DNA from: Promethearchaeota archaeon | GTDB taxonomy: Archaea > Asgardarchaeota > Hermodarchaeia > Hermodarchaeales > Hermodarchaeaceae | Direction of reading: 5' to 3' | NCBI GenBank assembly: GCA_048938385.1 | Contig: JBHLMG010000001.1 | Span: 256,001 to 320,000, forward strand | Length of the DNA: 64,000 nucleotides | Shown here: positions 1 through 64,000 of the stretch, piece after piece | Numbering within the stretch: position 1 is the first letter of the stretch | Layout of the letters: the number at the start of each line of letters is the position of its first letter | Position numbers and translations under genes: made by a program | The notes under the pieces: model-generated | Told to the model about the DNA's origin: nothing | What the model saw: only the letters and a program-made list of their open reading frames with translations | The model's database searches: none

Positions 1-1
1 T

Positions 2-40
2 GCAATAGCTGAAGCTGCTGGCTTCGATTTAGTTGGTTGA
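2..40 (+). CDS. 3' end of an unidentified CDS entering the window (...AIAEAAGFDLVG*)
   Basis: Open frame from position 2 to TGA at 38-40; too short to identify. Confidence 0.45.
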   Translation, partial: AIAEAAGFDLVG

Positions 41-245
41 AAGACAAGGATTGGATTTCCCCTTGAGGCAAAGAGTGCACCCTTTCGGAATGAGGTGCTC
101 TACATTCTTCAGCTTTGCTCTGCAACAAAAAACCCAAAACTTGACTGAGCGCCTATCAGAGAACATAATACTTTAGTAACTCGGTGTTAGGAAAAAACAT
201 AAACTTGTTAGGATAGGTTGGGCTATGTGAAGGGGTCTTAGGGTA

Positions 246-1067
246 ATGACTGTTCATAGTTTCTATGTGATAGGGCTTCGCGAAGGCTTCCCATTATACA
301 GCCGGAAATGGACCCGCTCTGATGTAGATAGTGCGCTTCTCTCGGGATTTCTGGCTAGTATGGAGCACATGGCCCAACAGGTAGCGGCGGATCATGTCAA
401 TGTGGTAAACCTCAAAAACCGTCGTTTCTTCTTCCAAATTGACGAACCTAATGGGCTCCTCCTCGTATTTGTCACTGATTTAAGTGAAAGTCTAGCCCGG
501 TTTCGTAAATATCTCTCTCTCCTCAATAAACAGTTTGTGAAACTGTTTCGTAAGGAAATTGCAGAGCTTCATAAGAAAGGGACCACGGATACAACGCTTT
601 TTAACAGCTTTGATGAATTCATTGATAACCTCGTCCTCACTTGGTGGATGGGCGAGTTCACTGTTTCTGCTGCAAAAGTTATGGATGTCTTTGAAATTTT
701 TACGCTTTTTTTCAACACGGTACTCCAGCAATTCCTTACAGATGTTTCCCGTCGTACTTACGAGAGCGAAATTCAATCCATTCTCAAGTCCAATAGTAAA
801 AAAATTCCTGCACTCAAAGGCTTTCATATGGACCCAACTGGCGTCGTTAACTACGATTCTATTGATCCGCAGCAAATTAAATATTCCCGGCTCCGTCAAG
901 TATTATTCGACATATTCCATGAGCTCCTTCTCCTTGCCCGGAAGACTATGCCCAAACAAACTTACCAATCCTTAGTCTTTAAACACATAAGCCCTTTAAT
1001 CAGCACAGAACAAGATCGTCTTAAAACCTATGCGCTAACTGAAAAAATAGTGATGGAGATTCTATGA
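246..1067 (+). CDS. Longin-like N-terminal domain protein with a helical C-terminal domain
   Basis: N-terminal pattern 'FYVIG..EGFPLYSR...SALLSGFLASMEHMAQQV....NVVNLKNRRFFF' is typical of longin/AP-sigma folds; ATGA overlap with the downstream GTPase. Confidence 0.7.
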   Translation: MTVHSFYVIGLREGFPLYSRKWTRSDVDSALLSGFLASMEHMAQQVAADHVNVVNLKNRRFFFQIDEPNGLLLVFVTDLSESLARFRKYLSLLNKQFVKLFRKEIAELHKKGTTDTTLFNSFDEFIDNLVLTWWMGEFTVSAAKVMDVFEIFTLFFNTVLQQFLTDVSRRTYESEIQSILKSNSKKIPALKGFHMDPTGVVNYDSIDPQQIKYSRLRQVLFDIFHELLLLARKTMPKQTYQSLVFKHISPLISTEQDRLKTYALTEKIVMEIL

Positions 1068-1618
1068 GTAATCCTGTTGAAAGCTCAACTCAACCTATCA
1101 CCGCCCATCGCCCTTATACACACATTGCTAAAGCCGTCGTCGTCGGTGATGCAGCCGTTGGGAAAACAAGTCTTCTTGTCCGTTATGTGAAAGGTGTATT
1201 TAATCCAACTTATGTACTCACAATTGGCGTCGCTTTTAATATCAAAGACATCGTCGTTGGTGAAAATGTCTTACGGATGCAGATATGGGACACCGGAGGT
1301 CAGGAACGATTTGGGCCAATTCGTCAACTCTACTATCGAGGAACAAAGGGCGTCCTCATGGTTTACGATCTTTCTAACGCCAGATCCTTTGAGCGTATGG
1401 AATATTGGCTTAAAGAGGTAAAACGGGGATGTGGGAAAGTACCAAAGGTTCTCGTAGGGAATAAAGCAGATCTCCCGGCAAAAGTGCCTGTCAAGGAAGC
1501 CCGGAAATTTGCAGAAGAAAATTCTATGTATTTTGTGGAAACAAGTGCGAAAGAGGATCAGAATGTTGACTTGGCATTCAACGAGCTGGCAAAATCCATC
1601 CTCAATGCAGTTGTGTAA
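1064..1618 (+). CDS. Rab-like small GTPase
   Basis: G1 GDAAVGKT, G2 TIGV, G3 WDTGGQERF, G4 NKAD, G5 ETSAK; RabF-like IGVAF and YYRG; no C-terminal prenylation Cys. Confidence 0.95.
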   Translation: MSNPVESSTQPITAHRPYTHIAKAVVVGDAAVGKTSLLVRYVKGVFNPTYVLTIGVAFNIKDIVVGENVLRMQIWDTGGQERFGPIRQLYYRGTKGVLMVYDLSNARSFERMEYWLKEVKRGCGKVPKVLVGNKADLPAKVPVKEARKFAEENSMYFVETSAKEDQNVDLAFNELAKSILNAVV

Positions 1619-1650
1619 TGACACATCAAGAAGCATTAAGGTATCGGCTC

Positions 1651-2280
1651 TCAACCTTTGTCCAAAAGAGTGAGAATTGCAGCAAAAGTACCCAACTTAG
1701 CAGAGATTCGACTTGAACCTGAACCGATGATGAGGACATCTCCGGTTTCAATGTCGAAGGGGTTGAGAATTATTGTGAGATCATCCTTCTGAATCCTGTG
1801 ATCTTTTACCATAAGAACGGTATCTAGATCTTGATCTTGGATGAATGTTGTAGCACCACTTGCTCCTGCTTGCATAGCTGCATCTCGTTGTAAAACGCCA
1901 TCGGTGACTAAGTATGCTAATTGGCGAAGGTGGCAACCGTAATTGTAGATATCAACAGTGTAACTACTCTGGGGGAGTTCTACAAGATTAATCAATGTAT
2001 GGCTCAAAACTTCACAGTGCTGTTTCCCCTCGATGGAGAGTCGGTGACCTTGCCGATTTACTGGCTCTATTAACCCTTGGGCTCGAAGAAAACGGATTAG
2101 TGATCGAATGCTTCCTCCTCCAAGTCCAAGGTCAGAGCCTAGTTGGTACCGACCAAGAGGCGAAGTACTTTGACAAAAAGTGTAGAAGGCTGCAAGAAGG
2201 TGCCAACGGAAAAAGTGGGTAGGAGGTCCCTGTCGGGTATCGGTATTCAAAAGTTTGGTAATCTCCATGAAAATCTTCAA
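1651..2280 (-). CDS. Winged-HTH + DUF4443-like archaeal transcription regulator
   Basis: HTH 'LGRYQLGSDLGLGGGSIRSLIRFL' plus 'QRDAAMQAGASGATT' motif. Confidence 0.7.
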   Translation of the reverse strand: MKIFMEITKLLNTDTRQGPPTHFFRWHLLAAFYTFCQSTSPLGRYQLGSDLGLGGGSIRSLIRFLRAQGLIEPVNRQGHRLSIEGKQHCEVLSHTLINLVELPQSSYTVDIYNYGCHLRQLAYLVTDGVLQRDAAMQAGASGATTFIQDQDLDTVLMVKDHRIQKDDLTIILNPFDIETGDVLIIGSGSSRISAKLGTFAAILTLLDKG

Positions 2281-2307
2281 CCTTCCTACAGTGGTATGCG
2301 ATCAAAT

Positions 2308-2919
2308 CTACTTGTTAGTTTCTATTACATCTTCATGAAGCCGAAATTGGCTCTGTTGAAGCTGGTAGGTTGCTCGTGTTATTGGTTGGGTAAGCAAAGC
2401 GAAGAGGACGGCGTTACTGAGAATATGAAGTATCATAAAGGGGAGTCCTGTGAAGAACGCGATCATGAATGGTATGTGAAAACTTAGGCTATATGCAAAA
2501 TTGGTTGCCAGATCATAGAAACTTGTTAGAAGTATACCAAACAGAGCTGGTAATAAAAGCCATCGGCTATCTGCGTAATTGAGCCTTCGCAGGCCTTTTC
2601 CGACGATGCCGCCTACAATTCCTATAAAACTGGTGCATCCAATTACAACCAGTCCGATTGTTGGAATGAAAGCTCCCCAGGGATTCCAAAGCTGATAGAT
2701 TATCATGGCAATACCGCCTGCGAAGGCACCAATCAAAGGTCCAAAGAGGAACCCACTCAGAAATACCATGATTGATGAAAGTTCGACATTCGGAATTCCA
2801 GAAAGAGCGTAATTACCAGCAATCGCCAAAGCCGCAAATACGGCAATTAATGCGACTCTAATAACCACAGAACTTCTAGGAGTAAGCCCTTCTTTATTAC
2901 CACTTTTCAAGGCAATCAA
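2308..2919 (-). CDS. ECF transporter S component (CbrT-like, probably cobalamin)
   Basis: Multi-TM protein with 'IPNVE' motif; in an operon with a DUF4430 gene. Confidence 0.75.
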   Translation of the reverse strand: MIALKSGNKEGLTPRSSVVIRVALIAVFAALAIAGNYALSGIPNVELSSIMVFLSGFLFGPLIGAFAGGIAMIIYQLWNPWGAFIPTIGLVVIGCTSFIGIVGGIVGKGLRRLNYADSRWLLLPALFGILLTSFYDLATNFAYSLSFHIPFMIAFFTGLPFMILHILSNAVLFALLTQPITRATYQLQQSQFRLHEDVIETNK

Positions 2920-3650
2920 TCCTTTTTAGCTCGTAGGCGTTTTACTAGGATGTATAAGGCAGTGATAGTGATAATCGTCGTTAGAATTGCCATGAATACC
3001 AAAGTGGTTAGGCTGGTTGGAGTTTGCGTAAAGCTGATGAATTCAATTCCCAAATGGTAATCATTGAGAAAGAAAAATTCTGTGTAACCAGTAAGTAGAA
3101 TTCCTGTGTTCAAATCATAGACCAATGTCGTATTTTGATTACCCCATTGACCTTGATGATAAATGTAAGATTTCGTAGTTGAAGTTGTGCGAATATCTAA
3201 ACTCCCATTCATGTAGAAGCTTGCGGCCGCGTCAGTTGCGGCTTGGTCAACAGAATCCCAAGCAAGATGAGATACCAGTCCAGGGAACCAGGGCCATATG
3301 CTGAAAACAACTTCTGCAGCGATTCGTGAATCATTGGTTGGAAGAGAAAGGTTACCAATAGTGAACAAACCATGTAACTCATCATTTGTGACTTCTTGAA
3401 TTTCAAAGGTGAGTGATTGGCCTGCTTGAGCATGCCATAATGTTCCTGAGCCAAAGCCAAATTCGACGACTTCAGTTGTCACATTGGTTATTCGCCAGTG
3501 AAGTTTCGGCATACTATAGGCATTCGGATAAAGCCCTTGTGCGTGGGAACGGGTTTGCGCGGTGGCTGGTTGGGTCCACAACAGAATGATCGATAGGGCA
3601 AAAATGAATGTAACTGCAAGTGTAGGTTTTGCTTTCATAGACTGGCTCAC
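2916..3650 (-). CDS. Secreted protein with a C-terminal membrane anchor
   Basis: Signal peptide, beta-rich body, C-terminal TM and basic tail; overlaps both neighbours. Confidence 0.7.
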   Translation of the reverse strand: MSQSMKAKPTLAVTFIFALSIILLWTQPATAQTRSHAQGLYPNAYSMPKLHWRITNVTTEVVEFGFGSGTLWHAQAGQSLTFEIQEVTNDELHGLFTIGNLSLPTNDSRIAAEVVFSIWPWFPGLVSHLAWDSVDQAATDAAASFYMNGSLDIRTTSTTKSYIYHQGQWGNQNTTLVYDLNTGILLTGYTEFFFLNDYHLGIEFISFTQTPTSLTTLVFMAILTTIITITALYILVKRLRAKKD

Positions 3651-4177
3651 CGCATTTTATAATAGACGATAGAAGCTGTAATGACTACAATTACACCAAC
3701 AACGCCAATTAATCCGAGACCTGCAAATAATTCGAGGTTAAGGGTTGGGGACGTCGGATGGGTGCTCTCAGGAGCGCAATATTTCCATAAAACTCGATCC
3801 CCGTCTGAGAGTACGAAATTATCGGCTGCAACCGGAGCGAGCTCATCATTTACCCAATATTGCCAATAGTATCCATTACCATTAGCGTCGTTTTCAACAT
3901 CATTAATCGCTGTGATGAATTTTCCAAAGGCATACTGGATGAAGGTTACTGTAGTTGTTTGATTGAGGATGTCAAAAACCGTGTCACCAACTAGGCTGGA
4001 AAATGTTTGTTGGGTCGAGTTGCCGTAATCGATGATTTGTTCCAAATTTATGGCAACCTTATCAGTATTCGTTGCGTTCGCAGAAGAAGAAAAGTACATG
4101 CTAATATTGACCACAAAACAGAGCAAGCAAATAACGAGCAACACGCGAAAAATCTGTTTTGTCAAACTCCGCTGCAC
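3647..4177 (-). CDS. DUF4430 / transcobalamin C-terminal-like binding protein, membrane anchored
   Basis: 'FGKFITAINDV...YWQYWVNDE..PVAADNFVLSDGDRVLWKY' signature; N- and C-terminal TMs. Confidence 0.8.
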   Translation of the reverse strand: MQRSLTKQIFRVLLVICLLCFVVNISMYFSSSANATNTDKVAINLEQIIDYGNSTQQTFSSLVGDTVFDILNQTTTVTFIQYAFGKFITAINDVENDANGNGYYWQYWVNDELAPVAADNFVLSDGDRVLWKYCAPESTHPTSPTLNLELFAGLGLIGVVGVIVVITASIVYYKMR

Positions 4178-4269
4178 CGTAGGATAAAATATCCTACGAT
4201 TATTAAAAAGCTTCCCATCACCAACGATGCCCTCATTTGTAGTTCACAACAACTCCATTTGAGTGAAGC

Positions 4270-5754
4270 CTAATGCTGTAGTGCTGTTGTAAGGAACTCT
4301 ACCAGTTTGCTAATTTTAACAAGCTGTTCGTCACCGCTTTTCATGTCACGGATCTTAACTGCGTTCTCTTCCAATTCTCGGGGTCCAATGATGGCTGCAA
4401 GTGGAATCTGTCGTTTACTTGCATCTTCTAGATGTTTAGTCAGTGACCATGAAAATCCGTTGAAAATCGTCCGGATTTTGGATGTTCGCAGCTGAGTTGC
4501 GATATCTCGACAAGCTGTTAATTGCTTCTTGGACACCGGAGCTAAGTAGACATCAGCTTGTGGAACCGGTGGTGGAAATAACTTTTTTTCCTCTGCAATT
4601 TCTAAAATTACGGTTTCACCAAAACCAAATCCTGTCCCAGGTAGTCGCTGTCCCCCAAATATTCCCACGAGATCATCATAGCGACCACCTCCGGCAATTG
4701 CCCTGGGTATCCCTTTTCCTTGATCCCATGCCTCGAAAACGATGCCTGTGTAGTAATCGAGACCCCGAGCAATTCCTGCATCGAATTCGCAACAATCCTC
4801 AATACCCAATTCTTCTAATTGTTTGGCTAGTTGTTTCAAAGGTACAAGATTTTTCTTAGTAGACTCATCAAGAGCAGGTTTGTTCATGGCTTCAAGGAAC
4901 TCTCTTGGCGTTCCCCGAATGCCTGAGAAATCAACGAGCTGTTCAGCTGCTTGCTTAGGAACCTTCAACTTCTTCAGTCTAGTAATTAGCGCTTCACGCT
5001 GAAGTTCTGGAAGCGAGGTCTTTAACTCTTCGACTTGCCTTGAACGAGGAAGTTTGAGATCTACTTGTTGTTTTCCAGCATAGAAATGCCGAAGTTTCAA
5101 CGCCCTGTCTTCTGCCTTCTTCCGTGGCATACCATCCTTTGTGAGTTTATCGATAATGGCTTCTTGTAAGAGTTTTTCGCGCTGATCCAAGACGCGAATG
5201 ATTTCGATGTAGTTGGTCAGTCCGAGTGATTCGATATAACTTTGGATTAAGCGACGGTCATTAATTCGAATTACAAAGTCTTTCACTGTGAAACCAAGGC
5301 TCAGGATGATAGCAGCTAATACATTAATGACTTCAGCATCTGCGGCAACATCTTCTGTTCCTAAGATATCGACATTCAATTGCCAAAATTCCTTGACGCG
5401 ACCTCGTTGAAGGGTCTCATCCCGGAAAACCCGTGAAATTGAAAACCATCGAATGGGGCGTGGGTAATATTGCTGCTGCGCGGACAGCATACGTGCAAGA
5501 GAGGGTGTTGTTTCAGGACGAAGAACAAGCTGTCGTTTCTTTCGATCAGTCACTTTGAAGGTTTCATCTACTAGCGAAGGTCCTGATTTAAGCTGATACA
5601 GTTCTATTGGCTCGACAATCGGGCACTCGTATTCGATGTAACCAAATAGCTTGGGAATTTCACGAAAGGCTTGAAGTATCCGATCAACCTTTTGATAGAG
5701 TTCTGGATAATAATCTCGGAATCCACCAATCGCCAGTTCTTTCCCGCGTTTCAT
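4270..5754 (-). CDS. hisS: Histidine--tRNA ligase (start moved to ATG 5754; the longer ORF runs into the tRNA)
   Basis: GGFRDYYP, LRPETT, FRDE..QRGR..EFWQ, RGLDYYTG, GGGRYD and an anticodon-binding domain. Confidence 0.97.
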   Translation of the reverse strand: MKRGKELAIGGFRDYYPELYQKVDRILQAFREIPKLFGYIEYECPIVEPIELYQLKSGPSLVDETFKVTDRKKRQLVLRPETTPSLARMLSAQQQYYPRPIRWFSISRVFRDETLQRGRVKEFWQLNVDILGTEDVAADAEVINVLAAIILSLGFTVKDFVIRINDRRLIQSYIESLGLTNYIEIIRVLDQREKLLQEAIIDKLTKDGMPRKKAEDRALKLRHFYAGKQQVDLKLPRSRQVEELKTSLPELQREALITRLKKLKVPKQAAEQLVDFSGIRGTPREFLEAMNKPALDESTKKNLVPLKQLAKQLEELGIEDCCEFDAGIARGLDYYTGIVFEAWDQGKGIPRAIAGGGRYDDLVGIFGGQRLPGTGFGFGETVILEIAEEKKLFPPPVPQADVYLAPVSKKQLTACRDIATQLRTSKIRTIFNGFSWSLTKHLEDASKRQIPLAAIIGPRELEENAVKIRDMKSGDEQLVKISKLVEFLTTALQH

Positions 5755-5806
5755 CGTTGTCAACTCGCCAGCCAATCTCGTAAATATCCACATTGACATT
5801 GAAAAA

Positions 5807-5962
5807 TGGTGCCGGGACAGGGATTCGAACCCCGACCTAAAGCTTTCCGTATCCCAATTACAATGGGATTCCACAGGCTTCAATGCTGCCATTGCGCCTG
5901 GGCGTACATTACCAGTTTACACCATCGGGAGCCAATCAATTCTTGATCGGCCTTATCCCGGC
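5807..5962 (-). tRNA. tRNA-His(GUG) with three introns (5924-5954 at 8/9; 5892-5916 at 15/16; 5845-5870 at 37/38), CCA encoded
   Basis: Acceptor GCCGGGA/TCCCGGC, T-arm CGGGG-TTCGAAT-CCCTG, anticodon arm GAAGC-CTGTGGA-GCTTT; each intron has a 3-4-3 BHB motif; spliced product is 74 nt. Confidence 0.92.
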
Positions 5963-6144
5963 ACGGTGACCCGGCACGAGGGATTGTTGAGACGAACTCT
6001 TCCACAAAAACCTTTCCTATCTTTCCCTTCAAGTCAACCGTTGTAGGACTTTCTAGTACGGTGCTTGTTGCTGCTGAGGTGGGTGAAAACAGCGAAGCGG
6101 GTTCTGCTTCATCGATATTGAAACGATGACCCTGTCAGGCAAGG

Positions 6145-6453
6145 CTAAGCGATATCAATATTGTCGGAGGGAAATCCTAAATCACCAAGAATCCCTTTGA
6201 TGTTGTGCCGATGATCGCCCTGAAGGACGATGATTCCTTCTTTAGCGCTACCACCACATGCGCACTTCATTTTGAGCTTCGTGACAAGCTCTGAAAGCGA
6301 GATGTCTCGGCTGTTAATACCTTCAATTAGGGTGACTTCCCGCCCCCATTTCCTCCGCTCGACACTTACTTTAATTCGTTGCTCTGTCTTCGCCAATTCC
6401 TGGCAGCGACAAATATCTTTGGGCAAACTGCAAATAGGGCAAATTTCTGACAT
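6145..6453 (-). CDS. sui1: Translation initiation factor aIF1 (SUI1)
   Basis: CPICSLPKDICRC, LKMKCACGGS, IVLQGDHR. Confidence 0.95.
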   Translation of the reverse strand: MSEICPICSLPKDICRCQELAKTEQRIKVSVERRKWGREVTLIEGINSRDISLSELVTKLKMKCACGGSAKEGIIVLQGDHRHNIKGILGDLGFPSDNIDIA

Positions 6454-6563
6454 TATACGCCTCGTTAAGTTCTATGTTAGGGGTTATCCAATTATAACCT
6501 TATAAAATCTTATGCAAAACCGGTTCTGTACTGTTTAATAGTATTTCTGTGCGAGTAGAATGT

Positions 6564-6779
6564 TTAGCGTGCCGTGAGCTTTTTGATAATTTGAGGGCGT
6601 TCCTTATACATTATTCTGGCGCCACAAAACGGGCATTTACTAGACGGTAAAGTTGTAGCAAAAGGTTTGCCACAATGTGGACAGCGATTGCTAGGGGGCA
6701 TGGAAGGAACAGGAGTTTGGCAATAGGGACATGAAAGTGTTTTTCCGCATTTCGCGCATCGGAATGTCATTAAGGGCAC
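6564..6779 (-). CDS. rpoP: RNA polymerase subunit P/Rpo12-like, with an extra inserted zinc ribbon
   Basis: FRCAKCG...CPFCGARIMYKERPQIIKKLTAR C-terminus; two extra CxxC pairs in between. Confidence 0.8.
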   Translation of the reverse strand: MPLMTFRCAKCGKTLSCPYCQTPVPSMPPSNRCPHCGKPFATTLPSSKCPFCGARIMYKERPQIIKKLTAR

Positions 6780-6848
6780 CTAAAACGTGATTCTGTATGT
6801 AACGGCATCGCGTGTCGGTTAATAAGTGTTGCTCAGTTATAGCACGCC

Positions 6849-6962
6849 TTAAGGGGTTAGAGGAAGGCTCAGGAGGAGAATGCTCACGACAACACTGCCA
6901 ATTATCAGGAATAGGAGAATTATGGCAAACAACATACTTTGACTCTTTTTCTTCAATCTCAA
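6849..6962 (-). CDS. Unannotated single-TM micro-protein (M)RLKKKSQSMLFAIILLFLIIGSVVVSILLLSLPLTP (28-37 aa depending on start)
   Basis: TTG overlaps the Get3 stop; AGGTGA SD-like sequence precedes a second TTG at 6956; basic patch followed by an uncharged hydrophobic stretch; TAA at 6849-6851. Confidence 0.6.
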   Translation of the reverse strand: MRLKKKSQSMLFAIILLFLIIGSVVVSILLLSLPLTP

Positions 6963-7936
6963 TCACCTTGAGGGAGTGAACCGGTGCCAAGTAATTGGGA
7001 TAGCTGGCTCAGGGAGGAAATACCACGAATTTCGTTAGGAAACAAAGGAACTTCAGTGATGGTGAAATCATCATAGGTATCATGAATTTGGGTAAGGTAT
7101 TGCTGTTGCATGGTTTTTCGGGCTCGACAAAAACTACAATCTGGAATATCTGGAAAAAGCATGTTGACAATGATGTGACTGCTTGGGATTTCAAACTCAT
7201 AAAGAGCTTGTAAAAGTCTTTCAGTTTCAGCTACTGCCATGGCTTCAGGGATCATAACAATGACAAAGCTTGTTCGTGAAGGATTACTTAGTTCCGTTCG
7301 TGACATGGAAATATTCTTTTTGAGTTGTTCAAGCTGTTCAAGCGATTTATCTTCCTCAGAGTCTCCACGACCAAAGACGGATTTCAAGCGTCCGAAGATT
7401 TTACTAAATCTCAATCGGAGTTTGATGATTTTTCCAAAAAAACTATCCAGCATTTCTGGAAGCCCTAGTAACCTAAGTGTATGTCCTGTGGGTGCAGTGT
7501 CGAAGATCACCAAATCATACTCGCATTCCTGAATGAATTCAAGAACTTTAGAGAATGCTAAGGCCTCATCAGCTCCTGGGGCATTCATATCCATAAGATC
7601 GTCAAAGCCCATCATTCCCCCCATTGGACCCAGGTCAACTGGTTCTGATTGCCGTGTTACTTCTTTATACTCTTCAAAGGCTTTCTGTGGATTTATCTCC
7701 ATTCCATAGAGATTCCTTACTCCCTTGATAGGAATTACTTCGCCTCCGCTAAGGTTCTGATCGAAACTGTCACTCAAACTATGCGCTGGATCCGTACTGA
7801 TGACCAGCGTTTCACGTCCATGTTCTGCTGTCCATAATGCTGAGGCAGCAGCACTACTTGTTTTACCTACACCACCTTTCCCGCCAAAAAGAAGGAACCG
7901 TAATGACTCTTTGTCAAGCAATTCACTGAGGGTCAT
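6959..7936 (-). CDS. Get3/TRC40/ArsA-family ATPase (single-domain, Get3-like)
   Basis: GGKGGVGKT, STDPAHSL, DTAPTGHTLRLL, Met-rich groove segment, C-terminal CSFC. Confidence 0.92.
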   Translation of the reverse strand: MTLSELLDKESLRFLLFGGKGGVGKTSSAAASALWTAEHGRETLVISTDPAHSLSDSFDQNLSGGEVIPIKGVRNLYGMEINPQKAFEEYKEVTRQSEPVDLGPMGGMMGFDDLMDMNAPGADEALAFSKVLEFIQECEYDLVIFDTAPTGHTLRLLGLPEMLDSFFGKIIKLRLRFSKIFGRLKSVFGRGDSEEDKSLEQLEQLKKNISMSRTELSNPSRTSFVIVMIPEAMAVAETERLLQALYEFEIPSSHIIVNMLFPDIPDCSFCRARKTMQQQYLTQIHDTYDDFTITEVPLFPNEIRGISSLSQLSQLLGTGSLPQGD

Positions 7937-8001
7937 ACTTTACGAATCTCCATATATTGATTCGATAAGTAAATGATACTTATCTAATTACCTCGTTATT
8001 A

Positions 8002-8382
8002 TCAGGGAATGGAAGGCACTAAAAGTGTGCCCACCATATACATCGTGTAGAAGGTAACCACAAAAACTGCTACAAGCGTCACAACACCGATAACGAGTTT
8101 TGAATATCGCATTCGCATTAATCCACCGATGAGACCAACGAACATGAGAACAAGAATAGCAAGAAATGTGGCGACTGCATCCCATGTTGGTATAAAGATA
8201 ATAACATCAATTAAGATCGTCCAAGGGTAGAATCCATAGCTTCGTCCCAGCAATAAATACCCCAAAGCTCCACCAAAGATGATGAATAAAATCGTAGCTA
8301 GGGGGTCAAGGGGTTCATGCTCTTCGGGTCGGTCATCTAGACTCGCTTCATTTATCATATCCATGATCGGACTATTCTCCAA
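8002..8382 (-). CDS. Small multi-pass membrane protein
   Basis: Acidic N-terminus and 3-4 hydrophobic segments; same operon as Get3. Confidence 0.7.
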   Translation of the reverse strand: MENSPIMDMINEASLDDRPEEHEPLDPLATILFIIFGGALGYLLLGRSYGFYPWTILIDVIIFIPTWDAVATFLAILVLMFVGLIGGLMRMRYSKLVIGVVTLVAVFVVTFYTMYMVGTLLVPSIP

Positions 8383-9085
8383 GGGATTTGTATATTACCA
8401 GGCAGATAGGTACATTTGCAGTTGCCCAGTTTTGATACTTTCCCTCGTACTTCAAACCGTAATCGCGTTGCCCTTGGTTTCCAAGAATAAAGAAGAGCGT
8501 TTGGTGTCGAGCTTGTTTATAAAATCCTAACAACCAGCGATCTGTGCGATGGAGTAGTTTTTGACCTAGTTCTAAAGGAGGACGACTAGTGTGTTCTCGG
8601 TATAAAGTATCAAAATCAAGAAAGTGGATGTTGAGAACATCAGAGCGGTTCAGAAGTTTTGCTGTTTCAATATAAGTGCGCATATCCGTGTCAGCGGCTC
8701 GGAAGGTCGCTGACCCCGCTGTTGTTTGTTGGTCTTCGCGATCGACCACAACGACGGTTTTTCCTTGCTGGACTAAATGGGAGAAAAGATGAAACCCATC
8801 TTGTAAGTTTCCGTGTGTGAGTTCCTTAATGACATTGGCTGTATAACCATTGGGGGTTTCCAGTGTGAGAATCGTCTGTGCTTCTTTGAGAAGAAATTTT
8901 GGTTTATGAAGCACGACCTCTAATAATCCGAAATTATCGAGATTTACTATTACAATTCGTTCAGCTGGGTAGCCTAATGATAGATCGATTTTAGGGCTTA
9001 AATTAGAAGGTGTTCCTACACCTAATTGTGAAAGAATGGTTGCTGGCATTTGCACCAATTTACCTTCTATAGTATCAAATGTCAC
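8372..9085 (-). CDS. Alkaline-phosphatase-superfamily-like protein (degenerate)
   Basis: 'IVIVNLDNFG', 'HFLDFDT' and C-terminal 'VPI' resemble AlkP/NPP core strands. Confidence 0.5.
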   Translation of the reverse strand: MTFDTIEGKLVQMPATILSQLGVGTPSNLSPKIDLSLGYPAERIVIVNLDNFGLLEVVLHKPKFLLKEAQTILTLETPNGYTANVIKELTHGNLQDGFHLFSHLVQQGKTVVVVDREDQQTTAGSATFRAADTDMRTYIETAKLLNRSDVLNIHFLDFDTLYREHTSRPPLELGQKLLHRTDRWLLGFYKQARHQTLFFILGNQGQRDYGLKYEGKYQNWATANVPICLVIYKSLGE

Positions 9086-9175
9086 TCATTTCCCGCCAAA
9101 CGAATAAAACATCTCGAAAATACCTAAAGAAGTTTTTTCGACTAGTTCCATGGACCATTTATTTCTGCGATTCCC

Positions 9176-10363
9176 TCAAACGAAGACCAATACGATATAA
9201 AATACAAAGACTTGCATCAGCAGAATCATTGCACCTTCAAATATATCGACCTTCTTATCATCGGTCATGGCTTGTTTGAGGAACCACAGTGAACCGGCCG
9301 CTGTGGCAAATTGAAGGAGGACAGCAGCATCAAGAGGAAGTGGGAGGAAAATTGAGACACCACCAACTATAAGCAGAAGGACCTGTGTGGTTCCGCCCAA
9401 GGTATTACCAATGGCAATGTTTGCTTTCTTTTTAGTAGCTGCAACGATGGCAATACCATGCTCTGGGAGTGCCCCAGCCGCACCGATAATGAGGGCCATG
9501 ACAACAATACGTTGAACTTCTTGGATTCCAATGCTGGTCCAGGGTATAAATTCAAAGGTTAATTCTACTACATTTGTCAGCAAGTGACCTGCAATGAAGA
9601 TGCCAACAAATCCTAGCGCCGCTAGAATAATAGAGGTGGATTTTCGGTGTTTTGGTTCAGGTCTTATCCGTTTGGTAGTAGGTTTCTTCTTGAGCGCATA
9701 TATTGCATAGAGAGTGTAAGAAGTAACCATTAAGAGGCCTGCAAACCAAGGGAGATAAATGAGAGTGGGGGTCAGGCCATTAATTAGTTGGTGAATGTAG
9801 TGGAGAATTCCAAAAGCGAGAATTAGTGCCATTGCAACGATTGTCCACCGTATCAAATCTGCATCGTCTTCTACAACTTCTCGAGGGACATCGGTGAAAC
9901 CAGTCTTCCGTGCCGAGATTACCACTACACAACCGAGAAGAAGAATGTTGAATCCTGCCGCCATCACCACACTAAGAACTGCGATTTCTACCAGTTCTGG
10001 ATTTGCAAAAACAAGCCCTCTCCATGCCGTGAGAGCACTGACGACTGCTTCGGGAGTATTTGATGCCAGGGAGGAGAGGACACCGATAAAATAGGCGCTG
10101 AGGCCAGCAAAGGCGCCAAGGGATTCGAGTCCATCAATAGCTAAATGAGAGGCCCGAAAGGTTAGCCATAAAGCGAAGGCCATGGTTGCTACAATGACCA
10201 ATAGTGGATTCGGATACAACAACAGCACAAGAATGTAGAAAACAAAGAGAGCAATGGCTAGCGTCTTTTCGAATCGACTAATATGGAAGGCTGTGTGAAC
10301 TTCAACAACACTAGAAAGAAGATGGGGATCTTCCTGTTCTACTGTTTCTGGCATTATGGACAC
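9176..10363 (-). CDS. Ca2+:cation antiporter (CaCA family)
   Basis: Two alpha-repeats (ASNTPE, AGALPEH) and about 10 TMs. Confidence 0.85.
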   Translation of the reverse strand: MSIMPETVEQEDPHLLSSVVEVHTAFHISRFEKTLAIALFVFYILVLLLYPNPLLVIVATMAFALWLTFRASHLAIDGLESLGAFAGLSAYFIGVLSSLASNTPEAVVSALTAWRGLVFANPELVEIAVLSVVMAAGFNILLLGCVVVISARKTGFTDVPREVVEDDADLIRWTIVAMALILAFGILHYIHQLINGLTPTLIYLPWFAGLLMVTSYTLYAIYALKKKPTTKRIRPEPKHRKSTSIILAALGFVGIFIAGHLLTNVVELTFEFIPWTSIGIQEVQRIVVMALIIGAAGALPEHGIAIVAATKKKANIAIGNTLGGTTQVLLLIVGGVSIFLPLPLDAAVLLQFATAAGSLWFLKQAMTDDKKVDIFEGAMILLMQVFVFYIVLVFV

Positions 10364-10441
10364 TCCATTATTGAAGGTGCAATTTTATCGATTCTAATCA
10401 TTAAGGTTTTGGGCACATCGATTCCTTTCATTTATGTTTGG

Positions 10442-10924
10442 CTACACTTTGATCGCCATCAATTGAGCATTTTCGCCATTGCGGTAATAGGAAGAAAGGG
10501 TTCGAATTCGTTGAAACCCCAGTTTCTCATAAAGTTTAATGGCTGCAAGATTAGTGACGCGGACCTCTAGAATTACTTCTCGGGCTTTGTACTCAGTTGT
10601 CATGGCTCTTATTGATTGTTGAATCAGCTCTGTTGCGAGACCTTGCCGACGAAAATCTGGGAGAACGGCAACGCTGACTATGTGACCCCGCCGAACCCAT
10701 CGTAACCCAAAATTCGATACACCTCCTTCCATTCGGCACATTATATACCCAATCAGTTTACCTTCAGTTTCGACTACAAAAAACGCGTTAGAATATCGCT
10801 CATAAATTTCGAGAAAGAAATGTTCAGGGTAATTCTCTGGAAGGGTATCTAGGTTAATCTGCACAATCTCTGGAATATCATTAGGTTCCGCTCGTCTAAT
10901 AACATAGCCTTGGAGTTCTGTCAA
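10442..10924 (-). CDS. N-terminal acetyltransferase (RimI/Ard1 family)
   Basis: LPENY, GHIVSVAV, RRQGLA, LEVRVTN, YYRNGE. Confidence 0.93.
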   Translation of the reverse strand: MTELQGYVIRRAEPNDIPEIVQINLDTLPENYPEHFFLEIYERYSNAFFVVETEGKLIGYIMCRMEGGVSNFGLRWVRRGHIVSVAVLPDFRRQGLATELIQQSIRAMTTEYKAREVILEVRVTNLAAIKLYEKLGFQRIRTLSSYYRNGENAQLMAIKV

Positions 10925-11041
10925 GGAAATCAGCTTCTAGAGTCCTTACTATAGGAGAATTAAAAGTTAACCACATGACTATTTGGAAACCTTTATGTGG
11001 TTAGATTCTCTGGCGTGCATATAAGATGACGGTGAGAATCT

Positions 11042-12235
11042 TTGTCAATTGGAGAAGAACCTAATCCTGAAGAGACAGAAGCGGTGTATGTGCCTGATAC
11101 ATATTTGTTAGAACTTCGGGATATTGTAAAGGAAGAGTTCACAGTCAAGTACGCGTACATCGATGGGCGTGATAACTTTCCGGTTTTTATTATTGAAGAA
11201 GATTCAGCTATTAAGGAACGGTCGACTAAACTCTCTGAACGCTTACGCCCTCATAATCTCCTTGCGGTAATTCGGCAGGTTGAACTGTTTGAAGGAACTG
11301 GAGAAAAAAACACTGTAATTAAGCTAGTCCCCGCTCCTCCTCCTCGGACAGCCAGCAATTATAGGATGAACATCATCTTATTCGCCATCACTGTTGTAAC
11401 GGTGCTGGTTGCAGGTTGGTTCTTCGCTACTAATCCTGCTCTTGATTATATTTACAACAGCATCTTCGGTATTCCTTACAATCCTTACATTGTGATGGTC
11501 CAATATTCTATAGCGATCTTAGCTATCATTGGACTTCATGAATTGGGTCATTATGGCATAAGTCGGTTCCATAGAATCGAAGCTTCCTTGCCTTACTTCA
11601 TTCCAGGAATCTATTATGGCACCTTCGGTGCTCTAATCGTGCAACGGTCTCCACCTCCAAATCGGGATAGTCTTTTTGATATGGGGATTAGTGGACCGTT
11701 AGTTGGCTTTGCAGTTGCAATTGTAGTTGTCATTGTGGGGCTTTGGTTAAGTCCAGTGTTAAGTCCGACTGAATATGCTTCTCTTGTGGCCTACCTTGAA
11801 ACCATACCGGGAATCACGGCTCCATCTTGGCTTCCCACCCCGCTTCTCTTTGATATCATCTGGAGTTTTATGACTGTCGGTATTCCACTCAATTATACCG
11901 CTTATATTCATCCCGTGGCCTTCGCTGGGTGGGTAGGCTTTCTAATTACTGCTATCAACTACTTCCCAATCGGTCAATTAGATGGAGGACATGTCTCTCG
12001 TTCACTTATCGGTGCAAGATACCATCAACTCATCTCATATGCTGCTGTGTTCATTCTCTTCATCTTACAATACTGGTGGATGGCGCTCATTGCCTTTTTC
12101 CTCTTCTCTGGAAGGCATCCTGGTCCTGTTGATGATGTCTCACCTGTAAGCTCTTGGCGAAGAGTTGTTGGCGCGCTCTCATACCTGATGCCAGTATTAC
12201 TGTTACCTCCGCTTGTTGGAGGGTTCTTTTTCTAG
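11042..12235 (+). CDS. Site-2 (M50) intramembrane metalloprotease
   Basis: HELGH and NYFPIGQLDGG motifs; multiple TMs. Confidence 0.93.
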   Translation: MSIGEEPNPEETEAVYVPDTYLLELRDIVKEEFTVKYAYIDGRDNFPVFIIEEDSAIKERSTKLSERLRPHNLLAVIRQVELFEGTGEKNTVIKLVPAPPPRTASNYRMNIILFAITVVTVLVAGWFFATNPALDYIYNSIFGIPYNPYIVMVQYSIAILAIIGLHELGHYGISRFHRIEASLPYFIPGIYYGTFGALIVQRSPPPNRDSLFDMGISGPLVGFAVAIVVVIVGLWLSPVLSPTEYASLVAYLETIPGITAPSWLPTPLLFDIIWSFMTVGIPLNYTAYIHPVAFAGWVGFLITAINYFPIGQLDGGHVSRSLIGARYHQLISYAAVFILFILQYWWMALIAFFLFSGRHPGPVDDVSPVSSWRRVVGALSYLMPVLLLPPLVGGFFF

Positions 12236-12254
12236 CCCTCCGAATTCGAAGAAG

Positions 12255-13523
12255 CTAGGTTGCAGATGGAAGAACATCAGTGCCATGGGGCATAGCCCAC
12301 ACTCTAGCATCATGACCAACTTGTGCAAAGGCGGCTTGCAAAGCTGCATCAACCGATTTGAATGGAGTGACATAGTAGTATTTTTTCAACTCGTCTGCGT
12401 TAAGGCTTGAAACGAGGTATTGGTGCACGCGTTGTGCTCCTTGGGCCATGTAGAAGATTTTGTGACCACCCATGATAAAATTAGTCTGAATTTGGTGCGA
12501 GAGTTCACCGAACGAACGATAGTTGTGTGCCCACTCTTCGAAAACCTTGTGACCAATACCTTCTCGGCATTCGAGAAGGGCAATAACGACTCCACCATCG
12601 CGCACAGCTCCAAGGGCATGGACCATTGCCTTCGTTCCTTGGTACAAATTGATATCCTTCGGGTAACCGCAACTGGTAATAACGATGTCAGCTTTTTCTC
12701 GAATTGGGACACGACCTAATCCATCAGCAAGTTTTACCCCTTCAAGAAATGCCTGTTCAAAATCCCCAGCAAAAGCTGAAACAATTTCTTTTTGTGAATT
12801 TCGTACAAAATTCACGATAAAGTCAACGCCAGAGAGTTTTGCCGCTTCAACCATATCAAGGTGGACGGGGTTGCCATCGAGGTTTCCTGTGGTGGCCTTC
12901 GGATGGGTGAGCATTCCATGATTTGAATTTATTGTTTTTCGTCCACACACAGCAGGTAGAACGCTCTTTCTGCCACCACCAAATCCAGCGTAATAATGGT
13001 AACCGATATCGCCGGTTAGGAGATGGAGATCAGTCTCTTGGAATATACGGTTGATTTCGAGCTCAGTTCCAAAAGATGTGGTTCCTACCCTGACTAAATC
13101 GTTAGCATCACAATTATGAACCTCAATTTGATGACTTTGACAGGCGACATCACAGAGAAGTTGTTGCTGCTCTTCTAGAGTGGTTGCTCGGTGCGTCCCT
13201 GTTCCAAAAATTATGGTAATATCTTTCTCTTTTATCCCAGCCTTACTTAATTGGTCGATGAGTGGATTTAGGAGAATGTGACAAGGCAATCCTCGGGTGT
13301 GGTCATCAACGACAATTGCTGCAGTCTGTCCCGCACTAGCAATGTCTGATAGAGGTGAAGATCCAATGGGATTCAAGATAGCCTCAAGGACAGTCTTATC
13401 CGGGTTGATTGTACCCTTAACAGGCTTAGCATCTAAAATCCCAAGCAAATTTCGATCAGGAATTTCAAGTTTTACATGTTCTGATCCGTATAAGAAATTA
13501 ACATTGGTCACTGGATTCACCAT
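12255..13523 (-). CDS. larA: Nickel-pincer-dependent lactate racemase family protein
   Basis: DDHTR, GTGTHR, HYYAGFGGGRKS, GYPKDINLYQ. Confidence 0.88.
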   Translation of the reverse strand: MVNPVTNVNFLYGSEHVKLEIPDRNLLGILDAKPVKGTINPDKTVLEAILNPIGSSPLSDIASAGQTAAIVVDDHTRGLPCHILLNPLIDQLSKAGIKEKDITIIFGTGTHRATTLEEQQQLLCDVACQSHQIEVHNCDANDLVRVGTTSFGTELEINRIFQETDLHLLTGDIGYHYYAGFGGGRKSVLPAVCGRKTINSNHGMLTHPKATTGNLDGNPVHLDMVEAAKLSGVDFIVNFVRNSQKEIVSAFAGDFEQAFLEGVKLADGLGRVPIREKADIVITSCGYPKDINLYQGTKAMVHALGAVRDGGVVIALLECREGIGHKVFEEWAHNYRSFGELSHQIQTNFIMGGHKIFYMAQGAQRVHQYLVSSLNADELKKYYYVTPFKSVDAALQAAFAQVGHDARVWAMPHGTDVLPSAT

Positions 13524-13582
13524 AAGATGAATGCTATAGAAATGATTCGTTACGGTACAAAAGAATTCTGTAATTGCAGCAT

Positions 13583-14914
13583 CTATAATATGCCTTGTTG
13601 TTGAAGTTGTGCAATCTCGTCAAACTTCTTCGGAAGGTACTCTTCTGTTACGAAGCTCAATCCATAGCGACTAAACGCCTGCTGTTCGGCTTTCCGACCA
13701 TTTTTCAAGAAGAGGTTTAGTTCCTTTTGCCAAAACTTTGACTGGTATCGCGGGTCCTTAAGGAGGTCTTGAGTACGTTTTTTATCAGTATCAGTGAAGG
13801 GATCGCTAGGAAGTTTGTATTTTAGGATATCTGACGCCCAGACTCCCATCCAGATGGCATCTGGGGTCGCAAGTCCTCGGAGGTGAGCTGCTGAGGCGCT
13901 TCCAGAGATAATCACCATAGCGATGTGTGCTCCCCAGGGATCGGCATCTACAAAAAGATAGGTGGGTAGGTTAAGCTCGTAGCGTAGCCGTCGAATAACT
14001 CGTCGAACGCTTCGAGGGGCTTGCCCCGCAGTATGAATTAAGATGGCGTTCTGGGTCTCATGGACACCATCCTCGACAAACCGTGTGAACATACCTCCGG
14101 ACTCGATAGCAATTACCTTGTCAGCTTTACAATCAATTAACTTTGCTGAAGTCAGGTAGGGTCCAATCATAAGTCCATCGGGGTGGTCAGTAAGGTTGAT
14201 TTGCTTTCCTGCATACTTCTGCGGTGCTGTGTACTCAATTGTCAAATCCCCGTATATTGCTGCGCGCTCCTCTGGAAAAACTCGGAATGATTCACGCGGT
14301 GCCTTGATTTTCGCCTCGACATCAGTAATAATCGTGTCACTTTCACTTTGTTGACCAAATGTTACGCCGTAACCAAATGATTGGTAATAGATATCTCGTA
14401 AAGTACTGGATTTTCTCTCAGCAAGTAGTTGCTTAAGAAATCGCATCACCCATACCATCTGGCTGAAGCTGCGAATTTGCCCCACATTCCGAGTCGATCG
14501 AGTTACAGTCTTGTCTGCAAGCACAAATTGGCCAAGTTCGTCATCAAACTCAATGTTACTAGTACTTCGGCTCGGTAGGACAATTTCAGGAAATTCGCCC
14601 TTAGTAAGGGCTGTATACATCTCTCTACCGACGCCTTGCATCTCGCTGCTTATTTCTTCGCTAGTCTTTTGCTCTTCAATGAAAGTTTTGGGCTCTTTTT
14701 TGATTTGGATTATTCGTTTAGCTTCCGCCTTACCTAAACGCCATTCAAGCTGTCCTCCCCTCTTACGGGTTTCCACTAATCCCTCTTTCTCAAGTTTTTT
14801 GAGATTACGACGAAGAATCGCCGAGTCCATCTTGAGCAGTTGCGTCAGTCGTTTTGTGGTCTTCCACCGGCGAGACAATAAATCCATAATTCGCTCAGGA
14901 GTTATTTCCGACAT
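13583..14914 (-). CDS. top6A: DNA topoisomerase VI subunit A with an N-terminal wHTH extension
   Basis: STLRDIYY (catalytic Tyr), DADPWG, KAEQQA. Confidence 0.95.
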   Translation of the reverse strand: MSEITPERIMDLLSRRWKTTKRLTQLLKMDSAILRRNLKKLEKEGLVETRKRGGQLEWRLGKAEAKRIIQIKKEPKTFIEEQKTSEEISSEMQGVGREMYTALTKGEFPEIVLPSRSTSNIEFDDELGQFVLADKTVTRSTRNVGQIRSFSQMVWVMRFLKQLLAERKSSTLRDIYYQSFGYGVTFGQQSESDTIITDVEAKIKAPRESFRVFPEERAAIYGDLTIEYTAPQKYAGKQINLTDHPDGLMIGPYLTSAKLIDCKADKVIAIESGGMFTRFVEDGVHETQNAILIHTAGQAPRSVRRVIRRLRYELNLPTYLFVDADPWGAHIAMVIISGSASAAHLRGLATPDAIWMGVWASDILKYKLPSDPFTDTDKKRTQDLLKDPRYQSKFWQKELNLFLKNGRKAEQQAFSRYGLSFVTEEYLPKKFDEIAQLQQQGIL

Positions 14915-14917
14915 CGT

Positions 14918-16540
14918 CTAGTCTTCCTCTTCTTCAAATGATTCGTCCGAGTCATCAATTTCAGGTTCATGCTCAGCAAGTATTCCCTCTTCCACTGGAA
15001 GAGGAACTTCCTCTTCCTCAGTTTCTTCTTCTGAAATCTCTATTGTGAGTGCACTTTGGACTAGAGCCTTTATATCAGGAATCTTACGGCGTCCGGCTAA
15101 AGCTGCGACATCTCGGGCTATAATGGGGAGGTACTTCTCATATACGCTGGCTCGTACTCGCTCTCGCTGAACCTTCTCTTTTTGTCGCAAGTGACCTTTC
15201 AAACCGCGAGCGCACTCCATTAACCCCATTCGAATATCATATTCAAGTTCAGCGAGGTCTGCAATGAACTCCTTACCTGCGGTTTTGAAGGGAATTTTTG
15301 TACTTACGACTGCCACAAACGCGGCAATAGGCATGCCAGGACGGATACGGTATCGTGACCAGGGAATGCCCCGAACAATCTTGGCCGATACATCTTTGTA
15401 TTCATCAAAAATTAAGGGAATGCGGTTAGCGAACCGATAGATGATAATTGACTCCTTCATGGGAACGCCTCCGCCATAGGCGAGTCCACATTCGACAATG
15501 AAGGGGTGGCCACCGTAGCTATTAGGTGGACGCTGAGTGACATGGACAAATTCGGGGTTTAAAGTTGTTCGGATACCAAGCTCTAAGAGTTTGGTTCCTA
15601 ATGGAGATAAAACTCGCGCATCGGGCGGGAGCCATTTTTTAAACTCCTGTAGACCTCGGGCGATTTTGACGAGGTCATTAGGTTTCAGGGCACGTGGATC
15701 TTGAGAGTACGGCATATTAATGGATTTCAGGAAAGCTTTACCTGTTTTCGGTCCAACTCGATGAAAATGATTTCGAAGAAAGGTAACCATGTCACGAGTT
15801 TTTGTGTCTTCTACAAGGCGAGAGAGTTGTTCGATATCCATTCCCTTAGGGTGTGGGTTCACCGGAGTAGGTGGTGGCGGAAGGACTTTGACTGATCGTT
15901 TGAACTCGTGGATGGTTCCATCAGGTTCAGTGAACTTAAGGTGGGCATAGGGGGTGATGAGGGCGGTCTGTTCGATATATTCGATGATGTACCGTCGGGC
16001 CAATCGGTAATTTCCTTCGAGAGTAAATTCTAGGGTACACCCATGATTTCCATCACGGTTCTTGCTGCGTTCCCACTTGACAAGTTCAGGCTTGTTTTCT
16101 TCAATATCCTGTCGTAACACGACTTCGAAGATGTGCTCACCATCAATTGGTGCTGAAGTAACATGTAGTGGTTGGCTTGTAGTGATTTGTCCGAAGAGGA
16201 AGGCCATTTTTCCACCCAGCCCGAACCGCCCCCGTGCTTGTTTGTGCTCGTATTTCGATCCGTACAGGATTTGACCGAAGGCTGGCATGATGTGGTCTCG
16301 GGGCACTCCTATTCCGTTATCTTCTACTCGAAGTGTGTACCAGTCATTCGCCACTTCGGTTAGCTTGACATTGATAGTCGGTAGGAATCCCCCATCTTCG
16401 CAGGCATCAAGCGAATTTTCAACGAGTTCACGAACTGCTGTGTAGATCGCGCGCATAGTGTTATCAAAGCCAGCAATGGAACGATTTCGGTAGAAGAAAT
16501 CAGCCGGAGATATTGATTCAAAGCTAACTGCAGTTGTCAT
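14918..16540 (-). CDS. top6B: DNA topoisomerase VI subunit B
   Basis: ELVENSLDA, EDNGIG, RGRFGLG, RFANRIPL; acidic tail. Confidence 0.97.
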   Translation of the reverse strand: MTTAVSFESISPADFFYRNRSIAGFDNTMRAIYTAVRELVENSLDACEDGGFLPTINVKLTEVANDWYTLRVEDNGIGVPRDHIMPAFGQILYGSKYEHKQARGRFGLGGKMAFLFGQITTSQPLHVTSAPIDGEHIFEVVLRQDIEENKPELVKWERSKNRDGNHGCTLEFTLEGNYRLARRYIIEYIEQTALITPYAHLKFTEPDGTIHEFKRSVKVLPPPPTPVNPHPKGMDIEQLSRLVEDTKTRDMVTFLRNHFHRVGPKTGKAFLKSINMPYSQDPRALKPNDLVKIARGLQEFKKWLPPDARVLSPLGTKLLELGIRTTLNPEFVHVTQRPPNSYGGHPFIVECGLAYGGGVPMKESIIIYRFANRIPLIFDEYKDVSAKIVRGIPWSRYRIRPGMPIAAFVAVVSTKIPFKTAGKEFIADLAELEYDIRMGLMECARGLKGHLRQKEKVQRERVRASVYEKYLPIIARDVAALAGRRKIPDIKALVQSALTIEISEEETEEEEVPLPVEEGILAEHEPEIDDSDESFEEEED

Positions 16541-16669
16541 ATAAACCGCCTATCTTTCTCGTTCTGTGAAATTCCCCACGCCATCCTTGATGGTGCTGGG
16601 CACATCATAGACATTTAGATGAAGGGTTAAAAAGTATCTGGCTTCCCCCTTCCTCTGGGGTCAAGTTGT

Positions 16670-17206
16670 TCAGGTTTCTTCATCCTCTCTGTGCGGAGCT
16701 AAATAGTCACAAAGCAAGGATGGTACTAAAAATCCGATGATGAGGAGGATGATTGATGTTATTCCAATAGGTGACATGAGGAGTAGAGTAATGAAGCCGA
16801 GGTAGCGAATACTCCCAATGACCTTTGCGCGGATATCTGATTCAGTTCTAAACTCATTATCGTTCACTGGGTTATTATCGCCTTTTGTAAAGAATCGTAG
16901 TTCTCCGGATACATTCTGAATTTCCACGATCCTGTGGACGATTGGTACTTCATTTGGGTCTGATGTTCTATTGTAGATGACGATGTCTCCAACTTGGAGC
17001 GTTGACGGGTCGACGCCTCGTACAACGACGAGATCTCCGCGGTAAAGTACGGGTTCCATAGATCCTGATTCTACTGCCAACATGGGAGTGGGAGTTTGAA
17101 GGTAGACTTGTAGGCCAATTCCTGCACTCCAGACAGCGAATAGCACTACAACGATTACGACGATGTCTTCAACTAGTTCGCGTTGCCAGGATTTGCTGTT
17201 GCTCAA
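16670..17206 (-). CDS. Signal peptidase I (Sec11/S26B type)
   Basis: VESGSMEP, IVHR, TKGDNN. Confidence 0.93.
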   Translation of the reverse strand: MSNSKSWQRELVEDIVVIVVVLFAVWSAGIGLQVYLQTPTPMLAVESGSMEPVLYRGDLVVVRGVDPSTLQVGDIVIYNRTSDPNEVPIVHRIVEIQNVSGELRFFTKGDNNPVNDNEFRTESDIRAKVIGSIRYLGFITLLLMSPIGITSIILLIIGFLVPSLLCDYLAPHREDEET

Positions 17207-17336
17207 GTTGGATGCCTCTGCACTTTTCAGGATAGGGGAAAGTATGAGTTCAACTAAAAAAGGGTATGCGTCAGTACATCCTGCAACGCAAGAGATTTAA
17301 TTACGCTCCCAATAACCCTTAGCGTGGTGCTATAAA

Positions 17337-18089
17337 TTGCAGTTTCCAAGCCAAGTGCTTCAAGGGAAGTTAGATGAGGTTGTCCATCAAGCTTTTCTTC
17401 GCTATGGTAAAGGCGAATACAGTGGTCCTGCTGCTGAAATTAGCCTCACAAAGACAGGTAATGTTAAGGTTCGCTCGACTTATCTCTATCAAGAGCTAGT
17501 TGCATCTGTTTTTCTCCAAGAGGTTCCTTTAGAAACCCTAGCTGTCTCAGGTGTTGTACTCGGTAGCGATCAACTCGACGAAGAGCTCAATGCGTTGGAC
17601 ATCGAACCTGGACCGTTGAGAAAGGTTCGCCAGGCGAAGGGCTATACCAGCAAAATCGCTGGGAACTATTCCAAGGATCAATTAATTTCTCTCTACGAGC
17701 AAATTGGATCAACTGGGTATGTTCTCTGCAATTTGACTGCAAGCAAAGATTGGAGTCACAAGGCGAAAACCAAAATTCCTGATCCCCGAAGTACAGCAAC
17801 AATAGATGAACAGATGAAGTTTAGTACAACCCGAGTACCTGCAAAAACGAATTTCACTGAGATCTTATTAGAGGAACTCGTTCCTGATTTTCAATCTGAA
17901 TTTCCTCAGAATTATGCAGTGGTAAAAATACAGAATGTGTTTAACATCAAGGGGTTCATTTTTCCACCTGATAAAGACACTCTTTCTTCAAAGGAACTCC
18001 GATTAAAGACAAAGCGTGAACTAGAAATTCGTCGCTCCCTGTTCGTTGATAACGCTGAGTTTACCCGCGCCCACAATGTGATTGTATAA
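17337..18089 (+). CDS. Archaeal hypothetical protein
   Basis: 250-aa ORF with 'DEVVHQAFLRYGKGEYSGP'; SD-like GTGGTG before TTG. Confidence 0.65.
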   Translation: MQFPSQVLQGKLDEVVHQAFLRYGKGEYSGPAAEISLTKTGNVKVRSTYLYQELVASVFLQEVPLETLAVSGVVLGSDQLDEELNALDIEPGPLRKVRQAKGYTSKIAGNYSKDQLISLYEQIGSTGYVLCNLTASKDWSHKAKTKIPDPRSTATIDEQMKFSTTRVPAKTNFTEILLEELVPDFQSEFPQNYAVVKIQNVFNIKGFIFPPDKDTLSSKELRLKTKRELEIRRSLFVDNAEFTRAHNVIV

Positions 18090-18178
18090 AATTCCTTCTG
18101 CGATGTAATTTCACTCCAACCAAAAATAATTAAAAAGGTAGAGCTGTTCACTCACCCCACAACTCAATTGGTGTTTGA

Positions 18179-18385
18179 TTGATGCAATTTGCTCCATTCC
18201 TCCCCTGGTATCCCATATTTGGTGGTCTTCTCATCGCTTTAGCCATTCTCCTGGGTTGCTGGCTAGTCTATATCGTTGAAAAGACGCGTCGACTTCCTTG
18301 GATGAAATTAATCCTGCTGATTTTCCTCATTGCCCTCTCAAGTAGCTTTGGCATCCACTTGCTTCTTTACGGATTCGCCTTGTAA
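18179..18385 (+). CDS. OST5/TMEM258-like two-TM small protein
   Basis: Two TMs; 'YP....L.....W..Y...FG...L' spacing resembles TMEM258. Confidence 0.55.
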   Translation: MMQFAPFLPWYPIFGGLLIALAILLGCWLVYIVEKTRRLPWMKLILLIFLIALSSSFGIHLLLYGFAL

Positions 18386-18425
18386 CTCTCGTTTGAACTA
18401 ACCAGGTGTGAGCTGCCCTTCCATA

Positions 18426-19652
18426 CTAAAAGAGGCGTGCCTTTTTGTCTAGGATCAACTGTTGTATAGAGCATACATCCTCAAGTTCCGCATCTAAGAT
18501 AGAGGTTACATTTGCTTGGACATCGTTCCAGGATGAGTTGGCGTTTGGAATTATTTCAGCAGAGGCAATTAAAGGCTCATCGATTGGATACCCGATGCGA
18601 GTCAGGATTTTAACATAAGCCTCTAACACTCTGGATTCTTCTTTGACAATACGGTCTGCTGCTCGTTGAGCAAGCACATTGTAGATTTTACCCACATGAT
18701 TTTGTGGATTCTTTCCTGCTGCAGCTTCGAGGCTCATTGGGCGACATGGAGTAATGAGGCCATTTACACGATTTCCACGACCTACCCCTGCATCATCGCC
18801 CATTTCAGCTGAGGTGCCCGTTATTGTTAGATAGTAAGATCCTCTCTGTGGATCATCTGCTGAGTTTACGACAACGCTTACTTCGCGTTCAGTTATTTTC
18901 TTGGCTTGATCGAGGACTGCACTAGATACCTCTTTGAGTACTCCGTTATAGTGGTCAGCATCCGGGATATAGGGGGCAATCATGGCTGCCGCTACTGTGA
19001 GTTTAATCTCATTGTCTGTACGCAAACCCATTACCTTAACATCCTCACCGACTTCTGGGTGTTTCCTCTTGAATGCGTCAGAATTCAGAAGCTGTTCAGT
19101 TTGAAAAACAAGTTCCTCAGTTTCAGATAAGGGAGCAAATCCTACACCAAAACTCGTATCGTTTGCTCTCGGAACATCATCAATAACTCGATCAAAAACA
19201 TGGGCTAGATCCGCTGATCCCGGCTTAATCCTATAATCCATCATCATGTGTTCGGTGGGGTCCAAAAATCGAAGCGTCTTTTTAATGGTCTTTTTGATGG
19301 ATTGTAGTGTTAGAGTGCCTATGGGTATGCGAACAAAATCACCGTTCTTAAACACTTCAGTGGTTGCACGCCCCACAACGCAAAGGTAGATTGGTTCTAA
19401 GAGGTCTCCCCCACCAAAATCAACTTGCGCTCTCCCACCTGCAATGGACCCTTTATCGACGTTGTGATGAAGAATTCGTCCAAAATTATCAATATAATAG
19501 TTACAGAGAGTCACCCCGACATCTTCCACAACAGCATCTAAGATAGTATCTGGATGGCCTTTTCCTTTCCGTTCCACTATTTCGAGATGCTGCTGTTCTA
19601 TGGGTAACGCTTGAGTTCTTGCCACGGCAATATTTCGTGTCATTGTAGTCAA
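18426..19652 (-). CDS. mat: Archaeal S-adenosylmethionine synthetase
   Basis: [37 protein letters not shown]. Confidence 0.96.
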
Positions 19653-19709
19653 CCCGTTTTGGTCGGCTTGGATACTTTGTTTTTAAAAATTTCCACTGTG
19701 TATCATGAA

Positions 19710-19728
19710 ATATTCGTCAGACGAATAT
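19710..19728. promoter_or_regulatory. Perfect 9-bp inverted repeat ATATTCGTC-A-GACGAATAT in a divergent promoter region
   Basis: Read directly from sequence, between mat and ORF 19842. Confidence 0.5.
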
Positions 19729-19841
19729 CCGCTTTGAGCCTAGCGCCATAACACTTAAGCCAGTCTACACCTACTTTGTATCTACCTCGTGGCTACTTTG
19801 CGGTTAGTGACATTTCCATTAGTGGCGAGGAGTGACAGGGT

Positions 19842-21059
19842 ATGAGCCATCTTATTGATGAAGATGAGATAAGACGGTTGAGTCGTCGTATTGCGGAAGA
19901 ATTTGAGTCAACTTATGGCACTCTCGATGAGAAAGTCGCTCGGGTTTCCGATGACGCCGCGGCAGCAATAGCGGATGAATGTAGCGTACATCTAGAAGTT
20001 GCTCGGGTTGCGTATCGAGTCATGCTAGATGGTATTATTCCGGATCCACAGCCTTCTTGTAAAATTTTAATGCGCGAATTTGACCGCCGCACCGATTTTG
20101 GAAGTCCGGTTCCTGAAATTGACACGTATATGCGGGAAGTAGCGATAACTGAAGGAAAATGGATTGAATACCTCTATGGGCAATTAGGGAAGATCCTTCT
20201 GGCTGATCTTCGAGATCTTGTTAATCTGGAACGAACCATCGCAGATGAAATCGAACCTGCAAATGAACAGGTAATCGCAGTCCTTGCTCAACGACGAAAA
20301 ATCGTTGAAGCCTACTTTAATTCACTAATTCAACGTTGGTTAGACGATCATCGCGGGGCTCATATTGGACAGGCGATTCACACTATTACAGGGGGATTAA
20401 TCGGTTCCTTTGAGTCAGACCTCAGCGATGCAGTCAATGGCGCTCGAGCTTCTCTTTTAATTAAACTTCGAAGATATGAAGAATTTCTCAGCCGTGAGGA
20501 TGAAGAAGAGGAGGAATCCCGATTAACCAGCAAAATTCTCAAAGAAATTCGGTTGCTCATTAAAGAAGTACAAGACCCTCTCAATGAAGTGTCTGTGAAA
20601 ACTGCTGGTGAGATTCTAATTGAACTCTCACCACCACCACCCGAATCTATTGATGGGAAACCAAAATTTGGCTTTGTTACCGCACCCTTTCCTGCTAAAC
20701 CACGAATTGGTCCCCCAATGCAAACGCCCCTTGATTATCTTGAGCTTGATGTTAGGTTGGCTTCGATGAAAGCCCCCAATGAAAGAGCACCATTTCTCAG
20801 AGAGAAAATTTCATCAGTAACCAATAATTTAATTGAACAAGGGACCCCCTTGGATAAAATAGGAACAACAATTATCTTTGACTTAGATAGTCGCTTCCCT
20901 TGGACACGATCAAAGAAAACAGAGATCCGTAGAGAACTACGCGAAATCCGGGATTTTGCGGGTGAAGACTATCGTGAGCAAGTTGAAAATTATGTTCTTG
21001 AAAATATATTGTCAAAAATTCCTGAACTTCGTTCAAAACACAATCCCACTGAAAAATAA
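19842..21059 (+). CDS. Hypothetical helical acidic protein
   Basis: 405-aa ORF with a strong GAGGAG SD. Confidence 0.75.
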   Translation: MSHLIDEDEIRRLSRRIAEEFESTYGTLDEKVARVSDDAAAAIADECSVHLEVARVAYRVMLDGIIPDPQPSCKILMREFDRRTDFGSPVPEIDTYMREVAITEGKWIEYLYGQLGKILLADLRDLVNLERTIADEIEPANEQVIAVLAQRRKIVEAYFNSLIQRWLDDHRGAHIGQAIHTITGGLIGSFESDLSDAVNGARASLLIKLRRYEEFLSREDEEEEESRLTSKILKEIRLLIKEVQDPLNEVSVKTAGEILIELSPPPPESIDGKPKFGFVTAPFPAKPRIGPPMQTPLDYLELDVRLASMKAPNERAPFLREKISSVTNNLIEQGTPLDKIGTTIIFDLDSRFPWTRSKKTEIRRELREIRDFAGEDYREQVENYVLENILSKIPELRSKHNPTEK

Positions 21060-21080
21060 CTAAATTCGCGAGGTATTACG

Positions 21081-21851
21081 ATGATTGAGCAAAACCCACC
21101 CCTGCTTTGGGTTTTAGATTATGTAATTCAAGACTTTCGCATACTCGGTGAAAAAATCACCTTAAGCGGTGAATTACTCATCGCCTCTCGGCAACTGTTT
21201 AGTTTTCTTCGAGAAGAAATCGTCCGCTCTGCACTAATCGGTCCTGGAGTAATCAAAGGGCAAGTTTCGATTAAAGGAAAACCAGTTGATGTGGAATACC
21301 TTGTTGGAGCAGTGATCTTTGATCCCACACAGATGCGCCCTCGTGAGCCGGTCCCAGTGCTGGACATACTTAACCCTGAAATCTTAGATCCCGTGGAGCA
21401 AGCAACAGAGGAGCAAGTTCAAGAAATTGTTCGAACCCTAGTCATAAAGAAGGGTTCTGTAGCCAATTCCGGACAAATTCTTACCGTAGCACCAGAAGGA
21501 GATTTACCCCGAACACTACTCACAGAAGAACACTTGATCGCTAAGAACATCGCGTTCATCTCCGGCTTGAAAAAAGCGCGGTTTCTTCTTGGTGGACAGA
21601 AGAGTCGACTTTATGCTCCCTTTAAAGAGGGATTACAAAGGAATCGGTTCAGCGACCCAAGCAGGATTTGGACATTTCGGATTGATGAGCAGAGGTTTGA
21701 TGCCTTTGATCCTGCAAAGTTCAACGAATGGACTATCATTGAGATGCAAACCGATCCCAGCAAGTCATCTAGCTCCCCTGAGGTGGTGGAATCAGAGTTT
21801 AATTCAATCCTCACCTATTTGCTGGGTAACCTAGAGTATTTTATCTTCTAG
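21081..21851 (+). CDS. Hypothetical protein
   Basis: 256-aa ORF with a GAGGT SD, co-oriented with ORF 19842. Confidence 0.7.
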   Translation: MIEQNPPLLWVLDYVIQDFRILGEKITLSGELLIASRQLFSFLREEIVRSALIGPGVIKGQVSIKGKPVDVEYLVGAVIFDPTQMRPREPVPVLDILNPEILDPVEQATEEQVQEIVRTLVIKKGSVANSGQILTVAPEGDLPRTLLTEEHLIAKNIAFISGLKKARFLLGGQKSRLYAPFKEGLQRNRFSDPSRIWTFRIDEQRFDAFDPAKFNEWTIIEMQTDPSKSSSSPEVVESEFNSILTYLLGNLEYFIF

Positions 21852-24427
21852 CTGGATTCTCCCTGATGGGGATTCTCAATACCCTCAATAGCCTTTAGGG
21901 CACTTTCTGCTAGTTCGTACCGACCAATTACTTCAGCGACGCGTTGAATGCCTTGAAGTATATGTACCTGGTTATCGAGAAAACCAAAAATGTCGCCTGG
22001 GTAGATAAACAACTCATATTCTTTGAGAAAAGCAGAGTTTATCTGCGAGGGTACATGACCTCGATACCGCATATTTAAGATTGTTTTTGATACATTCCAA
22101 GTACCACAATCACAAAATGGGTTCTCCTCACATCGACAGTTAAAAAAGTCTACCGTCCACTTGCTGAATATCTTCAGGGCCCATGGCGGTAACCGTTTTA
22201 GTCGTCTACTCCGTTTGGCGCTCATTAAGTCTAAGACGGCTCCTGCGAAGAGTCTTGTGGCAAAGCGGGTTCGTAGAGAGCGTTCAATTTCGCTTTGGAG
22301 TCGAGGTGATAGGTACACATTTTGGATCGGTTCGAGTCGCACCGAAAGATCATCTGCATTTTCGTAGGGATATTCCTGAATAGCTGCAACATTTGATGCC
22401 GAGAAGAATGATAAGGCTGCAGCCCGTCCTAATTCTGTAGCTGTTATGTCTTCTCTACTTTGTGAGGCAAGGTGATGGTGCTTCAAGAAACCAAGCCCTT
22501 CTTTAAAGGTGATTGTTCGGGAAAGCAATTGATTATACGCTTTCTCAAGCTGCCCCCTTGTAATCGTGTCAAAACAGGAAAGGGTTGCTAAAAGTTGATT
22601 TACTGATTGTTCAAAGGTAGCCTCAGGTTGGACGGCTTCGATAGGGTTATTTAACAGATCTAAAGCCACTTCTTCCTCCGTTTTAGGCTCATCACCGAAA
22701 TATCGACGACCAATTTCAGCTAACAACACGGCTTTACCGACATCATGTTTTCCCAATCGTCCCGCTCGACCTAGCATTTGGGTGAATTCGCCAACACTGA
22801 GGGTTTTGGTTCCCATCATTAGTGTCTGAAAAATTACAGTACTCGCTGGAAAATCAACCCCCGCAGCTAATGCAGCAGTTGTAACGACCACAGCGATTTT
22901 TCCTTCTCCAAAAGCTTCCTCAATCTTGTGTCGTTGAGGATATGTCATGCCAGCATGGTATGCACGGGCAGCAATCCCCTGGTTCTCAAGTTCCTTTGCA
23001 ATTGTATGGGTATTCCGTCGTGAATTAGTAAAAACAATAGTTTGACCGCGGAAGCCATAGGAGCTTTTCTGTTGAAATTCTGCCTTACTGATATCTGCGA
23101 TAATACGTAGCTTATCAACTTCGGTAAGTACCATGATTAAATGGCGTTGTAAAGGGACTGGTCTCCCACGGAGTATAACAGGAGTTAACACGAGATCTTG
23201 GGCAAGTTCCTCTGGGTTACCTACCGTGGCTGAAAGGGCAACTAATTGCGCTTTGGGAAAGAGTGTACGAAGGCGAGTGATTAATCCATCTAGCTCAGCT
23301 CCTCGATCCTCATCCGCCACCATCTGTACTTCGTCGATGACGACAACACCTACATCTCCAAACTTCATTGCTTTACCTGAACGGAGGAGGTAATCGAAAC
23401 CCTCGTAACTGGCTACAATGATGTTTGCATCAACTACATCATCATCAACAATAACTAACGCTTCCTCTCCGACATCGATGGAGCTCATTCCAACGCGAAT
23501 GGCAACTCGTAGTCCTAGGGGTTCGAATTTGTCCCGATACTCGTGGTACTTTTGGTTCGCTAAAGCTACAAGTGGTGAGAGGTAGATGTAAGTCTTGCCT
23601 TCCATGGCGGCTCTAAATCCTGTTAGTTCACCGATGAGTGATTTCCCACTGGTCGTATCCGATATAGCTAGGATAGATTCTCCTTCTAATAATCCGGCTT
23701 TCAAAGCCTTTGCCTGAATAGGGAGTAGGAATTCAATTCCGTGGGAATTCAGAACCTGTGTAATTTCTGAAGGAATAGGTAGTGTATTAATTGGTGTTTT
23801 CTCTTCAGGTTCTTTCACGGCATAAACTTGATCGTATAAGGTCATGGCAGGGTTTTGACTAGGACGAAATTGGGAGGAGAGGAATGAAGCCACCTTTTCG
23901 ACAGATCGTAATCGATGTAGCATCGTTTCTAAACTACGGTGAGTAGACTTTGATAGCTCAACATCCATTGACCGTAATCGATGGGTTAGCTCTCGGGATG
24001 CACATTGGTAACAGACGGGTTGTCCCTCTAGTTTGAAGACCTGTTGGCGACGTAACATGGTTAACCTCTCGTCTCCGATACATGAACTGCAAGCCCGAAC
24101 AATAACAGGATCTTTTACACCAAAATCTCGGAGCATCCCCTTTAGGTCCGTAAGGAAAGGAAACCGCGGATTTCGTGGGATTACAATGTTTTCAGCATCT
24201 CGAACCCAATTTATGAATGTTCGTGGATCTATGGGGCGTACTCCTCCCTTTCTTAATAACAATAATTTGGAAGGCCGTAAGCGTCCTTGTTTCATCTGGA
24301 ACTGAACCCGCGCGCGTATTATGGGTATTGTTGGTCGATTAGGACGAAATACAATGCAATGGGCTTCTAACTCTTGCTTCTTTTCCGGAAAGAGTGCTAA
24401 ACCAAATGGGGGTTTTATGGGTCGCAT
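21848..24427 (-). CDS. Ski2-like DEAD/DEAH helicase (archaeal DUF5814-type)
   Basis: TTSGKS, DEVQ, LSAT, YHAG, QMLGRAGR; C-terminal CxC..PFCDC. Confidence 0.9.
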   Translation of the reverse strand: MRPIKPPFGLALFPEKKQELEAHCIVFRPNRPTIPIIRARVQFQMKQGRLRPSKLLLLRKGGVRPIDPRTFINWVRDAENIVIPRNPRFPFLTDLKGMLRDFGVKDPVIVRACSSCIGDERLTMLRRQQVFKLEGQPVCYQCASRELTHRLRSMDVELSKSTHRSLETMLHRLRSVEKVASFLSSQFRPSQNPAMTLYDQVYAVKEPEEKTPINTLPIPSEITQVLNSHGIEFLLPIQAKALKAGLLEGESILAISDTTSGKSLIGELTGFRAAMEGKTYIYLSPLVALANQKYHEYRDKFEPLGLRVAIRVGMSSIDVGEEALVIVDDDVVDANIIVASYEGFDYLLRSGKAMKFGDVGVVVIDEVQMVADEDRGAELDGLITRLRTLFPKAQLVALSATVGNPEELAQDLVLTPVILRGRPVPLQRHLIMVLTEVDKLRIIADISKAEFQQKSSYGFRGQTIVFTNSRRNTHTIAKELENQGIAARAYHAGMTYPQRHKIEEAFGEGKIAVVVTTAALAAGVDFPASTVIFQTLMMGTKTLSVGEFTQMLGRAGRLGKHDVGKAVLLAEIGRRYFGDEPKTEEEVALDLLNNPIEAVQPEATFEQSVNQLLATLSCFDTITRGQLEKAYNQLLSRTITFKEGLGFLKHHHLASQSREDITATELGRAAALSFFSASNVAAIQEYPYENADDLSVRLEPIQNVYLSPRLQSEIERSLRTRFATRLFAGAVLDLMSAKRSRRLKRLPPWALKIFSKWTVDFFNCRCEENPFCDCGTWNVSKTILNMRYRGHVPSQINSAFLKEYELFIYPGDIFGFLDNQVHILQGIQRVAEVIGRYELAESALKAIEGIENPHQGESS

Positions 24428-24500
24428 TTCTTTACACTATATGATTCAGCTTTTGCAACGAGCATCTGGCAAGGCTTATTAGTCTTCTCTTATAGTAAGG

Positions 24501-25211
24501 GTGTCAGGGGTTCAGCGAGTGCGCCAAATTGAAATCTTCCCCGGCATATTATCCTTGATTTTAAGTAAGGCCGCTCGAGCAGGGCGGACTGAAATTGGCG
24601 GTTTCCTTATAGGTCGGATAGAACGCAGAAAATTAATTGTAACTAGAGCAACATTTCCTCGGCAAGTTGGGACGCGCACTCATGTCTCCATTAACGATAC
24701 AGATATGGCGATCCTCGCTGAGGAGCTCGCTGAACGAGGGGCAGGCGAAGTCATCATTGGGTGGCATCACACCCATCCAGGTCTTGGCGTGTTTATGTCA
24801 GGAACAGATGTCTCAACACAGCGCCGCTATCAAGCCTTCTTTCCCGAAGCTATTGCCATGGTAATGGACCCAATCAAATTCTCTGAAACCCTTAACCTCC
24901 AAGACCTAGATCTCCGAATTTACCGCGTAACAAATGGAAGCACTGAAGAGCTCGATTATGTCTATGCTCACGATCCCTCTGAAATTATTCCTGATTTATA
25001 CAGCATTATGCTTACTCTCGAAGAGCCAGCACACATGATTTTTGAGGATACTTGGTTTGAGAAGATGTTACGAGAAGTTTTTGGTGAAGAAGTGACCACA
25101 CCCACCTTTACCTACCGGTTAGGTGACTTCTTAGAGGCTGCAGTGGCCTTTGGTACAATACTGTTTCTCGGAATTTTCATCGTTCTCGCTTTACTTGGGC
25201 TTATCGTCTAG
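24501..25211 (+). CDS. JAMM/MPN+ metalloprotease with a C-terminal TM anchor
   Basis: EIGG...WHHTHPGLGVFMSGTD intact JAMM motif; last ~23 residues hydrophobic. Confidence 0.88.
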   Translation: MSGVQRVRQIEIFPGILSLILSKAARAGRTEIGGFLIGRIERRKLIVTRATFPRQVGTRTHVSINDTDMAILAEELAERGAGEVIIGWHHTHPGLGVFMSGTDVSTQRRYQAFFPEAIAMVMDPIKFSETLNLQDLDLRIYRVTNGSTEELDYVYAHDPSEIIPDLYSIMLTLEEPAHMIFEDTWFEKMLREVFGEEVTTPTFTYRLGDFLEAAVAFGTILFLGIFIVLALLGLIV

Positions 25212-25303
25212 CTAGAAGCATTGACCACTACTTACAAACAACCTGAACGCCTCACGGATTAGATAGTCGCTAATTTAGAAGAATTAACTAAACCGAATTT
25301 ACA

Positions 25304-26011
25304 CTATTCGGGTTCATCGAATCCTAAGGCCTTTAGAGCTGCGAGGATAGCCTCTTTATCATCCACAGAAACATCATCGTCTACTTCTGAACTTGCCTCA
25401 GAAATACTCACAGTCTCAAGGCCCGGTTCTTCAACGGGCGCGATGGTCGGAGTGGCAACCGTGGGTTCTCCTTCCTCGACGACGGGTGTAATGGTCTCAG
25501 GAACCTCTTCGGGAGCTTCTGAAGCGCTCGAGCTTTCGGTCACATCTACTTCAGAAGTGGCTTCAATAGCAAGTGCCGGCTCTTCATGAACGGCTGGCAT
25601 TTTACGGAAACCAAGCAGTTGTTCGGGTTCGAATGGGTGAGATTCCATTATTTTTGTGACTTTTGTTGCATAAATCTTCATGAGTCCAATATAATATCCG
25701 AGACGAATTTGATCCCGACTAGCTCCGACTAGGAGGGTTTCCGGCGTTCCTCGCATAATAATGGTGAATCCCTTGTTTCCTCGGAGAATCACTTCAGAAA
25801 GGGTTCCTTGGCTCAGTTGCCTAAGGGTTTCCTCACCAACATTGACGAGGGTGGCAGTAGCTGCTGAGAAAATATCAGAATCAACATCGCCACTAACTGC
25901 ACAGGCAAGACGAATCCCTTCTCGGGTCACAACGGCCAGAGCTTCAAGGCCTGTTGATTGTTCGATTCGTCTCATGAGATCTTGTAGTTCTTTAAAAGGA
26001 GTCTCTGCCAT
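25304..26011 (-). CDS. Roadblock/LC7 protein with a long acidic disordered C-terminus
   Basis: 'ALAVVTREG...SAATATL...LSQGTLSEVILRGNKGFTII'. Confidence 0.85.
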   Translation of the reverse strand: MAETPFKELQDLMRRIEQSTGLEALAVVTREGIRLACAVSGDVDSDIFSAATATLVNVGEETLRQLSQGTLSEVILRGNKGFTIIMRGTPETLLVGASRDQIRLGYYIGLMKIYATKVTKIMESHPFEPEQLLGFRKMPAVHEEPALAIEATSEVDVTESSSASEAPEEVPETITPVVEEGEPTVATPTIAPVEEPGLETVSISEASSEVDDDVSVDDKEAILAALKALGFDEPE

Positions 26012-26227
26012 CGTCTGCTACACTCTCTGTATGTGTCTATGTTGTTCTCTATTGTTTCCTATATCAAGGTTGCTGTAATGTCGGTGAGTTTTTTGGTAGT
26101 TTTGCGACCCTCGAAAACTCGTACTTGAAATTAAATACTTTCAGCTACCTCCTCTCGGTTCGCGTTCGCTGAAGCGTATTGGGGTTTTTATATGTTCTGT
26201 GAGAATCGCGAAGTGGGACAAGCTACC

Positions 26228-27325
26228 ATGGCGTCTACTTTTGATGCACTCTTTAACGCAGACTATTTACCAACAAAACTGCTCCATCGAGATTTGGAAC
26301 TTAACCTACTCTCAAAGCATTTTTCACCAGAGGAAAATTCCGATCAGTCAATGAATGTCTTAGTTCATGGAAGTTTTGGTATTGGTCGGACAACGCTCCT
26401 CCGTTTTTTTGGACAACACGAAATGAAGACCTTTCACCAACCACTCATTCGGTTTCAACAGAAACAACACAACGAAATCGTCGCAGATGCTCTTAACGCT
26501 CTAGCTCCAGCGTTACCTCAATCTACATCTCTCCCTGAACAATGGACGCTTGTGAAGCGATTGCTTCGAAAAGCCGAGGTACCCTTACTCCTCACCTTTG
26601 ACGATGTTGATCATCACACCAGCGAACTTTACGGTAAATTCTTACAGATCTGTAAGGAAAATGGAGTCTCATCAATGGCCACGGCTCCCCGTTACTTCCC
26701 CAGACAACTTGAAGCAATCACATCCCAATTTCTTGATTTCTCTCTTGAATTGGCCCCTTTCTCTGATTATCAGTTTCTCGATATTGTTAAGCAACGAGTT
26801 GCTGAAGTTTATTCTAACCCTGTTCCCATACAAATTACTGAGTTTATGTCCGATCTCATTTGTCTTCTTGATTTTCAACGACCGGCTACTGTTGTGGACT
26901 TGCTTCAAAATCTCCACCCCCTACTATGTGGTCCCAACCTTATTACAGCGGACACGATTCGACAAGCTTGCATAAACTCCAGTACGCTCCATTACGACTT
27001 TTGGAGCGAACATCTTTCAGGGCTAATGGAATTAGATGTCACCACCGTTCTCCTCCTCCAAGCAATCGGGCAATACTTCGTGACCAATCCTGGCCAAATC
27101 TATGTCGCGAAATCTGCCTTACATTCCCAATTCCTGCAAGTCTCTGAATGCATTGGCTTAATTCCTTCTAGTTCTCAGTTCTCCCGTGCTCTTAACACCC
27201 TACTCTTTCAGGACTTATTGTTACATTCTCGATACTCATCAGAGAACTACTTCACTCTCCTTCCAGCTACAGGTTACCTAGATCTTGTTGAATTGCTCTT
27301 GGGTGAAAATCAAATCGAACAATAA
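26228..27325 (+). CDS. Divergent Cdc6/Orc1-like AAA+ protein
   Basis: 'DYLPTKLLHRDLEL' Cdc6 N-terminal motif; Walker A GSFGIGRT, Walker B LTFDD; C-terminal wHTH. Confidence 0.75.
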   Translation: MASTFDALFNADYLPTKLLHRDLELNLLSKHFSPEENSDQSMNVLVHGSFGIGRTTLLRFFGQHEMKTFHQPLIRFQQKQHNEIVADALNALAPALPQSTSLPEQWTLVKRLLRKAEVPLLLTFDDVDHHTSELYGKFLQICKENGVSSMATAPRYFPRQLEAITSQFLDFSLELAPFSDYQFLDIVKQRVAEVYSNPVPIQITEFMSDLICLLDFQRPATVVDLLQNLHPLLCGPNLITADTIRQACINSSTLHYDFWSEHLSGLMELDVTTVLLLQAIGQYFVTNPGQIYVAKSALHSQFLQVSECIGLIPSSSQFSRALNTLLFQDLLLHSRYSSENYFTLLPATGYLDLVELLLGENQIEQ

Positions 27326-27334
27326 TATTTCAGG

Positions 27335-27919
27335 TTAGCCTCTGGGTGGATTTTTCGCTAAAGCGCGTGCTAGTAACCGAGCAACACGAAGTGGTTCGGG
27401 GATGCTGCCAAACCTCGTAACTCGTCGTATCAACGCTTGAATCTCGTTCCACTTACAACCTTTAAACTGAACGAATACCGTCGAATGTGTATCTAGCAGT
27501 AGGGGTTGCAATTCCCCATTACGACGCGAAATTTTCCATCGGGCTTTCCAGTTCGATGGAAAAGTGTGAATCAAATGATCACGAAGGTTTTCATGGGGCT
27601 CACTGGTGACACTAATTACAGGAAGGTTAGTTACTTCGTGGATCAAAGATAAATCAACAATATTGTATCCGGCGATCACTGTTCCTCGAATTAGTACACC
27701 GTTAAGATCGGTTCGTGATAAATCATGAACCATCTTGATGATTGTTTCCGATGCGTCTGTGCCTTGAATGGAAGCCTTGCCCCAAACTATTCCATCTATA
27801 ATCAAATCGGCACGCATCACGATGCCACCTAATATCGTATGTGTAGAACCCGTGAGACCACTTTCAGCTATTCCTAACAAGCGGACCGATGGTTTCGAAA
27901 GCGATGATGCAGTCATCAA
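27335..27919 (-). CDS. DUF99 / endonuclease V-like family protein
   Basis: GIVMRADLIIDG, AGYNIVD, IPEPLRVARL. Confidence 0.85.
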   Translation of the reverse strand: MMTASSLSKPSVRLLGIAESGLTGSTHTILGGIVMRADLIIDGIVWGKASIQGTDASETIIKMVHDLSRTDLNGVLIRGTVIAGYNIVDLSLIHEVTNLPVISVTSEPHENLRDHLIHTFPSNWKARWKISRRNGELQPLLLDTHSTVFVQFKGCKWNEIQALIRRVTRFGSIPEPLRVARLLARALAKNPPRG

Positions 27920-27978
27920 ATGGTTACCCCTTTGTGATAGGGGTTAATCTAGGATAAAAGAAAGGATGAAGTGAACGG

Positions 27979-29496
27979 CTATGCAGGCGCGTTCAACTTC
28001 TTTCCTGGATGTGCGGTCTGCCACTTTTCCACAGGGATGGCAAATTCTTGTTCGATTTTTGATCGATGGAGGCTATTCATTGCACAGAACGGTACGATTC
28101 GTCCATCAGGGATTGCGTAGTGGATGCCACAGCGTTCTAGACGTTCAAGGTCAAAGTTGTAGGGGTCTTGGAAGTGCATAGACCCAATCATGATGATACG
28201 TTCCATGAATTCAGCCAACGAATCGTAGTCCTTCTTTCTCAAGAATTGGTTCGCTAGCTTAAAGAGTAATCCTCGCTTCTTGAAGAAACGCATTGCTCCG
28301 ATGATTCCACGAAGAGTGCCCCGTGTTTTGGCGCCCTTTTCGTAATCAATAGACATCTTTTCCAAGGTTCCCAAGAACGGTTCGACATCTACATACTTGG
28401 TGATAGGTTGGTATGAGCCATCTTCTTCAACGATGATAAAGGTGGCCATTCCACAGGCTGGATGGGTGGAAAATTCAACAGCCGGGGCCCCACCTCGTGC
28501 GCCGAGGGCGCGTGCAAGGGGGACGACGAACGGTACAGGATACCAATCAGAGGTTTTGATAATTCCATCTGTCTGTTCTTCAGCAAGCTTCATCAGATCG
28601 GGGATTGTAATTCGCATTTCTTGCCGCTTCTCATAGTCGATTCGTCCTGTAATGGAGACTGGTTGGAAGTTAATGCACCTGATGATATCATGGTTTTCAA
28701 CACCGAAGCGAATGATGTCGCCCACCTGTTCATGGTTGACTCCTCGAACTAGTGTGGGAACTAACACGATACTTCGAAGTCCTTCACTACGGCAATTCTC
28801 TAAGGCTTTCAGCTTCTGGGATAATAGGTTCACGCCACGAGCTGCAAGGTAGGGTTCTGGAGTTACGCCATCAAACTGCATGTAGACGGTGCTTAATCCT
28901 GCGTCGTAGAGCTTCTTTGGATAACCTTTCTGTGCCAATAATAGTCCATTTGAGGCAATTTCGACATGCGGGAAACCTGCCTCCTTAGCAGCTTTAATAA
29001 TCTCAGGCAAATCTGCCCGCATTGTAGGTTCACCACCTGCAAATTGGACTGCGGGTGCTGGGACAGGGCTGTTTGATCGGAGGTTAGCTAGCATTTCCTT
29101 GATTTCGTCAAGGCTGGGTTCATAGACATAACCTGCTTTGCCTGCATGAGCAAAACAAATGGGGCATTCAAGGTTGCACCGATTAGTAACATCAATTAAG
29201 GCGAGACAGGTGTGTGTTTTATGGTTTGGACAAAGGCCACAATCATTAGGGCACAAGTTAACCGTTTCTGTTCGTGGATTGTCGAGACCGAGCCCTTCAT
29301 AAGCAAAACCGAAGGCTCGGTGGAACTGCTCAGCACTTGACCAATAGACATCTTTGAACTCCCCATGATCTTTACATTCTTTTCGAATCATAACCTTGCC
29401 ATCTTCTTCATAGATTACCGCGTCAATAGTACGGAAACATTCTGGGCAAATTGATCGAGTAGTATACGGGAGCTCCTTGGGTTCCATTTTTTGCAT
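27979..29496 (-). CDS. tes: Tetraether lipid synthase (Tes/GDGT-MAS, radical SAM)
   Basis: N-terminal CPEC..KEC..HG, CPNDCGLC..H, CNLECPIC, MHFQDPYNFD..R..RC.IHY...PFC. Confidence 0.9.
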   Translation of the reverse strand: MQKMEPKELPYTTRSICPECFRTIDAVIYEEDGKVMIRKECKDHGEFKDVYWSSAEQFHRAFGFAYEGLGLDNPRTETVNLCPNDCGLCPNHKTHTCLALIDVTNRCNLECPICFAHAGKAGYVYEPSLDEIKEMLANLRSNSPVPAPAVQFAGGEPTMRADLPEIIKAAKEAGFPHVEIASNGLLLAQKGYPKKLYDAGLSTVYMQFDGVTPEPYLAARGVNLLSQKLKALENCRSEGLRSIVLVPTLVRGVNHEQVGDIIRFGVENHDIIRCINFQPVSITGRIDYEKRQEMRITIPDLMKLAEEQTDGIIKTSDWYPVPFVVPLARALGARGGAPAVEFSTHPACGMATFIIVEEDGSYQPITKYVDVEPFLGTLEKMSIDYEKGAKTRGTLRGIIGAMRFFKKRGLLFKLANQFLRKKDYDSLAEFMERIIMIGSMHFQDPYNFDLERLERCGIHYAIPDGRIVPFCAMNSLHRSKIEQEFAIPVEKWQTAHPGKKLNAPA

Positions 29497-29519
29497 TTTC
29501 TATGAACACTCCGTTATGG

Positions 29520-29539
29520 TTACCACTCTCGAGTGGTAA
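29520..29539. promoter_or_regulatory. Inverted repeat TTACCACTC-TC-GAGTGGTAA just upstream of tes
   Basis: Perfect 9-bp arms between the tes SD and its putative TATA box. Confidence 0.55.
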
Positions 29540-29657
29540 GTTTGTATTGCTTGAGGACTGTGGTTCTTAAAAGACTTTTCCGAAAACTCCGAGTAGGAAT
29601 CCGTTAGTTACGCGTTCAGAGAAAGCGTTATAATAATACTTGGGTATATATCAGCGT

Positions 29658-29855
29658 ATGTCCCGGGTAATACGCTTGCATTTGGTCTCTGTGAAGCTCC
29701 CTAAAGCCTATGTGAAAGGCTTAGACACACTGGTAGAACGCGGAACATACCCAACGCGAAGCGAGGCAATCCGAGTGGCTATCCGCGACCTCCTCAAACG
29801 CGAGCTATGGATTTCAGGCTCGCCTCTTACCATGCCAAAGACGCCATCGGACTAG
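29658..29855 (+). CDS. Ribbon-helix-helix (CopG family) regulator
   Basis: VSVKLP...LDTLVERG.YPTRSEAIRVAIRDLL. Confidence 0.9.
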   Translation: MSRVIRLHLVSVKLPKAYVKGLDTLVERGTYPTRSEAIRVAIRDLLKRELWISGSPLTMPKTPSD

Positions 29856-29866
29856 TTCGTCAAACT

Positions 29867-30958
29867 TCAACGCTCACGAGTTCCCTCAATGAACTCTTCA
29901 ACATACTTTTTTGCTATCGAATCTTCAATCTGTTCTGGAGGGTGTTTAAACGAATAGGCTGAGATGCTCAGAAGAGGCCCACTGACGCCTCGATCTAAGG
30001 CAATTTTCGTCGCCCGAATCACATCAGCCACAACTCCAGCGCTGTTCGGTGAATCCTCGACGGATAGCTTCAGGCTTATCTGTAGTGGCATATTACCCCA
30101 TTTGCGCCCATGGGCGTGAATGTAACAAATCTTTGTGTCATTGAGGAAAGGGACATAATCGCTGGGACCAATTCGGGTAGGAACAGGGTAGTCCAAGATA
30201 CTCGTCACAGCTTCAGTCTTGCTGATGCGCTTACTCTTGAGGCGGTGTTCTGCCAGCATGTTTTCAAAGTCAGTGTTGCCTCCGATATTGAGTTGGTAGG
30301 TTTCGTCGATCTCGATGCCACGGTCGGAGAGTAGTTGAGCGATCACGCGGTGTAGAATCGTTGCACCCACTTGGCTTTTGATGTCGTCACCGGCCATTGG
30401 CAGTCCGGCATCGTGAAATTTGGCTTGCCACTTGGCGTCAGAGACAATGAACTCAGGGATACAATTGATGAAAGCGCAGCCTGCATCGAGCGCGGCTTGA
30501 GCGTAATGGCGCGAAGCTTCGGCACTCCCGACGGGCAGAAAATTGACTAATATTTCGGCACCCGCTTTTCGCAGCTCTTCTGCAACATCCACGGGTTCAA
30601 TTTCCTTCGAATCATATACATCAAAGGAACTCTGCATGTGTTCGGCCACGCCGTCTAATATGGGTCCAGGCAAGACTTTCACATCTAGCTTGGGGGTATC
30701 AGCGAATTTGATGACGCAGTTGGGGCGTACAAAAATGGCTTCACTCACATCTTTTCCAATTTTACCTGCGTTTATCTCGAATACTGCAACAAATTGGATA
30801 TCGCGGGGTAAGTATCCGCCAAAAGAAGGGTGCATAAGTCCTGTAACTCGGTCCTCCTTCCCTGTAACATTCGCGTAATAATGGACGCCTTGAACCAAAC
30901 TTGAAGCGCAATTTCCAAGGCCGGCAATAGCGACTTTGATCGGTCCCATAATCATCAC
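29867..30958 (-). CDS. ino1: Myo-inositol-1-phosphate synthase
   Basis: GLGNCASSLVQG, GDDIKSQVGAT, GGNTDF, DSPNSAG. Confidence 0.95.
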   Translation of the reverse strand: MMIMGPIKVAIAGLGNCASSLVQGVHYYANVTGKEDRVTGLMHPSFGGYLPRDIQFVAVFEINAGKIGKDVSEAIFVRPNCVIKFADTPKLDVKVLPGPILDGVAEHMQSSFDVYDSKEIEPVDVAEELRKAGAEILVNFLPVGSAEASRHYAQAALDAGCAFINCIPEFIVSDAKWQAKFHDAGLPMAGDDIKSQVGATILHRVIAQLLSDRGIEIDETYQLNIGGNTDFENMLAEHRLKSKRISKTEAVTSILDYPVPTRIGPSDYVPFLNDTKICYIHAHGRKWGNMPLQISLKLSVEDSPNSAGVVADVIRATKIALDRGVSGPLLSISAYSFKHPPEQIEDSIAKKYVEEFIEGTRER

Positions 30959-31103
30959 CTAAATAGGATAGTTTATGATGATAAGGTATTCATGGCGTTT
31001 AAGCCGCAAACACAATTTAAGCATTTCTCCTTTCTTCCCGAAAAACCGATGTCGAGACAGCAAATTAAAATCGGTGTTTTCTCTTTAACACGAACGAGAA
31101 GCC

Positions 31104-32252
31104 ATGTCATCACTTAATGCTCGACTAAAACTCTCCAGTATTCTCCTTCCCGTACTGGTTGCAATCGGTATGATTGCATACTTCGTTGCGTTAAACCTCA
31201 CCCTTACTCTTGTGAGCCTTCCGCTGCCCCAATCTTCAGCGGTTCGCTACTTCATCATACCCGTCGTTTTTGCCTTTCCTTGGATTCTGTTCGTCTATAT
31301 TTTCCGTGAACGAACAATAAATGCTTCAGAGATAATGAACGCAAAGGGAAACCTGATCCCGCTCCGATGGCGCATGCTCTATGGCTTCAACACATTCATT
31401 ATTTTGGGGCTATTCATTTTTCCCTTCATTTCACCGCCAATGGCTATTTTTGCTGCCTTAGTGTTGGCCTATCGTTTGGTTCACCGCTCAGAGGGTATTT
31501 GGAACAAATCTTCCGGTACGCGGACAGGTTATACCCTGATTCTCTTCCTTCTCCTCGCAGCAGTTCCTGTGTACCTGAGTGTAATATGGTTCCAGTATTT
31601 CTTGACCTCGGTAGTTGGAGTGATCTTCACTACATGGATTACCTACTTTGATTTAATGTACTTTACCTCGTTGTGCATCGCTAACGCGCTCTCTGTGGGC
31701 GCTCTCCTTGCCTTATCCTATGGCACCTTGGATGACCGAGGGAAACTTCGCTATGAAGATACTAAGAAAATGTGGATGATCTATTTCGGTCAGTTAGTCC
31801 TTATCGCCCTTCAATGGATCTTACTAAACCCTTGGATTAATTTTGGATTCACCTTTTCCAGCCCAGACCTCTTCGGGTTTGCAGGAACCTTCGGTAATAT
31901 CACCTACATCAACTACATTTGTCTTGGTATCTTCGGAATCGTGTATCTAGTCAAGTTATTTGTCGGTCTTGGTAAAGGCATGAAGCTATCAATAATTGGC
32001 ATTCTTTTTGCCGCTGCTTTTCTCCTAGTCGAGGTTCTAGCCAGTTTCATAGCCCTTCCAGGGACTCTCCTTAGACCCGTTCTTATCGTGGGTTCTAGCT
32101 TACTCTTCGTTCTCGCCTTCTCAATAAGCTTTTTCGCTGCTCCCGATGAACTCGTTGACTTTGAAACCCTCCAAGAAGAAGAAATTGATCCCTTAGAAAA
32201 ACAAGCACGTGAGGAAGTAAAAGCGGCCGCGGTTGAAGACGAAGAGCCCTAA
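31104..32252 (+). CDS. Polytopic membrane protein with an acidic C-tail
   Basis: About 9 hydrophobic segments. Confidence 0.75.
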   Translation: MSSLNARLKLSSILLPVLVAIGMIAYFVALNLTLTLVSLPLPQSSAVRYFIIPVVFAFPWILFVYIFRERTINASEIMNAKGNLIPLRWRMLYGFNTFIILGLFIFPFISPPMAIFAALVLAYRLVHRSEGIWNKSSGTRTGYTLILFLLLAAVPVYLSVIWFQYFLTSVVGVIFTTWITYFDLMYFTSLCIANALSVGALLALSYGTLDDRGKLRYEDTKKMWMIYFGQLVLIALQWILLNPWINFGFTFSSPDLFGFAGTFGNITYINYICLGIFGIVYLVKLFVGLGKGMKLSIIGILFAAAFLLVEVLASFIALPGTLLRPVLIVGSSLLFVLAFSISFFAAPDELVDFETLQEEEIDPLEKQAREEVKAAAVEDEEP

Positions 32253-32266
32253 AACCTAGAATTTGG

Positions 32267-32698
32267 TCAAAGGTTGTTAAGGAACTCAGGGGCTTCTGCC
32301 AGTTCGATGAGCGGAATATAGACCCAGGCTCTCTCTAATGTTCCACGGGCATATTCCCAACATTCCTCTGGGTCCGCTTTATAGCGAATGAATGGACCCC
32401 GTGGGGCTTCATCTATTTCTGTATACAAGAATAGCGGTAATCCCTCTAGATTGTAGTACCCTGGAACACTCGTGATAGTTCCCATGATGTGCTTTTTCCC
32501 GTGTTTAAAATGTAATATTGATGCTGTTCGCTCTCGCATAGTCCAAAACTGTACAAGTCGAATTAGATTGTCCAAGTCCTTAATTTTCATAAGCACAGCG
32601 GGTCGAAGTTTAATATCATTCACAGGAATCAACTGTGCGCCATACTCTCGTACTGAAGAAAAAGGCTTTGCTTGACTTAAAAAACTTGATACCAGCAT
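32267..32698 (-). CDS. Hypothetical protein (start uncertain)
   Basis: Globular-looking ORF filling the gap between neighbours. Confidence 0.6.
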   Translation of the reverse strand: MLVSSFLSQAKPFSSVREYGAQLIPVNDIKLRPAVLMKIKDLDNLIRLVQFWTMRERTASILHFKHGKKHIMGTITSVPGYYNLEGLPLFLYTEIDEAPRGPFIRYKADPEECWEYARGTLERAWVYIPLIELAEAPEFLNNL

Positions 32699-32731
32699 TT
32701 TTAGGGAACTTTGTGAAGGGGCTAATCTACT

Positions 32732-33511
32732 ATGAATTTTCGAGTTGCTTGCGCACAAATGGATATTGCTCTCGGTAATAAGGAGGCAAATTTGGAAACT
32801 GCAGTCAAGATGGTAAAAGAAGCGGCCTCGCGTCAGGTCGATCTCATTATCTTACCTGAACTTTTCCAAACGGGGTACTGCCTTGACAAGGCAGATTTGC
32901 TAGCTGAGCCTCCAAATGGTCACTCTGTAGAATTGCTTCGAGATCTAGCAGGTCGATTCCGAATTTTCATCATCGCCGGGAGTATTTTGGAAAAAAGAAA
33001 ACAGGGCATCTTCAACACAGCGCATGTGATTGGCAAAGATGGTAAGTTATTGGGGTTTTATGATAAGATTCATCTCTTTCCTCCCTTTGACGAAGACCAA
33101 TACTTGATGGCTGGGCGCGACACGCCGCTTTTCAAAACCGCATTGGGCCTATTTGGGGTCGTGATCTGTTTTGACATACGATTTCCCGAGCTAACGCGTA
33201 GGCTTGCCCTTAATGGTGCTCAAGTTATTTTTTGTCCTGCGGAATTTCCGGCTGAGCGTATTACGGTGTGGGCGACTTTATTGCGAGCAAGGGCGATTGA
33301 GAATCAAGTATTTGTTGTAGGTTGCAATCGTGTGGGAAGTGATGGGAAAAACCTATTTGGCGGGCGCAGTGCAATTATTCACCCAGATGGACAAGCTCTT
33401 GCTCAGGCTACTGATTCAACCCAATTAATCGATGCGATAATCGATTTAGGCGAGGTTGAAAAGGTTCGAAAACCACTCCCATTGTTGAAGTACCGGCGAG
33501 AAGATTACTAA
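32732..33511 (+). CDS. Carbon-nitrogen hydrolase (nitrilase/omega-amidase family)
   Basis: LPE, YDKIHLF, ICFDIRFPE, RAIENQ (E-K-C triad). Confidence 0.93.
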   Translation: MNFRVACAQMDIALGNKEANLETAVKMVKEAASRQVDLIILPELFQTGYCLDKADLLAEPPNGHSVELLRDLAGRFRIFIIAGSILEKRKQGIFNTAHVIGKDGKLLGFYDKIHLFPPFDEDQYLMAGRDTPLFKTALGLFGVVICFDIRFPELTRRLALNGAQVIFCPAEFPAERITVWATLLRARAIENQVFVVGCNRVGSDGKNLFGGRSAIIHPDGQALAQATDSTQLIDAIIDLGEVEKVRKPLPLLKYRREDY

Positions 33512-33615
33512 GGAGTGTGATAAGTCAGCGTGTCAACGACTAATAGATCAAAGGCTACGACTGACTATATCCTCTCTGTGGTGATAAAATACCGATCTTA
33601 ACTGGTTGAGGGATT

Positions 33616-34404
33616 TTAGCCGAGTTCGGAGTATCGTTTCAAATACTTCTCACGAAGGCGTTGGTAAGTGGCTTCGTCAACGCCTCCTCCTCGCTTTCGT
33701 TGTTCTAATCGAGCAAGTAACTCTTCAATAGCTTGGCGTTCAGATGAGGCTTCTTCTCCCGAAAGGGGTGAATTCTTTAAGATCTCAGGGTCAGAGACCG
33801 TTAGATTCATCTCAGGAGGAGCTGAAACCTCAGCAGTAGCAGAAGGACTAGTTACACCATTTTGTTCAAGCTGTTCTTCTAATTTTGCCATCTCCATTTC
33901 GAGAGCGTCTAATTGCTCTTGGACATCCGAGTCTATTTCTTCGGATTGTTCGGATGGGGCTCGACTGGAACGAAGGAATCGTGCACTTGAAAGCTCCGTC
34001 TCGGAAGAACTTGTAGTTTGTGAGCTGGTTTCAGCTGTTCGTGCAGCTGTCCTCAATGCTTGGTTGGGTTCGACGACTATGGTTTCCAGTTGTGCTGCAC
34101 GTTTGTCTCGTCGAATGCGTGGTTGAGCGCGAGTTCGTGTAAGTGGTTCTCCTGAACCAGAACGAGCTCCGTTGGGTATTCGGCGTCTTGGTTCTTGTGG
34201 AGTCGTAGTATCTCTTCGACGGTCTAAAAGACAGGTAGCTCCAATAATGGGAAGAAAGGCAATAATGAGGACATTAAGAAGACCAATAGCTCCAGGAAAT
34301 AGACTGTCTAAAAAGAGGCCTTGAAAGAGCGCAAAGTCAACTATCATCGAAACTGCAAAAATTACCCAGATTCCAATGATAACCGATGACCGTTTGCTGG
34401 GCAT
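33616..34404 (-). CDS. Two-TM protein with disordered linker, coiled coils and a SHOCT-like C-terminus
   Basis: N-terminal TMs; 'QEQLDALEMEMAKLEEQL'; 'GGVDEATYQRLREKY'. Confidence 0.7.
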   Translation of the reverse strand: MPSKRSSVIIGIWVIFAVSMIVDFALFQGLFLDSLFPGAIGLLNVLIIAFLPIIGATCLLDRRRDTTTPQEPRRRIPNGARSGSGEPLTRTRAQPRIRRDKRAAQLETIVVEPNQALRTAARTAETSSQTTSSSETELSSARFLRSSRAPSEQSEEIDSDVQEQLDALEMEMAKLEEQLEQNGVTSPSATAEVSAPPEMNLTVSDPEILKNSPLSGEEASSERQAIEELLARLEQRKRGGGVDEATYQRLREKYLKRYSELG

Positions 34405-34713
34405 ACTGTGATAATCACCTATGTGAAACTCTTATGTTCCCCGCATGGATGGTGCTTTGCGTCTCCTTTTTGCTTTCTCCATCCTCGCTATATACTTGTC
34501 GCGCTAAACCTCAAATCGTAGTTTTAAAATTGCGCCTTTCGCAAGTGCAATTATTAAGGTAGGCAGGCGTACTGTTCGACACTCGCGTTTTTGGCCCATT
34601 CCAATGGCGAAACTTAAAAACTTGTGTATATTTTCCCTATTTTCTAAAGGCTCATACCAATAAACACACATTTAAAGACATTTTCTAGCAGGTTGCTCGC
34701 GTGGTGTCCAAGC

Positions 34714-35736
34714 ATGCCAAGTTTTCGTGCAGGAAAAATTCCTCAAAAAGTTCTGGAAGAAAAGGTCTTCCCCTTTCTTGGCGCTCAAGATCCTGATGTA
34801 ATTCATGGTCCTGGGATTGGTCGAGATGCTGCAGTTATTCGTGTGGGTCGACAAGTAATTGCTGCAACCACAGATCCAATTACTGGGGCTTTTCAAAACA
34901 TTGGCGCCTATGTTCTTCATATCTGTGCGAACGACATTGCCACCTTTGGTATTTCTCCTCGGTGGTTCCTAGCGACCATTTTACTTCCCGAAAATGGCGA
35001 CCTGAAACTCCTTGAAGAAATTATGACATCTATGCATCAAGCTGCTGAAAGCTTAAACATCGCTATCATAGGGGGCCACACCGAAGTTACAACTGGGTTG
35101 TCGCGCCCCATTATCGTCGGGTTTATGCTTGGAACAGCAAACGAAGGGGAATTTGTGACCTCCTGCAACGCTCACCCTGGTAATATTCTTATTCTTACTA
35201 AAGGAGTGGCAATCGAAGGAACTGCAATCCTAGCAACAGATCGTGCAGAGGAACTTGGTAGAGTGATCGATTGGCAAGTGATTCAGGATGGGCAACAACT
35301 CCTCCATCAACTGAGTGTTGTACCAGAGGCCTTAAAGGCAATCTCTACAGGAGGCGTGACGGCTATGCACGATCCCACAGAAGGCGGAATCGCAAATGGG
35401 CTTCATGAATTAGCTGATGCTTCAGGTCTTGGCTTTATTGTTAACCGTAAGGCGTTAATTATTCCTCATGCCACACAAAAGATCTGCAAGCAGTTGGACA
35501 TTAACCCACTTAACTTGATTGCTAGTGGCGCCATGCTCATTGCAACGAAAGCTAACAAAGCTAAAGAAGTTCTCGAGGTTTTAGAAAAGGCAGGTATCGT
35601 TGCATCAGTCATTGGGCGTTTAGTTGAAGATCCTCATACCAGAATTATTGTTGAACTTGATGGGTCAGAAAAACCTCTTTCAAGACCTGCAGAGGATGCT
35701 CTATGGGATGCCCTCTCAAAGCCGGTTAAGAAATAA
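34714..35736 (+). CDS. AIR synthase-related (HypE/PurM-like) protein
   Basis: GRDAAV, TDPITGA, ANDIA, GGHTE, MHDPTEGG. Confidence 0.88.
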   Translation: MPSFRAGKIPQKVLEEKVFPFLGAQDPDVIHGPGIGRDAAVIRVGRQVIAATTDPITGAFQNIGAYVLHICANDIATFGISPRWFLATILLPENGDLKLLEEIMTSMHQAAESLNIAIIGGHTEVTTGLSRPIIVGFMLGTANEGEFVTSCNAHPGNILILTKGVAIEGTAILATDRAEELGRVIDWQVIQDGQQLLHQLSVVPEALKAISTGGVTAMHDPTEGGIANGLHELADASGLGFIVNRKALIIPHATQKICKQLDINPLNLIASGAMLIATKANKAKEVLEVLEKAGIVASVIGRLVEDPHTRIIVELDGSEKPLSRPAEDALWDALSKPVKK

Positions 35737-35740
35737 TGTA

Positions 35741-37006
35741 TTAGGCTTTTTCAAGGGACTCAAGAATCATATCTAACAATTGATGTGCGGCTTTGGTCTT
35801 GGTCGTCTTGGCAATTTTAACAACTTTTTTCGAAGGATGAACTACGAACAACTCGTTTGTGTGTGTACCAAATCCGACACCTGGTCGACTGACATCATTG
35901 GCAACGATCAGATCGGCTTTTGCTGAAATAAGACGCTCGTGGGCTCTGCTTACTAGTTCGTTATCGGTTACCCCATGTTCGGCTTTGAATAGAACAAGGT
36001 AAACATCCTTTTGAATGGTTTTAACAGCATCAACTATCTTTGGTGTAGGACTAAACTCCACTGAAAGTGTTTTAGTCTTTGCTGTCGGAATTTTCTCCTT
36101 CTTTGGCGTTTTTGGTGTCCAATCAGCTACTGCTGCAGCAGCAATGACAACATCAAAGGGCTTAGACTTTAATCCTGCTTTAACGGCATCAAGCATTTGT
36201 TGAGTGGTTTCAACCGGTACTACTTTAACACCCTCGGGTGGAACAACCGATCCACGACCATACACCAGTGTTACTTTGGCTCCACGTTCAAAAGCTGCTC
36301 TTGCTAGCTCGACGCCCATTATTCCTGAACTCTTGCTCGTTACTATTCGCACAGGATCAAGGTATTCAATTGTAGGACCGGCAGTAACAAGAATGCGCCT
36401 TTTAGCGTAATCGTGTTTTACACCCAACTTCTGTAGAACGGCATTCAGCACTTCTGCTGGTGTGGCAATCTTGGCTTTTCCTTCCTCTATTCGCGGTCCA
36501 ATGAAATTAACTCCTAGTTTTTCTAATTTGCGAATATTTTCCTCAAGGATTGGATGTTTAAACATGGAAGCATGCATAGCAGGAACAATCATAATTGGGA
36601 TTCCTGAGCCGAATGCAGTGGTTACTGTCGATGTTACTGGGGTATCATCAATACCCATAGCAATCTTGGATATTGTATTTGCTGTGGCAGGGGCTATTAG
36701 GATGAGATCGGCTTTGCCTTCATGTTCTCCTGCCAAAGCCACATGTTCAATCTTCCCTGTTAAAGTGGTAATTACTTCGTTACCTGTCGCCCATTCCATT
36801 AGAAACGGGTGTATAATCATCTGTGCCCATTCAGAAAAGATTGTAACTACCTCGGCTCCATGGCGCATTAACAATCGAGCAATCTCTGGACTTTGAACAG
36901 CTGCTACGCTGCCCGTGACGCACAAAACGATGAATTTCCCTCGCAATTCTGTGCCCTGGGACTCAACAATATCCTTTGATGGGTGTTCTCTTAGACGCAA
37001 TTTCAT
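35741..37006 (-). CDS. coaBC: Phosphopantothenoylcysteine decarboxylase/ligase
   Basis: VTGSVAA, APATANT, PAMH, TAGPT.E.LDPVR, AAVADW. Confidence 0.96.
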   Translation of the reverse strand: MKLRLREHPSKDIVESQGTELRGKFIVLCVTGSVAAVQSPEIARLLMRHGAEVVTIFSEWAQMIIHPFLMEWATGNEVITTLTGKIEHVALAGEHEGKADLILIAPATANTISKIAMGIDDTPVTSTVTTAFGSGIPIMIVPAMHASMFKHPILEENIRKLEKLGVNFIGPRIEEGKAKIATPAEVLNAVLQKLGVKHDYAKRRILVTAGPTIEYLDPVRIVTSKSSGIMGVELARAAFERGAKVTLVYGRGSVVPPEGVKVVPVETTQQMLDAVKAGLKSKPFDVVIAAAAVADWTPKTPKKEKIPTAKTKTLSVEFSPTPKIVDAVKTIQKDVYLVLFKAEHGVTDNELVSRAHERLISAKADLIVANDVSRPGVGFGTHTNELFVVHPSKKVVKIAKTTKTKAAHQLLDMILESLEKA

Positions 37007-37046
37007 CCTCTCTCAGTGACCATCTTCCCTACTCTATGATCTACTC

Positions 37047-37817
37047 TTAATGATAGGTGTGCTTCTTATCTGGATACTCTCCTTTTATCACTTCATCAAT
37101 GTAGCCCTTAACCGCTTCTCTGATTATATCGGATAATTGCACATATTGTTTAACGAACTTTGGCAAGTGTTCATTATTACTTAATCCTAAAAGTTCAGTA
37201 ATGACAAGAACCTGTCCATCACAATACCTTCCTGCCCCAATTCCGATAGTAGGGGGTTTCACATCTTGGGAAATTTTACGGGCAAGCCATTCAGGAATAC
37301 ATTCCAATACTATAGCAAAAACTCCAAGTTGGTCCAATGCCAACGCATCACGCCATATCTGATCGGCTTGTTGGGGCGTCTTTCCTTGAACACGATACTC
37401 TTCTGCAAATTGAGGCAACAGACCGACATGGCCCATGACAGGAATCGCTTCCTCGCGTAACTTATTGATGATATCAGTTTGTTTTCCTTCTATTTTGACC
37501 GCATTTGCACCGGCGTCAAGAAATTGCCGTGCATTGGCTAATGCCTGTTCTGGTTTCTCATAGCTATGAATGGGCATGTCTGCCACGATAGGTGTCTTTT
37601 TGACTCCTTTGGCAACTACTCGAGTGTGATAGAGCATCGCTTCCATTGTTACATGTTTGGTATTCGAATGCCCCTGAAAGGCCATACCGAGGCTATCGCC
37701 CACTAAAATCAAATCGATTTGAGCCTCTTCTAAAATTCTAGCTATTTGACAATCATAAGCCGTGAGCATGGTAATTTTTCGCTTACCCTTAAGATTTCGG
37801 ATTTCTTCAACACTCAT
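37047..37817 (-). CDS. panB: Ketopantoate hydroxymethyltransferase
   Basis: MLTAYD, LVGDSLGM, GHVGL.PQ, GIGAG..CDGQVLV. Confidence 0.96.
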   Translation of the reverse strand: MSVEEIRNLKGKRKITMLTAYDCQIARILEEAQIDLILVGDSLGMAFQGHSNTKHVTMEAMLYHTRVVAKGVKKTPIVADMPIHSYEKPEQALANARQFLDAGANAVKIEGKQTDIINKLREEAIPVMGHVGLLPQFAEEYRVQGKTPQQADQIWRDALALDQLGVFAIVLECIPEWLARKISQDVKPPTIGIGAGRYCDGQVLVITELLGLSNNEHLPKFVKQYVQLSDIIREAVKGYIDEVIKGEYPDKKHTYH

Positions 37818-38707
37818 GAACGACGACTCTCCATGAAACGCACTATATGGGTTAGGCTTGCGTTAACAGGTGTAGGAATATCGTGAGCTTCACCTAGTTC
37901 CATAATCTTTCCATTCAAGGAATTAATTTCAGTTTTTCGACCCTGTTGAATATCTTGTAGCATGGATGTTAGGTTTTTATAACGAGGTAGTTGTTGTTCC
38001 ATCAACTGTAGTATGCCTTTATCTAAATCCACTCCTTCTGCCGCTCCTACCTGAATGCATTCTTCTGCGATGGCGTGCCAGAGTGGTATCAAATGAGGTG
38101 AGATAAGTTCACAAGTTGGTACTCGAAGTATCGCAGAGAGTGGGTTAGTTATACAATTAATCATCATTTTTCTCCATAAATCGTTCTGAAACTCTTCGGA
38201 TACTAGCACATCTAAATTACTTGTTCTGAAAATTTGTGCCACTTGCTGAGAAATTGAATCATTATCAAGGATAGTTACATTCCAGCTAACCTGAACTTGT
38301 CCTGGTTTCTGTACCTCTGCGCCAATCCCGACAATTCCTCGAAGGACCTTGCCTTTACCCTGGGTAGCGTGTTTCGCTATCTCTTCTATTCCCAATCCAT
38401 TTTGAAGTAATAAAATCACAGTGTCTTTGCGTATGAGCGAACTAATAGTCGCTAGCGATTCATGTAAATCGAAGGTTTTCACGCAGACGATGAGGAGTGT
38501 ATTGGGAGAGATTTCTGTAATCTTGGTTGATGTGAGAGGTGAATATGAACCAGTACGATCTCCTACTAGTTTCAATCCATGGTCGCGTATGGCGCTCATA
38601 TGCGAGGCGCGACCGATGAGGGTGACTTGGTTCTGCCTTGAGAGCAATGCGCCATATACTGATCCAATAGATCCTGCTCCGAGGATATAGATGGAGTTGA
38701 AACTCAT
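37814..38707 (-). CDS. panE: Ketopantoate reductase
   Basis: GAGSIG, LQNG, W.K...N...N, SMLQD...GRKTE...NG. Confidence 0.94.
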   Translation of the reverse strand: MSFNSIYILGAGSIGSVYGALLSRQNQVTLIGRASHMSAIRDHGLKLVGDRTGSYSPLTSTKITEISPNTLLIVCVKTFDLHESLATISSLIRKDTVILLLQNGLGIEEIAKHATQGKGKVLRGIVGIGAEVQKPGQVQVSWNVTILDNDSISQQVAQIFRTSNLDVLVSEEFQNDLWRKMMINCITNPLSAILRVPTCELISPHLIPLWHAIAEECIQVGAAEGVDLDKGILQLMEQQLPRYKNLTSMLQDIQQGRKTEINSLNGKIMELGEAHDIPTPVNASLTHIVRFMESRRS

Positions 38708-39504
38708 CTGTCGGTACCACCTTCGTTAGAAAGTCCCTGTGTAGCGGCTAGCATGTTAAGGCGTTCATTAATTATTCGAATGGCTTCAGATAGGTTGTGG
38801 TGGTTATCAAATTCGTTCTGAATTTGTTCCAACTCGGTGTGTGTTTTGGACTGCAATTGGTCAAGTGTTAATACTAGCAAGGGTAATGCACGTACAATGT
38901 TGTCGATAATACTAATCGTAGCCATTTGAGCGGTACGAGAAAGTGGGTTCAAATCAATGGTGATGACTTTTTTCCCCTGTTTTACTAATCCTTCTGTTCG
39001 ATCGCCATCTTCTAATGGGACGAATGCTAAATCGGCAGTGAATAATCCTCGTTGGTCCACTATGCGTCGATCACTGTGAATTTCGGGAATTGTTCTGTGA
39101 AACTTGGAATCGAGCCCGTAGATTTCAGAAGCCCCAGCGTCTCGAAGAACCTGGGCAATTGCGGTCTCCCGCTCCTTTGATCGATGATACAAATTGACTT
39201 CTAACTTGGCTCCGGTTACCTCTGCGAGTCTAACGAGGTCATGAGGAACTAGGGCGGCGACATTTCCATTTACAGAGATTACTGGATGTCGTGATAAAAG
39301 GAAACTTGCTGCAGCAACACGAATAGCGTTCTGGGCGTTCGTGGTAGTTACTTCACCAATAAGATAATCGAAGGCTTCGCCTCGTCCATGCGCAAAGAGA
39401 CCAAAAGTCGATGTTATGCCCTTCAGAAATCCTTGAACCAGTTTCGATCGTATCTTCAAGGATGTTGCTCTAGGGTGTTCGGGTGAGATTTCATGTTCAT
39501 CCAT
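38704..39504 (-). CDS. Phosphopantothenate synthetase (archaeal PPS)
   Basis: HPR..SL..R, AHGRGEAFDY, SVNGN, VPLEDGDR, DLNPLSRT. Confidence 0.95.
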   Translation of the reverse strand: MDEHEISPEHPRATSLKIRSKLVQGFLKGITSTFGLFAHGRGEAFDYLIGEVTTTNAQNAIRVAAASFLLSRHPVISVNGNVAALVPHDLVRLAEVTGAKLEVNLYHRSKERETAIAQVLRDAGASEIYGLDSKFHRTIPEIHSDRRIVDQRGLFTADLAFVPLEDGDRTEGLVKQGKKVITIDLNPLSRTAQMATISIIDNIVRALPLLVLTLDQLQSKTHTELEQIQNEFDNHHNLSEAIRIINERLNMLAATQGLSNEGGTDR

Positions 39505-40408
39505 CGAGTAGTTGCGCTCCTTGATAATCCACATCCATCACAAGGACTTCATGTTTAGTTGTTTTATGCCTATCAAAGATTCGTTTTAATTCCTGGACTT
39601 CGTCAGAGGTTACCAATGAAAAGACATTTTCGCCAAAAATAGCAGAACTACAAATGAACCCTGCCTCATCGCATTCATGCAACACAGCGTTGACGCGTTT
39701 TGTTAGGATCTGAATGTGTTCGGCAAACCGCCTGGAATACTGTAATAATCTCTTCACTGTCGGATGAAGTTGTAACGCGTCAATCAGCGATCCCCCCAGT
39801 TCATTAATTCGCTGTCGAGCCCTTTCATCATTTAGGTATTCAGGTGTGGGAATTGGTCCAAAGGGAAGACACACAACTTTACAATCGTTGTCGGAGGGTA
39901 TGGTCTTTATTACTCCAACTCCCGGTCCACCGGCCGTAATTCGCATTTCGATACCTCCCAGTGTTTCCGCAATGACTGTACCTAATCCTGTCCGTTGTCG
40001 TACTTCTACAATATGAGCAATCTGTGCTGCTTCGATTCGGGTTAACCCGAGCTTTAAAGCGTGGTTTAACACTAAGGATAGACTTAGGGCTCCAGCACCA
40101 CTGGTCCCGAAACCATAGCCTATTGGCATCGCAACCTCATGGTTTACAAGGATTTTGAAGTCTTGATCGGGTAGGTATGTAAGGAGAGAGGAAATTACCT
40201 CTTTTGATACAGGTGCAGGGTCTGGGCTACCATTTATTTTGATGTAGATTTGCGGCGTTTGTGCGGGCTCAACCTCTACGGAGGTAGTAACTCCACGACT
40301 AATTGTGACACCTGCACCACGCGATCCCCTCTTGAGGGGGTCCTCTGCCTGGTCGCAAATCTGAAAGAATCCAGTGATGTGTCCAGGAGCAAACGCACGG
40401 GCCTTCAT
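39497..40408 (-). CDS. Pantoate kinase (GHMP family)
   Basis: FAPGHITGFF, GSRGAG, PIGYGFGTSG, AHIVEV...TGLG. Confidence 0.92.
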   Translation of the reverse strand: MKARAFAPGHITGFFQICDQAEDPLKRGSRGAGVTISRGVTTSVEVEPAQTPQIYIKINGSPDPAPVSKEVISSLLTYLPDQDFKILVNHEVAMPIGYGFGTSGAGALSLSLVLNHALKLGLTRIEAAQIAHIVEVRQRTGLGTVIAETLGGIEMRITAGGPGVGVIKTIPSDNDCKVVCLPFGPIPTPEYLNDERARQRINELGGSLIDALQLHPTVKRLLQYSRRFAEHIQILTKRVNAVLHECDEAGFICSSAIFGENVFSLVTSDEVQELKRIFDRHKTTKHEVLVMDVDYQGAQLLDG

Positions 40409-40512
40409 AAAAAACGACTGCCTCACCATTTCTTATCAAAGCTGGTGGCGTAAAAGGCGTGAAGTGAGATAAGAACATAAATATTTTGCACCCCTACCTA
40501 TGTACTCCCGAA

Positions 40513-41439
40513 ATGAAACGAGTTTCTGCATTCTGTCCAGCTGGCATATCTAGCTTTTTCCTCGCAGTAACACCTACAAGACCACCCTTCACAATGAATG
40601 AAGCCTGCAAAGTTGGGGCAAAGGGCGGTGGATTTGTAATTACAAAGGGGGTACACACAGAGCTTGTATTGACGACAGCGAAAACAACCAACATCGAAGT
40701 TTCTATTAATGGGCGCTCTGCCCCGAACGCCAAAGTGACTCGAGAAGTATGTAAACTTCTCCTAGAAAAAGTCAAACACTCTTACAATATCGCCATCCAA
40801 CATGATGTTGAAGTACCTATTGGTGCAGGATACGGTGCAAGTGCTGCCGGAGCTGTTAGCACTGCAATGGCACTGAGCAAAGCCTTGGGGTTCAACTTAA
40901 CCCTCAATCAAATAGCACAGTTCGCTCATCTTGCCGAACTTCGTTGTGCTACTGGGTTAGGGAGCGTAAGCGGTGTTGTTCGTGGCGGGGCCATTCTTAT
41001 TTTGGAAGCTGGGGCCCCTGGATATGATCGGGTCGACTGGCTTCCTCTCGAACCTTCACATCGGATAGTCTCAGCGAGTTTTGCCCCCATTCCAAAGGAA
41101 ACCATTATTTTCTCCCCCCAAGCTCAGCAAACTGTGAATAAAGAAGCTCATACCGTAATGGCGAAAATCCTAGCTAATCCCAATCCAGAATTCTTCATGG
41201 AATTGTGTAACAGGTTTGCCCAAAAAGTAGGATTTCTCACTCAACGCCTCAGTAGAGTTCTCACTAAAGTGAAGGAAGCTGGGGCGCTTGGGGCAACCCA
41301 AAACATGATTGGTGAAGCCTTTCATGCCCTCGTCGACCAAGAAAAAGTGAACAATGTAATAAACGCAATTTTACAAGATTTTCCTGCCAATAAAATTCTT
41401 GTTTCAGAAATATATTATGGCGGACCAAGATACAAATGA
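40513..41439 (+). CDS. Second pantoate-kinase-like GHMP kinase
   Basis: FCPAGISSFF, GAKGGG, PIGAGYGASA, AHLAE....TGLG. Confidence 0.85.
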   Translation: MKRVSAFCPAGISSFFLAVTPTRPPFTMNEACKVGAKGGGFVITKGVHTELVLTTAKTTNIEVSINGRSAPNAKVTREVCKLLLEKVKHSYNIAIQHDVEVPIGAGYGASAAGAVSTAMALSKALGFNLTLNQIAQFAHLAELRCATGLGSVSGVVRGGAILILEAGAPGYDRVDWLPLEPSHRIVSASFAPIPKETIIFSPQAQQTVNKEAHTVMAKILANPNPEFFMELCNRFAQKVGFLTQRLSRVLTKVKEAGALGATQNMIGEAFHALVDQEKVNNVINAILQDFPANKILVSEIYYGGPRYK

Positions 41440-41476
41440 AGTACTAATGGCTTTTATCAAACATGTGCGGCTTATA

Positions 41477-42238
41477 ATGAAGGGGCTTACTGTGTTTCCT
41501 CGAATGCACAAATCCCTGTTGATTTCTCTAACTGCGTTGATGGCATCTCTTGTTGCCGTCTTAACAATTCTCATCCAAATTTCAGTACCCGCCACACAGG
41601 GATACTTCAACTTCGGAGAGGTCGGTGTCTATATTACAGCAATTCTATTTGGGCCAATTATTGGTGCCGTTGCCGGGGGAATAGGATCGATGATCGCCGA
41701 TCTTGCCACCGGTTATGTACTATACGCTCCTGGGACCCTCGTCATCAAAGGACTTGAGGGTTTCATTGTAGGTTATCTGAGCTTCGCGTTTCGAGACCGA
41801 TTTGAATCTAAGCATCTCAAGTATCTCGGTGCTGCTCTTGGATTAGGATTAGTAACATGCATGGTAATTATCGGCATATACCGCTTTAGTGGCGAATTGC
41901 AGCTGATTGGTGGTCCTGAAATCCCCTGGTGGGAAATCCCACTCTTTCTCCCCTCTTGGGCTTGGTTCATATTAGCGATATTTTTTGGGTCATTGACCTT
42001 ATTCGTCACTCTGCGATATGAGCCCAAAGCTGCTTGGAACGCGTTTTCAATGCTTTTGGGTGGCATAGGTATGATAACTGGGTACTTTCTTTACGAATTT
42101 TTTATCTTCCAATATGCGGCAATTGCTGAACTGCCGTTTAATTTCATGCAGGTAATCGTCGGAATCATGGTGGCGCTTCCAATTATTGTGCGATTGTTAG
42201 GGACTATGCAGAACTTAGGAGTAATAGGTGAAATCTAA
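41477..42238 (+). CDS. ECF transporter S component (start uncertain)
   Basis: 'P.T.GYFNFGE..VY..A.LFGP..G..AGGIGS..ADL..GY..YAPGTL.IKG.EG'. Confidence 0.85.
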   Translation: MKGLTVFPRMHKSLLISLTALMASLVAVLTILIQISVPATQGYFNFGEVGVYITAILFGPIIGAVAGGIGSMIADLATGYVLYAPGTLVIKGLEGFIVGYLSFAFRDRFESKHLKYLGAALGLGLVTCMVIIGIYRFSGELQLIGGPEIPWWEIPLFLPSWAWFILAIFFGSLTLFVTLRYEPKAAWNAFSMLLGGIGMITGYFLYEFFIFQYAAIAELPFNFMQVIVGIMVALPIIVRLLGTMQNLGVIGEI

Positions 42239-42309
42239 CGACCAGCGCAAGTTTTTAGCGGAGTGAATCAAGTTTTAATGCCGATATCACACTGTATTTC
42301 GTGTTGCAT

Positions 42310-42705
42310 ATGACAGAGCCTTCCCTTCCTGAGGATCCAATGGAAGCTATCATGCAAATCCTTCGTGATGCAGAGCAACATGTAGATGGCATCCAAGGTG
42401 TAGCTGTAGCCTCCACAGACGGTCTTCCCATGGCAAGTGCTGTTGACGCGAAAATTGGAGAAGCTGAACTTGCAGCCTTAGCCTCTTCTATGCTTTCCAT
42501 CGGTTCCACGGCAATAACCAACCTCAAGAAGGGAGAACTCGATAGCATTTATGTCAAATGTGAAAATGGGTACATTCTTCTCAGGTATAGCGGACCCCTT
42601 GCTGTGGTTCTCTTCATTACTGAAGCTACTGCGCGCCTTGGCCCCCTTCTACTTGAGTTAAAACGAACTGCTTCACGCCTTGAAAAGATGCTGGGATTCG
42701 GGTAA
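42310..42705 (+). CDS. Roadblock/LC7 protein
   Basis: VAVASTDGLPMAS...LAALASS...LKKGELDSIYVKCENG. Confidence 0.92.
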   Translation: MTEPSLPEDPMEAIMQILRDAEQHVDGIQGVAVASTDGLPMASAVDAKIGEAELAALASSMLSIGSTAITNLKKGELDSIYVKCENGYILLRYSGPLAVVLFITEATARLGPLLLELKRTASRLEKMLGFG

Positions 42706-42721
42706 CCGCATACACTAATGG

Positions 42722-43480
42722 CTAGAAACCTAGGTGTTGAATAACCTCATTGACACCCTGATCATTGCGAATGCTCGTTCGCAACACAACTAGATCAGGA
42801 TTAATTTTCTTTGCGTCTTCTTCTAATAGATCCACATTAACTTCCATGATTTGAGCTAGATCTATTTTATTGATGACGAGTACATCAGCTTCGTGAAACA
42901 TTACAGGGTGTTTTTGAATCATCCAGGGACCTTCTGTCACACTAACAACTACCAGACGCAAATGACTCCCTAAAGGAAAGTCAGCGGGACAAATGAGGTT
43001 TCCTACATTCTCAATGATAATGATTTTAGTTGATTCCAAGTCAACTGCCTCGAGGGCTTTTCGAATTAACTTCGCATCCAAGTGACATTCAACACCCGTA
43101 TTCACTTGAATTGTACGAACCCCATGTTGAGCGACACGATCCGCATCAATGGTAGTTGTAACATCTCCAGCGATAACCACAATCTGATCTCGGCGATTTG
43201 CTAATTTTTGAATAATTGCCTCAACTAGTGAGGTTTTACCTGAACCAACGCTTCCAAGGATATTGATAGTCCGAATACCGTGTTTTTCGAATAAGGATAA
43301 ATTATCTTCAGCAAGTCTTCGGTTTCTAGCCATGAAATTCTCTTCTAAAGGGATTTGAACAGATTCGGTATTAGGAGGAAGATGGGCTGCATGGTGATGT
43401 CCGTGGCTATGATCGTGATGGTGTTCCCCTTCATCAGGGGTAATGATGACTTGTTTTTTCTTATCTCTTACTGGCGACAC
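42722..43480 (-). CDS. hypB: Nickel-insertion GTPase HypB
   Basis: His-rich N-terminus, GSGKT, CHLDA, ENVGNLICP, NKID. Confidence 0.94.
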   Translation of the reverse strand: MSPVRDKKKQVIITPDEGEHHHDHSHGHHHAAHLPPNTESVQIPLEENFMARNRRLAEDNLSLFEKHGIRTINILGSVGSGKTSLVEAIIQKLANRRDQIVVIAGDVTTTIDADRVAQHGVRTIQVNTGVECHLDAKLIRKALEAVDLESTKIIIIENVGNLICPADFPLGSHLRLVVVSVTEGPWMIQKHPVMFHEADVLVINKIDLAQIMEVNVDLLEEDAKKINPDLVVLRTSIRNDQGVNEVIQHLGF

Positions 43481-43615
43481 TGAATAACCTCCACTTTCCT
43501 GCTGTATCCCTTGATTTCGCGTTTTTCAATCATTCCATCGTTCTAGATGTAGTATACATCAAGATGGTCACTCAGAACTATAGGGAAATATATAGAACTT
43601 GTGCCATAGTACAGG

Positions 43616-44425
43616 TTGGTTGGAGGAATTTTGGTGCAGGCACTTCATATTACTGAAACCCGAGCGATTGTACCAGTTACTCGAAAGCTAACGGAAATAC
43701 GGTTTTCTCTTGAGGATTTAATTGGGTCAGCTGCCTCAGTTGAAGACGAGCCATCGGGAAGTTCGCGAAGACGACTGAGCAATCGTCGGATTGGACAGTT
43801 GTTGCCTAACGCGGTCTTACAATGCCAAAAAGCGTCGTCTGAATTCATTGAATTGAATCTCACCTACGATCGCACAATTAAAATCCCTGTAGGCAGGCCT
43901 CGCGAATTCCGGTATCAGGTCCAAACTTATACAGTGACTTCAGAAATTTTGTGGCGCCCTGAGACAGGCTTCTGTTTCATCATGGATCTACCACGAAGTG
44001 CTGTCAAAGCTACGACTTGGATGTTATCTTCTGCAGTGCTAGGGTATCCTGGTCGGTTGTCGAGTCTTGACATCGGTCGAACTCAGATGCGAAAAGTAAT
44101 CAGTTTTATCACCGCCAAGACCAAAGGCGGACCTGGGGAGCTCCTTCGTGCGATATTTCGGAATGTTGAACTCGATGGTAACTACTTAGATGAAGTAAGT
44201 CTTCGAGCTCGTGACCTTAACAAAGCTGATTTGTACAAAGATGTTCAGCAAAATGCTGGAAGTATTCATGCGGTGAGTTTCGCCACACCAATAATACCTG
44301 GCATCGATCGTCCCCTTGCCTGTCGGATGGATTCATCGGGCTCTGTGTTGGTGTATTCTCAGCGGCTGCAAAGTGATGCACTTCGAGCCTTTCTGTTATG
44401 GCTGGAAGAAATGCTTGCGAAGTAA
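43616..44425 (+). CDS. Hypothetical protein
   Basis: 269-aa ORF with a GGAGG SD near the start. Confidence 0.7.
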   Translation: MVGGILVQALHITETRAIVPVTRKLTEIRFSLEDLIGSAASVEDEPSGSSRRRLSNRRIGQLLPNAVLQCQKASSEFIELNLTYDRTIKIPVGRPREFRYQVQTYTVTSEILWRPETGFCFIMDLPRSAVKATTWMLSSAVLGYPGRLSSLDIGRTQMRKVISFITAKTKGGPGELLRAIFRNVELDGNYLDEVSLRARDLNKADLYKDVQQNAGSIHAVSFATPIIPGIDRPLACRMDSSGSVLVYSQRLQSDALRAFLLWLEEMLAK

Positions 44426-44517
44426 TCCAAACCTACTAGTATGATTATCTAGTTTCCACTAAGCTTATTTGTGCTTGTTCAGAGGTAAGGGGAATCAGTA
44501 CCCGAGGGACCAAGTTC

Positions 44518-45405
44518 ATGGTTATCGTCACAAGTGGAAGCCCGTCTAAGACGCTAGCTTGGAGAGTGGCTGAAAAACTTTCAGCAGCTTATCTTGATAC
44601 AGATGTTAAACATTTTCCAGATGGTGAAATCTATGTTCGTTTTCTTGGAGAAGTAAAAGACGAAGAAGTCATTGTTGTCCAATCGTTAAGTCACCAACCA
44701 AACCATTATCTCATAGAACTCTTCTTTATGCTTGATGCACTAAAGGACTTGAAAGCTAAACGCGTTGTTGCGGTCTTACCCTACTTTGCCTACGCTCGTC
44801 AAGATGAACGATTCAAACCAGGAGAGGCTATTAGTTTAAAGACGGTGAGCCGTTTAATTGAGGAAGCCGGTGCAGACCATATCTTTACAATAGATTCTCA
44901 TCGTCACCGAGTTTTGGATCAAGATGAGCTTACGACAGTACCTCTTCAAGATTTGACTGCTATGGCTGAACTAGCTAACTATGTGGCAACCAAATACAAA
45001 ATGGACAATCCTGCAGTAATTGGGCCTGACGCTGAAGCAGGTGCTTGGGCAAAAATAGCTGCAGACACTCTCTCCGTAGAGTATGATGCTCTCGAGAAAA
45101 AGCGATACGATGCTGAAACTGTTGAAATCAAACCCCGTCATCTCGATCTAAAGGATCGTGATGTACTCATCGTAGATGATATAATTAGTACAGGGAACAC
45201 CATAATCAAAGCCATTGAAGTCTTGAAAAGGAACGGTGCAAAGAATATCTATGTTGCCTGCACTCATCCACTTCTCGTTCTTAATGCTCTTGTAAGAATA
45301 TACCAGGCAGGTGCCCTTGATGTTATCGGTACAGATACAGTTCAATCCGCTATCAGTTATGTTTCCGTTGCACCTGTGATAGCTGAAGCCATAAAGAAAA
45401 TCTAA
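44518..45405 (+). CDS. prs: Ribose-phosphate pyrophosphokinase
   Basis: FPDGE, PYFAYARQD, VDDIISTG. Confidence 0.96.
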   Translation: MVIVTSGSPSKTLAWRVAEKLSAAYLDTDVKHFPDGEIYVRFLGEVKDEEVIVVQSLSHQPNHYLIELFFMLDALKDLKAKRVVAVLPYFAYARQDERFKPGEAISLKTVSRLIEEAGADHIFTIDSHRHRVLDQDELTTVPLQDLTAMAELANYVATKYKMDNPAVIGPDAEAGAWAKIAADTLSVEYDALEKKRYDAETVEIKPRHLDLKDRDVLIVDDIISTGNTIIKAIEVLKRNGAKNIYVACTHPLLVLNALVRIYQAGALDVIGTDTVQSAISYVSVAPVIAEAIKKI

Positions 45406-45423
45406 TTTCAGGAGAAATCAAAT

Positions 45424-45672
45424 ATGCCTTTAGAGCCTCGCAAACATTGGAAAGCCCTTAAGTGTCCTATCTGCGGTGAAAAAGCGGTCTTCTTCGTTAC
45501 AATGGATGCGGTTAAAGATGCTAACCAATATCCGGTACCCTTTGAAGTCATTCATAACGACCACAAATTCATGATCTATCTCGATTCAGGGCTACTCATT
45601 AGCCGAATCGAAGAACCTCCACAACCTCTTCCAACTAAGAAGAGCAAGTCTAAAAGCAAAAAGGCTAAATAA
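45424..45672 (+). CDS. Small putative Zn-binding protein with a Lys-rich tail
   Basis: CPIC and H..H; AGGAG SD. Confidence 0.7.
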   Translation: MPLEPRKHWKALKCPICGEKAVFFVTMDAVKDANQYPVPFEVIHNDHKFMIYLDSGLLISRIEEPPQPLPTKKSKSKSKKAK

Positions 45673-45696
45673 GTTGCTTAAACCATTCAGGGCGGA

Positions 45697-45820
45697 AGCC
45701 CGGTAGTGTAGGTTCCTACAAAAGGGGGCACAGTGGTCAATCATCCGAGGCTCTGGATTCGCGCTGGTGACGCGAAGGAGATACCTTGGGACCGCGGTTC
45801 GAATCCGCGCCGGGCTACCA
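45697..45820 (+). tRNA. tRNA-Gln(CUG) with two introns (45712-45733 at 15/16; 45757-45782 at 37/38), CCA encoded
   Basis: AGCCCGG/CCGGGCT acceptor (A1-U72), T-arm CGCGG-TTCGAAT-CCGCG, BHB helices GTGT/GCAC and CTCT/GGAG. Confidence 0.93.
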
Positions 45821-45844
45821 CGCTTATTTCCTTTTCACTGAAGG

Positions 45845-46393
45845 TTATCGATCGAAGAATGGACTCTTTCCAATGGCGGCTAGGGGAATACCTATTATGA
45901 TCGTGCAGTCAGGCATTAATTTAAGGCGATACGCTCCAACACCAGCACGAAAGAAAACCCGATTATCAACATTGTGAATCTGTGCGGTCTTCACTGCGCT
46001 GCCGATTGCTATACCCAAATCAATGGCTTTGATGGTACAATTGGGACCTGCAAAAAACCGCCCCTCCCTACGGCCAGAGCTGAGCATTTCATTGCAGTTT
46101 TTATAACCGCAAGCACCACATTGGGTGCCAAGGGCTTTGGGTCCTTTCAAGCCAATCAGAACTAATGCTGTTGCTTGTTCGATATTTATCGCATCACGAG
46201 TCCAATGTTCACCGGCTTCTTTTGCAAGAATGTGCATTTCCTTTGCGACAGTATCCTTCTCTTTACCGGTTAATATCAGGGCTTCAATGTCATCGATACC
46301 TTTGCCTTTTGGTGCAGTTCGAATCGCAAGTAGCATGAGCCGGGCTACCTCAAGAACAGCCTTGGCTTCTTCTTCTGGGCCACTAATTCGCAT
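45845..46393 (-). CDS. DUF2148 ferredoxin-domain protein
   Basis: RTAPK.KG.D, CGACG...C, DLGIAIGSA, VDNR. Confidence 0.85.
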   Translation of the reverse strand: MRISGPEEEAKAVLEVARLMLLAIRTAPKGKGIDDIEALILTGKEKDTVAKEMHILAKEAGEHWTRDAINIEQATALVLIGLKGPKALGTQCGACGYKNCNEMLSSGRREGRFFAGPNCTIKAIDLGIAIGSAVKTAQIHNVDNRVFFRAGVGAYRLKLMPDCTIIIGIPLAAIGKSPFFDR

Positions 46394-46584
46394 AGAACCA
46401 CCAATCACTCCATATCTATCTGGAATTTTAGTTTTTACTATGAACTGCATTCTTTTGCCTTTGACCCGGTTATTCGTGATTCAAGGAGTTCACTTTTTAG
46501 AAACCCAAAAGGCTAATTTTATTGGAGATATAGGCTAATCAACAAGACATCCTGTAATTTCCTGGTTTTAAACTGAGGTAAGCC

Positions 46585-47583
46585 ATGTTGGCGTCTATTC
46601 GTGTTTCGGTCGGTACTGCGGCGGTACTGAAACTTCTACATTGTAAACAAGATGCTTTACCCACAACTGCCTACACAATGATATATTCACCCAAACGCTG
46701 TACTGCTAATTGCGCCTTTTGCGCACAGGCCCGTCAGAGCACTGCCAAAGCTAATCGCCTCTCTCGAATCGCTTGGCCTGACTTTCCAGTATCAAAATTT
46801 ATTGATGGATACAAGGCGAATCAACATGAACTACCTTTTCAACGCATCTGCATCCAAACAATTTACTATACACAGTTAATCGAAGACCTCGGAAATCTAG
46901 TTCAGACCTTTCGAAGCTTCCTTCCTCAGCTCCCTCTTTCCCTGGCTCTCCCTCCCTTGACTAGACACCAGTTTCAATACTTATACGATTTGGGAGTGGA
47001 GCGTGTTGCGGTGGCGTTGGATGCTGCCACTCACGAACTATTTCATAACATTAAGGGCCCAGGAGTAAACGGTCCGTTCTCGTGGGATAAACATAACCAC
47101 GCCCTTGAAACCGCTCTTTCAATTTTTGGAAGATACCGAACTACTACCCATCTAATCATAGGACTTGGAGAAACTGAGTTTCAAACAATTAACCTACTTC
47201 AAGATTTGACTGATAAAGGCATAAATGTGGGCCTTTTTCCTTTTACACCAATTACAGGAACAGTTCTTGAGCATAGACCCCGCCCGTCTCTAACCCAGTA
47301 TCGGCGCATACAAATTGCGTACTATCTCATCCGAAATCGGATCTCTAGTGGTAGCCAAATGGAATTTAATCGATCAAGACGCCAACTCACTGGATTCGGA
47401 ATTTCAAACGAGCTTCTCGATGAAATTATTTCACGAGAGACGGTGTTTCAGACAACGGGATGTCCATCTTGTAACCGCCCGTTCTTCACAGAGGAACCGA
47501 GAGGTCCCCTTTATAACTATCCACAAGCCCCCTCTGCCTCAGCGCTAAATGAAATTCGAAACCAGCTAGGAGGAATTCATTAG
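46585..47583 (+). CDS. Archaeal lipoyl synthase subunit LipS2-type radical SAM protein
   Basis: CTANCAFC; TTGCPSCNRP motif. Confidence 0.85.
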   Translation: MLASIRVSVGTAAVLKLLHCKQDALPTTAYTMIYSPKRCTANCAFCAQARQSTAKANRLSRIAWPDFPVSKFIDGYKANQHELPFQRICIQTIYYTQLIEDLGNLVQTFRSFLPQLPLSLALPPLTRHQFQYLYDLGVERVAVALDAATHELFHNIKGPGVNGPFSWDKHNHALETALSIFGRYRTTTHLIIGLGETEFQTINLLQDLTDKGINVGLFPFTPITGTVLEHRPRPSLTQYRRIQIAYYLIRNRISSGSQMEFNRSRRQLTGFGISNELLDEIISRETVFQTTGCPSCNRPFFTEEPRGPLYNYPQAPSASALNEIRNQLGGIH

Positions 47584-47586
47584 GCT

Positions 47587-48384
47587 ATGACACAACTTTG
47601 GCGACTTATTCGGACTGGAATATTCAATGCCTATGAAAACATGGCTATTGATCATGTTCTGCTCGATGGTCTGCACAAAGATACAGCTGCGAATACTGTA
47701 CGATTTTATCGATGGAACCCCTCAGCCGTCTCTATCGGAAGATTCCAACATCTTGAAGACGAAGTCAATGTAGAGGCTTGTCGCAAGTTGAACATTGATA
47801 TTGTTCGACGCATCTCAAGCGGTGGTGCAGTATATCATGACTTTGAGGGTGAACTAACCTACAGCATAATCTGCCGTACTGATGAAACCAATTTACCCAC
47901 GGATGTGATTGAGACATACCAACACATTTGCGCCGGCCTTCTTAAAGCGCTTAATCGATTGGGAGTCCACGGAAAATTTTCTCATGGCTCAGAAAGACTT
48001 TGTCCTAATATTTTCGTAAAGAAACGGAAGATTTCAGGTAATGCTCAATCTCGCCGAGGGAACACTCTTTTGCAACACGGTACTATTCTTCGCTCACTGG
48101 ACTTGAGCAAAATGTTCACAGTCTTGAAAGTCAACAAGGGCCAAGCCGATGAGGCGTTCATCCAACAAGCAGCACAGAAATTGACATCACTACATCACGA
48201 GCTAGAAAAGACACCAGCTTTTGGACAAATCGAGGAAGCCTTAGTAGACGGTTTAGGTGCAGCACTCCCTGCCCGATTCTATGAAGAGGGATTGACCGAT
48301 GCTGAATTACAATCTGCTAGGCATTTAGCCACCTCATGGTATGCTTCCCCTGAATGGTCCTATCAACGAGGCTTCAAACATTGA
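47587..48384 (+). CDS. Lipoate/octanoate-protein ligase catalytic domain
   Basis: NMAID, RRISSGGAVYHD, KISGNAQ, QHGT. Confidence 0.92.
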   Translation: MTQLWRLIRTGIFNAYENMAIDHVLLDGLHKDTAANTVRFYRWNPSAVSIGRFQHLEDEVNVEACRKLNIDIVRRISSGGAVYHDFEGELTYSIICRTDETNLPTDVIETYQHICAGLLKALNRLGVHGKFSHGSERLCPNIFVKKRKISGNAQSRRGNTLLQHGTILRSLDLSKMFTVLKVNKGQADEAFIQQAAQKLTSLHHELEKTPAFGQIEEALVDGLGAALPARFYEEGLTDAELQSARHLATSWYASPEWSYQRGFKH

Positions 48385-49340
48385 CCCTTTCATCCATCAC
48401 TTCATCAGTCTTGGGGGCTTGGTTTAAAGCACCTGCTTCTAAACTGGATGAACTGTTCTTAGAGGCTCAACGAATCACTGACCATACATTCAAGCGACAA
48501 ATTACCCTCTACAAACCAGGAAGCGCGTTCCCTTCCATCTCGATAACCGGAAAACAGTGCCAACTCCGCTGTCAACACTGTAGTGGTCATTTCCTCGAGC
48601 ACATGCACGCAATAACTCGTCCCCAGGATCTTTTGCATTTTTGTCAACAGCTTGCTGAAGAAGGAGGCATCGGTTGCCTTATCAGTGGAGGATGTGGCTC
48701 CGATGGGACCCTTCCACTCGACCCCTTTCTTCCTGTGCTGTCTGAAATTAAACAAACAACAAACCTGATTCTCAATGTACATACAGGATTTCTCAACCGA
48801 ACCCAAGCCAGCCAGTTAGCCCAAACAGGCATTGATTGCGCTTCGGTTGATGTCGTAGGAAACGATACAACTATTCACACAATTTACGGTCTAACGAATC
48901 GATCAACCCTAGAGTACGCTATCACACTTGAAGCTCTCAAAACTATGAAAATACCAGTAGCCCCGCACATTTGTGTGGGTTTGCACCATGGCCGCCTTCT
49001 CGGGGAACTGAACGCGCTTCAAATGATTCACTCAATAGTGAAGCCTAAGTTACTTGTAATAATTGCATTTATGCCTACGCAAGGTACACCTATGGTGAAT
49101 GATCCGCCAGCTCGCCCTACGGATGTAGCGAAGGTATGTGCACTTGCCCGCCTACTCTTTCCGAAATCCGAGATCGCCCTAGGTTGTATGCGCCCAAGAG
49201 GGGCGATTCGAGAAAAAATGGAAGAACTAGCCATTCGCGCGGGAGCTACACGATTAGTTCAACCCACTAAGGCTTCACTGCATTACTTACAGCAGCATGG
49301 CTACTCACTAAAGACAGAAACAGCCTGTTGCATTGTGTAA
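48381..49340 (+). CDS. Archaeal lipoyl synthase subunit LipS1-type radical SAM protein
   Basis: CQLRCQHC; GCMRP and C-terminal CC. Confidence 0.85.
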   Translation: MTLSSITSSVLGAWFKAPASKLDELFLEAQRITDHTFKRQITLYKPGSAFPSISITGKQCQLRCQHCSGHFLEHMHAITRPQDLLHFCQQLAEEGGIGCLISGGCGSDGTLPLDPFLPVLSEIKQTTNLILNVHTGFLNRTQASQLAQTGIDCASVDVVGNDTTIHTIYGLTNRSTLEYAITLEALKTMKIPVAPHICVGLHHGRLLGELNALQMIHSIVKPKLLVIIAFMPTQGTPMVNDPPARPTDVAKVCALARLLFPKSEIALGCMRPRGAIREKMEELAIRAGATRLVQPTKASLHYLQQHGYSLKTETACCIV

Positions 49341-49363
49341 TCCTGTGAATGAAAACGGAGCAA

Positions 49364-49984
49364 CTATTCCATCTGTTCTTTTGAGATTTTAACGCCCTTA
49401 GAGTCAATGACTGCAAGCTGAATTGTTCCGCCTGAAGCGATATCACGTCTACGAGCCGCGTTTACAGCGCGTGTCACCAATTGTATTCCTTCTTCAATGG
49501 ACATGTTATCGCGATACTCATCTTCAAGGACGCCATAAGCTACAACGGATCCGCTACCCGTTGCAGTGAATTCATCTTCTTCAAGCATGCTTCCCAACGG
49601 ATCGAGCATATAGACATGGCTTCCTTCGGCGTCTACTCCTCCGACTATAAGCATTGCAATCAAAGGAAACATTCGGTTACGGAAAAGAATCGACGATGTA
49701 AGGCGAGAAATCGCCTTCACTGATAAATCACGTCCTTTCTCAAGAGCTTCTAACTTAGCGATTGCGCGAATGTTGTTAATCAATTGTTGGGCGTCTGCTA
49801 CGGAGCCTGAGATAGTCATTGCTACATTATCTGTAATCTGTAAAATTTTCGGTGCTGTGTCACTGGCAACAAGGTAGCCCATAGTTGCTTGACTTTCTGT
49901 TCCAAGGATAACGCCTCCATTCACTTTCACTGCTACAGTAGTTGTATGTGACATTAACCGTTGATTATCTTTAGGTTCCATCAT
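49364..49984 (-). CDS. psmB: Proteasome beta subunit
   Basis: TTTVAV, KI, SGSVADAQ, TGSGS, RDIASG. Confidence 0.93.
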   Translation of the reverse strand: MMEPKDNQRLMSHTTTVAVKVNGGVILGTESQATMGYLVASDTAPKILQITDNVAMTISGSVADAQQLINNIRAIAKLEALEKGRDLSVKAISRLTSSILFRNRMFPLIAMLIVGGVDAEGSHVYMLDPLGSMLEEDEFTATGSGSVVAYGVLEDEYRDNMSIEEGIQLVTRAVNAARRRDIASGGTIQLAVIDSKGVKISKEQME

Positions 49985-50155
49985 TTCATCTTACCCGCAA
50001 ATACAGCGTCTGTGCCCACGATTATTACTAACAATTTAAGTGTTCTTCTCTTTTCGATACCCGCTTTACATGCTGACTTCCTTGTAGTGAATACATTGGG
50101 TCAAAACATTTTTAGCCAAGACTCCTTTCGTCTCCTTTACTCGTTAAAAGGTGTT

Positions 50156-50860
50156 ATGACTTTGGCATTCCGACCTGAGATTCAAACCCCACAGACTGGT
50201 GAAATTCGTAGCGGACGAGGATTCAGTCTAAAAGAGCTTAAGGATGCAGGTATAAGTCTAGCTGATGCACGCTGGATGGCTATCCCTATTGATAGTCGGA
50301 GAAAAACCAAGCACGAAAATAATGTGAATGCTCTCAAAGATTATATTAAACGACTTAAAACTCTCAGGAAAGGAGCAAAGAAGCCTGTACCCAAACCCAA
50401 AGCTGAGAAGCCTGCTCCTGTTCCAACAAAACCCATAGAAACTGATCTCACCGATCTTTCTGGGGTTACTAAGAAACAAGCTGAAACTTTAGCTGCAGCG
50501 GGCATAACTAGCATTCGCACACTTTCCACAACGGCTCCACGCCGTTTAGTTCGACTAACCGATATCAAGCGAGATCGAGCAACGAAACTAATTGAGAGTG
50601 CAAAACGATATCAGCGTGAAAAGACTAAGGCCGTGCGTGAGAAAAAGGTAGAAGAACCTCAAATCACCGAGCTAAAACATCTCCCAGAAATTACACGCGG
50701 TGATATTAAACAGCTCAGGGAACTTGGAATTGAAACTCTAGAGGAACTCAAAACTGAGAACCCTCGAGACCTTTCACTCATCACCGCCATGCCAGAAACC
50801 CGTATCAAAGAATGGCAAAAGATCATTCGCGCAATTGAAAGGGAAACCAAAACTGATTAG
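50156..50860 (+). CDS. rpl13e: Ribosomal protein L13e fused to two helix-hairpin-helix (DUF4332-like) repeats
   Basis: R.GRGFSL.ELK.AG....AR...IPID.RRKT....NV..LK, followed by two HhH repeats. Confidence 0.88.
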   Translation: MTLAFRPEIQTPQTGEIRSGRGFSLKELKDAGISLADARWMAIPIDSRRKTKHENNVNALKDYIKRLKTLRKGAKKPVPKPKAEKPAPVPTKPIETDLTDLSGVTKKQAETLAAAGITSIRTLSTTAPRRLVRLTDIKRDRATKLIESAKRYQREKTKAVREKKVEEPQITELKHLPEITRGDIKQLRELGIETLEELKTENPRDLSLITAMPETRIKEWQKIIRAIERETKTD

Positions 50861-50881
50861 CCCAACGAAATACCTTCCATT

Positions 50882-51862
50882 CTATTTTAAGAAGGGCGTC
50901 CAAGGCCAAGACTGTTCTGTTGAGAACCATCCGAAGGCTTGATAGAGAACAGCAATTGCTCCCTGGGGTGGAATCACCCCTTGTTCAGTAATAATGGCGT
51001 CAATGTATTCAGCGGGTGTTACATCAAAGGCAGGATTACGGACGCTGACATGCTTCCATCGTGCAAGGATATCGGGCTCTGCAACTTCCTCGGTATCCCT
51101 TTCTTCGATTTCTACAAGTTCTCCTGCCATAGTTGCGGGGCTGAATTTGTAACTCTCTGCTGCTACATAGAAATCGACACGAGCCTCATCCGCTGCTAAA
51201 GCGACAGCACTGGTACCAATCTTGTTAACCACTGCTCCATTCGCTGTAACCGCATCGGCACCAACAAAAACCTTGTCTGCTTGATCCATAAGGTATCGCA
51301 CTGAGTTATCCGTAATCAGAATGGATGGAATCCCCGCCTCATCGAGCCAAGTGGCTGTAATGTGACCTTGATATTTGGGGCGCGTTTCAGGTACATACAC
51401 GGTAAATTCCTTTCCAAGGGAGTACGCCGTCTTAAGAACACCAAAGGCTGTAGCGCTATTGCAATAGGTAAAGATGATATCGCCGTTTACAATGAGCCGC
51501 GCACCTATTTCACCAATAGTTTTTACGGCATTATTTGACATTTCGAGGAATTCATTCCCTATCTTTAGCCCGGCGTCTTTCAATGCCTTTACAGTTCTAA
51601 CTTGGTTCGATTTAGCTAAAAACCGCGAATAAAAGTAGCGTAACCCATTTGGCAAAGATACAGCTGTAGGTCTTGTCTCATACAACAGTTGAGCCGCTTG
51701 TGCCACATCCTGAAGCAAGTGCTTTATCTGTTTGGCTTTTGATTCCTGGGAAGCAATCATTAGTGCTTTAACAGCGGCTCGAGCTATTCGCCCTGCTCCT
51801 CGTGTTCGCATTGATCGTATGTTATTAGCAATTTTCATTGTTTCTTGAGGAAGAGTCGCCAT
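50882..51862 (-). CDS. Ribose-1,5-bisphosphate isomerase / eIF2B alpha-beta-delta family
   Basis: RGAGRIA, RPTAVSL, TYCNS, ETRP, GADA, NKIGT, NPAFDVTP. Confidence 0.9.
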   Translation of the reverse strand: MATLPQETMKIANNIRSMRTRGAGRIARAAVKALMIASQESKAKQIKHLLQDVAQAAQLLYETRPTAVSLPNGLRYFYSRFLAKSNQVRTVKALKDAGLKIGNEFLEMSNNAVKTIGEIGARLIVNGDIIFTYCNSATAFGVLKTAYSLGKEFTVYVPETRPKYQGHITATWLDEAGIPSILITDNSVRYLMDQADKVFVGADAVTANGAVVNKIGTSAVALAADEARVDFYVAAESYKFSPATMAGELVEIEERDTEEVAEPDILARWKHVSVRNPAFDVTPAEYIDAIITEQGVIPPQGAIAVLYQAFGWFSTEQSWPWTPFLK

Positions 51863-51924
51863 CGTCGTCGCCGAGGCATTTAATACTATAACAGGGTATT
51901 AATGCTCTCATAGAGGGGCTATCA

Positions 51925-52860
51925 ATGGATGTCGAAGAACTGATTACGAAACTCAAAACCTATGAAATTGCTAGCGCTGATGGAACAGCCATTGCAGCTG
52001 CAAACGCAATAAAAGAACTCGCTCTACGCTCTAAAGCAAAATCAACAAGACATCTTTTTGAACAGGTCAAAGTTGCGGCCCTTGGGCTTCGCCAAGCGCG
52101 TCAAAGCTCAGCAGCACTTCACAACTGCCTCGATTTTATTGAAGACGCGACTCAGCTCGCCTCTAGCCAAAAAGTTCCGTTGCCAGAGGTTCGTGATTTA
52201 ATTGGAAAAACCTGTGATACATTTGTAGCTCGAATTGACGAAGCAAAGAAGCGTATTGCAGAAATTGGTGCCAAACGCATCCGAACTGGAGATCGAATCC
52301 TAACGCTGTGTCGGAGCACCACCGTGCTTGGGATTCTAAGAAAGGTCGTCGAACAAGGAAAACAGGTTCATGTGTTTGTCGCAGAAAGTCGTCCCGACCT
52401 TGAAGGGCGATTATTGGCAACTGAAGTAGCAGCATTAGGAATCCCTGTGACTTTATTCACAGATTTCGCTGCCCGTATTTTTCTTCCCGACATGAACATC
52501 ATGCTTGCAGGCGGCGAAGCAATCGCTGCAAGCGGTGCAATTGTGTCAAAGGTTGGTACTGCAACACTAGCCGAATTATGCCATGGTGCCCGTGTCCGGG
52601 TGTTAATAGCATTAGGAAGCTACAAGTTCTCCCACGAGACTATTTTAGGGCGGTTAATCACCATTGAAGAAGGAGCTCCTGCGCAAGTCGTTGCGCAAGA
52701 GGAAATCAATCCCCAAGTTAAAGTCAGGAACCCCCTTTTCGATGTTACTGGTCCTGAACATATTGATGCGTTCATCACTGAGCATGGCATTATTCCTCCT
52801 CAGGGAGCATACCTCCTTTTTACGGTAAATCAACGAAAAGGAAATGATGAGAAAGGCTGA
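51925..52860 (+). CDS. Divergent eIF2B-regulatory/R15Pi paralog
   Basis: ESRP, NPLFDVT and ITEHG retained; the RGA, RPT and GAD motifs are altered. Confidence 0.85.
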   Translation: MDVEELITKLKTYEIASADGTAIAAANAIKELALRSKAKSTRHLFEQVKVAALGLRQARQSSAALHNCLDFIEDATQLASSQKVPLPEVRDLIGKTCDTFVARIDEAKKRIAEIGAKRIRTGDRILTLCRSTTVLGILRKVVEQGKQVHVFVAESRPDLEGRLLATEVAALGIPVTLFTDFAARIFLPDMNIMLAGGEAIAASGAIVSKVGTATLAELCHGARVRVLIALGSYKFSHETILGRLITIEEGAPAQVVAQEEINPQVKVRNPLFDVTGPEHIDAFITEHGIIPPQGAYLLFTVNQRKGNDEKG

Positions 52861-52911
52861 AAAGTCTGGAGTATCCGTGTTTTTGAACAGTAACGAACAG
52901 GATGTTGAATT

Positions 52912-53133
52912 ATGTCTCCTGCTGCCAGCTCTGCTAAGAAAAAAGGAGTAAAGAAGCTTGCGGAAGTCGATGGCGAGCTCTGCGGAATTTGTCAAGCCTG
53001 TGCAACCGTTTGCCCAGTGAATGCAATTGAGGTGACAGAGAATTTCGTCACGGTGTTAGCGGAAAAGTGTACAGGCTGTGGAGTATGTGTGGGGGTCTGT
53101 CCAGTAGGAGCGATTACCCTGATTGAGCGTTAA
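52912..53133 (+). CDS. 2x[4Fe-4S] ferredoxin
   Basis: Two CxxCxxCxxxCP motifs. Confidence 0.93.
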   Translation: MSPAASSAKKKGVKKLAEVDGELCGICQACATVCPVNAIEVTENFVTVLAEKCTGCGVCVGVCPVGAITLIER

Positions 53134-53163
53134 CTTTGAATTGCTTACCTTGGAGGAAATTAA

Positions 53164-54381
53164 ATGCCAAAACATGATCAAGTGATTGTGGTTGGGGCTG
53201 GACCAGCGGGGTCTTCGGCTGCCGTTGGCGCCCTACGAGCTGGTGCGACGGTTACGATTCTTGATAGAAAAACCAATGTCGGTGTTCCAGTTCAATGTGG
53301 AGAAGCTATTGGTAAAACCGGTCCAGGCGTTGCAGAAATTGATATCCCTGAAGTGGCAATAAAGACTCCAATTCGGGGCTTTCGCATATATAGTCCTGGT
53401 CAACTTACCGTGGATTTTGCAGAAGATGAACCTAGTGGATTTATCGTAGATCGTCGGGTCTTCGATAAAGAACTATTCGCCCGGGCCACTGAAGCAGGTG
53501 CTGATAGCCTTCTTGGCGCGCGCGTGCTAGATCTCACTCGTTCTAATGGGGGAGTCAATGGAGTGGTTGTAAGGCATGACGGTAATCGAAAGACACTGAA
53601 GGCTCGTGTTGTAATTGGAGCCGATGGAGTCAACAGCCAAGTAGCACGCTTAACTGGGCTCCGAAAATCCTACAAACCAGCAGATATCGACTCGTGTTTC
53701 GCCTATGAAATGACTAACTGTGAACTCGATGTAAATGACCTCATGCAGTTTCTCTTAGGAAGTGAAGTTTCTCCCCGAGGTTATATCTGGATTTTTCCAA
53801 AAGGAAATGGGCGTGCGAATGTAGGAATTGGTATAGGGGGAACAGTGGATGCCAAAACTGCCAAAGAATATCTTGATCAATTCCTCAAACATCACGATGT
53901 TGCCAAAAAGCAACTCAGTCATGCAAAGGTGATCGAAACCCGAGTAGGGGCACTCCCGGTGTGTGGTCCGAATAAGATTAATGTGGTTGATGGGGCGCTC
54001 TTGGTAGGAGATGCAGCTGGCCATGTACATCCCATCACGGGCGGTGGAATGGGTTATGCTATGGTCTGTGGAAGCATTGCTGGGCGCGTCGCTGCTGAAT
54101 GCATCGCTAATAACCAGGTAAAAAGCTCCAACCTCCAAGTGTACGAGAAGGAATGGCGAAAACTCTATGGCATGGAATTTGACCAATCATTAAAACTCCG
54201 AGACCTCCTTCTCAAGACTGACGATGAAACTTTAGATCGATTGGCAAAAATCGTAACTGGTGAGTCTATCGTGAAAATGACCACAGGGAAGAAGGTGAAA
54301 ATCTTCATGAAGGCTATGGCAACGGGCGATGCAAAACTCATCGCCCTTATGAACGAATTACGGAAACTTCGTATGGTCTAG
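53164..54381 (+). CDS. Digeranylgeranylglycerophospholipid (geranylgeranyl) reductase
   Basis: GAGPAG, PVQCGE, YIWIFP, GDAAG..HPITGGG. Confidence 0.92.
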   Translation: MPKHDQVIVVGAGPAGSSAAVGALRAGATVTILDRKTNVGVPVQCGEAIGKTGPGVAEIDIPEVAIKTPIRGFRIYSPGQLTVDFAEDEPSGFIVDRRVFDKELFARATEAGADSLLGARVLDLTRSNGGVNGVVVRHDGNRKTLKARVVIGADGVNSQVARLTGLRKSYKPADIDSCFAYEMTNCELDVNDLMQFLLGSEVSPRGYIWIFPKGNGRANVGIGIGGTVDAKTAKEYLDQFLKHHDVAKKQLSHAKVIETRVGALPVCGPNKINVVDGALLVGDAAGHVHPITGGGMGYAMVCGSIAGRVAAECIANNQVKSSNLQVYEKEWRKLYGMEFDQSLKLRDLLLKTDDETLDRLAKIVTGESIVKMTTGKKVKIFMKAMATGDAKLIALMNELRKLRMV

Positions 54382-54456
54382 CTGATGACTCCTTCAGGTA
54401 AACAACTTTAAATCATTATTCTTCTTTGGTAATCAAGAATAACCGAGGTAAGTACT

Positions 54457-54936
54457 ATGGGATCAACATCTGGCACAATCGTAGCAATACTCATCGGATT
54501 TATCGCCACCCTTGGAATTGCCTTTGGGCTCTTATATGCAGCATCAATGGGCTTTCCGTTAACAGGACCAGGGCTTATACCGGGATCGGTTGCAGCTTCC
54601 TTTCTTACTGCTGATATTCTCACTCAGCTTCAGATGGTGTATACGAATTTCTTGCTCAACATCCTTGAGGTGTATATTCTTGCGCCTATTGTCTGGCTCT
54701 TGGGTGGGTTAATTGGCGGGTTCATTGCCCGAGATCTAACTCGAGGAGCCGCAGCGGGGTTGATTGCGGCAATCATCGCGCCCTTCTTTACTCTTGTAAT
54801 CAGTTGGGTGATGACATCTAGTCTAGACTACAACCTGCTCCTCTGGTGGGTGATTAACGGCATTCTCGGCGGTATCATTGCTGCTGTTGGTGGCATAATC
54901 GGTGGAACGCTCACCTCTCAAATTGAGACGCGCTAG
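54457..54936 (+). CDS. Gly-rich four-TM membrane protein
   Basis: Hydrophobic GxxxG-rich helices; GAGGT SD. Confidence 0.7.
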   Translation: MGSTSGTIVAILIGFIATLGIAFGLLYAASMGFPLTGPGLIPGSVAASFLTADILTQLQMVYTNFLLNILEVYILAPIVWLLGGLIGGFIARDLTRGAAAGLIAAIIAPFFTLVISWVMTSSLDYNLLLWWVINGILGGIIAAVGGIIGGTLTSQIETR

Positions 54937-54974
54937 AACCACATTAATAGGCATATAACCTAAGGCTCCTTAGT

Positions 54975-55574
54975 ATGCCCCAACTTAGGAGTTTTACAAC
55001 CACATCCATTGGGCTCCTCGCTGGGATCACAGCGTCCGTGCTGGTGTACCTTACTCACTTTAAAATCCTTTACTCGATGGTATACTCGACATATTTCGGT
55101 TTAATCAATTCACTACAGTTCTATGAAGTAGCATGGATCCTCGCTACCTTTGATTTTCTTCTCAATCTCATGAACCCTTTTTCCTTCTTTTTGTGGGTCT
55201 TAATGGCCTTCCTTTTTGCTCTGATTCTTCGAAATATGAATGCGACATTGACAGTTCTTGCTATCGCTGTGCTTCTACCAGCAGGAACATGGCTCCTCTT
55301 CGCGGTGAAATACGCGGTTTTTCTCGGATTCACGCCCCCGCTTCTCTTTGCGCTCTTTCTCTGTCGGCTTCTCTTCCCCTTGGCTCTCGTTACGACTCTG
55401 GCTTCATTAACTACGCTGCCCTTCTGGATGATTCAACGACGACAGGGCGCCTCGGTAGAAACATCGAGGGTTGTGCAGTTTGCCTGTTCTAGTTGTGGCG
55501 CTAAGTACCGCTCTAAGCCATTGATATGTGTTGAGTGTGGGCGGGAAGGAGTGATCTATGCGGACCAGGAGTAA
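54975..55574 (+). CDS. Membrane protein with a C-terminal zinc ribbon
   Basis: Several TMs, then CSSC...CVEC. Confidence 0.72.
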   Translation: MPQLRSFTTTSIGLLAGITASVLVYLTHFKILYSMVYSTYFGLINSLQFYEVAWILATFDFLLNLMNPFSFFLWVLMAFLFALILRNMNATLTVLAIAVLLPAGTWLLFAVKYAVFLGFTPPLLFALFLCRLLFPLALVTTLASLTTLPFWMIQRRQGASVETSRVVQFACSSCGAKYRSKPLICVECGREGVIYADQE

Positions 55575-55648
55575 ATCCTGCTGAAACCTAAACGATGATT
55601 ACTAGAATCGCAAAAAAATAGCCGTTTCATTGAGAAAAACATAAAGAC

Positions 55649-55654
55649 TTATAA
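55649..55654 (+). promoter_or_regulatory. TATA box (TTATAA) of the candidate ncRNA
   Basis: Purine-rich upstream flank; about 23 nt before the 5' end of the closing stem. Confidence 0.55.
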
Positions 55655-55677
55655 TTTACATTCATGATTATACAATA

Positions 55678-55810
55678 GCCGGTTTGGGGCAGTGGCACAA
55701 TTTTAAAAAGACGCTCGATGCTCCTCATAGGCAGAATCCTCCCAAAAAAACCTCAGGCCTAAGTCGTCCTCGCCCTCCAAAATCCCTCCTCCCTCAACTG
55801 CCCTTCCGGC
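55678..55810 (+). ncRNA. Candidate small RNA: closing stem plus a loop carrying eight CCUC motifs
   Basis: 5' GCCGG..GGGGCAGT pairs with 3' ACTGCCCT..CCGGC; TATA upstream; T-tract downstream. Confidence 0.6.
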
Positions 55811-55811
55811 A

Positions 55812-55822
55812 TTATTTTTTTT
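55812..55822 (+). terminator. Oligo-T archaeal terminator
   Basis: TTATTTTTTTT immediately after the closing stem. Confidence 0.6.
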
Positions 55823-55875
55823 GATCTCATGCAGAATGAATTGACAAGATAGCACTAGATTGGATTATCTCGATT

Positions 55876-56781
55876 TCATGCCGGTGCGGCTAGGATGGCG
55901 TTTGAAATCGCGAATTCCAATACCTCTACAATCGCGTATTCAGGAAGCCCCAGGAGGAAAGCGATAGTTTTTACATCTCGTTTTCCATCTACCAGAAAAA
56001 GAACATCGCGTGCGTAAGGACCGAATTTATCAAAGAGGGCACTTCCTACTGGAGATCCCTTATCGAGAGCGGCAAGAAGGTTATTACTTCCTTCAGGGAC
56101 GAAAGAGAGGTTAATTTGGCCTTCGGGCGTGGCTGGTGGGGGTAGAGGTGGAGCTGTAGCTTCAAGAGTTTCTAAGGGTGGGGGTTCCAGGGGTGGAGGT
56201 TCTAACGGTGGAGGGAGTTGGTCTTCAGGTATAGCAGTAACTGGTTCTGGAGGCGGGGTTGGTATGATATCGGGCTGGGTAGCGGGAGGGGGTGTTGGTC
56301 TAGGTGTTGGAGTTGGCTCAGTTGTAGGTTGTGGTATTGGAATAGGCTGTGGGGGAGGTGTTGCTGGAGGAGCTGGCTCTTGAGGTTGTGGGCTTGGAGT
56401 GGGTGTAGCCGGAGGGGTTGGAGTTGGTCGGGCAGGTGCAGCAGGCATAGTCTTTAAGATATTAAGGTCAAGTTCACGAAGAGCCAAAAGGGTGGCTTTG
56501 GTTTTCACTACGGCAATTCCCAGTGAGAGGTTGGGAGGAAAAAGTACTGCGAGTAGCCAGTTGTTGGCAATTTTGGAAATCACAACTAATCCCTGTTCGG
56601 TATTCACAGTAAGTTGGCTGATTTGTCCTTGGTAAAGACTCACCGTTTGTTTTACCATGGCCTCAGTTGTCGGGTCTAGGGTACTTTGATAGACGATATT
56701 GTCAGGTGACAAAATACAGAAAGCTTTGACCATGCGATCAAAACGAAGGTTATCAAGAGCCCGCTGGACATCCTCTACCAT
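55876..56781 (-). CDS. Roadblock-like domain + polyproline linker + C-terminal winged-helix domain
   Basis: N-terminal 'ISQLTVNTEQGLVVISKI...LLAVL.PPNLSLG'; ~100-aa P/T-rich linker; 'VDGKRDVKTIA' wHTH. Confidence 0.7.
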   Translation of the reverse strand: MVEDVQRALDNLRFDRMVKAFCILSPDNIVYQSTLDPTTEAMVKQTVSLYQGQISQLTVNTEQGLVVISKIANNWLLAVLFPPNLSLGIAVVKTKATLLALRELDLNILKTMPAAPARPTPTPPATPTPSPQPQEPAPPATPPPQPIPIPQPTTEPTPTPRPTPPPATQPDIIPTPPPEPVTAIPEDQLPPPLEPPPLEPPPLETLEATAPPLPPPATPEGQINLSFVPEGSNNLLAALDKGSPVGSALFDKFGPYARDVLFLVDGKRDVKTIAFLLGLPEYAIVEVLEFAISNAILAAPA

Positions 56782-56860
56782 CGTTCGACAGGTACCCCCG
56801 TTGGCACTTATAGGCTATAGGGTACTGGGAATTTGCTCTCTAAAATGTTTGTGCAATATC

Positions 56861-58591
56861 TTATTCGGTCATGTTAATGTTAACTTTCTCAGTATTTTTC
56901 ACAACAACACCGAATCCCTTTCGCTCGAGTTGGATAATAGAACCTAATTGGGCATCCTTTATCGAGGACTCTGCCTTTCCGTCAACTACCTGCAGACTTT
57001 CAGGGTTTGGTTCTCCCTTTTGAAAAAGGACCTTTGGGATCCGAAGTTCCACAGGAACGGTGTCTTCACTCACCCATTGAATTTTCAGCGCTGTTTGGCT
57101 AAGTTCCTCTCCTGCGAAGCGACATTCCATGAACTTGGCAGTTATTTTCTCAACCTGTAGGTTATACAGGTGTTTGAGTCGGAAGACATCTCCCTTCTTC
57201 AGCCTAACCGCATCTGAACCATCAATGAGTACTTGATCTGTGACAGAAATCGATCGAGTCCCCCGATCTTTAAAGTCTGGATGGAAAGGGATTACGGCTG
57301 TTCGCGGGGCGATATCTCGTATTTTTACGAGAAATGGGTCGGTCACACAAAAATATCGGTTCGCCAGGGGATCTACTAGCCGCCGGTTAATTCCAAGCAG
57401 CACCGACCAATCTAGCACCGGTTGTGCCACACTCAACCCAACTTCGCGCGTCATTTCCCTAACCGCTTCGGGAATGATTCCGCGGTTGCGGAGGGCAGGA
57501 AGGGTAGTGAGCCTGATGTCGTCCCAGCCGCTTATGAATCCTGATTCAATTAAGGGTCGAATTTTGCGTTTGCTGACTGGACTTCCTTCGATAGTAAAAC
57601 GCGACCATTCTTGGATGTATGGTTGTGGAAATCCAAAGAGTTCTCGAATATACGCGTGGAGTTCTCCACGAGTGGCAAATTCATTGCTCCTCAATACATG
57701 CGTGATTTCGTTGCGGTGGTCTTCCAAAGAGTTAGCAAAGTCATAGGTTGGCCAAAGTCGGTATCGGTTACCTTGAATTGGGTGTGGATAATCAATTATC
57801 CGAAATATATTAGGATCCCGCATAACAGCGTTGGGGTGTTTCAAGTCTATGCGAAGCCGACACACGATTTCTCCTTCGGCATAGCCCCCGTTAAGAATAT
57901 CATTCCAGATAGTTTGATTTTCTTCTTTGCCACTTTGGCGATGGGGGCATGGGTTTCCCGCCCGGCGGTTTTCCTTGATGGTTTCAGCTGCACAACTGCA
58001 AAAGTAAGCATCTTCTCTAGCAAGAAGTTCTTCAGCCTTCTCGTAAAAATACGGAAGATCATCAGAAACATTGAGCTCTTCATCCCAATCAATTTCCATC
58101 CATTGGTAACCTTCCTTGAAGGCTTCATAGTACTCTGGATGGACATTTCGCGGATTCGTGTCTTCGAACCGTAGGATGAGTTTTCCCCCATATTTGCGCG
58201 CATAATACCAGTTGATGTATCCTGCGTAAGCATGACCGATATGTGGGTAGCCACTAGGCTCAGGAGGTAATCGGGTGACTACCTTTCCCTTTTCTGCACC
58301 AATCAGTTCTGGAAGGTCTTTCACTCGATGTTCTTTTACTGATTCTAATAGTTGGGGGGCAATTTGTCGAAGTTCCATCAGTTGGTCGTCTTGCGACATT
58401 TGGTTGACTTCTTCGACAATTTCGTTTACAAGTTCGATGATCTGCTGCGCCTTAGTTCGTAACTCAACCCGTTCCGCAAGCAACTTTCCTATTACGGCAC
58501 GAGAATTAGCTTTACCTTCGAACTTCACGGCGTTTGCTAAGCTGTATTTACGGATTAGCTGCTTGACTGCGTCTTCTTTGCCGTGCTTCAT
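56861..58591 (-). CDS. gltX: Glutamate--tRNA ligase (archaeal type)
   Basis: PPEPSGYPHIGH, LRFEDTN, PTYDF, THVLR, QLER.G. Confidence 0.96.
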   Translation of the reverse strand: MKHGKEDAVKQLIRKYSLANAVKFEGKANSRAVIGKLLAERVELRTKAQQIIELVNEIVEEVNQMSQDDQLMELRQIAPQLLESVKEHRVKDLPELIGAEKGKVVTRLPPEPSGYPHIGHAYAGYINWYYARKYGGKLILRFEDTNPRNVHPEYYEAFKEGYQWMEIDWDEELNVSDDLPYFYEKAEELLAREDAYFCSCAAETIKENRRAGNPCPHRQSGKEENQTIWNDILNGGYAEGEIVCRLRIDLKHPNAVMRDPNIFRIIDYPHPIQGNRYRLWPTYDFANSLEDHRNEITHVLRSNEFATRGELHAYIRELFGFPQPYIQEWSRFTIEGSPVSKRKIRPLIESGFISGWDDIRLTTLPALRNRGIIPEAVREMTREVGLSVAQPVLDWSVLLGINRRLVDPLANRYFCVTDPFLVKIRDIAPRTAVIPFHPDFKDRGTRSISVTDQVLIDGSDAVRLKKGDVFRLKHLYNLQVEKITAKFMECRFAGEELSQTALKIQWVSEDTVPVELRIPKVLFQKGEPNPESLQVVDGKAESSIKDAQLGSIIQLERKGFGVVVKNTEKVNINMTE

Positions 58592-58640
58592 GCAGAATCA
58601 TCTCATTGTTCCGTTATGTGTTCAAGTTACTGAGTAACAC

Positions 58641-59249
58641 TTATGCTTTTTGCGGTTTGGATGGAAGCGTTTTTTCTTCCATTATTTGATGAACTAAATT
58701 CGGATCCAAGCTTCGTAGCCACGAGATTTCTCCGACGGAATATTGTCGACCAGTTCCCGCTAGTATCTTATGGATTACTTCTACTACTTCACTAGGCTTC
58801 AGGGTGGTTGTATCAATTTCAAAAATTTGGTGTTGGCTATGGCGTGCAAGTGCTTGTGCCGTGCATTCTCCTAGGATTTCTGCCTGTATATTTTCTAAGA
58901 TTTTGTCCGTAGACCAACCTCGCGTTTTTAGTCTCTGAGTCAAGGTTAGGGGATTACAGCGGAGGACTACCAGCACCTCAAGAAGGTTATCAGGTACTTC
59001 ATCCGCGAAATGTCCAACTACGATATAGCGTTTTTTGGAGCTATCCAACTGTTTTGATAGGTAGTTTTGCAGTTTTTGAACATCAGCAATTAATGTTCTG
59101 CGCTTAGGATCTTCTCCTTTGTGGAACTGATGTTGGATAATTATTTGGTTTAATTCGATTAATTCAGCGTTAAGATCGGATGCTAGTAATTGACCAATAA
59201 CGGTTTTTCCTGTTCCCGGTGTACCGGAAAGTGCAATTACTGAGCCCAC
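58641..59249 (-). CDS. Adenylate kinase, AK6/Fap7 family
   Basis: GTPGTGKT, IVVGH, LRC, R..RGW...KI.EN..AE. Confidence 0.92.
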   Translation of the reverse strand: MGSVIALSGTPGTGKTVIGQLLASDLNAELIELNQIIIQHQFHKGEDPKRRTLIADVQKLQNYLSKQLDSSKKRYIVVGHFADEVPDNLLEVLVVLRCNPLTLTQRLKTRGWSTDKILENIQAEILGECTAQALARHSQHQIFEIDTTTLKPSEVVEVIHKILAGTGRQYSVGEISWLRSLDPNLVHQIMEEKTLPSKPQKA

Positions 59250-59371
59250 TATAACTCACCAGCCAACATCAACACATTTTCTAAGAGATGAGAGCTTCTT
59301 TTGAAACAAATGTGGAATCTCAGATAAGGGTTCTGTCTTAAATGAAAAACCACTTACATCTAAAGTTGTTC

Positions 59372-59587
59372 TTATGCGAGAGTGGCTTGTTCAATATGGG
59401 CTCGTCGCTTTTCTCGCTCATATTCCTCTAAGGCGGCGAGTTCACGCTGTAAGCGAATCCGGTGGGATCCACTGGATACAGCGATTGCTTGACGAAGTAA
59501 CCTTTTCTCACGCTGAATGTCTTGATGAGGTGCCTCTTCAAGTAATTTTAGACGCTGTGATAAAGGTTCAACGCATCCAGTACTCAC
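59372..59587 (-). CDS. Small helical hypothetical protein
   Basis: 71-aa charged helical ORF co-oriented with its neighbours. Confidence 0.4.
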   Translation of the reverse strand: MSTGCVEPLSQRLKLLEEAPHQDIQREKRLLRQAIAVSSGSHRIRLQRELAALEEYEREKRRAHIEQATLA

Positions 59588-59670
59588 TTATCACGCACCG
59601 TCTAGACTCACTATGGTGGTTATTTAAAGCAGGAGAGGGTGGCGGATAACTAAACCTTACAGGTGGGGAG

Positions 59671-60351
59671 TCATGTGGATGCTTGATATCGCGTTCCATT
59701 GACGATGCTCTTCTTCGCCGTCACCATATTTTTTGCAATTAACGATTCAAGCGCTAACCGAACGCGTGTTTGAGGCCACTGGGTCGATAGCATAATCTCT
59801 TCAAGAGAGGCACGACCTCTCTTGCGAGCAGCGATCCCGAGGATTACGGATTCATCTTCACTTAAGAACTCGCTTTTTAGTTGCACTACGAGCGTTCCCT
59901 TTACCTCTAGAAGCTGTAACACTTCGTCTTTTTCTAACTGCTTTAGCAATTTATAGAAGGCCTTACTTGATAATTTTCGATACTGTTCGGTTTGATGAAT
60001 CTGTGTATAAACATCTGCTGCAGGGATTGGCTGTTTTACCACTCCACTGAGTTCCGGCGTCGCAAGTAGATGCACGATTAGATCCCTGGGAGTCTGAGGG
60101 GTTTGCAACTCGAAATGAAATTCTTCTTTTAGTTGTGTAAGACGGGACTCAGCAGCCGCAAAGAGATCTGACTTCAATGGGGCTTGGTCGTTAATTTTTT
60201 CTAAACGAGATTGGAGCTCGATGTCTTTGGTTGGGTCTTGTTCTTTGGCTTTTGCTCTTAGCCGCTTCCCAAATTGCTCGAAGGCCTTATCAAGGTTGTT
60301 TTCCGAATTATCGTTTACTGGCATCACTTTGTCTCCCTGGTGCGCATTCAT
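59671..60351 (-). CDS. Vps22/Vps36 (EAP30)-like tandem winged-helix protein
   Basis: 'LSEDESVILGIA....GRASLEEIM.STQWPQTRVRLALESL' resembles the second wHTH of EAP30. Confidence 0.65.
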   Translation of the reverse strand: MNAHQGDKVMPVNDNSENNLDKAFEQFGKRLRAKAKEQDPTKDIELQSRLEKINDQAPLKSDLFAAAESRLTQLKEEFHFELQTPQTPRDLIVHLLATPELSGVVKQPIPAADVYTQIHQTEQYRKLSSKAFYKLLKQLEKDEVLQLLEVKGTLVVQLKSEFLSEDESVILGIAARKRGRASLEEIMLSTQWPQTRVRLALESLIAKNMVTAKKSIVNGTRYQAST

Positions 60352-60413
60352 TTACTCTTAGAAGTGTCGTACTTTTAAAGGCTCGGAGCCGCTGATACTC
60401 TTATGGGCAGGTG

Positions 60414-60845
60414 ATGGCTTTGATTGAGAATTGCCCAATGTTGCTTTCCATCAATGTGGGGGCGAAATATCTTCGTCAAGCTAATAAGTACCTTCTTGTT
60501 GGTTCTTGCGTTCCTCAAGAATATCCAGAGCTCTTCCAGCAACTTGCACAGGATCGGGTCTGTCTTCATGTGTGCCTTGAAACCTTCCATATGAACATGG
60601 CTGAAACCAAACTAGCCTGTATTACGAAAATCCATCAACCCGAGGAATTACTTGTCCTAACAGTAGATGGGTCACCTCATTGTTTTCAGTTGCATGTGCT
60701 CGCTGAAGACATGAAACGGTATTTTAACTTGGATTCGAAAATCCAACACCTAGTGATTGAGCATGGAAGGCTTCAACAGGTTTCCTCCTCTGCTGTAAAA
60801 ACTGCTAGACACCTAAACAAGGTGCAACATCTACTCGAGAAGTAA
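60414..60845 (+). CDS. Conserved Cys/His-containing (Fe-S/metal-binding) protein
   Basis: CP, GSC, CLE, TVDGSPHC.QLH. Confidence 0.7.
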   Translation: MALIENCPMLLSINVGAKYLRQANKYLLVGSCVPQEYPELFQQLAQDRVCLHVCLETFHMNMAETKLACITKIHQPEELLVLTVDGSPHCFQLHVLAEDMKRYFNLDSKIQHLVIEHGRLQQVSSSAVKTARHLNKVQHLLEK

Positions 60846-62234
60846 CCATCGACGATGAACATCCTGTCGAACAAGGAGTTGGATTTGCAGCCTAAGAGAA
60901 TTAGCCGTGACTCCACTGAGCGGGTGTTTATGGCTTGGCGTCAAACTCGGCTCGGTCTTGATGTTGACTAACCGTGGTTGATTGAATACGATGCTGGTTG
61001 GCATCCGATAGAAAATTACGGAATGCCCGGGGCTAGGCGGTGTCTCTGAAGCGTTCACCCAGACTTGTGGGAACCGGAAATATAGGTCGGTCACATTGCG
61101 TTTAGTATTTTCAGATGAGCGCTTTGGTGTGAGTACATCAATTTCTGCCTTGGGAAAACGCATTGGTTGCTCGTCGATATACGGGGTCCTTCCTGATTGT
61201 AGGAAGAATTCGTTGTAAGGCAGTGTCAAGTCTAGAAGGCAAAATGACGAATTCGTAAACGCGGTCACATTAAGATCGAATTCAAACCCCCATGTCTGGT
61301 TTTCACTCATGGCGACACCGAAGGTTTCGTTATACACGATGTGGGTTGCGTTATTGATGTTCGGTCCCAGGGTTGTACTTGAACCTCGACGATATGTATC
61401 GTGAAGAGTGATATTGGCAAGAAGCGTTGTACCATTAAAGATTTGTTTGGGGATGACGATGCGCGCTTCACCAAAATTGTATATGTTCGTATCCCGCATC
61501 AGTGTGTTGAATGTGATGTTACAGCGAACAATATTCGGGATATTATAGGCCAGGGTATCATTTTCGGCGGCGACGATGAAATCGAAGGAAAACATTTGCT
61601 CAAGAGAATCTTGGGCTAAATGCGAATCCAAGCTACTGTTTATGAGATAGTCAAAAAACAGCGACCAGTACCCCCTCATTTGCGCTCCACCATCAATTGA
61701 AATTTCTTTGTCATTGGTGAGGAAGGCTGGATAGACTTGTTCGATGCGATATTCGAAGCTATTAGCCTCTACGCTAGGGATGATGTTGTAGGCATTGCCA
61801 TAATAATCATAGAAAACACCAACATTGGGAAAGGTGAAATTTCGCTGCGCCTCTTCAAATATCCGTTGTATCGTAACATTCAGTGGCTGGTCTCCCTCGT
61901 AAGTTCCTAACCCGTATCGACCCTGCAAATAATCGATGTTGACATGTCCTGTTTCGTTAATGAAGCAATAGAACATGTCCTGCTGCAGTATGTGTACATC
62001 GCCTGGCTCTGGCTCCGGAATAATTGGATTTTCTTTGGGTATGATAAACCATGCTCCAACGATGATGACGACTAAAACGGCAACGACAAGTCCGTACCTG
62101 ATCCAATTAGGCATTCGTCGCGCACGATAGCGTTCACGGCGTTCTCGTTTCCGCTGGAGTTTTTCTGGAAGGCGTTCCAGCCGTTTCTCCTTTTCTCGTT
62201 GTTTTCTTCGTTGGCGGCGTGACACTGTGAACAT
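60831..62234 (-). CDS. Type II membrane glycoprotein
   Basis: Arg-rich N-terminus, one TM, large domain with many N-x-S/T sequons. Confidence 0.75.
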   Translation of the reverse strand: MFTVSRRQRRKQREKEKRLERLPEKLQRKRERRERYRARRMPNWIRYGLVVAVLVVIIVGAWFIIPKENPIIPEPEPGDVHILQQDMFYCFINETGHVNIDYLQGRYGLGTYEGDQPLNVTIQRIFEEAQRNFTFPNVGVFYDYYGNAYNIIPSVEANSFEYRIEQVYPAFLTNDKEISIDGGAQMRGYWSLFFDYLINSSLDSHLAQDSLEQMFSFDFIVAAENDTLAYNIPNIVRCNITFNTLMRDTNIYNFGEARIVIPKQIFNGTTLLANITLHDTYRRGSSTTLGPNINNATHIVYNETFGVAMSENQTWGFEFDLNVTAFTNSSFCLLDLTLPYNEFFLQSGRTPYIDEQPMRFPKAEIDVLTPKRSSENTKRNVTDLYFRFPQVWVNASETPPSPGHSVIFYRMPTSIVFNQPRLVNIKTEPSLTPSHKHPLSGVTANSLRLQIQLLVRQDVHRRWLLLE

Positions 62235-62402
62235 CCTGCCATTCCAGGCGAGAACGTCGATTATGCTTCCCGTATTTCAACCTTACGGCTTCGGATGGTC
62301 CTGTTTAATAAAGCTCATCAATAAATTTAAATGAGCCTTAGTGAACTGAGGTCGCGCCTTCATAACGCAAGGAACCCCCTTTTTTCGAGGGTAGCGAACA
62401 CA

Positions 62403-62768
62403 ATGTCAAAGAAAGAAAAAGTCCCTGAAGAAACCTCCCAGGAACCGGAGCCTGAAGAGCCTACGGAAATGGAGCCTGTACCGGGGGATTTGGAGGAAGA
62501 AGCTGACGAAGCCGAAAAAGCCTCAGTTAAAGAGAAGAAGTCAAAACGAAAAAGGGCTCCGAAAAAACGAACGAAACTCTCAGTACTTCAAGCGGCTGTA
62601 CTTGAGACAATTCGTGAACGCCCGCAACGCCCTCGTGCCATTCAAACGATAATATTCAGTGCAGGTGGCGTGGATATCCCTCGCAATGAAGTTATCCGAT
62701 CATTGAACGAACTGCGAGAAAAGGGGCTCGTTGAAAAGGTCACAGCAAAGGCGTGGCAGGCAACCTAA
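62403..62768 (+). CDS. Acidic/basic disordered N-terminus + winged-helix protein
   Basis: C-terminal 'EVIRSLNELREKGLVEK'. Confidence 0.7.
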   Translation: MSKKEKVPEETSQEPEPEEPTEMEPVPGDLEEEADEAEKASVKEKKSKRKRAPKKRTKLSVLQAAVLETIRERPQRPRAIQTIIFSAGGVDIPRNEVIRSLNELREKGLVEKVTAKAWQAT

Positions 62769-62792
62769 TTTTCTACAAACTACCATCGATCG

Positions 62793-64000
62793 CTAGCTTC
62801 GTCCTTTCAGTTCGGCAAGCGCTCGTTCAGCAATGCTCATTGCCTTCCGGTACTTCTTTTCCATTTTTTCTAGTTCCTGTTTCATTTCCTGTATTCGAAC
62901 TGCTAACTTGTTGTTTTCTTCTTGAAGTGTTTGGAGTTTCTGCTCTGCTGCCTGTAATTCGGCTCGGAGAGCATGGGTATGTTGAGGCATTTGACCGCTG
63001 TTTGCGGCATCTCTAAGCTGCTGGAACCGTTGAACAGCAGCTTTAATTCGTCCAGCAAAATCTGTTCGTAAACGGATGCGTCGTTTTTCTAATTCATCTT
63101 TTGTTTGAGGCTCCGCAAAATCTAATGGATTGAATCCTGTGGCACCGTGAGTTGTTTCTCGGGAACGAACATCGAGGATTAGGGGTACCTCTACTGCATC
63201 GCCCGCAATGACTGCTTGACCCGTATCGAGGCGTTGAATGTCTTCCGTCCATTCTTTTGAAATCCCCTCAGTGCTGGTAATTGTAATATCAACATCTCGA
63301 ACATCAGTAAGTTGGTGAATAATCCAGGTGCCGACTTGACTCCTGACGATTGTATCCAATAACTGGGGTTTCTGAGTAATGACAACCAGATTTGCTGCGA
63401 ATTTTCGACCTTCTTGCGCAATTAATCTCATTATTCCTGTGGTCGCGGCTTTTCCGCGGTTTGGGGCCAGTAAATGCGCTTCATCAACAAAACAATAGAA
63501 CGGTGGAATCTCTCGATTAACGGCTGCTTGATAAAGACCATTTAGAATCTCTTGTGAGAGGGTTTCTTGGATGCTTAAGTCTAACCCACGGAAATTCACA
63601 ATAGTTCCTTGGCCGGAGACAACTAAGTCCTTGGGGTGTGTACCTAAGAGGGCTTCGATGGGAAGATCAGCACCTGGGTTCGCGTGCAAATCTGCAAATT
63701 CAATTACACTCATCTCGTAACTGTGTGGTTCAACCCCAAAACGGTCATCACCTTTCTCTGCTGGTATCTTTAGGCTAGAGTATTCTCCATGCCGGTCGAG
63801 TATCACAATCGGAATGCCTTTTTTGATGAATTCTTCCATGATGACCGCAGTTGTGTAGCTTTTCCCACTTCCTGTCTTACCAACAATGAACAAACGCCCC
63901 AACCGTCTCACTGGCAAGCGAACTGGAATCGTTCGATTGGTTAGGTGGCCTGTGTAAGCCGATTCCTCCTCGGGAATGTTGATACCTAATGCAGTGCTGA
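62793..64000 (-). CDS. HerA/FtsK-family ATPase with a C-terminal coiled coil (5' end outside the window)
   Basis: GKTGSGKS, LDRHGEY, VDEAH, EGRKF, TQKP; frame stays open to the window end. Confidence 0.9.
   Translation of the reverse strand, partial: STALGINIPEEESAYTGHLTNRTIPVRLPVRRLGRLFIVGKTGSGKSYTTAVIMEEFIKKGIPIVILDRHGEYSSLKIPAEKGDDRFGVEPHSYEMSVIEFADLHANPGADLPIEALLGTHPKDLVVSGQGTIVNFRGLDLSIQETLSQEILNGLYQAAVNREIPPFYCFVDEAHLLAPNRGKAATTGIMRLIAQEGRKFAANLVVITQKPQLLDTIVRSQVGTWIIHQLTDVRDVDITITSTEGISKEWTEDIQRLDTGQAVIAGDAVEVPLILDVRSRETTHGATGFNPLDFAEPQTKDELEKRRIRLRTDFAGRIKAAVQRFQQLRDAANSGQMPQHTHALRAELQAAEQKLQTLQEENNKLAVRIQEMKQELEKMEKKYRKAMSIAERALAELKGRS

Follow-up and report, generated by a model that had tools for sequence, protein, structure and literature searches.

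A tRNA-His gene with A73 lies upstream of hisS

The window analysed here is a 64,000-nt stretch of a Promethearchaeota archaeon assembly (Hermodarchaeia, contig JBHLMG010000001.1), and all features described below lie on its minus strand. At the locus under study a tRNA-His(GUG) gene (5807..5962) is followed on the same strand by hisS (4270..5754), and the gap of 52 nt originally reported between the tRNA and the hisS start codon (ATG at 5754-5752) is exact. The tRNA gene reads as four exons and is 156 nt long because three introns lie inside it; removal of the predicted introns leaves a spliced product of 71 nt, to which the encoded CCA is added. In the gene, G1 lies at 5962, preceded in the leader by T(-1) at 5963 and G(-2) at 5964; the end coordinate given earlier for the tRNA (5963) is thus that of the -1 base, and no G-1 is encoded. 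At the 3' end, C72 (5811) is followed by the discriminator base A73 (5810) and a genome-encoded CCA (5809-5807), so that A73, the CCA and the T at -1 all read as first described. The acceptor stem is GCCGGGA with a Watson-Crick G1-C72 as its 1-72 pair, and the anticodon stem (GAAGC/GCUUU) and the loop CUGUGGA, with GUG at positions 34-36, can be read directly. The GUG anticodon and the normal cloverleaf are shared with canonical archaeal and bacterial tRNA-His, which has an encoded G-1:C73, whereas the window tRNA differs by its T(-1) and A73; its acceptor stem is identical to that of f12, an Asgard family of the G-1:C73 type (families, genomes and loci are denoted by f, G and L).

Archaeal transcription terminates at oligo-T runs, and the T5 run directly 3' of the CCA (5802..5806) is likely to be such a signal. 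An ATATTTA box (5781..5787) that precedes the hisS ATG by ∼30 nt may be the TATA box of a separate hisS promoter. In view of these two elements, the co-transcription of tRNA and hisS suggested in the original prediction is doubtful; close linkage of the two genes was seen in Hermodarchaeia only. Upstream of the tRNA, a conserved GGAAAGGTTTTTGTGG box (6002..6017) lies ∼46 nt before G1, is kept in the upstream regions of relatives and is a possible tRNA promoter, while the leader contains the sequence GUGCCGGGUCACC (5965..5977), a copy of the 5' acceptor strand of the tRNA.

Gene order around the locus is shared by all 17 Hermodarchaeia genomes. In the alignment of the window with its relatives, A73 is unchanged in 17/17 loci, T occupies -1 in 16/17 and G occupies -2 in 15/17, the triplet before G1 being CGT or TGT in 15/17 loci, TAT in L014 and CAA in the proximal copy of L012. 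No variant at 5810 or 5963 appears in the DNA contigs that cover the tRNA in other metagenome samples. A sequencing error, raised at the outset as one way the observation could fail, does not account for these letters: neither A73 nor T(-1) is an error.

Three introns interrupt the tRNA-His gene

Intron 3 (5845..5870; 26 nt), found by a BHB scan at the canonical 37/38 site, is a strict archaeal hBHBh' element with a 4-bp helix (H CUGU/ACGG), two 3-nt bulges (GGA and AAA) and flanking helices of 6 bp (inner) and 7 bp (outer); it is missing in L013-L015. Intron 1 (5924..5954; 31 nt), from the same scan, follows U8 and is near-strict, with H CGGG/CCCG, a 5' bulge AUA(A), a 3' bulge AUG and a 10-bp inner hairpin, the departure being either a 4-nt bulge or a 5-bp helix. 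Its outer helix includes the -2 and -1 leader bases. Excision of intron 1 gives the exact sequence of the orthologues that lack it (L013, L015). A second frame, H GGGA/UCCC (29 nt), leaves two surplus nucleotides relative to those orthologues, and H CGGG/CCCG was preferred. Intron 2 (5892..5916; 25 nt) lies in the D-loop and was recognized from the alignment of relatives as a relaxed BHB with H GUGU/GCGC, bulges AAA and AAU, and an inner helix CUGG/CCAG that is invariant among relatives around a loop of 6–10 variable nt; it has no outer helix and is for that reason missing from the strict BHB scan. Its removal restores the D-stem GUGU/GCAU and the D-loop AAUGGCA. An arrangement with a D-stem GGUG/YRCC and an 18-nt conserved intron at 26/27 was rejected since no BHB fits it, while CUGG/CCAG with GUGU/GCRC gives a canonical D-arm.

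This architecture bears on how the gene is detected. ARAGORN found no tRNA in the unspliced window under default settings and, when anticodon-loop introns were allowed, called 32 tRNAs in the whole genome with no tRNA-His among them; the gene is overlooked because of its extra introns, and the missing call is no argument against it. On the spliced sequence, ARAGORN returns a normal 74-nt tRNA-His(gtg), and it does so in 17/17 loci (window plus 16 relatives). The score from the Rfam tRNA model, 17.9 bits, falls below its cut-off (29). The model also misplaces the D-arm: its D-stem GCGC belongs to intron 2 and pairs there with the 5' strand of the true D-stem. The gene is the top match in the genome to our custom tRNA-His 3'-half model R1 (62.7 bits), and a strict whole-genome parse yields it as the single tRNA-His gene; a relaxed parse produced noise and was uninformative. 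Across two genera the mature tRNA is near-invariant, whereas introns vary in sequence and presence, as would be the case if the exons were under purifying selection. We regard the tRNA-His gene as confirmed.

It could still be asked whether this is a decaying, non-functional copy, with a functional G-1:C73 tRNA-His in the unassembled part of the genome. The assembly is incomplete and multi-intron tRNA genes are easily overlooked, as the 32 ARAGORN calls illustrate, but the constancy of the mature sequence next to variable introns and the synteny in every one of the 17 genomes both argue against decay. In addition, A73 is also found in closed Heimdallarchaeum genomes, and the Hermodarchaeia genomes searched contain no additional HisRS of the G-1 type. 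Taken together, we consider a decaying copy extremely improbable.

The window HisRS has an enlarged insertion domain

The product of hisS is a histidine--tRNA ligase of 494 aa (P0001), identified by profile and fold matches. It scores 321.2 bits against the NCBIfam equivalog hisS (TIGR00442; cut-off 286.75), contains the class II motifs and the Pfam domains tRNA-synt_His and HGTP_anticodon (anticodon binding), and is the only HisRS in its genome. The AlphaFold2 model has a mean pLDDT of 81.5, and its closest fold matches are the T. cruzi and T. acidophilum enzymes; by sequence, trypanosomal HisRS (T. cruzi, T. brucei; ∼200 bits) are among the closest of the solved structures. Human HisRS matches the C-terminal part only, at 117 bits. 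The human-type enzyme is found in f21, a Heimdallarchaeia family whose tRNA-His has C73 and G-1 in the gene; the full-length match of this f21 enzyme to human HisRS scores 208 bits. The description 'eukaryote-like' therefore suits the letters of the window tRNA, A73 without encoded G-1, but not the synthetase beside it.

The long helical segment described in the original prediction (QEAIIDKLTKDG...KVPKQAAEQL) is present. Alignment and the AlphaFold2 model place ∼55–58 extra residues (about 205-262; 4969..5142) in the insertion domain, with helices predicted in or near it at 192-206, 211-225, 229-234 and 239-262 (block pLDDT ∼76–94), and the distance from motif 2 to the RGLDYY box is 197 aa, compared with 131-144 aa in other Asgard HisRS.

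Two further regions can be compared with enzymes for which G-1 recognition has been described. In the T. thermophilus HisRS complex, Gly72-Gly73 build the G-1 pocket and Arg115 contacts the phosphate and base of G-1 (PMC4357726). The DRGGR segment that holds this pocket aligns with D70-R-K72-K73-R74 of the window HisRS (5533..5547), which puts K72-K73 at Gly72-Gly73, a weak test given that the C73-type enzyme of f9 G036 also lacks both glycines. The motif-2 loop, R111-D-E-T-L-Q-R-G-R-V-K-E122 (5389..5424), carries T114 at the position of Arg115 and keeps a basic residue, Lys, for the conserved Arg122. Among C73-type Asgard HisRS, the residue at the Arg115 position already varies.

The tRNA state and one HisRS clade co-occur across Asgard families

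We surveyed Asgard families by applying our own parser to the top-scoring tRNA-His candidates. The search pattern TGTGG..GGTTCRAATCC also drew many Glu, Gln and Ser tRNAs, which a cloverleaf filter removed; a looser pattern and GGAYTGTGG gave noise only. Every parsed tRNA-His gene of f1, f4, f13, f25 and f27 has A73 without an encoded G-1, and of these five families one is the Hermodarchaeia family and the other four belong to Heimdallarchaeia, with Ca. Heimdallarchaeum among them. C73 was found in ten families (f5, f6, f9, f10, f12, f15, f16, f19, f21 and f30), nine of them with an encoded G-1; the exception, f10, has T at -1 and possesses Thg1. The survey did not locate tRNA-His in f2, f3, f7, f18 (closed genome G053), f23 and several small families, and in the f23 genome G097 the 29 tRNA matches led to 26 ARAGORN tRNA calls, none for His. 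The Hermodarchaeia genomes are all incomplete MAGs (72–91% complete). Archaeal tRNA-His is typically C73, and A73 is said to have arisen in early eukaryotes (PMC3245924). The original prediction would have failed had A73 without an encoded G-1 proved common among archaeal tRNA-His genes; the outcome is intermediate, this state being frequent in one section of the Asgard archaea and absent from the ten other Asgard families surveyed.

The long-form HisRS is confined to exactly the five A73 families and forms one clade in the tree (support 100/98), giving a perfect correspondence between the A73/no-G-1 state and the HisRS clade over five A73 and ten C73 families. In A73-type enzymes of four families the span from motif 2 to RGLDYY is 196-201 aa, compared with 131-144 aa elsewhere, and the two f13 enzymes, added in a later alignment, are consistent with the long form at 496 and 497 aa. 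The extra helical segment occurs in 17/17 aligned A73-type HisRS and is missing from C73-type enzymes; the f3 row of this alignment was uninformative owing to a run of unread bases. All long-form members share the loop R-[DN]-E-T-x-Q-[RK]-G-R-[VSL], of which the window motif-2 loop is an instance and which serves as a signature of the A73-type clade. The Gly-Gly pocket is absent in most clade members, but its loss is not diagnostic, because f13 and f27 keep one Gly and the C73/G-1 enzyme f9 G036 has none.

Thg1 and the 5' end of the tRNA

The original prediction offered two explanations for this state, the first being that a non-templated G-1 is added as in eukaryotes. On this explanation, a Thg1-type enzyme would place G-1 opposite A73, its gene having been missed in incomplete genomes or for being too divergent. 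A73 without encoded G-1 is indeed the eukaryotic substrate state (PMC3245924), and the genome carrying the window is only 89.8% complete. However, the Thg1 (PF04446) and Thg1C (PF14413) domains have no match at E<=10 in this genome, and Thg1 was found in 0/18 Hermodarchaeia relatives of the same family and in 0/29 f4, 0/11 f13, 0/3 f25 and 0/11 f27 genomes. Thg1C was found in 0/83 Heimdallarchaeia genomes, two closed Heimdallarchaeum chromosomes among them. The same search detects Thg1 in 14/301 genomes across the phylum, and in the Methanosarcina control. Moreover, archaeal-type Thg1 is templated and opposite A73 adds U, not G. With Lys-Lys at the site of the G-1 pocket as well, non-templated G-1 addition is unsupported, and we judge the eukaryotic route very unlikely.

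A 5' extension could also arise independently of Thg1, if RNase P cut one or two bases early and left U-1, or if an unknown enzyme added a nucleotide, the extra nucleotide or its phosphate then being read by HisRS. Because base pairs of T(-1) with A73 and of G(-2) with C74 can lengthen the acceptor helix of the precursor to 9 bp, an atypical cut that keeps such an extension is possible, and bacterial G-1 retention relies on an extra base pair of this kind (PMC3245924). The conservation of both leader bases in Hermodarchaeia, the T at -1 in most f4 genes and the retained basic residue equivalent to Arg122, a binder of the 5' phosphate, point the same way. In contrast, the -1 base is not uniform among A73 lineages (C in G021; A in G126, G114, G123, G067 and the L012 proximal copy), bulky residues (Lys-Lys, Asp-Glu or similar) take the place of the pocket glycines in f1, f4 and f25, and the -2/-1 conservation can be explained in part by the role of these bases in the outer helix of the intron-1 BHB. 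A 5' extension of this origin is thus unlikely, though it is the alternative to which we would give the most weight.

Discussion

The second explanation of the original prediction, a G-1-independent HisRS, is favoured, because the tRNA state strictly accompanies one HisRS clade. We think it likely that the HisRS and tRNA-His of the window evolved together as a pair that works independently of G-1, comparable to the pairs of Caulobacter and Trypanosoma, and the evidence speaks for a changed recognition rule rather than for addition of G by the eukaryotic route. In the mechanism that we propose, the tRNA-His would be transcribed with a short leader, the splicing endonuclease and the ligase of the archaeon would excise its three introns and join the exons, and RNase P would cleave at +1, so that the mature tRNA starts at G1, keeps the G1-C72 pair and ends in A73-CCA. 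HisRS of the special clade would then charge this tRNA without relying on an extra 5' nucleotide, presumably recognizing A73 and the acceptor stem by means of its altered motif-2 loop and the enlarged helical insertion domain, and the GUG anticodon as well.

Precedents for charging of this kind exist in two groups. The Caulobacter crescentus HisRS, which has unique insertions, charges an A73 tRNA without G-1, and this alphaproteobacterial pair likewise combines A73 and no G-1 with a distinct HisRS lineage and a changed motif-2 region (PMC3064791). In the Caulobacter-type clade, as here, tRNA state and HisRS lineage co-vary across taxa, and the synthetase is proposed to have been transferred laterally, which the tree suggests for our case too. 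There are also differences: the Caulobacter enzyme prefers a G1-U72 wobble, whereas the window tRNA has a Watson-Crick G1-C72, and the window HisRS, unlike that of Caulobacter, retains Gln116 (equivalent to E. coli Gln118). The window system further differs in its archaeal host, in the ∼55-residue helical segment inside the insertion domain and in the three introns. Trypanosoma brucei, whose HisRS is indifferent to G-1 (PMC4338351), and Acanthamoeba castellanii likewise combine A73 and a Watson-Crick 1-72 pair with a genome that lacks Thg1 (PMC4338351, PMC3561963). Unlike the window enzyme, T. cruzi HisRS keeps the Gly-Gly, has the motif-2 loop E-A-I-T-R-G-R-R-R and lacks the ∼55-residue insertion. 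With the eukaryotic cytosolic system, in which an A73 tRNA-His is served by Thg1 and a G-1-dependent HisRS, the window shares only A73 and the missing G-1; it differs in that no Thg1 was found and that its HisRS is not of the eukaryotic type.

We found no description of this Asgard A73/G-1-less state in the literature. Hermodarchaeia probably received this HisRS type from Heimdallarchaeia, or share it with them. Heimdallarchaeia are the archaeal group closest to eukaryotes. In a further scenario, the A73/G-1-less state could be ancestral for much of Heimdallarchaeia, the universal eukaryotic A73 could have been inherited from such an ancestor and Thg1 recruited later for non-templated G-1, or, alternatively, these archaea could mark their tRNA-His with a retained U-1:A73 pair. 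We know of no organism in which a retained U-1:A73 pair has been described as a 5' mark, and we hold this scenario to be speculative and quite unlikely.

To our knowledge, G-1 on tRNA-His is among the most universal of tRNA identity marks, with exceptions in one alphaproteobacterial clade and a few protists. Here, a block of Asgard archaea, the Hermodarchaeia and four Heimdallarchaeia families, combines A73, no encoded G-1, no detectable Thg1 and a HisRS clade of its own. The HisRS/tRNA-His pair is a candidate orthogonal pair. This archaeal case can be used to examine how an identity rule that is nearly universal comes to be changed, a process in which the synthetase may have been transferred laterally. 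It also becomes directly testable in which sequence the eukaryotic system arose, with A73 first or with Thg1 first, and which HisRS was involved.

A tRNA-His gene with A73 and three introns

Reading the minus strand from 6060 down to 5740 placed G1 of the tRNA-His gene at 5962, T(-1) at 5963 and G(-2) at 5964, with A73 at 5810 and an encoded CCA at 5809-5807. The 5′ acceptor strand is GCCGGGA, the 3′ end reads CGGGG-TTCGAAT-CCCTG-TCCCGGC-A-CCA, and 52 nt separate the CCA from the hisS ATG at 5754. This is the arrangement described in the original prediction, and it extends well beyond the window. DNA contigs from other samples carried no variant at A73 or -1, which speaks against the sequencing error that had been considered. 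Because the gene spans 156 nt, it escaped ARAGORN, which called no tRNA anywhere in the window, and it got only 17.9 bits from the Rfam tRNA model. A strict parse of the whole genome (2.48 Mb, 51 contigs, 89.8% complete) gave no second tRNA-His, and the genome holds a single HisRS gene.

Exons were delimited with orthologous loci from 16 related genomes of two genera, removing introns of 31, 25 and 26 nt from the window's gene. Intron 1, after U8, forms a 4-bp helix (CGGG/CCCG) with two bulges and a 10-bp inner hairpin whose pairing is kept while its sequence differs in every relative; three relatives are missing this intron, and the gene there reads GCCGGGATGGTGT, the exact predicted spliced product. 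Intron 2, in the D-loop, is found in every relative and combines GUGU/GCGC (GCAC in two relatives), bulges AAA and AAU, an invariant inner helix CUGG/CCAG and a loop of 6-10 variable nucleotides; having no outer helix, it represents a relaxed BHB motif. Intron 3, at the canonical 37/38 site, has the hBHBh′ form (H helix CUGU/ACGG, bulges GGA and AAA, inner helix of 6 bp, outer helix of 7 bp) and is missing in three relatives.

The spliced window product, GCCGGGA-UG-GUGU-AAUGGCA-GCAU-U-GAAGC-CUGUGGA-GCUUU-AGGU-CGGGG-UUCGAAU-CCCUG-UCCCGGC-A-CCA, is near-invariant among loci while the introns vary in sequence and presence, and ARAGORN recognizes tRNA-His(gtg) in the spliced products of 17/17 loci. 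Near-invariant exons beside varying introns argue, at the level of sequence, for a functional gene.

The leader at 5965-5977 (minus strand) repeats the 5′ acceptor strand behind the same CGT (CGTGCCGGGG or CGTGCTGGGA), and such a copy also precedes the tRNA at loci L002-L011, L014 and L017. A perfect copy is missing in seven loci, namely the intron-1-less L013, L015 and L016 and the intron-1-bearing window, L008, L012 and L035; at L014, it is the distal copy that lines up with the real 5′ end of orthologues without the intron. A short duplication may have accompanied the origin of intron 1.

Between G1 and the anticodon stem, many other Asgard tRNA-His genes (L065, L066, L095, L096, L138, L144-L146, L152, L155, L157, L158, L169, L170, L180, L182 and L290) have 53-67 nt or more in place of ∼26 nt, and introns within the 5′ half (D-arm region) of this gene thus appear to be widespread in the phylum. 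With anticodon-loop introns allowed, ARAGORN found only 32 tRNAs in the window's genome, none of them in the 64-kb window; a ‘tRNA-Stop(tta)’ with a 78-nt intron (contig C23, 67412-67570) probably reflects a parsing error. In this lineage, non-canonical introns, or several introns at once, are probably a feature of many tRNA genes.

Distribution of A73 and of Thg1 among Asgard families

Candidate tRNA-His genes were collected by pattern search and a covariance model of the 3′ half (R1), and were accepted only with all four of a 5-bp anticodon stem beside a YTGTGR loop, a T-arm, a 7-bp acceptor stem and an allowed intron. A73 without G at -1 was found at every Hermod locus, in twelve genomes of family f4 and in one genome each of f13, f25 and f27, with CCA encoded in all but f13. 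Nine families have C73 with G at -1: f6 (9 genomes), f9 (5), f21 (4, one closed), f12, f15, f16 and f19 (2 each), and f5 and f30 (1 each). Families f4, f13, f21, f25 and f27 all fall in one class, with Hermod outside it. The concern that A73 without G-1 might simply be common thus held for Hermod and most of Heimdallarchaeia and failed for the other surveyed families, indicating a lineage-specific state.

Neither method located tRNA-His in f2, f3, f7, f18 or f23. In the f23 HisRS (L287, genome G097), an additional stretch, PKHRAEENPPLY, occupies the Gly-Gly site and the motif-2 Gln is missing (FRYDEPAPGRFRQF), and no tRNA-His was found among the 29 tRNA matches of G097; this family may follow histidine identity rules of a third kind.

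Our literature search turned up no publication that deals with tRNA-His identity or with Thg1 in Asgard archaea. Thg1, which adds G-1 in eukaryotes, is present in 14/301 Asgard genomes. The Pfam Thg1 and Thg1C models gave no match in the window's genome even at E<=10, which lends no support to the proposal of non-templated G-1 addition by this enzyme. Thg1 was likewise found in 0/18 Hermod-family relatives, 0/29 f4, 0/11 f13, 0/3 f25 and 0/11 f27 genomes, and Thg1C in none of the 83 genomes of the class containing Heimdallarchaeum, two closed chromosomes (CP084166, CP084167) included. That the tRNA-His keeps an extra 5′ nucleotide, or gains one otherwise, we consider unlikely; the best-supported mechanism is that the window encodes a G-1-independent tRNA-His/HisRS identity pair, which is probably the case. 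In family f10, locus L095 (G027:C228) combines C73 and T at -1 with a genome-encoded Thg1 (92 bits); here an Asgard archaeon may add G-1 post-transcriptionally in a templated reaction.

The HisRS that co-varies with A73

An ORF call of hisS at 4270-5892 reaches into the tRNA and was rejected; the start common to all orthologues is the M at 5754, giving a product (P0001) of 494 aa. All five A73 families have a long-form HisRS, aligning end to end with the window enzyme at 38-46% identity, and the HisRS of C73 families is shorter (418-456 aa, the short form) and matches it in two separate segments. The long form makes up a single clade of the HisRS tree (support 100/98; the f13 enzymes, of 496 and 497 aa, were found later and added to the alignment only), with Hermod nested within Heimdall families beside f27 (87/91).

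The enlarged insertion noted in the original prediction was borne out by alignment: the extra part, at residues ∼205-262, is missing from short forms, and motif 2 to RGLDYY measures 196-201 residues in aligned members of four A73 families versus 131-144 in the short form. AlphaFold2 (mean pLDDT 81.5) predicts the extra part to be helical, within an all-helical insertion domain; in the T. thermophilus complex, the insertion domain grips the acceptor stem like a clamp (PMC4357726). All long-form enzymes share the motif-2 loop R-[DN]-E-T-x-Q-[RK]-G-R-[VSL]-[KR]-E, and most short forms have R-Y-[ED]-x-P-Q-x-G-R-x-R. In T. thermophilus, the glycines of D70-R-G-G-R74 form the G-1 pocket and Arg115 contacts G-1 (PMC4357726); the aligned window residues are D70-R-K-K-R74 and T114. 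One Gly is kept in f13 and f27 and none in one C73-type enzyme, and the lost glycines would be only a partial argument for G-1 independence.

The likeness to the eukaryotic system, also part of the original prediction, holds for the tRNA letters and stops there, since human HisRS matches the window enzyme in the C-terminal part only (117 bits). Closest to the window enzyme are T. acidophilum HisRS (218 bits) and the trypanosomal enzymes (∼200 bits); T. brucei HisRS is indifferent to G-1 (PMC4338351). Human cytosolic HisRS instead matches, over its full length, the HisRS of Heimdall-class family f21 with C73 and encoded G-1 (208 bits). This f21 enzyme (L285 in G138; CP070695.1) is short and has the human one among its best solved relatives, and both tRNA state and enzyme type are unlike those of its sister families.

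Linkage of tRNA-His and hisS

The tRNA-His lies directly upstream of hisS in 17/17 Hermod loci, and an eIF1/SUI1-like gene lies upstream of both; in Heimdallarchaeum, tRNA-His and hisS are >130 kb apart. In the window, an ORF at 6145-6453 (minus strand, 102 aa), just upstream of the tRNA-His promoter region, presumably resembles translation factor SUI1/eIF1, and the part encoding its C-terminus is also conserved ahead of the tRNA in the relatives compared. Another at 6959-7936 (minus strand, 325 aa), with a GKGGVGKT P-loop, we take to resemble ArsA/Get3-family ATPases. The T run directly 3′ of the CCA (TTTTT; T4 in the second genus) and an ATATTTA box ∼30 nt before the hisS ATG suggest a separate promoter for hisS. 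Joint acquisition may have left tRNA-His and hisS side by side.

What the first reader, a model, noticed from the sequence alone, without database searches (positions are those of the whole stretch)
5807..5962. tRNA-His with three BHB introns, including one at 8/9, and a 7-nt exon
Seen: intron 1 (31 nt) has central helix CGGG/CCCG with bulges ATA/ATG; intron 2 (25 nt) has GTGT/GCGC with AAA/AAT; intron 3 (26 nt) has CTGT/ACGG with GGA/AAA. Cutting after the second nucleotide of each bulge gives a clean 74-nt cloverleaf. Exon 2 is only GGTGTAA. Its GTGT serves as the outer helix of BHB1, the central helix of BHB2 and the mature D-stem, so these folds are mutually exclusive. Known: multi-intron tRNAs are best described in Thermoproteales. 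I do not recall 8/9 as a common site. Inference: splicing follows an ordered refolding pathway and needs a broad-specificity endonuclease; standard annotators may miss or mis-call this gene.
Basis: partly seen in the sequence, partly recalled or inferred. Interest (0 to 1): 0.8.

Follow-up and report, generated by a model that had tools for sequence, protein, structure and literature searches.

The report
Three-intron histidine tRNA with helper leader
This is the real and only detectable histidine tRNA gene of an Asgard (Hermodarchaeia) archaeon, cut into four pieces by three small introns. Multi-intron tRNAs are already known in Asgard archaea, but here the transcript leader carries a spare copy of the tRNA's first strand that probably makes the first intron spliceable.

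Summary
On the minus strand, 5962-5807, removing 31, 25 and 26 nt at the stated junctions gives a 74-nt tRNA-His(GUG). ARAGORN and Rfam miss the unspliced gene.

Relatives settle two junctions: sister-genus genes lack intron 1 (8/9) or intron 3 (37/38) exactly at the predicted boundaries. Intron 2 (15/16) is present in all 16 complete Hermodarchaeia genes. It rests on bulge-helix-bulge (BHB) geometry, D-stem pairing and substitution pattern.

Intron hairpins co-vary. The genome has an alpha/beta EndA with the broad-specificity loop, plus RtcB.

The kind is known: multi-intron tRNAs in Thermoproteales, and in Asgard archaea since 2024-2026.

What goes beyond that:
- **Leader copy.** The leader holds a conserved copy of the acceptor 5' strand plus CACC. 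These are predicted to pair with the 3' acceptor strand and with exon 2. That would free the true strand for the intron-1 splice motif. The copy is present in all 13 genes with intron 1 and in none of the 3 without it. A tRNA-Leu in this genome does the same. This scan has noted such leaders on other DNA; I found no publication.
- **No G-1.** The tRNA has A73 and no encoded G-1, and no Thg1 was found in 19 family genomes.

A strictly ordered splicing pathway is plausible but not required.

The parts
6002..6015 (-). Promoter-like box (AAAGGTTTTTGTGG on the minus strand), about 25 nt upstream of the leader copy
   Evidence: Conserved as GGAAAG(C/G)TTTTTGTG in all Hermodarchaeia loci. Its role as a BRE/TATA element is inferred, not tested.
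5970..5977 (-). Leader copy (decoy) of the acceptor 5' strand with its -2/-1 bases, GTGCCGGG. It is complementary to the 3' end CCCGGCAC (positions 67-72, A73, C74).
   Evidence: It gives an 8-bp Watson-Crick run to the gene's own 3' strand, the longest among 30 tRNA leaders of this genome (the others reach 6 or fewer). Only 61 of 20000 leader shuffles reach 8. It is conserved in all 13 genes with intron 1 and absent in the 3 without. It pairs with the 3' strand in the MFE fold and in the RNAalifold consensus.
5965..5968 (-). Leader CACC, complementary to GGUG of exon 2 (G9-G12)
   Evidence: Predicted by MFE folding and by RNAalifold (pairs at columns 25-32 with 75-79). All variants (CACT, TACC, CATC) keep the pairing through one-sided changes.
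5955..5962 (-). Exon 1, GCCGGGAT, tRNA positions 1-8. Position -1 is T (5963), so G-1 is not encoded.
   Evidence: Invariant in 16 genes.
5924..5954 (-). Intron 1 (31 nt) at 8/9. The central helix is C3-G6 with CCCG (5929-5926). The bulges are A7 U8|A and A U|G9. The inner hairpin is 5953-5930.
   Evidence: Absent exactly at this junction in L030, L032 and L033. In the inner hairpin, 9 of 10 pairs show compensatory changes.
5917..5923 (-). Exon 2, GGTGTAA, positions 9-15 (a 7-nt micro-exon)
   Evidence: Nearly invariant (one gene, L030, reads A as the first intron base changed to G). Supplies G9, the 5' strand of the D-stem (G10-U13), A14 and A15.
5892..5916 (-). Intron 2 (25 nt) at 15/16. The central helix is GUGU (5922-5919) with GCGC (5897-5894). 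The bulges are A A|A and A A|U16. The inner helix is CUGG/CCAG.
   Evidence: Present in all 16 complete genes. The G-to-A change in the intron strand of the central helix (L029, L030) keeps that helix as U-A but would break the D-stem if this strand were exon. No intron-less allele was found.
5871..5891 (-). Exon 3, positions 16-37: rest of the D-arm, the 5' strand of the anticodon stem, and anticodon GUG
5845..5870 (-). Intron 3 (26 nt) at the canonical 37/38 site. The central helix is CUGU/ACGG, the bulges are G G|A and A A|A38, and the inner hairpin is AUCCCA/UGGGAU.
   Evidence: Absent exactly here in L030, L031 and L032. Two hairpin pairs show compensatory changes.
5807..5844 (-). Exon 4, positions 38-76: the 3' strand of the anticodon stem, a 4-nt variable loop, the T-arm, the acceptor 3' strand, A73 and encoded CCA
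5802..5806 (-). TTTTT run directly after the CCA, a likely transcription stop
   Evidence: Conserved in the genus. Its function is inferred.
4270..5754 (-). hisS (histidyl-tRNA synthetase, 494 aa), 52 nt downstream on the same strand
   Evidence: Pfam tRNA-synt_His, E 1e-49. PDB HisRS hits. The tRNA-hisS arrangement is conserved in all 15 other Hermodarchaeia loci fetched. The ATG at 5754 is the conserved start; the longer ORF reaching 5892 overlaps the tRNA and is spurious.

Best explanation
Window 5962-5807 (minus strand) is the functional, single-copy tRNA-His(GUG) gene of a Hermodarchaeia (Asgard) archaeon. Three bulge-helix-bulge (BHB) introns interrupt it, at 8/9 (31 nt), 15/16 (25 nt) and 37/38 (26 nt).

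The proposed pathway is as follows. The precursor starts about 20 nt upstream and ends at a T-run after the encoded CCA. The genome's alpha/beta EndA, which carries the broad-specificity Crenarchaea-specific loop, cuts in the 3-nt bulges. RtcB then joins the exons.

The central helix of intron 1 uses bases 3-6 of the acceptor 5' strand, so it competes with the 7-bp acceptor stem. The leader appears to solve this. It carries a spare copy of that strand (GUGCCGGG) that pairs with the 3' acceptor strand. It also carries CACC, which pairs with GGUG of the 7-nt exon 2. Together they hold both partners while intron 1 is removed. Afterwards the true strand takes over the 3' strand, RNase P removes the leader, and the D-stem forms once intron 2 is gone.

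Shown here: the gene model, two junctions, covariation, the enzymes, and the presence, conservation and co-occurrence of the leader copy. Inferred: actual splicing, the leader's function, and any order of events. My confidence is about 0.9 for the gene model and about 0.55 for the helper role of the leader.
For: Gene model:
- In-silico splicing gives tRNA-His(gtg).
- The unspliced gene is missed by ARAGORN and by Rfam at gathering score. The sub-threshold Rfam hit scores 17.9 bits.
- It is the only His candidate in the assembly.

Relatives:
- 16 of the 18 other sampled family genomes carry the gene, always just upstream of hisS.
- Intron-less alleles lie at exactly 8/9 (L030, L032, L033) and 37/38 (L030-L032).
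- Covariation: 95.4% of cells are paired against 36-45% in slid controls, 11 pairs have compensatory changes, and 0 of 500 shuffles reach the observed values.

Enzymes:
- The EndA alpha subunit matches Aeropyrum pernix 3P1Z_B at E 6e-46. The alignment is ungapped across the Crenarchaea-specific loop, with Lys at the K44 position (role of the loop and K44 from PMC3241643).
- A beta-like paralog is present, and so is RtcB.

Leader:
- It has an 8-bp run to the gene's own 3' strand, unique among 30 tRNA leaders of this genome. Shuffle P is about 0.003.
- It is present in 13 of 13 genes with intron 1 and 0 of 3 without.
- With the leader, the 3' strand pairs with the copy in 12 of 13 MFE folds, and bases 3-6 pair with the intron in 11 of 13. 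Without the leader, the normal acceptor stem forms in 11 of 13.
- RNAalifold predicts the same helices without guidance.
- Calculated energies: decoy plus all three BHBs, -58.3 kcal/mol; true acceptor stem, -49.6; neither, -41.3.
- An independent second case exists: tRNA-Leu(CAA) on contig C46 has an 8/9 intron, and its leader copy GUGCGGGGG behaves the same way when folded.
Against: - There is no RNA evidence of any kind, so splicing and the precursor ends are inferred.
- Intron 2 has no intron-less allele, and its inner helix never varies.
- The tRNA lacks the usual archaeal His identity set (no encoded G-1, A73 instead of C73), and no Thg1 was found. How it is charged is therefore open.
- The 3' strand is invariant, so the leader pairing shows only one-sided changes and no true covariation.
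- The 13-versus-3 co-occurrence reflects only one or two evolutionary events.
- One gene (L025) has a 1-nt deletion in the copy, and its MFE fold differs.
- MFE energies ignore proteins and co-transcriptional folding.
Confidence: 0.85

Rival explanations
1. The leader copy is a neutral scar. A short duplication of the gene's 5' end arose when intron 1 was gained, and it has no role in splicing.
For: The copy sits about 25 nt after the promoter-like box, exactly where the tRNA's 5' end sits in relatives without intron 1. It therefore looks like the old exon 1 left behind by an insertion or duplication. All variation is one-sided. The co-occurrence with intron 1 amounts to one or two events.
Against: A scar would decay. 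Instead the 8 bases stay complementary to the 3' strand across two genera whose intron-1 sequences are otherwise unrelated. The only changes are C-to-U, which keeps a G-U pair. The 3 genes that lost intron 1 also lost the copy. A second gene in this genome (tRNA-Leu), with an unrelated sequence, has the same arrangement. Energetics show BHB1 loses to the acceptor stem without the copy.
Confidence: 0.3
2. The gene has two introns. One long insert (56 nt, 5954-5899) follows U8, and the D-arm starts with GGCGCAA (5898-5892) instead of GGTGTAA.
For: GGCGCAA differs from exon 2 at only two bases. The sub-threshold Rfam alignment and the mismatch pattern search both latch onto it.
Against: No BHB can be drawn for a 56-nt intron ending there (sequence inspection). 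The D-stem would have a C11-A24 mismatch, whereas GUGU pairs at all four positions. In L029 and L030 this segment reads GGCACAA, which would break two D-stem pairs but keeps the intron helix. GGTGTAA is essentially invariant.
Confidence: 0.04
3. The upstream copy is the true exon 1, and a longer intron of about 46 nt that contains the downstream copy is removed.
For: The upstream copy lies at the ancestral distance from the promoter-like box. Its CGGG could pair with the same intron CCCG. In L029 the product would be identical.
Against: In most genes the product would have C8 instead of the near-universal U8, and a variable position 7 (G, U or A). The downstream copy GCCGGGAT is invariant in all 16 genes. 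The co-varying inner hairpin abuts the downstream copy's bulge, not the upstream one.
Confidence: 0.03
4. This is a decaying pseudogene or tRNA-like relic. The working tRNA-His lies in the roughly 10% of the genome that is not assembled.
For: The assembly is 89.8% complete. The tRNA lacks G-1 and C73.
Against: Exons are invariant while introns diverge and co-vary in 16 genomes from two genera. Linkage to hisS is conserved. No genome of the family showed another His candidate of this or the canonical type.
Confidence: 0.03

Closest known systems
[quoted passage not shown]
   Same: The same phylum, and small BHB-type introns at canonical and D-arm positions. Several introns occur per gene (up to five reported). 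Standard annotators miss D-arm introns. An alpha/beta EndA is present.
   Different: Those papers do not mention Hermodarchaeia, tRNA-His, an 8/9 site or any leader element. [quoted passage not shown] No splicing has been shown experimentally there either.
Multi-intron tRNA genes of Thermoproteales (Sugahara 2008; Pyrobaculum calidifontis; reviews PMC4090602, PMC4033280, PMC8450103)
   Same: Up to three BHB or relaxed-BHB introns per gene, dependence on a heterotetrameric EndA with the Crenarchaea-specific loop, and closely spaced introns whose motifs cannot all be seen at once.
   Different: A different phylum. The listed sites (3/4, 20/21, 22/23, 25/26, 29/30, 30/31, 45/46, 53/54, 56/57, 59/60 'etc.') do not name 8/9. 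The introns here have no paralogs elsewhere in the genome, unlike the transposing intron families of Thermoproteales.
Leader and trailer helices of split and permuted tRNAs (Nanoarchaeum equitans, Caldivirga, Thermofilum; PMC3218864, PMC3978253)
   Same: Sequence outside the mature tRNA pairs with tRNA parts to build or stabilise the EndA substrate.
   Different: In those cases the extra helices join separate transcripts or the ends of a permuted gene and form part of the BHB. Here, a cis leader copies the acceptor strand and stands in for it opposite the 3' strand.
tRNA-His without G-1 (a clade of alpha-proteobacteria; Acanthamoeba and Trypanosoma, PMC4338351, PMC3561963) and the eukaryotic A73 tRNA-His (PMC3245924)
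   Same: A73 discriminator and G-1 not encoded. As in the G-1-less lineages, no Thg1 gene was detected.
   Different: This is an archaeon. Archaeal tRNA-His is described as typically G-1:C73 (PMC3245924), and other Asgard families sampled here have exactly that. Whether the mature Hermodarchaeia tRNA really lacks G-1 is untested.

Membership tests
Archaeal BHB (EndA-spliced) tRNA intron | A 4-bp central helix flanked by two 3-nt bulges on opposite strands, with a cut after the second bulge base on each strand | tested here: met
   All three introns meet this: CGGG/CCCG, GUGU/GCGC and CUGU/ACGG with 3-nt bulges. The central helices are 96-100% paired across 12 genes.
Archaeal BHB (EndA-spliced) tRNA intron | At least one flanking helix (h or h') | tested here: met
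   The inner helices have 10, 4 and 6 bp. Those of introns 1 and 3 show compensatory changes. Intron 3 also has the anticodon stem as its outer helix. The outer helices of introns 1 and 2 are weak or absent (the relaxed HBh' type).
Archaeal BHB (EndA-spliced) tRNA intron | Removal restores a canonical cloverleaf | tested here: met
   ARAGORN calls the spliced 74-mer tRNA-His. Intron-less alleles exist for two of the three sites.
Archaeal BHB (EndA-spliced) tRNA intron | The host encodes a splicing endonuclease able to cut non-canonical sites, plus a ligase | tested here: met
   An EndA alpha subunit with the Crenarchaea-specific loop and the Lys aligned to K44, a beta-like paralog, and RtcB.
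Archaeal BHB (EndA-spliced) tRNA intron | Excision seen in RNA or in vitro | not testable with these tools
   No RNA data could be used. This needs tRNA-seq or an EndA assay.
tRNA-His | GUG anticodon in a standard cloverleaf with the conserved tertiary bases | tested here: met
   Anticodon GUG; U8, A14, G18 G19, the T-loop UUCGAAU and a 7-bp acceptor stem.
tRNA-His | G-1 (encoded in most archaea and bacteria), paired with C73 | tested here: not met
   Position -1 is U (A in L029) and position 73 is A in all 16 genes. No Thg1 was found in 19 family genomes. This departs from the identity set; it does not argue against the anticodon-based assignment.
Leader copy of the acceptor strand (unpublished class noted repeatedly by this scan) | The central helix of the first intron consumes bases of the acceptor 5' strand | tested here: met
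   C3-G6 pair with the intron's CCCG.
Leader copy of the acceptor strand (unpublished class noted repeatedly by this scan) | The leader holds a conserved stretch complementary to the 3' acceptor strand, found only where that intron is present | tested here: met
.
Leader copy of the acceptor strand (unpublished class noted repeatedly by this scan) | The copy is transcribed and is needed for cleavage | not testable with these tools
   The transcription start is only inferred from the promoter-like box. No assay was possible.

The most novel reading that the evidence does not exclude
Two linked novelties are not excluded. (1) Archaeal pre-tRNA leaders can encode a cis-acting stand-in strand plus splint. 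This element holds the orphaned 3' acceptor strand and a 7-nt micro-exon so that an intron invading the acceptor strand can be spliced. That would be a general, undescribed RNA helper that explains how introns can settle at sites such as 8/9. (2) An entire Asgard family uses a tRNA-His with a eukaryote-like A73 and no G-1, and has no Thg1. That would be an archaeal lineage with changed tRNA-His identity rules, next to a divergent HisRS encoded beside the tRNA.
Probability: 0.45. Interest if true: 0.75.

Novelty: new variant of a known kind. Interest (0 to 1): 0.55.

Why it matters
As a gene call, this supplies the otherwise missing tRNA-His of Hermodarchaeia genomes. It also shows what standard annotators overlook in Asgard MAGs.

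Mechanistically, it is a clean natural experiment. Sister genomes with and without each intron fix the junctions. Intron 1 and the leader copy appear and disappear together. If the leader really is a placeholder and splint, it explains how BHB introns can persist at sites that compete with the tRNA's own strongest helix. It would also add a new class of cis element to pre-tRNA processing.

The A73, no-G-1, no-Thg1 combination bears on when the eukaryotic tRNA-His identity set arose. Published work places the change to A73 in early eukaryotes (PMC3245924).

Tried and rejected
- **Unspliced gene with standard tools.** ARAGORN (with and without intron mode) and Rfam at gathering score found nothing on the unspliced gene. 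The only sub-threshold Rfam alignment mis-assigns the D-arm.
- **RNA evidence.** No RNA holder was listed by the look-up of sequencing runs. The three listed runs are Logan contigs of unknown kind holding 0.20-0.27 of the sampled words.
- **Intron-2-less allele or the same tRNA-His type elsewhere in Asgard.** A DNA search and a mismatch pattern search, each over 201 genomes, found it only in the family itself.
- **Pattern search for intron-less tRNA-His.** I set the spacing one base too wide, so it missed the Hermodarchaeia-type genes. It did recover canonical G-1:C73 genes in two other families.
- **Intron paralogs.** A short-query BLAST of the three introns and the leader against the genome gave only 15-18-nt chance-level matches. 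There is no sign of intron transposition.
- **Literature.** I found no paper naming an 8/9 tRNA intron or a leader copy of the acceptor strand. Sugahara 2007 (PMC1852824) is not held, and Sugahara 2008 was not available, so the full Thermoproteales catalogue was not checked.
- **Rejected models.** The 56-nt single-intron model, the model with the upstream copy as exon 1, and the pseudogene model (see rival explanations).
- **Outer helix of BHB1 through GUGU.** It is formally possible but 6 kcal/mol worse than leaving it unformed.
- **tRNAscan-SE and SPLITS.** Neither is available here.

Full report
**What is there.** The feature lies on the minus strand. ARAGORN finds no tRNA in the whole 64-kb window, and Rfam at gathering score finds nothing. 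A permissive Rfam scan gives only a 17.9-bit tRNA hit (cut-off 29) that skips the 5' part.

| Piece | Window coordinates (minus strand) | Length / sequence | tRNA positions |
|---|---|---|---|
| Exon 1 | 5962-5955 | GCCGGGAT | 1-8 |
| Intron 1 | 5954-5924 | 31 nt | at 8/9 |
| Exon 2 | 5923-5917 | GGTGTAA | 9-15 |
| Intron 2 | 5916-5892 | 25 nt | at 15/16 |
| Exon 3 | 5891-5871 | 21 nt | 16-37 |
| Intron 3 | 5870-5845 | 26 nt | at 37/38 |
| Exon 4 | 5844-5807 | 38 nt, with CCA | 38-76 |

The spliced product is a 74-nt sequence that ARAGORN calls tRNA-His(gtg) with a complete cloverleaf. In standard numbering the introns sit at 8/9, 15/16 and 37/38. Each has a 4-bp central helix and two 3-nt bulges, cut after the second bulge base.

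**Who carries it.** The neighbouring gene's relatives come from MAGs named Hermodarchaeota, Candidatus Hermodarchaeum or Promethearchaeota. The host is therefore an Asgard archaeon, not a member of the Thermoproteales. The assembly has 2.48 Mb in 51 contigs and is 89.8% complete. Only 23 tRNA-model matches and 31 ARAGORN calls were obtained. None is His and many isotypes are missing. Earlier notes of this scan list many multi-intron tRNAs in this genome.

**Comparative test of the junctions.** The locus is present in 12 of 14 other genus genomes and all 4 sampled genomes of a sister genus. It always lies directly upstream of a histidyl-tRNA synthetase gene.

- All genus members have three introns.
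- In the sister genus, L030 and L032 have only intron 2.
- L031 has introns 1 and 2.
- L033 has introns 2 and 3.

The intron-less forms read GCCGGGAT-GGTGTAA and CTGTGG-AGCTTT. These are exactly the predicted ligation products for 8/9 and 37/38. In most genes intron 1 ends in A or C rather than T, so only the 8/9 register keeps U8.

Intron 2 is present in every gene, and no intron-less allele was found among 201 Asgard genomes. Its junction rests on three things:

- the BHB geometry;
- the fact that GUGU pairs with GCAU at all four D-stem positions;
- a G-to-A change in the intron strand of the central helix in L029 and L030, which keeps that helix but would break the D-stem if the segment were exon.

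This also disposes of the rival model that uses the look-alike GGCGCAA as the D-arm, the version the Rfam alignment chose.

**Covariation.** On 12 aligned genes, the structure made of the three BHBs, the anticodon stem, the T stem and the leader helix is 95.4% paired. Slid controls are 36-45% paired. Eleven pairs have compensatory changes, and 0 of 500 shuffles reach the observed values. The inner hairpin of intron 1 carries 9 of its 10 pairs with double changes, and that of intron 3 carries two. The helices of intron 2 never vary, which says nothing either way.

**Enzymes.** The genome has two EndA paralogs.

- The 186-aa paralog matches the catalytic alpha subunit of Aeropyrum pernix EndA (3P1Z_B, E 6e-46). 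The alignment is ungapped through the Crenarchaea-specific loop, with Lys and Lys opposite K44 and R46. That loop and K44 confer broad substrate range (PMC3241643). Asgard archaea are reported to have this alpha/beta type with the loop (PMC5829648).
- The 204-aa paralog is beta-like.
- RtcB is present.

**The leader.** I noticed this before consulting earlier notes. Upstream of the true 5' end the sequence reads GTGCCGGGT-CACC-GT-GCCGGGAT, which is a second copy of the acceptor 5' strand.

- The copy can form 8 Watson-Crick pairs with the 3' end (positions 67-72, A73, C74).
- Among 30 tRNA leaders of this genome, no other exceeds a run of 6. Only 61 of 20000 shuffles of this leader reach 8.
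- The copy is present in all 13 genes that have intron 1, including L031 of the sister genus, whose intron sequence is unrelated.
- It is absent in the 3 genes without intron 1.
- Its only substitutions (C to U at copy position 3) keep a G-U pair.

Folding supports a role for the copy:

| Precursor | 3' strand pairs with | Genes (of 13) |
|---|---|---|
| With 40-nt leader | the leader copy | 12 |
| With 40-nt leader | (bases 3-6 pair with the intron's CCCG) | 11 |
| Without leader | the true strand, forming the normal acceptor stem and abolishing the central helix of BHB1 | 11 |

RNAalifold, given no structure, predicts the same leader helix. It adds a second one between leader (G)CACC and exon-2 GGUG(U).

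Evaluated energies for the window's precursor are:

| Conformer | Energy (kcal/mol) |
|---|---|
| Leader copy paired, plus all three BHBs | -58.3 |
| Leader copy paired, BHB1 central helix and hairpin, CACC:GGUG, BHB3 | -59.4 |
| Leader copy paired, BHB1 with its GUGU outer helix, BHB3 | -52.3 |
| True acceptor stem (BHB1 central helix cannot form) | -49.6 |
| Neither acceptor stem nor leader copy paired | -41.3 |

So the copy reverses the balance in favour of the splice-competent fold.

A second gene gives an independent case. tRNA-Leu(CAA) on contig C46 has an 8/9 intron (GGGG/CCCU helix, bulges G U|U and A A|A). Its leader copy GUGCGGGGG lies 40 nt upstream and shows the same folding behaviour.

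The copy lies about 25 nt after a conserved promoter-like box. This is exactly where the tRNA's 5' end lies in relatives without intron 1. That suggests the copy is the old exon 1, retained after an insertion or duplication.

On a HisRS tree the sister genus is one clade with unresolved inner branches. Loss of intron 1 and the copy together therefore happened once or twice.

**How it most likely works.**

1. Transcription starts just upstream of the copy and stops at the T-run after CCA.
2. The copy pairs with the 3' strand and CACC pairs with exon 2.
3. The hairpin formed by exon 1 and intron 1 then presents BHB1. BHB3 forms on the anticodon stem.
4. EndA cuts and RtcB ligates.
5. With intron 1 gone, the true strand displaces the copy and RNase P removes the leader.
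6. GUGU pairs first with GCGC (BHB2) and finally with GCAU (the D-stem).

However, if both flanking introns were cut at once, the 7-nt exon would be held only by short helices. Stepwise removal with the leader acting as a splint is therefore plausible. None of this has been observed in RNA.

**Comparison with what is known.** Three-intron tRNAs and closely spaced introns that need iterative detection are established for Thermoproteales (PMC4033280, PMC8450103). Asgard tRNA genes with two to five interruptions, many missed by tRNAscan-SE in the D-arm, were published in 2024 and 2026 (PMC11291895; bioRxiv 10.64898/2026.10.13.758758). Neither Asgard paper mentions Hermodarchaeia, tRNA-His, 8/9 or leader elements.

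Review lists of non-canonical sites do not name 8/9, but I could not read the full catalogues. I found no paper describing a leader copy of the acceptor strand.

This scan has noted such leaders before on other DNA. Those are unchecked AI notes. Only the tRNA-Leu case was verified here.

**Side finding.** All 16 genes have A73 and U (once A) at position -1, so G-1 is not encoded. Thg1 (PF04446) was found in none of 19 family genomes, which are 72-91% complete. Two other Asgard families have intron-less tRNA-His genes with an encoded G-1 and C73. Published work treats C73 as the archaeal norm and A73 as a eukaryotic innovation (PMC3245924). The neighbouring HisRS is 494 aa. Its best solved relatives are the HisRS entries 1WU7 and then 3HRK/3HRI.

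**Verdict.** The general phenomenon is known. The 8/9 intron with its leader helper and the unusual His identity set lift it above a routine annotation.

Noticed in passing
window 5963 and 5810; L021-L035; L075, L080: The Hermodarchaeia tRNA-His has A73 and U at -1, so no G-1 is encoded. Thg1 was found in none of 19 family genomes. Two other Asgard families have intron-less tRNA-His genes with encoded G-1 and C73. This may be a G-1-less or otherwise altered His identity system in an archaeon.
   Followed up: partly
window 4270-5754 (-) and 5807-5962 (-): tRNA-His sits 52 nt upstream of hisS on the same strand in all 16 Hermodarchaeia loci examined.
   Followed up: partly
own genome, contig C46, minus strand, about 240 nt ending in CCCCCGCACCA: The multi-intron tRNA-Leu(CAA) also has an 8/9 intron (central helix GGGG/CCCU). 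A leader copy GUGCGGGGG lies 40 nt upstream and pairs 9 bp with its 3' end. Folding with and without the leader behaves as for tRNA-His.
   Followed up: yes
window 6002-6015 (-) and 5970-5977 (-): The leader copy lies about 25 nt downstream of a conserved promoter-like box. In relatives lacking intron 1, this is the distance at which the tRNA's own 5' end lies. The copy may therefore be the ancestral exon 1, left behind when intron 1 and a new exon 1 were inserted.
   Followed up: partly
window 5892-5898 (-): The last 7 nt of intron 2 (GGCGCAA) nearly repeat exon 2 (GGTGTAA). This misleads covariance-model alignment (the Rfam hit used it as the D-arm) and could cause mis-annotation as a two-intron gene.
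   Followed up: yes
window 5755-5892 (-): The longest ORF of hisS (540 aa, ATG at 5892) runs into the tRNA gene. The conserved start is the ATG at 5754 (494 aa), so automatic gene calls may overlap and hide the tRNA.
   Followed up: yes
L027, L029 (record titles): MAGs whose hisS and tRNA-His loci fall squarely within the Hermodarchaeia group are deposited under the names Odinarchaeota and Thorarchaeota. These look like mislabelled bins.
   Followed up: no
L025:1238-1267: One genus member has a 1-nt deletion in the leader copy (GTGCC-GGG), and its predicted fold no longer pairs the copy with the 3' strand. This is either a natural weak allele or an assembly error.
   Followed up: no

Follow-up and report, generated by a model that had tools for sequence, protein, structure and literature searches.

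A copy of the 5' acceptor strand in the leader of an archaeal tRNA-His gene as a candidate stand-in during splicing of an intron at position 8/9

INTRODUCTION

The tRNA-His(GUG) gene described here, found in a stretch of 64,000 nucleotides from an archaeon of the Hermodarchaeaceae (hereafter the window), raises the question of how a tRNA intron between positions 8 and 9 can be removed. Such introns create a structural conflict: four bases are claimed both by the acceptor stem and by the signal for cutting. Archaea are known to have non-canonical and multiple tRNA introns, including one at position 3/4 in Thermoproteales, and Asgard archaea have heavy tRNA intron loads and a broad-specificity heterotetrameric endonuclease (PMC4090602, PMC11291895, PMC5829648). 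Several introns per gene and introns within the D-arm are likewise known in Asgard archaea. In the bulge-helix-bulge (BHB) motif that marks these introns, the 5' bulge is preceded by four exon bases and the 3' bulge by four intron bases, and these two sets pair with each other (bioRxiv 10.64898/2026.10.13.758758). A preliminary description of the locus drew attention to a second copy of the 5' acceptor strand in the leader of the gene, and proposed that this copy occupies the 3' strand and so leaves the real 5' strand free for splicing.

RESULTS

A tRNA-His gene interrupted at three positions

The gene lies on the minus strand and is interrupted at positions 8/9, 15/16 and 37/38, with all pieces collinear in 156 nt (Table 1). 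ARAGORN called no tRNAs in the 64-kb window and Rfam gave no matches at the gathering threshold; the best Rfam signal at this locus is a weak 17.9 bits to the tRNA model. Because the standard finders miss the gene, it was parsed by hand, and the exon/intron layout was resolved by alignment with 12 orthologues of the same genus and four from a second genus. Spliced in silico, it gives a product of 74 nt that ARAGORN identifies as tRNA-His(gtg). Exon 1 does not vary in any of the 18 orthologues that carry the first intron (diversity 0.00), and the segment TCCCGGCACCA of exon 4 is unchanged in every orthologue. A split or trans-spliced tRNA was considered and rejected, as the whole tRNA is encoded contiguously behind one promoter-like box.

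Table 1. Features of the tRNA-His locus in the window, and the two leucine tRNA genes of the same genome that carry an 8/9 intron
Feature	Position	Strand	Remarks
Promoter-like box GGAAAGGTTTTTGTG (BRE/TATA-like)	6003..6017	-	Present in 21/21 orthologues; putative promoter
Leader (distal) copy CGTGCCGGG	5970..5978	-	Last 8 bases GTGCCGGG complementary to positions 67-74
Spacer TCAC between the copies	5966..5969	-	CAC and the next C can pair with GGUG of exon 2 start
tRNA-His(GUG) gene	5807..5962	-	5962 is G1; 5807 is the end of the encoded CCA
Exon 1, positions 1-8, GCCGGGAT	5955..5962	-	Real 5' acceptor strand and U8
Intron 1 (31 nt), at 8/9	5924..5954	-	Inner hairpin and BHB motif
Exon 2, positions 9-15, GGTGTAA	5917..5923	-	
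Intron 2 (25 nt), at 15/16	5892..5916	-	Central helix GUGU:GCGC, inner helix CUGG:CCAG, outer helix absent
Exon 3, positions 16-37	5871..5891	-	Includes anticodon GTG
Intron 3 (26 nt), canonical 37/38	5845..5870	-	Central helix CUGU:ACGG
Exon 4, positions 38-76	5807..5844	-	CCA encoded; 3' acceptor strand, A73 and C74 at 5809-5817
T5 run	5802..5806	-	Directly after CCA; likely archaeal oligo-T terminator
Histidyl-tRNA synthetase gene (hisS)	4270..5754	-	Begins 52 nt past tRNA-His, same strand
Leu(UAA)	G000:C23:187437-187546	-	23-nt 8/9 intron; leader extends locus to 187587
Leu(CAA)	~G000:C46:10185-10373	-	Several introns including 8/9; locus with leader to 10415

The boundaries of intron 1 are fixed by three genes of genus g2 that lack it, in which GCCGGGAT is followed directly by GGTGT. 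Excision of the intron yields a valid tRNA with a junction equal to that of these intron-less orthologues. For the D-arm, alternative exon assignments in which either the first or the second D-like segment is wholly intronic lost to the 15/16 split, which is preferred because it provides a perfect central and inner helix, explains the GCGC and GCAC variants of the intron, and reproduces an intron-less D-arm. The resulting arm (GTGT-AATGGCA-GCAT) is identical to that of the intron-less tRNA-His of an unrelated archaeon found by a pattern scan (L099), and differs from that of another tRNA-His (L109) solely by a T for C in the loop. Intron 2 was found in all 21 orthologues, two of which have GCAC in place of GCGC with the pairing to GUGU intact. 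It is the constant intron of this gene; introns 1 and 3 are variable, the latter being missing from three orthologues. Introns at 15/16 also recur in several other tRNA genes of the genome, their central helix being formed with the 5' strand of the D-stem (positions 10-13).

The T5 run, kept as TTTTT in genus g1, is likely where transcription terminates. The hisS gene adjoins the tRNA gene in 17 of the 18 orthologous loci with sufficient flank. The discriminator is A73 and the base at -1 is T, in place of the canonical prokaryotic encoded G-1:C73, and the 89.8%-complete genome gave no matches to Thg1 (PF04446), the eukaryote-like enzyme that adds G-1.

The splicing motif of intron 1 uses the acceptor strand

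The central helix of intron 1 is formed by C3-G6 (CGGG, 5960-5957) with intron bases CCCG (5929-5926), which agrees with the preliminary description in borrowing nucleotides 3-6 of the acceptor strand. This pairing is found in 16 of 18 orthologues; one of the others has CCUG, giving one G-U pair, and one has ACCG, which retains three of the four pairs. The diversity of the intron CCCG is 0.056. The rest of the intron-1 hairpin differs in sequence in nearly all orthologues with its pairing retained. The intron follows the BHB rule given above: exon bases -6 to -3 and intron bases -6 to -3 make up its 4-bp central helix. Its two bulges read A7-U8^A and A-U^G9 in the window gene, and A7-U8^A/U and A-N^G9 across the orthologues, some of which have a 5' bulge of 4 nt. 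With its 4-bp central helix, two 3-nt bulges and strong inner helix, intron 1 resembles the non-canonical BHB introns as defined by Marck and Grosjean (2003).

Of the flanking helices, for which at least 2 pairs are expected, the strict outer one is weak, consisting of C2-G10 and three G-U pairs. In folding, the alternative to this outer helix is a helix between the spacer and exon 2, which abolishes the 3' bulge. Judged from these models, intron 1 may be described as a relaxed HBh'-type motif. Folds constrained to the strict motif lie 2.5-8 kcal/mol above the minimum free energy (MFE) in five orthologues; this cost probably reflects a limit of the energy model and is not counted as evidence. 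The genome has an RNase P RNA and two genes of the splicing-endonuclease family (G000:C23:325049-325303 and 190407-190667), and cleavage of intron 1 itself is predicted. Since the motif and the acceptor stem both use positions 3-6, the two must compete.

A second acceptor strand in the leader

The sequence CGTGCCGGG matches exactly two sites in the window, both on the minus strand (5978-5970 and 5965-5957), against a chance expectation of 0.15 per window. The two copies and the TCAC between them had been noticed beforehand and are confirmed here. The proximal copy corresponds to tRNA-His positions -3 to +6, combining bases of exon 1 with 5963-5965. The distal copy ends in eight bases, GTGCCGGG (5977-5970), that can form Watson-Crick pairs throughout with tRNA positions 67-74, CCCGGCAC (5816-5809), which is the 8-bp pairing to the 3' strand proposed for the leader. 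The distal copy was also considered as the true exon 1 and rejected, as its positions 7 and 8 are variable, with C in most cases at position 8 instead of U, and the inner helix is not adjacent to it.

Conservation and co-occurrence with intron 1

The comparison is based on 21 distinct tRNA-His orthologues, including those on metagenome contigs. Searches at the level of the order and of the class yielded the same 19 genomes, and there is consequently no outgroup tRNA-His within the class. All 18 genes with the 8/9 intron have the leader copy, and all three without intron 1 have a single copy, so the co-occurrence that the preliminary description had asked about is complete in this set (0/3 duplicates in genes lacking the intron). 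In each of the 18, the leader copy can form eight contiguous pairs with positions 67-74. Pairwise diversity is 0.06 in the leader copy, compared with 0.33 in the adjoining upstream leader, 0.51 in the intron-1 hairpin and 0.35 in the trailer. Four sequences have U for C3, the sole substitution seen in the copy, and this change preserves a G-U pair with the 3' strand; one orthologue's copy is a G short in its run, at position 6 or later. The bases that would face A73 and C74, GU at -2/-1, do not vary in the leader copy but do in the proximal copy. Pairing with the 3' strand accounts for this pattern better than pairing with the intron would, and the sequence comparison indicates that the leader copy is under purifying selection. 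The 3' acceptor strand itself never varies, and two-sided covariation is therefore absent for the proposed helix.

In a HisRS tree, the intron-bearing metagenome lineage L117 is sister to genus g2, within which the branching is not settled. This placement suggests that intron 1 and the leader copy are ancestral and were lost together one to three times; a joint loss probably occurred at least once inside g2.

These data also bear on the possibility that the copy is an evolutionary by-product, left by a tandem duplication of the 5' end or by insertion of a new exon 1 and intron, and that it is tolerated and unneeded for splicing. Such an origin would agree with the promoter spacing, as the distance to the leader copy is the same as that to the single copy of intron-less orthologues and the copy would thus occupy the ancestral 5' end. 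In L039, moreover, the leader copy still reads GCCGGGAT, as in exon 1. However, a neutral relic should decay, and the 8-mer is intact across lineages whose HisRS proteins are only ~65% identical, while neighbouring positions in the leader, the intron loop and the trailer are near saturation. The conserved block also coincides with the limits of complementarity to positions 67-74. A target-site duplication was rejected, because the repeats bracket the 4-nt spacer alone and the intron lies downstream of both. We therefore regard an unneeded by-product as unlikely.

Promoter spacing and predicted transcription of the copy

All 21 orthologues align without gaps between the promoter-like box and the first acceptor copy, which places the leader copy where intron-less genes have their 5' end. 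Within the box, AAAGGTTTTT begins 40 nt upstream of the G1 of the leader copy. The boxes of other tRNA genes in the genome start 38-42 nt upstream of their own G1, and the match between these distances predicts a start approximately 5 nt upstream of the leader copy. Transcription thus appears to begin upstream of the copy, which would then be part of the primary transcript.

Were the start instead to lie between the copies, the distal copy would be untranscribed and might act at the level of DNA, for example as an initiator or as a protein-binding repeat controlling tRNA-His and hisS. The position of the tRNA gene directly upstream of hisS makes regulation of this kind conceivable. However, the box precedes the copy by 40 nt, as it precedes G1 by 38-42 nt in other tRNA genes, a second and nearer TATA-like box was not found, and such an 8-mer is not shared by other tRNA promoters. 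The restriction of substitutions in the copy to C-to-U likewise suits pairing in RNA. A role confined to DNA is accordingly very improbable, and a transcribed copy is assumed in what follows.

Four RNA runs gave contigs of relatives over 5701-5926 alone, with no splice joints and no ends, and with the leader uncovered. Metatranscriptome contigs of related organisms from wetland and sediment studies extend from exon 2 to the trailer (5785-5926) and retain introns 2 and 3. They could represent either unspliced precursor or DNA carry-over.

Folding of the precursor

Folding the precursor with and without its leader gave the difference that the preliminary description had anticipated. When the leader is absent, the 3' strand is occupied by the real strand with a probability of 0.76-1.00, and the central helix of intron 1 has a probability of 0-0.23. 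When it is present, the leader copy takes the 3' strand (0.81-1.00), and of 17 orthologues 14 reach 0.63-0.99 for the central helix; in the other three the motif is not formed in the model despite the leader. The mean probability of the central helix is 0.07 with the leader absent versus 0.76 with it present. The RNAalifold consensus agrees with this structure.

The leader as a whole is therefore predicted to free the real strand for the 8/9 motif. However, this effect can be assigned to the copy only in part: when the copy is scrambled or complemented, the mean probability of the central helix is still 0.43-0.46, so other leader sequence must contribute. In these models the spacer is the likely source of the residual effect. 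At the border of the intron and exon 2, the MFE structure has CACCGU paired with AUGGUG, and three positions of the spacer read CAC in 15 orthologues, UAC in one and CGC in two, all of which are capable of pairing with GUG. The leader thus seems to have two modules, the copy and the spacer.

The partial dependence on the copy is compatible with a third alternative, in which the leader copy does pair with the 3' strand but for some other purpose. The pairing could provide an acceptor/T minihelix for early RNase P, 3'-processing or modification enzymes; it could guard the 3' end from exonucleases while three intron motifs unfold the body of the precursor; or it could bar RNase P from the true site independently of intron-1 recognition. 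Each is compatible with the same conservation and complementarity data, and the predicted helix of the leader copy stacks on an intact T arm. There is also a bacterial precedent, in that RNase P is reported to be hindered when a 5' leader pairs with the 3' RCCA (PMC9433436). However, none of these purposes explains why the copy is restricted to genes with 8/9 introns, given that genes with two or three other introns and equally unfolded D-arms have no copy. The copy is also gone along with intron 1 in g2, though intron 2 stayed. A purpose apart from intron 1 thus seems to us a minor possibility, and a copy that serves removal of the 8/9 intron accounts better for this distribution.

The models also indicate a difficulty for that function. 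With the introns removed in silico, the leader copy is still preferred on the 3' strand (~0.9), and the best fold in which the real strand is paired is 1-8 kcal/mol worse after splicing in these two-dimensional models. As the copy is favoured even after splicing, a strand exchange must be assumed.

Other tRNA genes of the genome

A survey of the genome covered 37 tRNA genes, in which positions 1-48 were inspected directly. Enumeration of motif-bounded introns combined with an ARAGORN test of the product proved too permissive for annotating these genes. Only three of the 37 have an intron before position 15, namely His, Leu(UAA) and Leu(CAA); in all three it lies at 8/9, and in all three its central helix takes positions 3-6. 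In these three genes, and in no others, the gene's own acceptor strand is duplicated in the leader; the remaining 34 have neither feature. Among 32 other tRNA genes with a leader, none has a complement of its own 3' strand longer than 6 contiguous bases; there are two complements of 6 bases, both where a neighbouring tRNA gene overlaps the leader.

In the two leucine genes the leader copy is GCGGGGG, located 40-41 nt upstream, and the promoter is spaced to this upstream copy. In Leu(CAA), GTGCGGGGG lies 40 nt upstream of exon 1, and was present in all 16 orthologues inspected, which represent both genera. Both leucine copies are kept in every recovered orthologue of the two genera, and leucine genes of other Asgard families have neither the 8/9 intron nor the leader copy. 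As the two leucine genes are paralogous, with the same layout and acceptor sequence, they and tRNA-His represent about two independent origins rather than three.

The leucine leaders are more complex than that of tRNA-His. Their bases -10 to -3 are paired to the D-loop region of exon 2, where the two genera differ by one compensatory change; the Leu(UAA) leader has an 8-bp complement, GACUAAGC, to that region. In addition, G5-G7 of the Leu(UAA) leader copy fall within a hairpin of the leader for which there are two compensatory pairs, and this hairpin competes with the proposed pairing. With leader bases tied up in the hairpin and D-loop pairing, the spare strand of the leucine genes is not simply free. 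The Leu(UAA) leader also resembles a worn tandem copy of exon 1 and its intron, a likeness that would suit the by-product origin discussed above.

Two further tRNA genes were noted. One is a second interrupted gene in the window itself (45697-45820, plus strand), with a precursor of 124 nt, that was missed by both ARAGORN and Rfam. It has the acceptor AGCCCGG/CCGGGCT, A73 and an encoded CCA, and lacks a leader copy; the best parse is a tRNA-Gln(CUG) with introns at 15/16 and 37/38. The other is tRNA-Met(CAU) (G000:C23:189154-189274, plus strand), where a hairpin in a T-loop intron, GTCCTCGGGAC, resembles the 3' acceptor strand, CCCTCGGCAC, and was placed by Infernal as the acceptor. A stand-in on the 3' side was considered for this gene and set aside, since the likeness is explained by the intron's own hairpin. 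It is probably a coincidence.

DISCUSSION

A proposed stand-in for the 5' acceptor strand

The comparison of orthologues and the folding models are best explained if the leader copy stands in, in cis, for the 5' acceptor strand, a reading to which we assign a probability of about 0.6. Transcription would begin a few bases upstream of 5978. In the primary transcript the leader GUGCCGGG would pair with CCCGGCAC (positions 67-74) and so occupy the 3' acceptor strand, and the real positions 3-6 could remain on the intron CCCG as the 4-bp central helix of the 8/9 intron. The short spacer may assist through base pairs with the start of exon 2. The splicing endonuclease would then cut after U8 and before G9, and the exons would be ligated. 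The real strand, now freed, would displace the stand-in from the 3' strand, and RNase P would cut off the leader together with the stand-in. Tertiary folding of the finished tRNA's body might aid the exchange of strands, as might an initial cut by RNase P at the stand-in helix. The sequences, their complementarity and conservation, and their co-occurrence with 8/9 introns are observed; transcription of the copy, its pairing in the cell, the order of these steps and the exchange are inferred from the comparison and the folding models.

In a broader formulation, stand-in strands are a general and so far undescribed class of cis-acting pre-tRNA element in intron-rich archaea. They would occur wherever a splicing motif borrows acceptor bases, would hold the 3' end and so make the intron spliceable, would force splicing to precede RNase P, and would be gained and lost with their intron as a pair. 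This generalization is tentative, and we rate its chances at slightly less than even.

Relation to known systems

The use of flanking, non-tRNA sequence as a structural partner that is later discarded has parallels in the split tRNAs of Nanoarchaeum equitans and Caldivirga and in permuted tRNAs, where pairing of leader and trailer builds the splicing motif (PMC4090602, PMC3218864). However, in contrast to split tRNAs, this tRNA-His would be made as one transcript from one promoter, and its leader copy is proposed to occupy the strand that would destroy the motif rather than to form the motif. The bacterial pre-tRNAs in which leader pairing with the 3' RCCA inhibits RNase P (PMC9433436) are similar in that pairing between leader and 3' end affects the timing of RNase P, as is proposed here. 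They differ in that the true acceptor stem is extended by a few pairs, whereas in tRNA-His a complete second 5' strand would replace the true one and is tied to an intron. Papers on BHB introns (PMC4090602, PMC11291895, bioRxiv 10.64898/2026.10.13.758758) do not mention a leader element that replaces an acceptor strand; the last of these contains neither 'leader' nor 'Hermod', and groups insertions in the acceptor region as 'other'. In the open-access literature, we found no report of an acceptor-invading intron that is coupled to a copy of the acceptor strand in the leader.

Implications

If the proposed function is correct, the stand-in strand explains how introns at 8/9 can exist, and predicts an obligatory order in which splicing comes before 5' maturation. 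The same design would explain why tRNA finders miss such genes, and it offers a signature for annotation, consisting of a promoter, a spare strand, the real strand and an intron. The locus would then be a small and testable case, from the archaeal group closest to eukaryotes, of an RNA acting as chaperone for its own processing.

Follow-up and report, generated by a model that had tools for sequence, protein, structure and literature searches.

What is encoded between two convergent genes at positions 55649–55822 of this archaeal DNA, and what could a small RNA crowded with CCUC motifs do for its host? An earlier note had proposed a stand-alone small RNA that displays eight such anti-Shine-Dalgarno (anti-SD) motifs and that might mask ribosome-binding sites globally or act as a sponge for a CU-binding protein. 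To our knowledge almost nothing is known about the regulatory RNAs of Asgard archaea, because nearly all of these organisms are uncultured. Positions given below are those of the window, by which we mean the whole 64-kb stretch of DNA that was analysed.

Our comparative analysis indicates that the stretch in all likelihood encodes a stable non-coding RNA of ∼135–145 nt. Very probably this gene is uncatalogued so far and, among the genomes searched, is found only in Hermodarchaeota; a literature search returned no description of a Hermodarchaeal CCUC-rich RNA. Comparative data could hardly give the RNA better support, as it is single-copy, family-wide and above its protein-coding neighbours in conservation; its content is unusual, comprising the densest cluster of anti-SD cores in the genome. 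Even with an ordinary function it would be a new RNA family and a candidate for Rfam, and its gene would make a handy marker for Hermodarchaeota.

Genomes and alignments

The window lies on contig C23 of a metagenome-assembled genome of 2.48 Mb that is 89.8% complete. The Hermodarchaeota set comprised 19 genomes of two genera, 72–91% complete. ARAGORN found only 15 tRNA genes in the 2.48 Mb of the source genome, from which 16S rRNA is also absent; this is due to incomplete assembly, to many intron-bearing tRNAs, or to both. Among relatives, a same-genus 16S rRNA gene (L053; G006:C71:619-4212, − strand) spans ∼3.6 kb against a model of 1478 positions and carries large insertions (introns or expansions), and a copy from the second genus (L052) measures 1543 nt.

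Pairing statistics were calculated for a hand-defined structure on covariance-model (R1) alignments of 21 distinct sequences. Register shifts in plain MAFFT alignments kept RNAalifold from recovering the terminal stem.

Distribution, synteny and conservation

The covariance model finds exactly one copy per genome in all 19 Hermodarchaeota genomes (the copy of G005 is cut by a contig end), and has no match at E ≤ 0.01 in 132 genomes from 26 other Asgard families. BLAST located the stretch in 14/14 other genomes of the same genus, at 75–90% identity, and recovered only its 3′ half in four genomes of the second genus. Three more variants were reached in metagenome contigs by way of the neighbouring protein; one of these represents a third, more divergent lineage (61.5 bits, the copy in the window scoring 143.7 bits).

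Gene order is identical in 19/19 genomes: geranylgeranyl reductase, a membrane protein, a Zn-ribbon membrane protein and the RNA are followed by opposite-strand genes for a Roadblock-like protein and Glu/Gln-tRNA synthetase. The genes that flank the RNA are convergent, at 54975–55574 (+) and 55876–56781 (−). Within the genus the RNA is 75–82% identical at the nucleotide level, compared with 43–51% amino acid identity for the adjacent membrane protein. Mean pairwise identity within the genus is 0.78 inside the predicted limits of the RNA, 0.57 at −60 to −1, 0.50 farther upstream and 0.26 past the T-run, and since it drops at both edges the conserved unit coincides with the predicted transcript.

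For the 301-aa protein encoded by the convergent gene at 55876–56781 (−), no Pfam family is matched even when E is relaxed to 5. A Roadblock/LC7-like fold is predicted for the first ∼115 residues (Atlas TM 0.78 against a Robl_LC7 cluster), after which come a proline-rich linker and a highly conserved C-terminal domain. The protein is present in all 19 Hermodarchaeota genomes, and two to three clustered paralogues are present in 26/26 genomes of another Asgard family (probably Thorarchaeota by Atlas rows).

Predicted promoter, terminator and extent of the transcript

The predicted RNA extends from 55678 to 55822 (+) and consists of a 133-nt body (55678–55810), a 4-nt spacer and a U tail. A TATA box, TTATAA (55649–55654, +), is centred ∼27 nt 5′ of the first base of the closing stem, and a TATA-like hexamer occupies the same alignment column in all orthologues; an A/T-rich proximal element lies immediately 5′ of the predicted RNA start. 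Conservation ends at a U8 tract (55815–55822, +), a predicted archaeal terminator, and all orthologues have 4–8 T 3′ of the stem. Such a distance from TATA box to start, and such an oligo-T end, are usual for archaeal promoters and terminators. The small stand-alone transcription unit that had been proposed between the convergent genes is thereby supported, with its own TATA box, an oligo-T end and limits of conservation that match the predicted transcript. The coordinates in the earlier note, for TTATAA, for both halves of the stem, for the T8 tract and for the ATG of a 14-codon ORF at 55718, are all correct.

Two further motifs lie upstream on the + strand. ATCGCAA (55607–55613, ∼−70) is retained by most genomes of genus 1 and by the divergent metagenome lineage (L058). 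The other, TTGAGAAAA (55630–55638, ∼−45), reads TTGCGAAAA in the second genus; it is conserved and is possibly a regulator site. It has no match upstream of tRNA genes in its own genome, and only one other place there combines it with a similarly spaced TATA box. That place (contig C31, ∼102215–102360, +, outside the window) precedes C/D-box-like elements (ATGATGC ... CTGA ... ATGATGA ... CTGA) with spacers exceeding the usual lengths in archaeal guide RNAs; another small RNA gene, under a related promoter, may lie there.

Closing stem and inner hairpins

The terminal stem has 5 bp, a small internal loop (2–3 nt on the 5′ strand, 0–1 on the 3′ strand) and then 7–8 bp. Its outer helix, P1, pairs GCCGG (55678–55682, +) with CCGGC (55806–55810); 96% of cells are paired among the 21 sequences, and the helix is almost invariant and so offers no covariation. 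The inner helix, P2, pairs GGGGCAGU (GGGGCAGT; 55686–55693, +) with ACTGCCCT (55797–55804), with 92% of cells paired; a single U separates the two 3′ strands, which together occupy 55797–55810 (+).

Six of the eight P2 pairs are counted by the tool as having changes on both sides, three of them from two register-shifted rows only. Clear compensations are a G-C to A-U change in one genome and a G-C to U-A change in one metagenome variant; the innermost P2 pair is C-G, U-A or A-U among orthologues. In 10 sequences P2 begins with a G·U as its outermost pair, and several C-to-U changes in an inner hairpin retain U·G pairs. Such pairs fit the + strand only, because the other strand would show A·C mismatches. 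Overall, 90% of stem cells pair in the 21 distinct sequences of the model-based alignment, against 37–51% when the partners are slid by one to three columns, and neither the paired share nor the covariation score was reached by any of 500 shuffles. Alignment of the syntenic interval among relatives, which the earlier note had suggested as a check, thus shows stem covariation (in P2) as well as retention of the CCUC motifs.

Whole-molecule folding energy is not better than that of shuffles on either strand (z about −1; −1.0 on the + strand). A G-poor interior (8 G in 74 nt) that is predicted to be open makes an unremarkable total energy understandable; as modelled, the closing stem is the only solid structure in this species and the interior is essentially unstructured.

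Most species have in addition an inner hairpin CCUCC-CAA-GGAGG, stacked on AGG/CCU, and in the second genus this is compensated to UCCCU-loop-AGGGA. Here an A7 tract (55744–55750, +) replaces the GGAGG of relatives, and the CCUCC-loop-GGAGG hairpin is lost. The A tract is found in independent contigs from two studies, in one of them with a single G, so the loss of GGAGG is real and not an assembly error.

Two other pairings were rejected. A hairpin CGAG/CUCG, with 86% of cells paired, has no pair with changes on both sides and hence no covariation backing, and pairing of an internal GGCAG with the 3′ CUGCC is made less likely by one variant that alters both P2 strands and leaves the internal copy unchanged. 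The 5′ third of the RNA in the second genus (L016–L019) holds an extra 7-bp hairpin, CCUAUAU/AUAUAGG, that has no equivalent in genus 1; one of its A-U pairs is U-A in one genome, a compensated change, and the hairpin sequesters part of the otherwise single-stranded AUAGGCAGAAU block.

CCUC content and conserved blocks

The stem encloses ∼110 nt that are G-poor, C/U-rich and, as predicted, mostly unpaired; closing stem, pyrimidine-rich interior and U tail are all present as had been described. CCTC starts at 55723, 55738, 55751, 55768, 55774, 55785, 55788 and 55792, i.e. eight times within 73 nt at irregular spacings of 15, 13, 17, 6, 11, 3 and 4 nt, and those at 55738, 55774, 55785 and 55788 extend to CCTCC, which confirms both the count and the positions first reported. 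The next-best 73-nt span on either strand of the window holds four CCTC. Genome-wide, on both strands, no second 80-nt span has eight, and the only denser repeats are GAGGAA-type coding repeats, i.e. repeats of GAGG. The count exceeds that of 500/500 mononucleotide and 500/500 dinucleotide shuffles of the RNA.

Orthologues have 4–9 CCUC motifs, typically 7–8. For 20 of the 21 the count is above that of both mononucleotide and dinucleotide shuffles (the remaining one reaches p = 0.056 against dinucleotide shuffles), and partition-function folds predict most of the motifs to be unpaired. With eight exposed motifs this species is close to the upper limit of the range among orthologues, since in most relatives one CCUCC is paired with the internal GGAGG.

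The motifs lie among conserved blocks on the + strand. Beside the stem is a single-stranded AAUUUUAAA (55699–55707; consensus RRUUUURRA), nearly invariant in alignments. Block 1, CUCCUC-AUAGGCAGAAU-CCUCC (55721–55742), contains two CCUC motifs; its AUAGGCAGAAUCC is identical in 16/21 sequences and its GAAU core is invariant across three lineages. Block 2, AGUCGUCCUCGCCCUCC (55762–55778), also contains two, and its UCGUCCU is invariant in 21/21. Block 3, a CU block AUCCCUCCUCCCUC (55782–55795), has three overlapping CCUC motifs predicted to be 77–95% unpaired and is conserved in genus 1; genus 2 has a longer, non-alignable and equally CCUC-rich segment in its place, and in the third lineage the block is shorter. 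Two to three of the motifs sit within a longer repeat, AAUCC(C)UCC, that is one position from the 16S tail AUCACCUCC.

Between the genera the segment from the invariant UCGUCCUC to the 3′ stem strand is unalignable and yet equally rich in CCUC. Selection thus seems, on this sequence comparison, to act on motif content (count) rather than on a fixed sequence, as display of multiple motifs would predict. At the same time, the conserved blocks of 13–17 nt differ little or not at all among the three lineages, and this holds also for their non-CU bases without a partner in the model.

Known RNA families

Rfam 15 gives no match at gathering thresholds in the whole 64-kb window. A permissive scan (E up to 10) of 55500–55950 yielded five matches, at 10–15 bits against thresholds of 33–60, one of which (10.5 bits) overlaps the RNA; that no known family could be recognized, as the earlier note had it, agrees with this check. 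No box pairs of a C/D or H/ACA guide RNA were read in the sequence. The bases 3′ of the stem vary (AUUA, AUCA, AACA, UCUA), the asymmetric stem loop is without the tandem G·A signature of a K-turn, and a bulge-helix-bulge is absent, the loop being 2–3 nt (5′) and 0–1 nt (3′) and followed by 7–8 bp. Complementarity to 16S rRNA of two relatives is no better than that of shuffles.

Several assignments were discarded. The predicted RNA falls well below the size of SRP or RNase P RNA. Membership in CsrB/RsmZ is excluded by reading, the motif being CCUC and not GGA. The C-rich anti-SD sRNA families (RsaE/RoxS, LhrC, csRNA) give no Rfam match, so that the RNA could at most be their analogue.

Shine-Dalgarno context and target searches

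The 16S rRNA of two relatives ends in ...GAUCACCUCCU, with CCUCCU. Genome-wide, the pentamers most enriched 8–14 nt before starts are GGAGG, AGGTG and GGTGA, giving an SD consensus GGAGGUGA of which GGUGA is the commoner half in this genome; GGAG or GAGG occurs at 8–14 nt before the start in 24% of long ORFs, against 7% in a control region. The premise of an anti-SD reading therefore holds: given this tail and this enrichment, CCUC is the anti-SD core of an SD-using organism. No motif in the window, nor any consensus motif of the relatives, reaches the full 16S tail UCACCUCC.

Exact 10-mer complements of the RNA number 600 in the genome, inside the range of shuffled controls (325–685). Target energies from RNAduplex are meaningless here because it allows long looped duplexes. 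Three complement sites near predicted start codons were inspected: one belongs to a 257-aa ORF (C1:7872-8642) that is species-specific and absent from 18/18 relatives, one falls within a C25 peptidase gene, 10 codons into its longest ORF, and the third is at a 509-aa ORF without a Pfam family. A stretch of 12 nt at C51:8685 that matches the most conserved block is in no same-strand ORF of at least 40 aa.

Unusually G-rich stretches dense in GAGG are present on C1 (1547–1994), C7 (∼890) and C45 (1280–1576), each less than 2 kb from a contig end, and may relate to foreign DNA. The 257-aa ORF sits on one of these contigs.

Possible functions

The reading that we tentatively put first is that of a trans-acting RNA whose exposed CCUC(C) motifs would pair with GGAGG SD sites of mRNAs, and in doing so compete with the 30S subunit. 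Several motifs might provide avidity, or allow one RNA to hold several sites; in most species the internal GGAGG would mask one CCUCC motif. The stem and U tail would protect the RNA ends, and AAUUUUAAA with the U tail might serve to recruit SmAP (Sm-like) proteins, in the manner of the Hfq-binding modules of bacterial sRNAs. We infer such Sm-like binding from the resemblance of AAUUUUAAA to an Sm/Lsm site; when the consensus RRUUUURRA is set against an RAU(4-6)GR-like Sm site, only a few orthologues have the G that eukaryotic sites contain. The genome has three LSM-domain genes and also KH-domain genes; Hermodarchaeal SmAP genes lie at C5:26275-26466 and C23:115319-115513. Of the protein partners named in the earlier note, Lsm-domain proteins are encoded and Ro60/TROVE (below) was not found. 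The in-molecule CCUCC/GGAGG hairpin, compensated between genera, indicates that CCUCC-GGAGG pairing is used.

Other results weaken this anti-SD reading. The invariant blocks (AUAGGCAGAAU, AGUCGU) extend beyond CCUC, and generic SD pairing needs less than that. The absence of the full UCACCUCC, the lack of over-representation of 10-mer complements, 16S rRNA complementarity at chance level, the position of the C25 peptidase site inside its ORF and the non-conservation of the target that was followed up point the same way. An abundant RNA that paired with every SD would moreover be unspecific, and abundant ncRNAs are described in PMC5028192 as usually avoiding such pairing.

These points favour a protein sponge or scaffold, a possible reading that we consider about equally likely. 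CCUC or AAUCC(C)UCC, together with the invariant blocks, would then be sites for one or more RNA-binding proteins that are titrated or assembled according to the logic of CsrB/RsmZ and CsrA; the ligand could be, for example, a KH-type binder of C/U-rich RNA or a factor whose usual target is the 3′ tail of 16S rRNA. Sponge RNAs are built in this way, with a short motif repeated along an unstructured region that a stem closes, and blocks of 13–17 nt kept nearly identical across three lineages suit recognition by a protein better than SD pairing over 4–5 nt. The lack of excess complementary sites genome-wide, the similarity of the AAUCC(C)UCC repeat to the tail AUCACCUCC and the KH- and LSM-domain genes fit as well. 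However, no candidate partner emerges from the locus, since the neighbours are membrane Zn-ribbon and Roadblock-like proteins without a known RNA-binding domain, the motif spacing is irregular, and much of the 3′ CU block is missing in the third lineage.

A combined form, which we regard as rather improbable, is a multivalent mimic of the 16S 3′ tail with about seven anti-SD cores, loaded with Sm-like protein, that would set the availability of SD-led mRNAs or titrate a factor reading the 16S tail in small-subunit maturation or initiation. If true, this would be a kind of translation-control RNP undescribed in archaea, in a lineage close to the eukaryotic stem. More generally, an RNA that competed for SD sites, or titrated a binder of the 16S tail, would be a simple global regulator of translation, of a kind not yet shown in archaea.

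The arrangement that is invariant in all 19 genomes raises a role bound to the locus, which we think very unlikely: the RNA might arise by processing when transcription of the upstream membrane-protein mRNA reads through, or act as antisense to the 3′ end of the Roadblock-like mRNA. There is indeed no T-run from the upstream stop (55574) to the RNA, and none on the − strand from the convergent stop (55876) to the RNA gene, so the Roadblock-like mRNA may run into it. Yet the RNA is preceded, at a fitting distance, by a conserved TATA box of its own, and no segment is less conserved than the spacer towards the convergent gene (0.26 identity). Relatives of the neighbouring Roadblock-like gene in the other Asgard family have no analogous RNA beside them, and as the whole gene block is syntenic the linkage need not be functional.

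It is hardly credible that the locus is something other than an RNA gene, be it a short coding sequence for a protein or DNA conserved for another reason, for example as a terminator region or as a site to which a protein binds. ORFs of 14, 46 and 50 codons do overlap it, but the ATG of the 14-codon ORF is absent in relatives, which removes the possibility raised earlier that this ORF is the sole conserved element, and indels of 1, 2 and 5 nt in and between the conserved blocks break every reading frame; compensatory and G·U changes preserve the stem, and the promoter and T-run bound the conservation.

The likeness to Y RNAs that the earlier note had drawn, and that the end-to-end closing stem with its 2–3/0–1-nt internal loop, CU-rich interior and U tail do bring to mind, would make Ro60 (TROVE) the bound protein. 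This reading can for practical purposes be set aside, because TROVE/Ro60 (PF05731) is found in 0/19 Hermodarchaeota genomes by a search that detected the Deinococcus and Bacteroides controls, no Y_RNA match came up when Rfam models were run permissively on the locus (E up to 10), and a tRNA-like module is absent.

Comparison with known systems

C-rich small RNAs that target SD sites are known from bacteria, namely RsaE/RoxS of Firmicutes, LhrC of Listeria and the cia-dependent csRNAs of Streptococcus; they pair with SD sites and thereby compete with the 30S subunit. Like these, the Hermodarchaeal RNA is a small stand-alone RNA that ends in a terminator U tail and carries redundant C/U-rich anti-SD motifs, predicted to be unpaired and complementary to the SD GGAGGUGA of its host. 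Unlike these, it has an archaeal promoter and host and shows no similarity to them in sequence or by covariance model. It has 4–9 motifs where they have 2–3, and displays them in one long, unstructured stretch closed by a stem whereas theirs are in hairpin loops.

CsrB and RsmZ are protein-sponging RNAs with many GGA motifs in hairpin loops and CsrA as partner. The Hermodarchaeal RNA shares with them a short motif that recurs many times in unpaired RNA, a feature suggestive of ligand titration, but its motif is CCUC and not GGA, and its display is mostly a linear single strand instead of hairpin loops; we know of no CsrA-type partner in archaea. Y RNAs (Rfam RF00019) and bacterial Y-RNA-like RNAs likewise have a terminal stem, a pyrimidine-rich internal region and a U tail. 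The resemblance is superficial only, as the 19 genomes lack a Ro60/TROVE gene and the RNA has neither a model match nor a tRNA-like domain.

Among archaea the nearest comparison is sRNA162 of Methanosarcina mazei (PMC3510493), also an intergenic sRNA proposed to pair with 5′ regions of mRNAs. The two are unrelated in sequence, and the generic anti-SD core repeated in the Hermodarchaeal RNA, which is known here from genomes alone of an uncultured group, differs from the specific, extended target sites of the sRNA162 type (PMC3510493).

The last likeness is to the 3′ tail of 16S rRNA. The Hermodarchaeal RNA is a separate small RNA and the full UCACCUCC is in none of the window's motifs, but it has the same core, CCUCC, and its AAUCC(C)UCC repeat is a single position off AUCACCUCC.
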